From Chiloscyllium plagiosum (lineage: Eukaryota), in the NCBI RefSeq assembly GCF_004010195.1, contig NC_057719.1:35031537-35072342 (forward strand): a DNA stretch of 40,806 nucleotides, written 5' to 3'. This document shows positions 1 through 40,806 of the stretch, piece after piece (positions within the stretch are counted from its first letter, which is position 1; each line of letters starts with the position of its first letter). The notes beneath the pieces were generated by a model. That model did no database searches. It was not told the origin of the DNA and saw nothing but the letters and a program-made list of their open reading frames with translations. Both the position numbers and the translations under genes were made by a program.

Positions 1-446
1 AACTGAAGCAAGGCTTCAATATTCCTGTTTCTGGATTAGAGGTGCTGAACTCAAATCCTGCAATAAAGGCTAACATTCCATTAGCCTTCCTTATACCTTG
101 CTCCATCTCTATGACAGCCTTCAGTGGCTTGTTGAATACAATAACTTTGTACATCAACATTTTCCAACTTCTTGCCATTTAAGAAATTCCCAGTATATCT
201 GTCTCTCCTGCCAATGTGGATAACCTCACATTTTCCACATTAGATTCCATTTGCCATGCTCTTGCTTACTTATTAAACCTGAAGCAACTCTGCATCCTCT
301 CCACAGCATGTTTCTCACTTAGCTTTATATCAACTGCGAATTGGGAGATATTACATTTGAATCCTACATCCAAATCTTTCAATATATATTATGAACATCT
401 GGGGACCAAGTACTGATCCTTGCAGTATCCCACTAGTCATGGGCTG

Positions 447-572
447 TTGACAGTGTGGTGCTGGAAAAGCACAGCACGTCAGACAGCATCCGAGGAGCAA
501 AAGAACAGAGGTTTCGGGCATAAGCCCTGCATGAGGGCTTTCCTCTAGCATCTGCAGTCCTCACTTTATACG
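447..572. mobile_element. Short truncated Penelope pLTR-derived insertion containing both orientations (family A)
   Basis: gtgtggtgctggaaaagcacagca...tttcgggcataagccc is joined to opposite-orientation gcatctgcagtcctcacttt; flanking direct repeat agtcatgggctg (435-446) / agtcataggctg (573-584). Confidence 0.8.
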
Positions 573-627
573 AGTCATAGGCTGCCAATGTTAGAATGAC
601 TTGTTTATTCCGACTGTTTTCTGCCTA

Positions 628-1675
628 GAATCACTGAGTTTCATGAAGAGATACAAAAGCAACCCCAGCCTATCTAGCCTCTGTTCATAGCAGGAACACT
701 CCAACCAAGGCAATTTCCTGGTGAATCCCCTTTGTACCCCATCTAATGTAACCACATCATTCCTAGAGTTTAGTAAGCAGAATTGCACAGCTGTAACCCA
801 ATTGTCTTTATAGGTCCTTCACAACCTCCCTGCTTTTTAATCAATGCCCTGACCAATAAAGGCAAGTATCAATCCCCACCAGAAAAAAATGCCTCCTTAA
901 CCACCTCATTCACTCAATCTGTTGCCTTAAAAGGATCTATGAACATGCACACCAAGGTTCCTCTGATCCTTTTACTTCCTAGGATTCTACAATTCATGGT
1001 GTACTCCCTTGCCTCTCACTTGTACAGATTAAATTCCATTTGCCACCTGCTGTGCCTCATCTGACCAACCTGCCTGTATTATTCTAAGGCTTTCCTCATT
1101 GGCATTTACCATTGGCACTGGCATTTTCAGGTCACCTGATCAAATCTTTTATATTTGTGTCTAGGTAATTATGTGCACTATAACAGCAAGGGACTCAGCA
1201 ATGAACACTGCAGATGCCACTGGACATAGACGTCCAGTCACAAAAGCAATCTTCAACGATCTGCCTCCTTCCATTAAACCAGTTTTGGATCCAATTTGCC
1301 ATACTGCCCTGTATCCCTTGGGTTGTTACCATCCTGAGCAGACTCTTATGCAAGACTTTATCACTGTCTTACCGAAGTCACTGTAGACTACATCAACTGC
1401 AGTACCCTGAGCCACACCTAGTCACCTCCACACAACTCAAATCAAACCTGTCAGAGAAGATCACCCCCTGACAAAGCTAGACTGACTATCCATGATTAAT
1501 CCTGATCTCTTGAAGTGTAGACTAGTTCTGTCCTTAAGAACTTTTCCCAGAAGTTTCCCTACCAGTGATACTAGACTCACTGGTTTCTAGTTCTTTGATT
1601 TATCCTTACCACAGTTCTTGAATAATGCTATCACATTATTGTCCTCCAGTACCTCTCCAGTGACCAAAAAGATAA
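628..1675 (-). mobile_element. CR1-like LINE RT fragment nested in the older LINE
   Basis: Minus-strand VQRGFTRKLPWLECSCYEQRLDRLGL (CR1 ORF2 C-terminus); host LINE resumes after a gccta duplication (623-627 / 1676-1680). Confidence 0.75.
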
Positions 1676-2614
1676 GCCTATTAACCAATCCTTAATCCAT
1701 GGTGGTAAATTACCCACTATCCCATGTACTTTAATTTTGCCAAACAATTTCTTTTGGGAGGTGGGAGAATCGTATCAAAAGTCTGAAGATCCTAGTAAAC
1801 TACATCCCTGTATCAATTTTATTAATAACCTCCTCAAAAACTCCAACAAATTTGTGAAACATTATTTCCTATTTACAAATCCATGCTGACCATATCCATC
1901 AGATTATTATTATCCAAGTATTCAGTTATTTCATCCTGTATAATATATTCTATTGTAGCCCTGTTGTTGATGTACGGCTAACAAGTCTACAGTTCCTTCT
2001 TTTCTCATTTGTTTCCATCTTAAGTAGTGGAGTGGCATTTGCTCGCTGACAAGATGCAGGAATCTTTCCACAATTTATAAAATTTTGGAGAATGATCACC
2101 AATGCATCAACTATAGCTCTTTTAAAGCTCTGGGATATAAAATATCACATCCTAAGCACTTATTAACTTTTAGCCCAATTAATTATTCAATCACAACCCA
2201 TATTGGCTTTGAGGCAAACTGCTCAGCACCTCTGTCTCAACCTTTCTTCATTAAAAAAAAGGTGAAAATACACCTCTTCAAGCCATAGTATCATCACAAC
2301 ACCAGCCAATTTGTGCATGTCTTCATACTTTCCCTTATTTGAATTTAACACCAATGCTCCAGATTGAACAGCCTCAATTTCAAACAAAATGTAAAATGCT
2401 AACATAATGTAGTCACCGTCCCTAAAGGTTCTGTCATAAAAAGATAATTAGTCCTTTTACATTACATAAAACAGTACATCTTCCTGTGAGCACCTTAACA
2501 TACTGTTCTAGAAAACCATCCCTAACATATTCCAGAAACTCATCTTCATAGCTTTAACACTCAATTGGTTTACTCGGTCTATTTACAGATTGAAGTCACT
2601 CATAATTACTATAT

Positions 2615-2815
2615 TCATAACAGGCTTGACAGGGTAAATGTTGAGAGGATAGTTCCAGTCGTAGAAGACTCTAGCACCAAAGGGCAGAAAAAAGGGTTGC
2701 CAATTTAGGACTGAGATGAGGAGGAATTTAATCTCTCAGGAGGTTTAAGAGTTTTTGAAACTCCTTGCCACAGAAAACTGTGTATACTTATGGCTGAGAT
2801 AGATAGATTCCTGTA
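2615..2815 (+). mobile_element. CR1-like LINE 3' fragment
   Basis: Degenerate ORF2 C-terminal sequence similar to other CR1 3' ends in the window. Confidence 0.65.
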
Positions 2816-3173
2816 AAGATTGACGCGAAGTAATTATTCAGTTCCTCAGCCATTTTCTTGTTCCCCACTACTCTCTCCAGCATCATTTTCCAGCAGCCCA
2901 ATGACCCCTTCCATTCTTCCTCCATCCTCATCCATTGTGCCATGCGAGGTGCCACAGCCTTCACTAGTTTCCCAAACAGAATACCATTTAGCTAGCAGGA
3001 GAGACTCAAGGACATCTTGCACTACCTGTTTGGCTCTCCTCGGCTACCTTTTTCTTTTCTATTTACATGCTACTCACCTGCAGTGCGATTATCTCTCTAT
3101 ACCTGCTATCCACAAAGTTACTGCCTCACAAATACACAACAGAGGCTTAGGCTGTAGCTCAATTTCCAAAACA

Positions 3174-3285
3174 GGGCGGCACGGTGGCACAGTGGTTAGC
3201 ACTGCTGCCTCACAGCGCCAGAAACCCGGGTTCAATTCCCACCTCAGGTGACTGACTGTGTGTAATCTAATCTAATCTAATCTAA
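3174..3285 (+). mobile_element. HE1-type tRNA-derived SINE with internal deletion
   Basis: Head gggcggcacggtggcacagtggttagcactgctgcctcacagcgccag with A and B boxes (ggttcaattccc) is fused directly to a (TAATC)n tail; the head is almost identical to the copy at 9430. Confidence 0.85.
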
Positions 3286-4138
3286 AACCCAGAATTCAAG
3301 TTGGTGTAGTGGTGATACTTCCTGCAGATATGTTTGGGACACATGATATCACACAAATCACAACATGTGCACTCTGTTTGGCTCAGCTGACCTGTGTAAC
3401 TCTAACCTATTTGATACCCTTAGAATAAATATAAACTTACTAGTAACAACTTTACTTTGGTTACATTAACTTTATTTTAATTTGACTTCCATTAACTTTA
3501 CTTCCGTTTTGAAGGTTCCTTACTGAAATCCAAGTAGCTTCCTGTTTTACAAATTATATGTTTTTCTAGTTAAAACTATTTAAACACATTCCCTAACAGC
3601 AGCTTCTCATCAATACTTGCACTTGCAATTTTCAAATGATGACACTGTTAGATTTTTATTTATACTTGGCCTGGCTGCCGTGTAATCCCGAGGAGGGGTG
3701 TCTCCCTGCGGTCTGGCTGACTCAGCTCTCAAAAGATAACTTAGACGAGATCACTATGCAATTCACTGAAAATACCCTCCTCCAAATGAATACTTTCAGG
3801 TTTACATTTTTTTTTTTACTTTTCCATAGCTACTCTAATGACTTGCTTATATGTCTTGCTGATTTTGGTTTAGTGATTAAAGGTAGTCAAATCACCAGCA
3901 GACTGTATGTTGTTCAGAATCAAGTCTTTTGATAAAGATGTTATCTTTATAAAGGTGTGCCCTAAAATGCAGGATTATCTCAATGAATATATGAACAGTT
4001 AGCTTAGATTATGTACTCCAAGTCCTGAAAAGGGGCCTTGAAGTAACAAGTTTCTCACTAAAAGTTCACTTGTTTGTTCATTCTCATTATCTTAAACAAC
4101 TGAAGTAAATTCTTAGTAATTTTTAAAATGAAACTTAC

Positions 4139-4245
4139 TTATAATTATTCATGGCAGTGTATGGAGCACAGAAAGGTACAGCAAACAGCAACACATCATC
4201 CGGATAAGGCTGACCAGTTAGTGAGGTCAGCAATTTCTCACCCTC
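4139..4245 (-). CDS. NEMF: NEMF exon 14: [35 protein letters not shown](K), DUF3441/NFACT-C region
   Basis: Matches [29 protein letters not shown]; tttcag acceptor, GTAAGT donor; 107 nt, phase 0 to 2. The next exon (YKVKLTPG...) was not found in 1-4138 and is presumed outside the window. Confidence 0.97.
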
Positions 4246-4364
4246 CTGAAATGAAAAGATTATGAAACTTAATACTGTAAATACAAGTTTTCAAAGAATA
4301 CCTATGTCCTCACTTGAATGCAATCTGACGAACAATTTGCTCTCACTATTGTACTATTGCCATA

Positions 4365-4620
4365 AAACCATAAAATGTAATAGCGGAAGTAGGCCGTTTG
4401 GGTATGCTCAACCACTGCATAAGATCATGGCTGATCTGATAATTCTCAACTCCACTGTCTAATTCAACCATGAATATACTTAAATGACCCAGCCTCGAAA
4501 GCCATCTGAGGTAAAGAATTCCACAAATTCACCTCCCTCAGAACAAATCTCTCCTCATCTCTGTCTCAAATGGGTGACTTCTTACTTTGAGATTATGCCC
4601 TCCATTTACTCTGTGGGAAG
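4365..4620 (-). mobile_element. CR1-like LINE 3' tail fragment
   Basis: cataaaaccataa...taggccgtttg...ataagatcatggctgatctg pattern typical of reverse-complemented shark CR1 3' UTR. Confidence 0.6.
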
Positions 4621-7403
4621 GTCTAGGATCAATCTCTCTGTATTGATCCTGTTAAGAATCTATTATTTTTCCAATTAGAACATCTCTTTTTCCTTAGTCT
4701 TCTCCAATGTGTTGTATTCTGTCCAAAGCTTTCTAAAATGTACATATTCTCTTCATGCCACCCCACCCGACCGAAGGAGGTACAATGGTGAGAGGAACAG
4801 ACAGGACATTCTGTGGTTACGAACCAAATTCCTGATGGTATGTTGTCTCGGGGATGCTAGGGTCAGGGATGTCTCAGATCGAGTCTACAGGATTCTTAAG
4901 GGAGAGGGGGAGGGGGAGCAGCCAGAAGTCATGGTACACATCGTATCATGACATAGCTAGAAAAAAGGATGAAGACCTGAAAAGAGAATATAGAGAGTTA
5001 GGTTGAAAGCTAAAAGGCAGGGCAAGCAGAGTAGTGATCTCAGGATTGCTACCAGTGTTACGGGTTAGCGAGGCTAGGAACAGAAAGCGAGTGCAAATGA
5101 ACACGTGGCTGCCAGGCTGATGTAGGAGGGAGCCTTCACAGATGTGGATCATTAGGATAGCTTCTGGGGAAGGTGGGACCTGTACAAGGAGGACGGGTTG
5201 CCCCTGAACTGGAGGGGCACCAATATCCTGAGCGGGTAGTTTGCTCAAGCTCTTCAGGAGGGTTTAATCAAGTTTGGCTGGGGGATGGAGTAGCTAGTAG
5301 TTTGAGGATGGAGTAGCTAGTGAACAGCCGATACAGTGTGCAGAGAGTATGTGAGGAAGGATAGACAGTTGATAGGGCAAAGTTGCAGTCAGTGTGATGG
5401 GTTGAAGTGTGTCTATTTTAACACAAGAAGTATCAGTAAAGGTGATGAACTTAGTTCCAAGTACTGATCCAAGCTCTATGATGTTGTGGTCATTATGGAG
5501 ACTTGGATATCACAAGGACAGGAATGATTGTTGAATGTTCCAGGCTTTAGATATTTCCAAACATCTAAATAGAGAGGGAGTTAAAAGAGGTGGGGGAGTG
5601 GTTTTGCAAATCAGGGGTAGTATCACAGCTGCAAAATGGGAGGTCATCGAGGTGACTGAGTCATTATGGGTTGAAGTCAAGAACAAGAAAGGAGCAGTCA
5701 TTTTCTTGGGAGTTTTTTTTAAGACTCCCTCTCCCCCCCCGCAGCAACAGAGACACAAAGGAGCAGATTGGGAGGCAGAGTTTGGAAAGGTGCAGAAATT
5801 ACAGGGTTATTGTCATGTTTGATTTTAACGTCCCTAATAACGATTGGGACTTCCTTAGTGTGAATAGTTTGGATGGAGCAGACTTTGTCAGGTGTGTCCA
5901 GGAAGGATTCCTGACTCAATATGTAGATCGGCCAACTAGAGGGGAAGCCATATTAGATTTAATGAATGGCAACAAAACAGGTCAGGTGTCGGATCTCTTG
6001 GTGGGAGAGCACTTCAGTGATCGCAACTCCCTGACCTTACTATAGTCATGGACAGGGATAGGAGCAGACAGTATAGGAAAAGGGGAGAAGGGAAATTTAA
6101 TTGGGGGAAGGAAAATTACAATAATATTAGGCAGGAACTGGGGCGCCTAAATTGGGAACACGTTCTCAGGGAAATGCATGACAGAAATGTGGAGGTTGTT
6201 TAAGGAGTACTTGCTGATAGTGCTGGTTAGGTTTGTCCCACTGAGGCGGTAAAGGAATCTAAAGTGACAAGGGATGTGGAACATCTAATCGAGAGGAAGA
6301 AGGAAACTTACTTAGGGTTAAGGAAGCAAAGATCAGACAGGGTTCTAGAGGGTTACAAGGTAATCAGGAAGGAACTGAAGAATGGGCTTAGGACTGCTTT
6401 AATGGCATGAAAAAGCTTTAACGGGTAGGATTAAGCAAAACCCTAAGGAATTCTATACTTATGTGAGGAACAAAGAGGATGGCTAAAGTGAGGGTAGGAA
6501 CCAATCAATGGAGGGAACTTGTGCCTGGAGTCAGAGGTGGTAGGGGAGGTCCTTAATAACTTTGCTTAAGTATTCACTACTGAGGGACCTTGTCGTTTGT
6601 GAGGACAGCATGAAATAGACTGATATGCTCAACCAGGTTAATGTTAAGAAGAAGAAATGCTGAAAATTTTGAAAATCGTAAGGATAGATAAGTCCCCTGA
6701 CTCAGACGGGATATAAGCAAGATTTCTATGGGAAGTGAAGAAGGAGATTGCTGTGCCTTTGGCGATGATCTTGCTTCTTCACTGTTTACTGGAGTAGTGC
6801 CAGATGATTGGAGGGTGGCAAATGTTATTGCATTGTTTAAAGAAGGGAATAGGGATAATGCTGGGAATTACAGACTAGTCAATTTTACGTCTGTGGTGGG
6901 TAAATTACTAGAAAGGATTCTGAGAGAGGGGATTTATGATTACTCGGAAAACCATAGTTTGATTAGAGATAGTCAGCGTTGCTTTGAGAGGGGCAGGTCA
7001 TGCCTCACAAGCCTTATTGAATTGAGGATGTGATAAACATATTAATGAAGGTAGAGCAGTGGATGTGGTGCATGTGAATTTTAAAAAAGCAGTTTGGTAA
7101 GGTTCCCCATGGTAGGCTCATTCAGAAAGTGAGGAGGCAGGGAAATATAGCTGCCTGGATACAGAATTGGCTGGACCACAGAAGACAGAGATAGTAAATG
7201 GAAAGTATTCAGCCTGAAGCTCCGTGATCAGTGGTATTCTGCAGGGATCTGTACTGCTCTTGTGAGCAGTACAGATCTGCTCTTGTGAGTTTTATGAAGG
7301 ACTTGAGGAGAAAGTGAGGTCTGCAGATGCTGGAGATCAGAGCTGAAAATGTGTCACTGGAAAAGCGCAGCAGGTCAGGCAGCATCCAGGGAACAGGAGA
7401 ATC

Positions 7404-7431
7404 GACGTTTCGGGCATAAGCCCTTCTTCAG
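7404..7431 (-). ncRNA. Minimal type I hammerhead ribozyme motif (PLE-associated)
   Basis: Minus strand reads CUGAAGA-A-GGGC-UUAU-GCCC-GAAACGUC: core CUGANGA, stem II, GAAA, palindromic ACGU stem III and a GUC triplet. Activity untested. Confidence 0.7.
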
Positions 7432-7507
7432 GAATGAGGAAAGTTTGTCCAGCAGGCTAAGATAAACTACCTTTTATCTTAGCCTGCTGGACAAACTTTC
7501 CTCATTC

Positions 7508-7535
7508 CTGAAGAAGGGCTAATGCCCGAAACGTC
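7508..7535 (+). ncRNA. Minimal type I hammerhead ribozyme motif (PLE-associated)
   Basis: CUGAAGA-A-GGGC-UAAU-GCCC-GAAACGUC. Confidence 0.7.
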
Positions 7536-9429
7536 GATTCTCCTGTTCCCTAGATGCTGCCTGACCTCCTGCGCTTCTCCAGCAACACATTTCCATCTCT
7601 GACCTCCAGCATCTCCACACCTCACTTACTCCATTCAGCCCATCAAACCTACTGCACCATTCAACAAGATAATGATTGATCCTGTATCTCAACGCCATAC
7701 TCCTGCTCTCTCCCCACATCCCTCAGCACCTTCAGCAACTAGAAATCCATTTATTTCCTTCTCAAATATATTCAGTGTGAAACTTGTGAAACTTGGCCTT
7801 CACAAGTTTCTGCAAGAGAGAATTCATCACCGTCTGAGTGAAGATGTTTCAGCTCCTCTGAGTCCTAGCTTGCCTACACTGCACTCTCAGATCCTCTTGT
7901 TCTAGACCCCTCTACCTCCCCAGCCAGAACCCACCTTACTCCCTCTTTGTGGGGTACGTGGAAGAGTCCATTTTCTGCAGCTACACTGGCAACATGCCCC
8001 ACCTTTCTCTCCGCTACATTGATCACTGTATCAGAACCACTTTATGCACCCACCAGGAGGTTAAACAGTTAATCAATTTCACAAACACCTTACATCCTAA
8101 CCTCAGGTTCACCTAGACCATCTCAGACACTTCCCTCACCTTTCTGGTCCACTCTGCCTCCATTTACCATGACCGACTCAACGTGGACATCTATTTCAAA
8201 CCAACTGATTCCCACAGCCATCTGGACTACATCCCCTCCTGTAAAAAAGCTATCCTTACTCCCAATTCCTCCGCTTCTACCGTATCTGATCCCAGCAGGA
8301 GCAATTCCACTCCAGAACATCCCCAATGGCCTCCTACTTGGTCAACAATGCCCTCCTGCACATCTCCTCCACCTACCACACTTCTGCCCTGGTGCCCATG
8401 GCTACTCCTTTTGTTTGGAGGAAGTGGGAGGATTGGAAGGAGAAGTTGTTCAGGGTGAGGACCAGTTCAGTCAGTCGAAGGAGGGTTACGAAGAGGCAGG
8501 CATAGCTGGGGCCTATGTGGGTGCCCATGGCTACTCCTTTCGTTTTGGAGGAAGTGGGAGGATTGGAAAGAGAAGTTGTTCAGGGTGAGGACCAGTTCAG
8601 TCAGTCGAAGGAGGGTGTCAGTGGAAGGGTACTGGTTGGTACGGCGGGAAAGGAAGAAGCGGAGGGCTTTGAGTCCTTCGTGATGGGGGATGGAGGTGTA
8701 CAGGGACTGGATGTCCATGGTGAAGATAAGGCGTTGGGGACCAGGGAAGCAAAAATCATGGAGGAGGTGGAGGGCATGGGTGGTGTCCCGAACGTAGGTG
8801 GGGAGTTCTTGGACTAAGGGGGACAGGACCGTGTCAAGGTATGAAGGACTTGGATGAGGAAGTCGAAGGGTAGGTTAGCGAGTTTGCCGATGACACATGG
8901 CAAAAAGATTGGTGGAATAGTGGATAGTGTGGAGAGCAATTGGAGGTTACAACGAGACATTGACATGATGCAGAACTGAGCTGATAAGCAGCAGATGGAG
9001 TTCAACCTGGAAAAGTGTGAAGTAATTCATTTTGAAAGGTTACATATGAATACAGAATACAGGGTTAAAGGCAGGATTCTTAGCATTGTGGATGAATAGA
9101 GGGATCTTGGGGTCAATGTCCTTAAAGTTGCCACCCAACTTGATAGGATTGATAATAAGGCGTATGGTTTGTTGGCTTTCATTAGGAAAGCAATACAATT
9201 TAAGAGCCTCAAGGTTATGCTGCAGCTCTACAGAGCTCAGGTTAGATCACACTTGGAATATTGTTCAGTTCTGGTTGCCTCTTTATAAGGATGTGAAAAC
9301 TTTAGAGAGGGTGCAGAGGAGATTTACCAGAATGCTGCCTGGACTAGAGGGCATGTCTTATGAGGAAAGCTTGCGTGAGCGAGGACTTTTCTCATTGGAG
9401 CGAAGAAGAATGAGAGATGACTTGATAGA

Positions 9430-9749
9430 GGCACAGTGGCACAGTGGTTAGCACTGCTGCCTCACAGCGCCAGAGACCCGGGTTCAATTCCCGCCTCAGG
9501 CGACTGACTGTGTGGAGTTTGCACGTTCTCCCCTTGTCTGCGTGGGTTTCCTCCGGGTGCTCCGGTTTCCTCCCACATCACAAAGATGTACAGGGTCAGG
9601 TGAATTGGCCATACTAAATTGCCCGTAGTGTTAGGTAAGGGGTAAATGTAGGGGTATGGGTGGGTTTCACTTCGGCGGGTCGGTGTGGACTTGTTGGGCC
9701 GAAGGGCCTGTTTCTACACTGTAATCTAATCTAATCTAATCTAATCTAA
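9430..9749 (+). mobile_element. Nearly full-length HE1/V-SINE inserted in the CR1 RT
   Basis: tRNA-like head, V-domain-like tgtggagtttgcacgttctcccc..tgcgtgggtttcctccgggtgctccggtttcctccca, LINE-derived tail gggccgaagggcctgtt and (TAATC)n. Confidence 0.92.
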
Positions 9750-10394
9750 GATGATGAAAGGTATAGATAGAGTGAATAGTTAGAGATTTTGTTTGTAATG
9801 GCTATCACAAGAGGGTATAACTTTAAGGTGAGTGGACGAAGGTTTGGGGAAGATGTCAGATGTTGGTTCTTTACTCAAAGTGATGGATGCGTGGAATGCA
9901 CTGCCAGCATTATGGACATTTAAGTGACTCTTGGATAGGCACATGGATGATACTGAATGAAGGGTATGTAGGTTAGCTTGATCTTAAGAGCAGGATAAAA
10001 GATTGGCACAACGTAGAGGGCTGAAAGGCCTGTACTATGCTGTACTATTCTATATATCATTTGTTAAATTGGTTCTCAGTTTGCTAAGCAGTTTTCCTTT
10101 CTGAGTGTTATTTCTAATTTTTAAAATCTTCATCTAGATATTTAGTAATTGAATATTAGTTAATTGTATAATTTCCCCCTCCCTCCCAAACTGATGTTGA
10201 ATTGTCTTTTGTCAGGTTACCTCAACCTCTCCTTTTGAAAATAGATATACCATTAGCCATTCTTCAGTCCCACTTAATCTCAATAGAATCTGTTCTCAAC
10301 TGATTTCTCAAACTTAACTGGCAATCCGAGGATAAGGCCATTAAAAATAACAATAATCATTTTGAACTTTTTATCTTATTAATAACCAACAAAC

Positions 10395-10433
10395 CTCAGC
10401 CGCTTGCAGATCTTGCTCTGGTTCGTCCTGGTC
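10395..10433 (-). CDS. NEMF: NEMF exon 13 (micro-exon): DQDEPEQDLQAAE
   Basis: Similar to recalled human EEQDLDQQGNE; tgtag acceptor, GTTTGT donor; 39 nt, phase 0 to 0. Confidence 0.82.
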
Positions 10434-10567
10434 CTACATATTTATAAAACACAAATGTTAATAAAGGACATTAATTTATTACAGAAGTACACAGTGCCAT
10501 TTTTGTTAGTTGGTGAAACTAACTTTTTTTCAGAATATTAATGTTTAAATGGACTCCAATGCCTTAC

Positions 10568-10768
10568 TTCTTGATGATCTTCGACAGCACTCTCCTCTAT
10601 AGTAACTTCTGCCATATGATGTGTAACAAGGTCGAGATTTTGCTCTTTGCTTTCAACACTACTCGTTTTGTTTGAAGACTGTTGCTTCACCTGCTGTTTT
10701 TTAGTTGTTTTTTTTGCTTTTCCCTTTTTACCTTTCTTCGTCTTTTCCTCTTTACTTGAGCCAGCTGA
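10568..10768 (-). CDS. NEMF: NEMF exon 12: SAGSSKEEKTKKGKKGKAKKTTKKQQ...VTIEESAVEDHQE
   Basis: Starts like recalled human SAGSNKEEKGKKGKKGK; tccag acceptor, GTAAGG donor; 201 nt, phase 0 to 0, no stops. Confidence 0.93.
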
Positions 10769-10849
10769 CTGGATTCAGATAATATAAATTAAAATCCAAT
10801 ACCTAATGCATTTTAAAATATAATCTGTATAATGCAAACTTATTCATAC

Positions 10850-10927
10850 CCCAAGTAATTTCATCATTAATTCACGATCCTCTTCATCTTGATCTTTATA
10901 TTTTTCTTTAATTTTCCTCAGTTTAGC
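10850..10927 (-). CDS. NEMF: NEMF exon 11: [26 protein letters not shown]
   Basis: Conserved [14 protein letters not shown] motif; ttcag acceptor, GTATGA donor; 78 nt, phase 0 to 0. Confidence 0.97.
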
Positions 10928-10959
10928 CTGAATAATGCAAAACAGAGTAATAACTACTT

Positions 10960-11705
10960 TGAGTCATCAGATGTCATATAGATATACAGCATGGAAACAA
11001 GACCATTTGGTCCAACTTGTCCATGCCGACCAGATATCCTAAATTAACCTAGTCCCATTTGCCAGCATTTAGCCCATATCTCTCTAAACCCTTCCTATTC
11101 ATATACCTTTCAGGATGCCTTTTAAATGCTGTAATTATACCCCTCCACCACTTCCTCTGGCAGCTCATTCCATACACGCACTACTCTCTGCATGAAAATG
11201 CTGCCCCTTAGATCCCTTTTAATTTTTTCCCCTCTCACTTTAAATCTATGCCCTCTAGTTTTCAACTCCCCCACCCTGGGGAAAAGATCTTGTCTATTTA
11301 ACCTATCCATTATTTAACCTATCCATGCCCCTCATGATTTTATAAACCCCTATAAGGTCACCCCTCAGCCTCCAATGCTCAAGGGAAAACAGCCCCAGCC
11401 TATTCAACCTCTCCCTGTAGCTCAAACCCTCCAACTTTAGCAACAGCCTTGTAAATCTTTTATGAACCTTTTCAAGTTTCACAACATCCTTCCTATAGCA
11501 GGGAGACCAGAATTGTATGTAGTATTCCAACAGCGGCCTAACCAATGTCCTGTACAGCCGCAACATGACCTCCCAACTCCTATACTCAATGCACTGACCA
11601 ACAAAGGAAAGCATACCAAATGCCTTCTTCGCTTTCCTGTCTACCTGGGACTCCACTTTGAAGGAACTATGAACCTACATTCCAAGGTCTCTTTGTTCAG
11701 CAACA
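10960..11705 (-). mobile_element. 5'-truncated CR1-like LINE (RT C-terminus + 3' UTR)
   Basis: ORF 11303-11656 LYRTLVRPLLEYYIQFWSP..RLGLFSLE and ORF 11122-11310 TRGHRFKVRG; 16-bp tandem duplication tatttaacctatccat near 11295-11326. Confidence 0.92.
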
Positions 11706-11999
11706 CAAGCAGTAATATTTTCACTTGATTTGAACCCAAGTTCATTGCCGAGTTCATTTGCATCTCAATACCAGTTATGATGATAGTGATGATGATATAT
11801 GGAAATATACACTTAATTATCAGAAAAATTAATAGAATTATTTCTAATCTATATTTTTACATGGTGCTCATCAGACACTCATTAAACATAATTTAACAGC
11901 CAAATTCAGACTATTGCTCCAGTTAAGTGCGATAAAAATTGCTGATATATCATTTGAAAATTTTCATTCTACAGTAAAGATAAATGAGTTTTGGTTTTC

Positions 12000-13517
12000 G
12001 TTCTGCGAAGGGCACTTGTTTTTTTTTATCGCCAAGAGGCCAGAAAGTCATTTTTGACCAATGATTTCAATCATTATTTCCAAGAAAGCCAGTCACTTAA
12101 GCAAAACGACTAGCAAGCAACTTGGGCACTTAAGCCGAAAGTGTACCTACCGATGGTAAGGGGCTACAATCAGGTGTAGATGAAAGTACATGATTCATAA
12201 TAGGAGAAGGTTGCTAGGCAATCTGAGTTGGAAAAGGAGTCTGAAACAGTCCTCGCAGTTAGTTAGACGAGGCTTTTTGAAACATTCTGTTCAGAAAAGT
12301 CAGTGAATTAGCAGGTATCTGCAACTCAGGTACAGACAGTAACATAAAGTTGACATCTGTTGAATGTGCAAAATGTCTGAAAATTTAAATGTTTGTAACT
12401 GTTGAATAAGCAATAAAAAGAATGCTAAGATGGGAATGATATTTCACTAACTAACTGTCGGTAAAAGATAATTCTGGGGAAAAGGGCTGACTCTTTATTT
12501 TTGTTTGAAATAATATTACTTATGTAAGCTATGTGATTAAAATGAACAATTAACACATATGCATCATATTACAACTTTGGATTTTGAACTAGCAGCATGG
12601 GGATTATGATATATGTACATAGGTGGTTTAATAATTAACTTATCAGTTTTCAGAGCCATGATTTTTTGGACTGTTAACAGGAATTTATTTGCGCTGAGAG
12701 TGTTTTATAATTGAAGGGAGTAAACATTGAAAGGTGCTAGCCTGTTTTTTGGGTTTCAAAGAATAAAAGAATGATTTTCTTTTGCTGGTGGAGAAAAATC
12801 CCATAAACTGGGAAGCTTTTCGTTTCAATTTTCATCAGACTTGGATGAAGTTAGGTCCAAGAATAATTTTGTCTCAAGAAAGGAATCTGTTCAGCATAGT
12901 TAAGGATAGAAAATATTCAGTGCTTCAAGTCTACTCCACCATTCAATATGATTGTTTCTGATCATTCAACTCCGTACCCTGTTCCCTCTTTCTCTCCACA
13001 CTCTTTCATCCCTTTAGCCCTAAAAACTATATCAACCTTCTTTTTGAAAGCATACAATGTTTTGGCCTCAACTGCTTTCTGTGGTAGAGATTTTCATAGG
13101 CTCATCACCCTCTGCGAGAAGAAATTTCTCCTTATCTCAGTCCTAAATGGTTTGGTCAGAAACCTGTATGGTTTATTTGAACCTAAGAGAACTTAAACTC
13201 AGTTGTGTGACTAATCAACACTGTCAAGGATTTGAAAGGAACATTTAAGTCAGATGTGATAGAGAAAGGAAGTCTGATAGTGGAGTACTGTAAAGTGATG
13301 GTGTTGTGGACAGATGAGATTACATTTTATTTTACTGTGTATTTTTAAATCTTAAAATAGTTTTATATCTAAATAGTTTAGTTTATTTTGTCTTCATTTC
13401 TTTTGCAAAATAAACTTTTGTATTATTGTTAAAACTAAATCAGAGTGAAATACGACCTTGATAGTTCAGATTTTTCTTGTTAACCTATCAAGCCAGGATT
13501 CACTCTGGGATCAGAAC
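12000..13517. mobile_element. Possible old solo LTR with a nested CR1 tail
   Basis: Ends GTTCTG ... CAGAAC are inverted; AATAAA plus a T-rich segment near 13410. No TG..CA ends or clear TSD. Confidence 0.3.
12920..13152 (-). mobile_element. CR1-like 3' tail fragment
   Basis: ccaccattcaatatgattgtttctgatcat...gaagaaatttctccttatctcagtcctaaatgg, reverse-complement CR1 end. Confidence 0.7.
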
Positions 13518-13710
13518 TAAAAACAGAAATTGCGACAAAAACTCAACAGGTTTGGCAGCATCTTGGGAGATGAATCAGAGTTAACGTTTCAGGTCCAGCG
13601 ATTCCTCTTCAGAACACAGATCTCTCCATAGATGCTGCCAGATCTGCTGAGTTTTTCCAGCAATTTTTGTCTTTGTTTCTATTCTCCAGCATTTGCAGTT
13701 CTTTCATTTT
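13518..13710. mobile_element. Fold-back Penelope pLTR-derived element (family B) with degenerate hammerhead on the - strand (13583-13612)
   Basis: aaattgcgacaaaaactcaacaggtttggcagcatct is inverted to agatgctgccagatctgctgagtttttccagcaattt; minus strand reads GUU-CUGAAGA-GGAAUCGCUGGACCU-GAAACGUU-AAC. Confidence 0.75.
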
Positions 13711-13719
13711 TTTTCGCTC

Positions 13720-14340
13720 TGTAGCAAGCAATTTACTACCTGACTCCTCAAAGCACATCCACTATTTAGAAAGCATCCGAAATGTGATGGAGTAACAATA
13801 TATTTCCACTATACAGCACTAGCAATATATTACTTGCTGCAGGATCCCTAGCCTTTGACCAACTCTTGAAGCCATATAGTATTTATTCAGCCGGTCCAAT
13901 TCTTTTTCGGGTTAATGGTGAATCCAATTCCCCTAGGATCATGGGAAATTCACCGATAGAAATGGAGTTCCATTTGTGCGATACAGATTTAACTTGGCAT
14001 TTGTCAGCACAAAACTGGATATTGTCCATGTCTTACTACATTTGGAAAGGGACTGATTAAGTATCTGGGGAGTCAAACACAGTGTAATCATCAGTGAATA
14101 TCCACTTCTGACATTTTCAAGGAGGGAAGATCATTGATAAAGCAGTTGATTGGGCCTAGGACACTCCTGCAGTAACGTTGTACATCTGAGATGACTGACA
14201 TCCAACAAACTCAATCATCTTCCTTTGTGTCAGATATGACTACACCCAGCAAAGAGTTTTCTTCATGAATCTCATTGATTCTTGCTTTTTCAAAACTCTT
14301 CGATGCCATACTTTGTCAAATACTGCCTTGATGTCAGTAT
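13720..14340. mobile_element. Highly decayed LINE (L2/CR1 clade) fragments
   Basis: Remnant RT-like sequence, for example tactgccttgatgtc = D-I-K-A on the - strand; boundaries uncertain. Confidence 0.45.
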
Positions 14341-14516
14341 AAGTACTTGAAGATTCTTATATCAAATGGATAACTAACAAATTATCATCTGATAAATGGG
14401 ACTCGTTACATATTAAGACAAAAAACAATTTTTTTTGTTCCTACATTAGATGTTGATGTTGCTCGCTAAGCCTGCAGCTACAACTGATTCGTAATTGCCT
14501 TCCCTCCTCCCATTAC

Positions 14517-14658
14517 CTTTTGTCCTCTTTTCAAAGGCTGTTGAGAAGATAATGATTTTTTTGTATCCTGTTCTTCCACAGATTGTGATTTTCTAGTTTC
14601 TAACTGAATTATTTGTTCAGAGTCCTCAGGCGCCAGTTTTTTCTTTCTCTTCATTTCT
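14517..14658 (-). CDS. NEMF: NEMF exon 10: EMKRKKKLAPEDSEQIIQLETRKSQSVEEQDTKKSLSSQQPLKRGQK
   Basis: Conserved ends EMKKKK and QPMKRGQK; ttccag acceptor, GTAATG donor; 142 nt, phase 2 to 0. Confidence 0.95.
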
Positions 14659-15170
14659 CTGGAAAATCAAAAGAAATTCATTCCATCATACCTCCTCTTC
14701 CATTTCAAACACAATAGCGCAAATTAGCCAAGATAATTGTTGCTAATTCAATATCAACTAAACTCACTTTCAACCAGCAATTGAACATTTGTTTAACTTA
14801 GTCAATGAATAGGCCTTTCTTATTCTTCCTTTTTTAGTTCTTGCTAACTAAATATAATTTCTGTTCTGAATAAAAATAAAGAAAAGCAAAACAAAAGGCA
14901 TCAGGATACACAGGAGATGCTGAAGTTACACTGCTTTAAACTGAATGCACTCCTTTATGAGTGAAGTCAACTGGATAATACTGGGTTTAAGTAATCAGGA
15001 TCATCAATAAAAACTGTAAAGCACACGTTAACTTAGTTCATCAGCATTTGTTTGGTGAAAACCAGAGAAAATAGTTACAAGTCATGGATCTTACTACTAA
15101 TCCCTCAATACAAAAATTCTGAAAGTTCAGATATTCTATCAATGACTAGTACAGGCACATATCAGGTAAA

Positions 15171-17499
15171 GGGGGAAAATCAACTAGGAGAAAGTGAGGA
15201 CTGCAGATGCTCAAGATCAGAGTCGAGGGTGTGGTGCTGGAAAGGCACAGCAGGTCAGGCAGCATCAGAGGAGCAGGAGAATCGACGTTTCGGGCATAAG
15301 CCCTTCATCAGGAATGAGACATCTGGGCCAGGGGGACTGAGAGATAAATGGGAGGGGGCTGTAGTTGGCAGGGGAAGGTAGCTGAAAATGCAATAGGTAG
15401 ATGAAGGTAGGAGAGAAGGTGATAGGTCGGAGAGGAAGGTGAAGCGGATAGATGCAAAAGACGATGGACAGGTCAAGAGGGCGGTGCCGTGTTGGAGGCT
15501 TGGGAATGGGAGAAGATAGGGGGAGGGGAAATCAGGAAACTGGTGATATCCATATTGATCCCATGTGGTTGGAGAGCCCAAGGCAGAGTAGGAGGCATGG
15601 AAGGATGTGGAAGATTCCTTTGGGGCCTTGGGCGGAGGTGTTGTCTAGGTAGCTGTGGGAGCTCGTGGGTTTGTAGTAGATGTCCGTGGTTAATCAGTCA
15701 CCAGAGATGGAGATGGAGGGGTCTAGGAAGGAGAGGGAGGTGTCCAAGATGATCCAGGTGAATTTGAGGTAGGGATGAAAGGTGTTAGTGAAGTTGATGA
15801 ACTGTTCAACCTCCTCATGGGAGTACGGAGGTAGCATCGATACAGTCATCAATGTAGCAGAGGAAAAGATGGGGGATGGTGCCGGTGTAGCTGCCAAAGA
15901 TGGACCTTTCCAATCCCCCTGCGCCATATCTTCATCATGAACATCCAGTCTCCATATACATCTATCCGCCACGTCGAAGGCCTCCAAGCCTTCCATTTCT
16001 TCCTCTCACGCTGTCTCAACAGTTCCCTCCACTGACACCGTCATCCACCTAGCTGAACTGGTCCTCACCCTTAACTTCTCCTTCCAATCCTCCCACTTCC
16101 TCCAAACCAAAGGGGTAGCCATGGGCACCCGCATGGGTCCCAACTATTCCTGCCTCTTTGTCGGGTACATGGAACAATCCATCTTCCACAGCTACACAGG
16201 CACCATCCCCCATCTTTTCCTCCGCTACTTGGATGAATGTATCGGTGCTACCTCGTGCTCCCACGAGGAGATTGAACAGTTCATCAACTTCACTAACAAC
16301 TTTCATCCCAAGCTCAAATTCACCTGGACCATCTCAGACACCTCCCTCCCCTTCCTGGACCTCTCCACCTCCACCTCCATCTCTGGCGACCGAATAACTA
16401 CGGACATCTACTACAAACCTGGACTACAGCTCCTCCCATTTTGCCTCCTGTAAAAACGCCATCCTTTATCCCCAATTCCTCCACCTCCGCCACATCTATT
16501 CCCAGGATGACCAATTCCACCATAGAAAATTCCAGATAGTCTCCTTCTTCAAAGACTGCAATTTCCCCTCCCATGTGGTCGACAATGCCTTCCAACGCAT
16601 CTCACCCACTTGCTGCAACTCTGCCCTTGAATCCCACCCCTCTCAATGCACCAATGTACAGAACACCCCTGGTCTTCACCTTCCATCCCACCAACCTCCG
16701 TATACATTATGGCATCTTTCGCCATCTACAAATGGACCCCACCACTCGGAATATATTTCCCTCCCCACTCCTATTAGCATTTTGGAGAGACTATTCCCTC
16801 TGTGACTCCCTGGTCAGATCCTCACCCCACTCCCAGCACCTTCCCTTGCCATCGCAGGAAGTGCAAAACCTGCACCCACACCTCCCCCTCACCTCCGTCC
16901 AAGGCCCAAAGGATCCTTCCACATCCAAAAGAAATTTAAGTGTACCTCCATAAATATCATCTACTGTAACCATTGCACCAAATGTGGTCTCATCAGGGAG
17001 ACAGGATGCTAACTTGCAGATCATTTCAGAGAACATATCTGAGGCATACGCACAACCAACCCCACTGCTGAATACTTTAACTTCTCCTCCCACTCATCAA
17101 GGACATGCCAAACCCTAACCACTCAACAGCTGGAGGAAGAAGGCCTCATTCTCTGCCTTGGGAACTTGTAACCACACGGAATTAATGTGAATATCATCAG
17201 TTTCCTCATTTTCCTTCCCCTCACCTTATCTCAGTCCCAAGCCTCCAACTCTGCACCACCCTCTTGGCCTGCCCATAGTCTTTCCCATCTATCAGCTCCA
17301 CCTTCCTCTCCGATCCATCACCTTCGCCCCCATCTTCATCGACTTATTGCAATCTCAGCCACCTTCTCCCCAGCCCCAACCCTCTCCCATTTATCTCTCA
17401 GCATCATTCCTGGTGAAGGGCTTATGCCCAAAATGTTGATTCGCCTGCTCCTCGGATGCTGCCTGACCTGTTGTGCTTTACCAGCATCACACTAATTGA
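15171..17499. mobile_element. Penelope-like retrotransposon with inverted architecture: - strand pLTR + RT piece (~15186-15895) joined to + strand RT, GIY-YIG and pLTR (~15900-17492); dead
   Basis: PLE RT motifs KGVAMGTRMGPNYSCLFVGYME, RYLDECIG, PFLDL, TDIYYKP; GIY-YIG-like IIYCNHCTKCG near 16955; inverted pLTRs at both ends; TSD cacatatcaggtaaa (15156-15170) / cacacatcaggtaaa (17500-17514). Confidence 0.9.
15284..15311 (-). ncRNA. Minimal type I hammerhead ribozyme motif with intact core, on the NEMF sense strand
   Basis: CUGAUGA-A-GGGC-UUAU-GCCC-GAAACGUC. Confidence 0.72.
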
Positions 17500-17552
17500 C
17501 ACACATCAGGTAAAAGCTTCTTTATTTTACAACATTTCTAAATGAAACTCAC

Positions 17553-17602
17553 TTCCTTTCTTTGACCGATAGGTGTTTCCGACTTTGTGATTTCCCATCA
17601 AC
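17553..17602 (-). CDS. NEMF: NEMF exon 9: VDGKSQSRKHLSVKER(K)
   Basis: Matches DSKSQSRRHLSAKERR; ttacag acceptor, GTGAGT donor; 50 nt, phase 0 to 2. Confidence 0.94.
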
Positions 17603-18823
17603 CTGTAAAAAGAAACAAGTTTTTGACCTTGATTTACTTGGATGTGGCAAACTCATAACTGACACTGACAATAATATTACAAATGAAGCATATCATAGGA
17701 TAAAACTAATTACATGTATACCAGAAGTACAATTAAAGAGAAAATACACTGAGACACCACATAAATGTCATTAACATGGCCAGCACGAAACAAAAATATT
17801 TTAGCACATTTCTAATTGAAAATGAATCTGAGATCTGAGAGTTAACTCACCTATTAAAAAAATACACAAATCAAATCTTAAATCGATGCACGTTATTCAG
17901 CAAAATTGACAAATTCAAAGAATTCTCACTTCAGGGAAAGTAATGAATGGGGCCACTGAATTGGTGGATGTACATACAATAAAGCAATGATATAGAATTA
18001 GAGTCTATACTGGGGAATTGGGTCATGTAATGCAAATGGAAAACTGTCATTTGAAGCTACATGCCAAGATTTGAATCTAGCCAGGTCACAGGACGGAAAT
18101 CTTATGTTGGAACAAAGCAAAGGGAATGCTACATTGCATCTTTAGATAACTTTCATGACCTAAAAATGCTTCTTGCTGACCCTGGATTTCCACATTTGGG
18201 AACATATTAAAATTCTATGGCATAGATATTTGTCAACTTCATGAAAGAAAATCCAAATGACTTTCCATTCTCAAATTTATCAAGTGTTTTAAACCATTCA
18301 GTTTTGCTGGTTTCCTCATCGAGTACCTGGAAAATGCCTTTGAAACAATAGCTTAAATTGTGGTTGAATATTTTCAAGCTTGCTTTAAATTTGTGAATGG
18401 CATCAAAAGAAAGGAACACTTCAATTTTGATATTTGTCACAAACAATGCTATTCATCTTATCTTTGGTTAAGTTACTTGCACCATAAAAACAAAGTGTAC
18501 CACATTTCTGGAAGCAAAGTAGAAAACCATTTGAATTCCAATTTGTGTAATCAATTTGAAGGAAACTACCAATTAAGTACCAATCAGCATAACAAGAATG
18601 TACCTCCTATTAATAACACCAAAATTCAAACTTAATTTGTTTAACCACCCGACAGACCACAGGGACAGATTTGTCCCAACAGACTGAGGTGTGTTCAAAT
18701 CTAAATCAGAAAGGTGAAAAATTAGCATTCTAACTCATTGCAACATTCATAGTAAAACTGAGTTTAATCAAAGAAAATACAAGAACTTATGCACTCTAAA
18801 GTTAAACTAAAGTCGTATTTTAC

Positions 18824-18878
18824 CCATATTTCTTCAATCAGTTCTTCTTTCAATGATGTGTTATGTATCTGGATAGAT
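18824..18878 (-). CDS. NEMF: NEMF exon 8: (R)SIQIHNTSLKEELIEEIW
   Basis: Begins SIQ like recalled human SIQKLASKEE; caacag acceptor, GTAAAA donor; 55 nt, phase 2 to 0, which is needed to bridge the neighbours. Confidence 0.82.
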
Positions 18879-19679
18879 CTGTTGAAAATAAGATTTAATA
18901 TAATAATTAGATCTGTTTTATTATAAGACTCCTAAAGACCCTAATGGTTTGGTAATAATGAAAAAAGTTGCATTATTTACATTTTGAAAATTTGCATATG
19001 TGACATGATGTTTCATTATTGAGGCATAATTAATAGGGGATGACCATAGCACTCAATTCTTGATACCATTATCTCTGACAAATGACGATTTATGCAAAAT
19101 GTTGCCTTCCGGTTATTAGTAGTTAATGTGTTCGACAAGTGTCTAACTGGCATCTACATATGATTTGCCTTTCTCAGCAGTAAATAATGAAGAATAGGCA
19201 CTGTCAGAAATGTGCTCTCAAAACTCATTCACACAGAATAGACATGTCGTGCATTTATCACAAAACTTATGAAATGCACAATAAAGAAGCTTGTTTTATT
19301 AGCTGAAAGTGTCTTACATTTTCAATTACCATTGATACGTGTTTGCAAAACGAACATGCAGATCTGGTGGTAGTGCAAAGTATAAATGAATTAGTGAATG
19401 TGGCTAAAACAGTAGCACCATAGACAAAACTGTGGATAATCAATAATTGGCAATGGATAACATAATCCAACTAGCAGTAAACAAAAAGCCTCTTAATTCC
19501 AGTACAAAGAATATTGAGTATTTAAGTAAGCAAATTTACACTTTAACCTTGGACCGTTGTTACCAGTGGGATATGTAATAATTATTTGTAGCAAAAATAA
19601 GACCAGCTGTAACAGAAGCATTTATGTGTGAGAGATCTGGTTCATGAATTCAATGTGTTAACTCAATTTGTCATAATTT

Positions 19680-19802
19680 CACCGGTAAGCTGGAAAGAAG
19701 GGTGCAGGTTTACGTCTCACTTAGGACCTGAACACAAATATCAAGGCTCACACTGCAATGCAGTAGTGAGGGAGTACTACACTGTCGGAGGTTCAGATGC
19801 CA
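19680..19802 (+). mobile_element. DeuSINE (SacSINE1/AmnSINE-like) fragment
   Basis: aggctcacactgcaatgcagtagtgagggagtactacactgtcggagg resembles the recalled SacSINE1/AmnSINE1 body. Confidence 0.6.
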
Positions 19803-20084
19803 AATGAAATCAAAGAGTCGGTATAGAACCTCAGAAAGCAGAGTTGGTTAAACCAGTTAATGTGGGTCATTGATGAAAGTCTCAAAATCAACCAATACAT
19901 AAGGAATTTAAGTGAAGTATAGTATAGAAGATGATTTAGTTTAGTACAAGGAGCTAAATTCAACATCTGTTACATAAACATATCAAGTCACTGCTACCAT
20001 GAGTTTGTTTTCTAACTGCTTAATAAATCTACTTAGCAGTTAAAGTTGAAGGTAACAAAACTTGTTTTTATACAGTACTATTAA

Positions 20085-20400
20085 ACATAATAGTCTTAAG
20101 GCCCTTCACAGGAACATTATGAAACAAAACACAACACAGGGTCACATAGGGAGATCGAAAGAGGTATGTTTTGTGGAGGAGGGGGCATGTTAATGGCAAA
20201 AGGTGAGTCAGACAGCCAGGGAGGTTTAGGGATGGAATTCTCGACTTGGGGACGAAGCAACCAAAGACATGGCAACCAAATGTGCAGCCAGTGAAAATAG
20301 TGAATGTTCAGCAGGCAGAGAGGAGTGTAGATATTTCAATTGTGTGAAGTTAAAGAAAATTAGAGTTAGGGAGGTGGGCAAGGCTATGGAGAGATAGTGT
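20085..20400 (-). mobile_element. L2-like LINE/SINE 3' tail remnant
   Basis: cttcacaggaacatta...gaggtttagggatggaattc pattern, the reverse complement of a similar tail at ~38110-38410. Confidence 0.5.
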
Positions 20401-20443
20401 AATTTCTCACATATATTTGAAATCCATATTAAATGAAAATTAC

Positions 20444-20990
20444 CTCTTTGACTGAAGATGCGACAGATCAATAGCTGTGTCAGGATAACTAAATTTTGCA
20501 TTTTCTTCTTCATCCTGATCTATCTCAACCTTCTGCAAATCTCCAGAATCGTTCAGATCATCCTCCTTTTTAGCTGGTTTGTCCAATTCATCTTCGGCCT
20601 TGCCCTTTTGGTCGTTTGCAGTCACTTGCACCTCTTTGCACTGCTTGTTATCAGTTTCTGTACTGACCTCTTTCTCATCACCACTACTGCTCTCAGTGTC
20701 CTGGTGATCCGCTGCATCTCTTTGCACCTCTTCATGCTGGTTGTTTTCAGCTTCAGTACTGGTCTCTGTATCATCAGAACTACTGCTATCATCATTGTTC
20801 TGTTGAACATCTGCAACCCTGTGCAGCTCTTTACACTGGTCTTTTCCAGCTTGTGTAGGAGCCTCTTTGTCATCATCACTACTGCTCTCATCCTGCTGAT
20901 CTTCTCCAATCCCCTTCATCTCTTCACAATGATTGTTTCCAGCTTCTGTACCAGTCTCCTTGTTTTCATCGCTACTGCTTTCATCATTGT
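20444..20990 (-). CDS. NEMF: NEMF exon 7: large acidic low-complexity exon with internal 4x tandem repeat, ending FSYPDTAIDLSHLQSK(R)
   Basis: The end matches conserved YPDTTIDLSHLQ. Acceptor aatcag at 20991, donor GTAATT; 547 nt open frame, phase 1 to 2, matching both neighbours. Confidence 0.92.
20600..20990 (-). repeat. Coding tandem repeat, 4 units of 93-99 bp, within NEMF exon 7
   Basis: Anchor ctactgct (AGCAGTAG on - strand) at 20972, 20879, 20780 and 20684; periods 93, 99 and 96 bp. Confidence 0.9.
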
Positions 20991-22444
20991 CTGATTGGGC
21001 TTAACAAAATAGTTTTGAATTACAATTTGCATTAATCATAGTGCATTGATATTAATGAAGCAAATCACATTTTATAATGTAAGCTAAAAATTTAGACAAT
21101 GATGTATGGACACACGAACTGCAAAATTAATACACACACACAAATATATATATTCTGTATATACATTCAATATACAGAAAGTTAAGTTTAACTAATATAG
21201 GTTGTATGGCTATACATAATTCTGATGTTCTCCTCTACACCAATAAAGCAGTAAAATATTATACTCCTGTTTGGAGTCATTATGGAAAGGTTTATAATAT
21301 TATCAAAAGATAGTTCACTTTCTTTTAAGATCATAACTTTCTCATTGCCTAACAGCTCAATGGCTTGAATCTTTGCATTTCAAAAAGTTATCTTTCATAC
21401 TTTTGAATGCTATTGCAGGAGCAGAATTTCAGTGAAAGAAAAGGACAAACCGGAATCATGGCCCATTTTGGGGTAGTAGTGAACCAGAAAACTGTCAATA
21501 TTGGTCTTCATAATTGGTCACTACTTTGAAAGTGGGAGAAATTTCAGGAGTCTGCATATGAACAGTTGAACACAGAAATCTAGATGATTAGATGCTTTAC
21601 CAACTGATGCACTGTTGATGCACCCAATCTGCAATGATTTATAAATTACTGAGCAAGCAAGAACTTACTTTTTCACCAAAAATCTCATATCAGAAACATT
21701 TGACACAAAAAGTTACAACTTGTTGAACAGGGTGCAACTGTTTTTATTGGATGTACTAAGTTCATAATTATTACTGAATTGTATCTGAAAAACAGTTTTG
21801 GAAATCAATCATTGAGGAGAAAGGTGCTAGGGAAGCTGGGAAAAAAAAATTCAATATTTTAAAATCAGTTTAAATGTTTAAAACTTCTACCTTAATCCCA
21901 CGTTTATTTCCAAATTTTGATCTTGCTCTCTGAAGTAATACATTAAATAATGACGATCACCCAAGACATATAGTTAAAACATTTCCAGTATTTAAGATAC
22001 AAATACAAACCAAAACCCAGATTCTTCAAAAAGTTATCAATAGTTCTGTGGAAGAAGATGTCATTGTTTAAAGCAACTGCCATTTTGCAACAAAAGCTTT
22101 TTATTATAGTCACATCGCATGTTTTCAGGCTTGTGCACAATATTTTTAATGTACTCCTGTAGGGCATATTATGCAAATCATAATTCAGCAAGGGAACTGA
22201 AAATGTATGGTAAATTAGGTCACTGAATTTTACTTAGCTCAGGTTTTGATTATCAACAGATTCATCCTTTCTATTTCATATTTCTAAAGAGTAGAATTAG
22301 TGACCAGCCATACAGTTGCTGTAAAGCTATGTATACATCACACCATGCTCATTAAAAACTTTATAACAGATTAATGCTACTGGTATCACTCAAAATGTTG
22401 CATTACAGATGGCAATATTTCGGGTGAAAGTATACCAATAAATA

Positions 22445-24570
22445 TAGATAGAGAATTAGGCCATTTGGTCTATTGAGTCTGCTCTGCCATTCAATCACGA
22501 CTAACAGGTTTTTAATTTTCCTGCCTTATCCCCATAATCCTTAATCCCCTCACCAATCAAGAACCTATCTATCTGTCTTAAATAAGCTCGAGGACTTGGC
22601 CTCCACAGCCCTCTGCAGCAATGAGTTCCATAAATTAACCACCCTCTGGCAAAAGAAACTCATTATCTCAGTTCTAAAGGGTCATCCCTTCAACTCAGAG
22701 GCTGTGTCCTCGGGTCCTGGTATTTCCTACTCGTCTCTTCACCAATCCACTCTATCGAGGACTCTCAGTTCTGTAGGTTTCAATCAGATTCCCTCCATAT
22801 CCTTCCAGACTCCAAAAGTCCGCAACTGTTCCTCATACACAAGCCCTCCATCCCTGGGATCATGCTTGTAAACGTTCTCTGGACCCCCCTCCAATGCAGC
22901 ACATCCTTCCTTAGATATGGGGCTCAAAACTGCTCGCAATATTAAAAATGCGATCTGACTACAGCCTTATCCAGCAGTACATTTCTGCTTTTGTATCCTA
23001 ACCTTCTTCAAACGAATTGTATTTGTCTACCTAACTGCCAGTTGAACCTGCATGTTAAACTTAAGAAATAGGACTCCCAAATCCCTTTTGAGCTTCAGAC
23101 TTCCAAAGCCTTTCCCAGTTTAGAAAATAGTCTACGCCTCTATTCTTCCTATTGAAGTGTACAACCTTACACTTTCCTCATATTCCATCTTCCACTCCTT
23201 TGCCCACTCTCCTAGCCTGTCGAAGAACTTGGACAGCTTCCCCACTTCTACTACGTTACCTGTCCCCTACCAATCTTTGTCTCATTTGCAAACATAGCAG
23301 CAATACCCTCAGTTCCTTTGTCCACAGCGTTAATATTTAACATGTATAGTTGCGGTCCCAACATTGACTTTTGTAAAACTCCACTCGTCCTTTCATGGAA
23401 CTTTAATCCTCATTGGCTGACTGACAGCAGGCAGACAGTCCTCTAACTGTGTCAGTACCTTGCCCCATGGGCTCTTACTTTATTTAGCAGCCTCCTGTGC
23501 GGTACCTTATCAAGGCTTTCTTGAAATCCAAATAGATCACAGCCACTGGCTCTTCTTTGTCTAACGTGCTTGTTAGCTCCTCAAAGAATTAGAGCATATT
23601 TGTCACGCATTGACCTCCCTTTGACGAAGCGGTGCTTACTCAGCCCTATTTTACTATGCACCTCTAAGTACTCCTCAAACTCAACCTTAATAAAGTCAGT
23701 CAAAAAGTGTGGTGCTTGAAAAGAACAGCAGATCAGGCAGCATCTGAGGAGCAGGAGAGTTGACGTTTCAGGAGTAAGCCCTTCACCAGCAACATTTCTA
23801 ATGAGGGACTTATGCCAGAAACATCGACTCTCCAGCTGTGCTTTTCCAGTGCCACACATTTCGACTCTGATCTCCAGTATCTGCAGTCCTCATTTTCTCC
23901 TTAACAACAGGACTCTAAAATCATACCAATGACTGAGGTCAGGTTAATGGGCTTTTAGTTTCCTATCTTTTGGCTCCATCCCTTCTTCAACAGGAGTGTT
24001 ACATTAGCCATTTTCCAGTCCTCTGGGACGCTCTCCGACTCCAGTGATTCCTGAAAGATTACCGCCACAATCTCTTCAACTATCTACTTCAGAACTCTGG
24101 GGTGTAGTCCATCTGGTCTGGGTAATTTATCCCCCTTCAGATCTTTCAGCTTCCCCAGCATCTTCTCCTTAACGACGGCTCCTACCTTTGCCACCTGACT
24201 CTCCTGAAGTTCTCATATGCCACTGGTGTCTTCCACTGCGGAAATTGATACAAAATACCTATTCAGTTCCTCCACCATTCTTTTGTTCCCATTATTACTT
24301 CTCCGCCCTCATTTTCCAGCAGTTCTCTTCCTTTTCGAGATCTAAAAAAGCTTTTGCCATCTTCTTTTAAATTGCTAGCTAGCTTACTCTCATAGTTCAT
24401 ATTCTCCCCCCGCATTGCTTTTTTTAGTTATCTTTTGCTGTTCTCTTTAAAAGCCTTCCCAATAATCTTCATCATTTTGTATGTTTTCTCTCTGTTCCAG
24501 GCTTCCCTTGTCAGCCATCGTTACTTCGCCCTCCCCTTGATATGTTTCTTCTTCCTGGAGATGAATTTCT
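22445..24570 (-). mobile_element. Decayed CR1-like LINE (RT + 3' UTR), interrupted at 23694-23898
   Basis: Minus-strand SKHRFVKGRS and PEDWKMANVTLL-type RT motifs; CR1 tail at ~22450-22700. Confidence 0.85.
23694..23898. mobile_element. Fold-back Penelope pLTR-derived element (family A) with two degenerate hammerhead cores
   Basis: gtgtggtgcttgaaaagaacagc...gacgtttcaggagtaagcccttcaccag followed by inverted ctaatgagggacttatgccagaaacatcgac...gctgtgcttttccagtgccacac; imperfect TSD ccttaataa (23685-23693) / ccttaacaa (23899-23907). Confidence 0.8.
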
Positions 24571-24671
24571 TACGGATACAATTTTATAAAGGCTCAATTG
24601 AACAAATAAATTCTGAAAGCTTCTCATAAATGTTGTGACATATAATTTTATGTATCAATTTTCTTCATTAC

Positions 24672-24792
24672 CTAAAGGTATAGTATCCTCAGAAAATAGT
24701 TCTGATGTGCTGCTAGTTACCGTCTCCATGTCTTCATCTTGTACTTTTACTTTCCGCTCACCTACATGCCTGCATATAAATTGTTCTTCAAC
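24672..24792 (-). CDS. NEMF: NEMF exon 6: [40 protein letters not shown](D)
   Basis: Aligns by eye with recalled human [36 protein letters not shown] boundaries; 121 nt, phase 0 to 1. Confidence 0.95.
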
Positions 24793-24909
24793 CTAGGTAC
24801 AAAAAAAAAACCTATGATATTTATTAGGAAATAGTAACTTACCAAGCAAGATACTTGCAAATGTTCTCTTCTTGACTATTTTTGAGTAGAAGTACAAACT
24901 TTCACAAGA

Positions 24910-25690
24910 TAAGAGCAAGCGTGAGGTGATGCATTTTAGGAGGTCAAATGCATGAGGTAAGTATGCTGAAATGGATGGACACTTAAGAGCATTGATATAC
25001 AGATGGATCTTGTGGTCCAAGTAGAAGGGCAACAGTTTAGAAAGATGTTAAAAAGACATACAGAATTCTCAGCTTTATAAATAGATGCAGAGTGCACAAA
25101 AGCAAGGAAGTTACGATGAAATGTTGCAATTGGAGAAGTTTGTATAATTCTAGCTAACACACTCTAGGCAGGATGTGAAGGTTTTAGAGGGAGTTCAGAA
25201 AAGATTTACAAAAATGATTCAATAGAAGACAAGCTTTAATTATGTGAATAATTGCAAAAGGTGGAAAGTTTTTGCCTTAGGGAAGGATATCAATAAATTT
25301 GACAGAAGTGTTAAAATCACGAGGGATCCATTAAGACAAGAAATAAATGCTGGCCCAGTAAGGCCCAGATCCCGTTACGGAGTTTTTAAAAAAACGGTGT
25401 AAAAGGTTGAGAACACGAAGACACAACCCAATGTTAGTGGCGCAAGAACCAAAGGCAATAAGAGGAATATCATTTTTACACTGACTGGTTAGGATCTGGA
25501 ATACATTTCATGCAAGTCTGGTTTTAATTGTCGCCTTCAGAAAGGAAACTGGATAAGCACCCTGAAGAGGAAATAAATTACAAGCCTACAGAGAAAGGGA
25601 ATGGAAACAGAATTAGTTGAGTTATTCTTACAAAGAACTAGTATGGACAGGACAGGTTAAATTGCCTGCTACTGTGCTGTAACTATTCTA
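24910..25690 (+). mobile_element. Old CR1-like 3' fragment
   Basis: Degenerate LEGVQKRFTKMI and 3' tail ctgtgctgtaactattcta. Confidence 0.65.
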
Positions 25691-25858
25691 CAACTGAACC
25701 CACTCCATTCAGTTTCTAGTTGTATTGGAGGGGAGGGCTGTGTCTGAACAAATACCTTGCACTTCCTGACAGGCTGTTTAACATAGGAATTTCAGCTCCT
25801 ACTGTAAATGACACTGTATAAATACATTCCATACAAACTAATTTACTATCACACTTTA

Positions 25859-26166
25859 TGATGTGGAGATGCCGGTGTTGGACTAGGGTGGACAAAGTTA
25901 AAAATCACACAACACCAGGTTATAGTCCAACAGGTTCATTTGGAATTACTAGCCTTCAGAGCGTTGCTTCCTCATCAGATAACTACTGGGGCAGGATCAT
26001 AAGATACAGAGTTTATAGCAAAAGATCCCGGGATCTTTTGCTATAAATTCTGTGTCTTATGATCCTGCACCAGTATTTACCTGATGAAGGAGCAATACTT
26101 TTGAAAGCTAGTACTTTTAAATGAACTTGTTGACACGATAACCTGGTGTTGTATGATTTTTAACTT
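25859..26166. mobile_element. Fold-back hammerhead-bearing PLE-like element (family C), 308 bp, perfect 12-bp TSD
   Basis: TATCACACTTTA at 25847-25858 and 26167-26178; arms are inverted around a perfect 36-bp palindrome at 26012-26047; core CUGAUGA-AGGAG-CAAUA-CUUUU-GAAAGCUA at 26081-26110. Confidence 0.85.
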
Positions 26167-26277
26167 TATCACACTTTAGCACAACCGCCAAATATAATTC
26201 AGGGGTCCAACTATATTTGGTGTTTCAGTTTTCATCTTTTTCCACCTTAAGTTTCTAGAAAAGTAGTAATACATTAC

Positions 26278-26336
26278 CTTAAATAAAAAGCCAAATCCCA
26301 TCATAAGATAAGAAGGTGGAAGATAGTTCTTTTTAC
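26278..26336 (-). CDS. NEMF: NEMF exon 5: [20 protein letters not shown]
   Basis: Conserved motif; tttcag acceptor, GTAATG donor; 59 nt, phase 1 to 0. Confidence 0.97.
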
Positions 26337-26761
26337 CTGAAAACACAAAGAAATGGTATAAAATTTATTTTGGAGATCAAGCAATAACTAACAACAACAA
26401 CACATCTGCAAAGCATTACACAACCAAATCAGATTAAAAAAAGAAAATCATGCAAATTACCATCATGCTGAAAACATTTCCAACTTCAAACCTTCCCACA
26501 TTGAATTAATGCAGTTATTTTAGCCAAATCAAAATAATTCACAACCTACCTGGCCTTCTAACCTTATATGACTATCTGGGAAGGGAATCAACATCTCTTG
26601 ACAAAAAGTATTCTTTTAAACAAATTAAGGTTTATATTTGAAAATGATTTGTGGTAGAAAATCTCAGGTTGAAAAATCTAAAATAATGGAAGTATCATAT
26701 TCATAATCAAAATGTCAAATTATCAAGCCACTAAATCAAGATGAATATCGGTAACATTCTA

Positions 26762-26872
<111 letters not shown>

Positions 26873-28399
26873 TTATGGTTATTTTGAAACAGATGTAAAT
26901 AAAAAATATGAGCCAATGTGTGTCAAATACTATTGAATAAGCAGCTCAACATTTGCAATTCTGCTGTCAAACATTTCCGACTATACCCTGATCATGGAAT
27001 GATGCTGTAAAAATCAAGGCCAGGTTATTTTTTTCATCAAAAAAAACCACAAAAGATTGGTATGAAATGTCACCCCACATGAAATGTCACACTGATTTTA
27101 GAACTGTTCAGTTTGGCAGCTTAAATCATGACCCTGAGGAATTCATCATTTCTGCTAGCTTCAAAACTACAAGAGATAGTTCTCCTATAAAGGTCATAGT
27201 TGAGTTCCAGCGAAAGCTCGCTTAATAGAAAATCACTTAACAGAAATAATGGGGCCTATAGAAAAAGTGGAATTAGGAGCAGACGACAAAAAAAAACATT
27301 CACAATCATGCAAAGATCACCAAAAGCCTAACAAAGTATAGGACAGCCTGAATGAAGGTTGAAATCATATTTATTAATGAAACAGAAGTAAAGTGAACAC
27401 ATTACATTGAAAAAATATTGTTAATGCAGGGACAGAGGGTCATCATCATCACTACCTTCAGGTGCAGTTGCACTTGCAGAAGTGGACAGCTTTGGTTGAT
27501 TGAGAGATATACAGGTACAAGAACAAATTAGAAAGGCAAATAGTTTGCATAAGAGTAATGCAGTCCTGAAGGAATAATGCAGGTCTTATACAGGAATTAT
27601 ACAAGTATATTCTTGCATCAGAGGGAAAGCAATGAACATTAATTAGTTTAATTTTTGAGCTAAAGTGCTCAATGTACAATATGGTACCTTCCATATTCTC
27701 TGACAGCAGCGGACATTGACACATGCAGAATGGCGTGGAGACTTCTGCGTTTACATGGCGCATGCGCAGATTGGTGCAGAGATTTTAGTGGAAACACAGA
27801 ACAAAGCGTGCAAAACGCACACCGCTGGAATCACACTATTGTGAACAGGCATAAGCATTCTTGAAAATACCATTCCCTAATTCTTTAGCGACATTGTAGC
27901 CAAATTGCCCTGCCGAAATACGCTTTATTTGAGAACTACCTGTACGTTACAGTGCCATATCAGTGTGAGAAAACATTTTGTCTAATCTGTTTTAAATGGT
28001 TAATCCCTTACTTGTAAACAGGGACCAATCTAGGTACCAGATGGAAGACTGACATGATATAAACTAAGGTTAAGACCTTGAAGAAAAACAGGCATACAGG
28101 TCTAATGTCATTTATCTTAGCAGTAGTGAAGTTAATGTGAGCCCAAGATCAGATCTTATGGGCCAAACAATCTATTTTTTCTTCTTCACAAATTAGCTCA
28201 AATAAGTGAATAATCAAATAAATTCACTTTAAGATGTGAAATACAAACCACTAGAGAATGATTTGGTGGGTTGGGAAGGGAATGAGGATTGTAAAAGAGA
28301 AATAACTTGGTGTTTGCCACAACATAAGGAAGAAGATCTGTTCATGCCTGCAGTTACACAAACAAGTAGTTACCAACCACTGCTACACAGTTGTGTGAA

Positions 28400-28692
28400 A
28401 GTATCCAGCAGAATCCAGGCACTTGAGCACAGGAAGAGAATAACTTCTTTTAAAAAAAAGTATTTTTTCAAGAGAGTTGTTAGGATCTAGAATGTGTTTC
28501 CTGGAAGTGTGCTGGTGGCAGATTCCATACAAGGTTTTAAAAGAGAGCTGGATATATATTTGAAAGGAGATGAATCTAGAGGGCTATGGATATAGGGTTG
28601 GAGAATGGGACGAGCCGAGTAGCTCTTTCAAGAGACGGTACAGACATATTGGGTCGAATGGTCCCTTCTTTACAGTAAAATTCTATGATTCT
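28400..28692 (+). mobile_element. CR1-like 3' end
   Basis: FFKRVVRI*N..FKRELDIYL and tail gggtcgaatggtcccttct...ttctatgattcta. Confidence 0.75.
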
Positions 28693-28899
28693 ATAGAAGG
28701 GAAGTAATTTGATTGCACTTTCCAGTGAACAGTCATTCCTGATTCAGCAGGGTGCTGAAACTGCTGGGAAAAAAATGTGGTACAGAAACAAGAGAGAAAG
28801 GAAAAAATATTTGAAAACACTTCTAAAAGTATTGTAAAAATACTTAAACAGCAAATAGTCAGAATAATTTGTATAAACAAACAATCTTACTTTTACATA

Positions 28900-29975
28900 A
28901 TGACATAAGAACTAGGGGCAGGAGTGGGCAATTCAGTCCCTCAGGTCTGCTCCGCCATTCAATACAATCTAGCTGATCTCATCTCATTCAAAACTCCACC
29001 TTCCTGCCCATTCTCCCTTTAACCTTTACTGATTAAAAAAAAAAATCTATCTCCTCTTCAAATTTACTCAGTGTTACATCATCCACCATGTTCTGAAGTA
29101 GTGAATTCGACAGGTTCATCACCCTTTGATAGAATTAAATTTTCCTAAACTGATTTAACTCTGCTATCCCTTCTCCTAAAACTACGGCCTCTCATTTTAG
29201 AGTGCCCAATGAGGAAATGCTCACTCTACATTTATTTTGTCAATCCCTTTTAGCATTATATATACCTTAATTAGATCTTCTCTCATACTTCTAAACTCTA
29301 GAGCGTATGGGCCTAAATTGCTCTCTCTCAAGACAAACCCCTCACCTCTGAAATCAATCTAGTGATTCTCCTCTGAACCACTTCCAATGCAACAACATCC
29401 CTCTTCAAGGAGAGGGACCAAAGTTTCATGCAACACTCCAAGTGCGGTCTCACTAATACCTAGCACAATTTCAGCAACAACTTGAGCGATAAATGCCACA
29501 AATCTATTTGCCTTCTTTATTATCTATTGTACTTGCATACTAGTTTTCTGTGATTCATGTACAAGGGCACGCAAATCCCTTTGTATTGAAGCACCCTAAA
29601 GTTTCTTTCCATTCACATAATAAGTTGCCTTTCTATTCTTTCAACCAAAACCTCACACTTATCCATGTTAACCTTCATCTGCCAAATTCTGGCCCATTCA
29701 CCTAACCGATCCACGTCCATTTGTAAATCTATATTTTTATCTTTATTGCAACTTACTTTCCCACGTCAGTCAGTATTACCTACAAATTTGGCTTAGAGTA
29801 TCTTTTATTCCCACATCTAAGTTATTAATATGGATTCAAGGACTGAACCTTGTGGCACCCCCAATACTTACATCTTGCCAATGAAAAAAAACTAATTTAT
29901 CCCAACACTCTGTTTTTTGTAAGTTAGCAATTCCTCGATCCAACCTACTAAATTACATCCAACCCCATGTAATTT
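28900..29975 (-). mobile_element. Decayed CR1-like 3' fragment
   Basis: cataagaactaggggcaggagtgg tail followed by a reverse-complement RT C-terminus ([18 protein letters not shown] near 29410-29455). Confidence 0.8.
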
Positions 29976-30284
29976 TAACACATTTACATTTCCTTCATTT
30001 TTGCGAATATTGCTTATTGATTATTCAACCATCACTACGTACAAATCCTAACTTAACCAGGCCTACTTCAAATTAAATCTTATTTTGATTCATTTTATAA
30101 TAAATATCTTCATTGATATATGGTAGATTTTTATCTTCACCAGAATTTGGCAAAACAAATTGCTCATTCAATTTTTATCCTGTGTATTTCAATGGGTAGG
30201 CAATCCACGCTGTCAGATTACTTACGAGTGGAAAGGAAAAACAGCCCCACATATTTAGATTACTGTGTCAACTATGTCTCACAT

Positions 30285-30645
30285 GTGATCACAATATCAC
30301 TTGACTCAAAAGTTTGAGAATTCAAGTCTCACTCCAGAGGGTTTATGCACTGAAGGTATGTTGTACTGCTGAGATAATTCTCAAATGACACGTTAAATCG
30401 GGGCCCATTTCAAGTGAATGTAAATGTTCATTATTTGAAGAAGAGTAGGGGAATTCTCACTAATTATCAGGTCAATATTTATGGTGCAAACAACATTACT
30501 AGACACTAACACATTATTGTTTGTGGGCTCTTCCTATATGCATATCAGGTGCTGTGTTTTCCACAACAGTAACTGCACTTCAAATGTGATCCGCTGGCTG
30601 CAAAGTTTTAGGATTCCGGAGGTATGAAAGTATGTCTCTCTTTTG
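30285..30645 (+). mobile_element. DeuSINE (SacSINE1-like) degenerate copy
   Basis: ttcaagtctcactccagag..acgttaaatcgggccc..tatttgaagaagagtaggggaattctc..gtcaatatttat..tgtttgtggg..ctgcacttcaaa resembles recalled Deu-domain and tail. Confidence 0.65.
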
Positions 30646-30651
30646 TACTCA

Positions 30652-30933
<282 letters not shown>

Positions 30934-30936
30934 TTA

Positions 30937-31101
<165 letters not shown>

Positions 31102-31406
31102 TCAGGATAAAAGGTAAAAATGGTTAGGATTCCTAGTGATCACCAGCAAATGTGTGGTGATTTAAAAAGGATGACGCTTAGTTTTGATGCATTTAGGTTT
31201 TGAATAGTTTGTCAACACTTTTGGCCCACAGGAATAATATTGGAAGGAGACAGGGTAGAGGAAATGTTGACAATTGCTTGATAAATACAGGATTATACAG
31301 ATTTCCCAGAAATAAGTACAGGTCCACATTTAATTTCCTGGAAACACAGAAGATTTCTACAAGCCCGTGGAAATTAAAATAGGTTCAGATAATCAGTTCT
31401 GGTTTA

Positions 31407-31522
31407 GAGGTATATGGACCAAATGCTGGCAAATGGGACTAGATTAGGCTGGGATATCTGGTCGGCATGGACAAATTGGACCAAAGGGTCCGTTTCTGTG
31501 CTTTACATCTCTATGACTCTAA
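31407..31522 (+). mobile_element. CR1/HER1 3' tail fragment
   Basis: gggactagattaggctgggatatctggtcggcatggac..ccaaagggtccgtttctgtgct, the same tail as 36820-36905. Confidence 0.8.
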
Positions 31523-32169
31523 GCAGTCAATGCTTTCAAAATAGGTCAAACATGGTGACAAAAATACTTGTCACAAAGCAGTTGAAGTACAAAGATCAGA
31601 ATGCAATGCTTTAATTCGACAAAGTAAGAACTGTCTGGAGTACTGCATTCATCTGGGCACCAAACCTCAAGAACCTCAATTCCGTAATGATTCACAATTC
31701 ATCAGAATGATACCAGGACTTAAAACAAAATTAAGTTTTGCACATGGTTTACATAGACTCAATTTAAAAATATTATTTATTTCCCTTCAAATTTAGAAGT
31801 TTGAGAAATGATCTAAGCAAAGTTTTAAAATGATAAAATGATTTAATACGATCATGTCATGAAAACTTCATATTTCATAATCTCAGTGGACTAGAGTTTG
31901 AAGAATGTGGATTCCTGGATTGTCTTCATTTTAAAATAGTCAATAAAAGCCCAGCTTTTCGGTTTCTGAAAAAAAAATCTGATTGTGGGTCCAGTGTAGT
32001 ATCGAAGCGCTGCTCCAGTCTTAACTCTGATTCTCTTCCTGAAAAATTTCTGGAAGATTGGCTGTGATTTAATGGTTTGGCATGACACATTCCAAGAGTT
32101 TGAATTGACTTCTATTCCAATGCTCAGATATTTTAAAGACACAAATGCTAAACCAGTTGTTAAAGATAA

Positions 32170-32442
32170 CAATACTCATATAAAAAGTTGCGTTGCTGAG
32201 GCCAAAGGTTTAGGTAAACAGCAGAAAGTGGACTTATGAGAACAAGCCATGATTGCATTCTTGTGCAACCCAGCAGTACAGAAAAATTGCACTTTAGAAA
32301 CAGCACTCAAAGTGTTGGTGATGAAATTGCGTTACAGCCAACACACATTTTCAAAGTTTGCGCTTTAGAAACAGTGTCCCCAATTCAATCGCATTACAAT
32401 GAATTCATGTTTCCGGAACACACATTAATAGCAGAACAATCA
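32170..32442. mobile_element. Possible DNA-transposon/MITE remnant next to the gap
   Basis: Internal repeats gcactttagaaacag / gcgctttagaaacag and relatively CpG-rich sequence; only one end visible. Confidence 0.3.
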
Positions 32443-32469
32443 ATAATATTCAAGTGGTGATAGGAGGTC

Positions 32470-32969
32470 NNNNNNNNNNNNNNNNNNNNNNNNNNNNNNN
32501 NNNNNNNNNNNNNNNNNNNNNNNNNNNNNNNNNNNNNNNNNNNNNNNNNNNNNNNNNNNNNNNNNNNNNNNNNNNNNNNNNNNNNNNNNNNNNNNNNNNN
32601 NNNNNNNNNNNNNNNNNNNNNNNNNNNNNNNNNNNNNNNNNNNNNNNNNNNNNNNNNNNNNNNNNNNNNNNNNNNNNNNNNNNNNNNNNNNNNNNNNNNN
32701 NNNNNNNNNNNNNNNNNNNNNNNNNNNNNNNNNNNNNNNNNNNNNNNNNNNNNNNNNNNNNNNNNNNNNNNNNNNNNNNNNNNNNNNNNNNNNNNNNNNN
32801 NNNNNNNNNNNNNNNNNNNNNNNNNNNNNNNNNNNNNNNNNNNNNNNNNNNNNNNNNNNNNNNNNNNNNNNNNNNNNNNNNNNNNNNNNNNNNNNNNNNN
32901 NNNNNNNNNNNNNNNNNNNNNNNNNNNNNNNNNNNNNNNNNNNNNNNNNNNNNNNNNNNNNNNNNNNNN
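32470..32969. other. Assembly gap (500 N)
   Basis: Run of N. Confidence 1.
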
Positions 32970-33735
32970 CATTTTCAAGGCACTAAAACTTCAATAGTGT
33001 GCTCTTCTATGTTTCCATGAAAAAGTACATTTGCACCAGGGGAAGTCTGATTTTGGTGGCAAGTAGGTATAAATCTGGATTTTTTTTTACCAGAAGGTGG
33101 GAGATTATCTTATACATGTGACATACGAAATGGTAAGGATTTTTGGCCAAATGTTAATGCAAGAATTTGCAGAAGATCAACTATTATTTTAATATACATG
33201 GCACTTAAGTTCTCTTGAGAAAAGTCAGTCGTGGCAGAATTATTGTAAGCAACCTCTAATAAAGTAAACCCAAGTTAATTGCATTTTTTAATTTTAATAA
33301 ATGATTGTTATTTGCAAATGTACTATTTGGGGAACTATAGGGATAGAGAAGTTGGCTGACAAGCCCAAAACATTCCCAGTGCCCCTGAGCTGTATCCTGC
33401 TAATAACACCATTCCATCCCATTCACTCATATTTACTGTGTTTATTTGGCACCGCAACACATTCTTTTTTACTGGCAGGATATTTCACAAAGTGCACAAG
33501 AGCAGAACTATCCTTGAGAACCTTCTAGGTTATCAGAAGACTGAGTCATGGAAATAATTTATCTGCAGTTTTTTTTAAAAACATTGTTTACATCTCCTAA
33601 ACCATGAACAATTTATGTAGAGAACCAATTCCTACCCCGTCCACCTCTTTTCTTTGCACAAGTAGCACATAAATAGTTCTCATAGTATTTTAAATACTAA
33701 TACTTTTTACTGGTGTAAGTAGGCACTACTTCGAT

Positions 33736-34381
33736 TTGCCAAGTGGACAGGATTGTTAAGAAAGCATATGGTGTTTTGGTTTTCATTAACAGGGGGATTG
33801 AGTTTAAGAGCTATGAGATCTTGTTGCAGCTCTATAAAACTTTGGTTAGACCACACTTGGAATACTGTGTCCAGTTCTGGTCACCCTATTACAGGAAAGA
33901 TGTGGATGCTTTGGAGAGGGTTCAGAGGAGGTTTACCAGGATGCTGCCTGGAATGGAGGGCTTATCTTACGAAGAGAGGTTGACTGAGCTCGGACTTTTT
34001 TCATTGGAAAAAAGGAAGAGAGGGGATCAATTGAGGTGTACAAGATAATGAGAGGTATAGATAGAGTTGATAGCCTGAGACTTTTTCCCAGGGCAGAAAT
34101 TGTTAACACGAGGGGTCTTAGTTTTAAGCTGTTTGGCGGAAAGTATAGAGGGGATATCAGAGGCGGTCTTTTTATGCAGACAGTTGAGAGAGCACGGAAT
34201 GCGTTGCCAGCAGCAGTTGTGGAAGCGAGGTCATTGGGGATATTTAAGAGACTGCTGGACATGCATATAGTCACAGAAAGTTGAGGGTTCATACATTAGG
34301 TTTACCTTACATGAGGATCAATGGTCAGCACAACATCGTGGGCTGAAGGGCCTGTTCTGTGCTGTACTCTTCTGTGTTCTA
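33736..34381 (+). mobile_element. 5'-truncated CR1-like LINE (RT C-terminus + 3' UTR)
   Basis: ORFs 33743-34048 (LVRPHLEYCVQFWSPYYRKDVDALERVQRRFTRMLPG) and 34036-34284; tail gggctgaagggcctgttctgtgctgtac. Confidence 0.93.
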
Positions 34382-35357
34382 ATCCCTCCCTGGCTCAGAC
34401 TAAGCCACATTTCACAAACTAGTTTTCTATTTGATCCAGAGATAAGTTTCCAGCCCAATAACCTCTTCTGTAACCAACAAACCTCCCAAGCCATCCACTT
34501 TCGATTGTCTCTGTCCACATCTACTTGTCTCTTTCCCTGCATTATCCATGCCTTTGTTGTATATCGACTTCACTAAATATACTTGAATTCATTTGAAACT
34601 TTGCTACCCAAATTTTAAGTCCCACCAAGCTTCTGTTGTCCATTAATCTGCTCAATGACCTACAATGACTGCTGGTTCGGCTACATCCTGATGTTAAAAT
34701 TCTCAACTTCCCTCCATGACCCTACCCTCCCACTTTCTAACATCCTCAGCTCTACAATCTTCCCAGTTCTTGTCATAAAACCATACAACATGCAAACAGA
34801 CCCTTTGGTTCAGCTCATCTATGCTGACCACATTTCCTAAACTAAACTAAATTCCCATTTTGGGCTGTTTGGCTCAGTTCTCTCTAAAACCTGCCTATTC
34901 ATGTACCTGTCCAAATGTCTTTTAAATATTCAACTGTACCTTCATCTACCACTTCCTCAGGCAGTCATTCCACATATGAACGACCTTGTGTGTGAAAACG
35001 TCGCCCCCTCATATCCCTTTTAAATCTATCTTTCTTCTCTCACCTTAAAAATATGCACGCTAGTTTTGAACTTGTCACCCTACGAACAATACCCTGGCTA
35101 TTCACTTTATCTATGCTCCTCATGATTTTAAAAACCTCTATAAAACCTCAACCTTCTATGCTCCAGTAAAAATAGCCCAGCTTACCTAACCTCTCCTTAT
35201 AACTCAAACTCTCCAGTCCCAGCAATACCCTGGTAAATTTTGCTGAACTCTCTTTAATTTAATAATATCCCTCCTATAGCCGGGCAACCAGAACTGAATA
35301 CAGTATTCCACAAGTGGTCTCACCAGCATCCTGTTCAATTGCAACATGACATCCCAA

Positions 35358-36907
35358 TGGTCTTTGTGTGGAGCCGCAGAAAATGGGGGAGATACTAAAT
35401 GAGTATTTGCATCAGTATTCACTGTGGAAAAGGATATGGAAGATATAGCATGTAGGGAAATAGATGGTGACATCTTGAAAAATGTCCATATTACAGAGGA
35501 GGAAGTGCTGGATGTCTTGAAATGGTTAAAAGTGGATAAATCCCCAGGACCTGATCAGGTGTACCCGAGAACTCTGTGGGAAGCTAAGGAAGTGATTGCT
35601 GGGCCTCTTGCTGAGATAGTTGTATCATCGATAGTCACAGGTGAGGTGCCAGAAGACTGGAGGTTGGCAAACATGGTGCCACTCTTTAAGAAGGGTAGTA
35701 AGGACAAGCCAGGGAATTATAGACCAGCGAGCCTGACATCGGTGGTGGACAAATTGTTGGAGGGAATCCTGAGGGACAGGATGTACATGTATTTGGAAAG
35801 GCAAGGACTGATTCGGNNNNNNNNNNNNNNNNNNNNNNNNNNNNNNNNNNNNNNNNNNNNNNNNNNNNNNNNNNNNNNNNNNNNNNNNNNNNNNNNNNNN
35901 NNNNNNNNNNNNNNNNNNNNNNNNNNNNNNNNNNNNNNNNNNNNNNNNNNNNNNNNNNNNNNNNNNNNNNNNNNNNNNNNNNNNNNNNNNNNNNNNNNNN
36001 NNNNNNNNNNNNNNNNNNNNNNNNNNNNNNNNNNNNNNNNNNNNNNNNNNNNNNNNNNNNNNNNNNNNNNNNNNNNNNNNNNNNNNNNNNNNNNNNNNNN
36101 NNNNNNNNNNNNNNNNNNNNNNNNNNNNNNNNNNNNNNNNNNNNNNNNNNNNNNNNNNNNNNNNNNNNNNNNNNNNNNNNNNNNNNNNNNNNNNNNNNNN
36201 NNNNNNNNNNNNNNNNNNNNNNNNNNNNNNNNNNNNNNNNNNNNNNNNNNNNNNNNNNNNNNNNNNNNNNNNNNNNNNNNNNNNNNNNNNNNNNNNNNNN
36301 NNNNNNNNNNNNNNNNNNNNNNNNNNNNNNNNNNNNNNNNNNNNNNNNNNNNNNNNNNNNNNNNNNNNNNNNNNNNNNNNNNNNNNNNNNNNNNNNNNNN
36401 NNNNNNNNNNNNNNNNNNNNNNNNNNNNNNNNNNNNNNNNNNNNNNNNNNNNNNNNNNNNNNNNNNNNNNNNNNNNNNNNNNNNNNNNNNNNNNAGGGAG
36501 AGGCTGAACAAGCTGGGGCTGTTTTCTCTGGAGCGTCGGAGGCTGAGGGGTGACCTTATAGAGGTTTACAAAATTATGAGGGGCATGGATAGGATAAATA
36601 GACAAAGTCTTTTCCCTGGGGTTGGGGATTCCAGAACTAGAGGGCACAGGTTTAGGGTGAGAGGGGAAGATATAAAAGAGACCTAAGGGGCAACATTCTC
36701 ACACAGTGTGGTACGTGTATGGAATGAGCTGCCAGAGGAAGTAGTGAGGGCTGGTACAACTGCAACATTCAAAAGGCATTTGGATGGGTATATGAATAGG
36801 AAGGGTTTGGAGGGATATGGGACTAGATTGGGTTGGGATATCTGGTCAGCATGGATGCGTTGGACCAAAGGGTCTGTTTCTGTGCTGTATGTTTCCATGA
36901 CTCTATG
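35358..36907 (+). mobile_element. Relatively young CR1/HER1-like LINE RT + 3' UTR spanning an assembly gap
   Basis: Open frame KSPGPDQVYPRTL..VPEDWRLANMVPLFKKGSKDKPGNYRPASLTSVV; after the gap ERLNKLGLFSLERRRLRGDLIEVYKIM. Confidence 0.92.
35817..36494. other. Assembly gap (678 N)
   Basis: Run of N. Confidence 1.
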
Positions 36908-37201
36908 TTAAATGTCTTCTTTACCACCCTGTCCACCTGTGACACAACTTTCCAAGACCTGTCCCCTTGGTGATCTGTTCGACTATAGCACCTAGGGTCT
37001 TCCATTAATTGTATAAGCCCTGCCCTTGTTCATCTTGCCAAAATGCAATAATCCAAAATAAACTCTTATCTGTCATTGGCCCAACTGATCAAGATCCCTT
37101 TGCAATCTTAGATAACCTTCTTTACTGTCGACAATACCACCATCTTGGTATCATCCACAAACTTATTAACCATGCTTCCCAAATTCATATCCAAATCATT
37201 T

Positions 37202-37954
37202 TGTTACAAAGTCAAAAGAGCATACAGTCAGTTTAAGACAGAAACCGTTTCTCTGAGCTGAGAGATTGTGACAGCACATGTCTGTGTCTAGCAGACAGCT
37301 GGAGAGTGTTGAGAATTGATAAAATGTAATAATCAGCTTGGGGTTGTGTTTTGATGTTAGGACAACCGGATTTGAATTTAATCAATTAATTTAAATTATA
37401 CCCAGGATACAAAAACTCAATTGAATTTGAATTTACTGTATTGACAACATTGGACCAACGAAAAGGTACGTTGTTGGGGGTAAAAAAGGAACGGCACTTT
37501 GAAATTAGTCAGAGCTAACTGCATATCGAACTGGAGAGCACGTCATCTGAAAATGGCTCTCAAAACTCTTTAAAGAAACCTCTCAGAAGGCATCATCTAT
37601 TAAACATACCTTTTCCAGTAAAAACAAAATCATAGAAGACGACCCAGGGAAAAGACAGCAGATTTGGAAAACTGGGAGGAAGACTGCATAAGAGACTGTA
37701 TGGACTTTGAGAGATTAAGTTGATTTAATGTTTAATAATTGTGTTATTGCAGCAGCATTTTTGTAGAATTGTGGGTCAGATAGTGATTAGTTAAGAAAAG
37801 GTAGCTTAGATTTATTAATAGTTTCTGTTTAGTTTCTTTAAACAATGGGGTTTTCTTTCACTCACTCACACTGTTAGCAGATTACAAGGCAAGGCGAGCT
37901 TTTAGGGTGTTTTAGTTTTAATTAGTAGAGTGGTTTGACTTCTGCATCGTAACA
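37202..37954. mobile_element. Solo LTR (753 bp), Gypsy- or ERV-like
   Basis: Termini TGTTAC...GTAACA; 4-bp TSD ATTT (37198-37201 / 37955-37958); removing it restores LINE sequence ccaaatcatttatataaatgac. Confidence 0.85.
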
Positions 37955-38109
37955 ATTTATATAAATGACAAACAACAGCGGACCTAGCACTGATTCCTAT
38001 CAAACATCACTGGTCACAGACCTCCAATCTGCAGAAATACTCTCCTTGTGTTCCTCCAATTCTGATATCTAACTCACGTGTAACACCTCTTACCCTACTA
38101 TTGGGATTC

Positions 38110-38410
38110 CATGTCTTCAGGTGCCCAAATCCTGAGCTCTGAAATCCTCTGTAAACTTCTCTGCCTCTCTTTTCCTGTGAATTACTCCATAACATATACC
38201 TTTGTGATCACTCTAATACTTTCCTGGATAATCCCACATTTTTCACCCTCTGCATACTCAATGACTTTCAAGTTGAAATTCCTTACATCAAATACAAATA
38301 TGAAGAATTCTAAATCTTCCATTCACTTTCATCATATCCAAGCATGACTTGTTAAATTTATTGGTAACATTGTTGTGAAGTGCTTGGGAATGATTTGCAA
38401 GTTGTTGTTT
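38110..38410 (+). mobile_element. L2-like 3' tail remnant
   Basis: cttcaggtgcccaaatcctgagctctgaaatcctctgtaaacttctctgcctctct ... tgtgaagtgcttggga. Confidence 0.45.
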
Positions 38411-38733
38411 TTACCAAGCAGAATCAAATAATTATAATGGGAACTCGCAATATATAAACTTATAAGTTAGGTTAAGAAAAATATCTTCATTCATTGCCTG
38501 ATAATCTATTCAACTAGGTAACAAAATAGGATAGTTTGGCGGGAGAATCAATTTTTGGATGAATGAGGTTTGACTAAAATGCAGGCTACTACTTTTCTAG
38601 CAGATATTTGGCAGAGTTTCAACAACATATCTCTATTCCCTGATGACTTTGCATCAGGCACCAACCCCAGTGAATAAATGTAGATGCAATAAACAATAAC
38701 CTTTGGAAAAAGGAAGCAACAGTACAAACAAAC

Positions 38734-38837
38734 CTGATTTAAGATACCGTTTGACAATCAACTCATTTTGTTGCTGGTCTCGACCAGCTATAACGAGGTA
38801 GTTTTCACTGCTGATAAACCACAAGAACTTCTCAAAC
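38734..38837 (-). CDS. NEMF: NEMF internal coding exon 1 of 14 in window: (W)[34 protein letters not shown](G), start of NFACT-R domain
   Basis: Translation is nearly identical to vertebrate NEMF as recalled ([32 protein letters not shown]). Acceptor ttag at 38838-38841, donor GTTTGT after 38734; 104 nt, phase 2 to 1. Confidence 0.97.
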
Positions 38838-38874
38838 CTAACAAAGAAAATAAAAGTCAGTAATAATTTGAATT

Positions 38875-39309
38875 GAGTCATAGAATCATACAGCTGTACA
38901 GAGTGGAAACAGACCCTTCAGTCCAACTCTTCCACGCTGACCAGATTTCCTAAACTGATCAAGTCCCTTTTGTCAGCATTTGGCCCATATCCCTTCAAAC
39001 CCTTCCTATTCTCATACCCATCCAGATGCCTTTTAAATGCTGCAACCGTAACTGCCTCCACCATCTCCTCAGGTGGCTCATTCCACACATGCATCACGCT
39101 CTGTATGAAAAGAGTTACCCCTCAGGTCTCTTTTAAATCTTTCTCCTCTCACCTTCATCCTCTGCCCGCTAGGGGAAAAGAGCTTTGGTATTTACCCTAT
39201 CCATGCCTCTCATGATTTTGTAAACCTCTCTGAGGTCACCCCTCAGCCTCCAACACTCTAGGGAAAAGAAACCCCAGCCTATTCAGCCCCTCCCTATAGC
39301 TCAAACTCC
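38875..39309 (-). mobile_element. CR1/HER1 3' fragment
   Basis: Same subfamily tail as 10960-11430; begins about 40 nt upstream of the exon 1 acceptor. Confidence 0.88.
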
Positions 39310-40558
39310 AAATGATAAAATTGGCCATTTAAACAGACAAACTGATAAGCTAGCAGCAAATCTTACAAATCCTTCAGTTAATAAGATTCGCTACAAATTT
39401 GTTAAAAATGCTTCAATCATCGAAATTAAATATACCTTCATAAATGCATTAGAATATTAGAAGTTGACAGAAGTTGATACAAAAAGCACAAGATTCAGAA
39501 TGGATTAAAAAACTGCTGTTTTAATAAATGCACTGAAATCAAATTCAATTTCAAAATACTTTAAACAGATGACTGGTATCTGTACTTTTCACCAACATCC
39601 AATCAAGTAATGCACTGGCCTGGATCTTGCACAACTTGCTCCTGATCCTGATCCTGCCACAAAAGATAAGCAATCTCTGTGGAGTGGATTTCCTTTTCTT
39701 TATGCCAGGTTTAATTCATGCCAAATCAAGGTGACCTTCAGCAACAATTTGATGCCATTAAACAGGACAAGCGTTCAATCACTACGAAGCATCGTTATTA
39801 TGCCAATTATGATAATAGAGAAATCTGATATTTTAACATAAAATTAGCTTTGCAGGGCCTATAAAGCTGTATTGTAGTGATTACAGACTTAAAATGCTGC
39901 TTAAAATCCTAGCTACACCTTATTCAACAAAACATGCATTAAGAAGTTGCAAATTTATACTTATTGATTTATGTTACAGACTGTAATTTATTGGAGTACA
40001 GAAAGATCCTTCAGCTATTTGATAGTGTAGCGTGCAAGCAGATTGTGTTTTCATTTCTCTGAGGCTTGAAGCTAGTCCAACTTTGCAAGATAAAGACCTC
40101 TGTTGCACGGTGACTGCATGTATTCTTAATAAAATACAGATGGAAGCTTAACTTCACACCTCATACAAGCAAAACTGTCCTAAAATCTACCAATGGCTTG
40201 ATATTACATCTTCTAGCAGGGTGAGGAAAGTGTGCTTTATTTAAAGTGTTTTGAATGGGAGTTATCATATTGCTTCAGTACATAAAGCAATATGTTAAAG
40301 GATGCAGCTTGCACTGATATTTTCATCACAGCCACCTCCTGATCTTAGCAAAGCTGTTATTGGGAGAATCCAGTACCTTCTTACAGGAAAGAGAAAATGA
40401 AAAAAACGAGAAGAGATCAATTCAATGCATGAGAAAAACTGATTTTGATGAAAAATTGGATTCTTGTTTAATGCTGTTGGTATTGGCATTGGCATTAAAC
40501 ATTTATCAAGTCTCGTTTCAGAACAAAGTTCCCTTCACTTGGCCTGGTTTCAGATAAT

Positions 40559-40806
40559 GGAGAAAGTGAGGACTGCAGATGCTGGAGATCAGAGCTGAAA
40601 ATGTGATGCTGGAAAAGCGCAGCAGGTCAGGCAGCATCCAAGGAGCAGGAGAATCAACATTTAGGGCATGAGCCCTTCTTCAGGAATGAGGAGAGTGTGC
40701 CAAGCAGGATAAGATAAAAGGTAGGGAGGAGGGACTTGGGGGAGGGGCATTGGAAATGCGATAGGTGGAAGGAGGTTAAGGTGAGGGTGATAGGCCGGAG
40801 TGGGGG
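40559..40806 (-). mobile_element. Penelope pLTR (family A), truncated by the window edge; degenerate hammerhead at ~40656-40683
   Basis: Near-identical to 7307-7466; continues into a purine-rich PLE 3' region like 15330-15540. Confidence 0.85.

Follow-up and report, generated by a model that had tools for sequence, protein, structure and literature searches.

A fold-back insertion with a hammerhead-like core on each strand in a shark NEMF intron: probable remnant of an abortive inverted Penelope-like element insertion

Positions 25859–26166 of the window (the whole stretch of 40,806 nucleotides from Chiloscyllium plagiosum that was analysed) hold a 308-bp fold-back insertion, which very probably dates from one ancient event, in which a Penelope-like element (PLE) with an endonuclease entered an intron of the shark NEMF gene and was dead on arrival. 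The stub is non-replicating, and the hammerheads in it were carried along with the pLTR. An abortive inverted PLE insertion was one of two readings that an earlier note on this DNA had put forward, and it is supported by a one-sided tail, two classes of family ends, a target site duplication (TSD), a rare junction and the second family found in the window. The arm family is putatively assigned to PLEs on the basis of its tail, hammerhead and TSD and by analogy with the neighbouring RT-bearing family. The parts of the locus are as follows, with the basis of each call in brackets.

24793–26277, minus strand: host NEMF intron, 1,485 bp, holding the insertion; upstream exon 26336–26278 (protein match and mapping)
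25847–25858, plus strand: left TSD copy, 10–12 bp, its last base maybe from the element (repeat search; family ends at 25858/25859)
25859–25894, minus strand: 36-bp PLE 'tail' present on this side only, with an AC-rich sense strand (arm alignment; family end classes 25858/9 and 25894–25897)
25895–26029, minus strand: left arm, the family's 5'-truncated pLTR-like end, sense strand outward (arm and family alignments)
25947–25981, minus strand: minimal type I hammerhead in decay, with GAAG in place of GAAA and a broken stem II, on the NEMF pre-mRNA strand (motif and stem inspection)
26012–26047, no strand: perfect 36-bp palindrome at the head-to-head junction, with a 4-bp self-complementary core, CCGG (palindrome search, family contigs)
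26030–26166, plus strand: right arm, a second copy, inverted and tail-less (arm and family alignments)
26078–26113, plus strand: decayed minimal type I hammerhead (motif and stem inspection)
26167–26178, plus strand: right TSD copy (repeat search)

The fold-back insertion, its flanking repeat and its 36-bp centre, all described in the earlier note, were confirmed by repeat search and arm alignment. The insertion is bounded by the 12-bp direct repeat TATCACACTTTA, which has just two occurrences in the window, and an exact repeat of 10 bp lying no more than 5 bp from each insertion end has a chance probability of about 3e-4. Because most family copies start at 25858, the putative TSD is set at 10–12 bp, and a single base at either edge of it may belong to the element. 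No empty site was seen among the aligned contigs, which barely cover the right flank there. The arms do fold back on each other as the note had stated, but it overlooked the 36 bp at the left end (25859–25894), which remain unpaired and have no mirror partner at the right in the arm alignment. None of the six frames of the insertion stays free of stops for more than 61 codons, in agreement with the note's view that it holds no credible coding content. Within the window, the arm family has neither a further copy nor a longer one, and there is no tandem array at the locus.

This layout, a 5'-truncated copy with an adjacent inverted copy and a short TSD in AT-rich DNA, is that of an endonuclease-bearing PLE insertion. 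Inverted pLTRs with a tail and TSD, palindromes at the junction and hammerhead pairs on opposite strands have all been published already. Arkhipova 2013 (PMC3846280) describes inverted pLTRs with a tail, an 8–10-bp TSD and inverted-junction palindromes, and Craig 2021 (PMC8557442) describes PLEs with an optional 30–40-bp tail. The shark locus shares with such insertions the head-to-head inverted copies, the 30–40-bp tail at one end, a TSD near 10 bp and the junction palindrome, but unlike them it consists of the two ends only and has no ORF.

The tail and the ends were compared with other copies by aligning 4 of the 24 listed sequencing runs to 25643–26392 (750 bases) at 80% likeness. X1 and X5 are contigs of organism A, X9 contigs of organism B and X21 raw single-cell RNA of A; 71,490, 54,169 and 60,903 contigs were aligned in X1, X5 and X9, respectively. 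The arms are part of a very abundant family with two fixed end points, which lie about 36 bp from each other. The commonest loose ends, beyond which the flanks are AT-rich and unrelated, fall at 25858/9 (1541 in X1, 823 + 380 in X5, 1447 + 772 in X9) and at 25894–25897 (652 + 580 + 507 in X1, 363 + 347 in X5, 681 in X9). The locus takes one of these classes at each end, tailed at the left and tail-less at the right. An optional one-end tail of 30–40 bp combined with two fixed end classes is a PLE feature, and here it is seen as a 36-bp tail in three runs. The two end classes match both the optional PLE tail (PMC8557442) and the two RT start sites described as the limits of the tail in the green anole Poseidon element PAc (Frangieh 2024, PMC11167929). 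According to the same paper, PAc cuts and extends both target strands, and the hammerhead is dispensable for insertion in vitro. PAc resembles the shark family in having two fixed end points around an AC-rich tail downstream of the hammerhead and in its AT-rich targets; unlike the PAc ORF, which starts at the hammerhead, the ATG of the locus core meets a stop within a few codons.

Several smaller observations concern the family ends. In three DNA runs, the sequence preceding the tailed end shows a weak consensus with (T/A)TAGTC as its last letters, which may reflect either a target preference or self-insertion; TTATAGTC is present within the element at 25920–25927. In X21, poly-T loose ends lie at 25920 and 25923 (321 and 263 reads), and the family letter T at 25937 creates AATAAA on the sense strand 12–15 nt upstream of them. 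Family copies seem to provide a poly(A) site, located after the hammerhead and before the two end points; the signal is absent from both arms of the locus copy. Exact searches gave 0 matches to the junction pattern in metagenome contigs and 0 to the arm pattern in metagenome, genome and viral contig collections, which are not animal genomes and so are uninformative here. A literature search found no description of the shark's arm family, which may be catalogued in Repbase or Dfam.

The two arms, 25895–26029 and 26030–26166, differ in 20 of 137 columns (14 transitions, 4 transversions and 2 gaps). Counted per 20 columns from the centre outward, the differences number 1, 2, 3, 6, 4, 3 and 1; the most diverged portion is the middle, ribozyme-bearing one, and the outermost 29 columns contain a single difference. 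The earlier note had the outer arms diverged around a conserved centre, which is wrong, and proposed arm-to-arm correction. The central perfect run of 18 bp is marginally long (P = 0.048, permutation), conservation of the inner 40 columns is not significant (P = 0.10), and divergence shows no gradient with distance along the arms (P = 0.32). With no gradient and near-identical outermost columns, arm-to-arm correction was rejected as unsupported; the central symmetry needs no such process. The listed family contigs match the locus up to 26022–26027 and resume at 26032–26035, so that only the 4-bp CCGG is unmatched. Rare departures from the family are common to both arms at 25937 and 25986, where 97% and 95% of the X1 depth reads another letter, consistent with one source RNA or subfamily.

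The junction is rare compared with the arms. Summed contig depth, which is not copy number and in X1 leaves some differences and joints uncounted, is 73.4, 88.2 and 34.3 at 26032 in X1, X5 and X9, against 4431, 9917 and 8082 at 26016. The centre thus has 1.7, 0.9 and 0.4% of the depth found 16 bp away, and this is an upper bound, because some family contigs reach 26032 without crossing it. Relative to the single-copy flank (depth 4.04, 25.2 and 11.7), the depth at 26032 is 18-fold in X1, 3.5-fold in X5 and 2.9-fold in X9; some of it, at the least, is due to family contigs whose alignment runs up to the GATC (joint 25909–26032), and one contig per run reads T at 26032. Among the 24 pieces listed (there are 187,779 more), one crosses the centre, is identical to the locus and has a depth of 5.85. 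Of the 15 joints listed (from 273), 7 link the left to the right arm elsewhere, each in 1–2 contigs per run. The depth and joint data leave room for a few copies with a similar centre or for tandem units.

An assembly artefact at the centre was considered and is unlikely, since an X5 contig, from another sample, reads 25921–26044 across the centre with 0 differences. It extends 15 letters past the centre, short of the 31 letters of the tool's bridging rule, and a 31-mer assembly would have to stop there within the 36-bp palindrome. X5 has a depth of 175–257 over a NEMF exon (26268–26342) versus 25 in the intron; it may therefore hold RNA or captured DNA and is a poor guide to copy number. In X21, a poly(A) library of which about 2% was read and which circles would escape, no aligned read covers 26032 and read starts and ends do not pile up. 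Of the 2,248 X21 reads aligned, 1,453 are less than 90% alike and hence come mostly from other family copies. In X1, X9 and X5, respectively, 24, 14 and 1 contigs join a tailed end to a tail-less one on the other strand, each at about single-copy depth; among the 15 joints listed, none is of like with like. These joints could be either tandem units or repeated insertions into one target.

A second hammerhead-bearing family is represented in the window by four inverted insertions (453–575, 7307–7632, 15187–17492 and 23704–23901); further pieces of it lie at 7936–8830 and 40556–40806. The four insertions have four different junctions, of which the one near 530 is nearly symmetric, so inverted stubs with variable centres are routine in this window. 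The tail of this family, about 42 bp, is found at one end only in three of the four insertions and at both ends in the other. Its hammerhead has a palindromic ACGU, and the core at 15311–15288 (minus strand) is intact. The insertion at 15187–17492 holds an RT piece, whose 110 longer relatives include proteins that carry both RT and GIY-YIG. The ORF of the family contains a CxxxxCxxC linker, tied to Neptune-type PLEs in Craig 2021 (PMC8557442), and a GIY-YIG-like remnant. A Pfam search with six ORF pieces from the window matched one, to RVT_1 at E 0.016, which fails the cut-off.

An insertion of this kind could arise as follows. The element endonuclease would cut an AT-rich target with a stagger of 10–12 bp, RT would start inside the RNA 3' region at the family's two fixed points, giving a tailed and a tail-less end, and both cDNA copies would stop after about 135–170 nt and be joined head to head. 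Two like cDNAs would anneal symmetrically only at a self-complementary word, and a join at the self-complementary GATC-CCGG-GATC would by itself yield a spacerless palindrome. Snap-back with a 4-nt loop that chances to be palindromic (1 in 16) would have the same outcome. The palindrome probably came from the joining of two separately primed cDNAs, which is favoured on two grounds, that the tail-less ends form a fixed class and that both strands are cut and extended by the anole protein; self-priming by snap-back is a weaker but real contender. The earlier note spoke only of a snap-back origin, which is kept here as one of two mechanisms; the two fixed end classes are explained no less well if both target nicks served as primers. 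Palindromes at inverted PLE junctions are interpreted as self-priming in Arkhipova 2013 (PMC3846280). The locus itself, one fossil among thousands, is of minor weight. The thousands of short insertions of this family, with fixed outer ends and variable centres, would allow a direct statistical test of how PLEs form their inverted ends, by self-priming or from two joined primed cDNAs.

The hammerhead-like core that the earlier note had placed on each strand is present where it was claimed, by motif and stem inspection. On the plus strand it consists of CTGATGA at 26081–26087 and GAAA-GCTA at 26103–26110, and on the minus strand of CTGATGA at 25978–25972 and GAAG-GCTA at 25957–25950; CUGAUGA occurs once per strand. 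The plus-strand hammerhead keeps its core, the palindromic AGCU and a stem I of 3 bp, while its stem II is reduced to three G-U and one A-U pair, with G10.1-C11.1 lost. The family's version is predicted to be more intact. From its commoner letters one reads a minimal type I hammerhead close to the end, as in PLEs, with a 5-bp stem II, palindromic AGCU and a stem I of CAC/GUG, to which UAC/GUA here is a compensatory pair; 92% of the aligned X1 depth has the GAAA letter at 25954, versus GAAG in the left core. Rfam returned 0 matches at gathering score across the window, so the ribozyme call is based on inspection of motif and stems. With the limit raised to E 10, the region 25000–27000 gave five weak Rfam matches, none of them a hammerhead, which were rejected as chance fits (three are microRNA models that fit the hairpin). 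Minimal hammerhead pairs 100–700 bp apart on opposite strands have been linked to truncated PLEs (Cervera 2014, PMC4209133). Those described there share with the shark cores the CUGAUGA, one extra base, stem II, GAAA, a palindromic 15.2–16.2 and a short stem I; unlike them, both copies at the locus are decayed.

The predicted fold of the insertion RNA is extremely stable (−174.5 kcal/mol, z −19.6; 0 of 100 shuffles equally stable). Whichever strand is transcribed, the core sits in the arm made second and is predicted to be paired (unpaired probability no higher than 0.17), also in an RNA that stops directly after stem I. The predicted cost of opening the two cores is 17.6 and 24.4 kcal/mol. 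Both ribozyme cores are decayed and, by this modelling, locked within the hairpin, and a single core per strand is unable to excise a monomer.

These properties bear on the other reading of the earlier note, a non-autonomous, retrozyme-like hairpin, here taken as a fixed 308-bp unit amplified via RNAs of both polarities that its ribozymes process. In its favour are the presence of a core on either strand, a depth at 26032 above single copy and the opposite-strand joints, such as tandem units would give. Amplification as a fixed-length unit is contradicted by the bound on centre depth (0.4–1.7% of that at 26016) and by the turn-round points elsewhere; in addition, the lone decayed core of each strand is predicted to be paired once stem I is made and cannot release a monomer, and in X21 no aligned read covers 26032 and read starts and ends form no pile-up. 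In animal retrozymes, the units are direct tandems and each has its hammerhead on the same strand (Cervera 2020, PMC7229834; Li 2026, bioRxiv 2026.07.22.740005), which would place at least two hammerheads on one strand where the locus has one CUGAUGA. These non-LTR retrozymes resemble the insertion in being about 300 bp long, non-coding and low in GC, with a type I hammerhead and a relation to PLEs, but the locus is a single inverted pair in which each strand has one core, masked and decayed. An independently amplified hairpin of this type is thus very unlikely. A related reading, in which some fold-back PLE stubs of the arm family were re-copied as whole units and the locus is a decayed monomer, is about as improbable. 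The joints of tailed to tail-less ends would then be tandem units, read-through RNA would carry repeated hammerheads on both strands, and the product would be a viroid-like retrozyme, bipolar and rod-shaped, of PLE origin; if true, this would connect PLEs with rod-like RNAs whose ribozyme cores occur on both polarities.

It is also improbable, if slightly less so, that a longer inverted PLE insertion was later shortened at the DNA level, its centre being made symmetric after insertion by cruciform cutting and hairpin repair or by replication fold-back. A long inverted insertion does exist in the window (15187–17492), the 18-bp central run is marginally long, and the 4-bp core is unmatched by the listed family contigs. 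Against this stand the lack of a divergence gradient along the arms, the short stubs with varied centres common in the window and the 15% divergence of the arms out to their ends, which argues against recent recopying of one arm. Least likely of all is a fold-back DNA transposon of the MITE type, mobilised through its terminal inverted repeats by a transposase. The inverted arms, TSD and lack of an ORF would suit such an element, but the ends of the insertion are not mirror images, with 36 unpaired bases at the left terminus only, and the copies of the family vary at their inner ends and contain a hammerhead and a poly(A) signal that seems to be in use.

The host gene was recognised from the ORF at 20443–21000, which is 93% identical to a carpet shark NEMF-like protein (the best of 16 matches, all from cartilaginous fishes). 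Protein mapping puts the insertion inside the NEMF intron, 99 bp from the donor of exon 26336–26278. As the intron is on the minus strand, the host pre-mRNA carries the whole hairpin together with the left-arm core. A PDB search with the NEMF exon gave 0 matches. The NEMF exons span 4138–38836 on the minus strand, and the one at 20443–21000 contains a 99-bp tandem repeat of 2.7 copies that lengthens an acidic region. In organism B, the left flank continues into the tail with 4 differences in 238 bases; the left junction is shared by the two species. The arm-to-arm distance is 0.15, and if the arms were identical at insertion, the event would be several times older than the species split, a ratio inflated by CpG decay.

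Left-flank contigs (25643–25882) in the three contig runs have 10 letters more than the window; distances from their ends suggest that the gap probably lies left of 25785, outside the TSD, and it may be a private deletion or an assembly error. There are two N gaps, near 32470–32970 and 35820–36500. Decayed LINE fragments, which we take to be CR1-like, lie at 4679–7033, 9050–9451, 11303–11674 and 33719–36698. The 137-bp stem, 99 nt from the NEMF 5' splice site, could be a candidate substrate for A-to-I editing.
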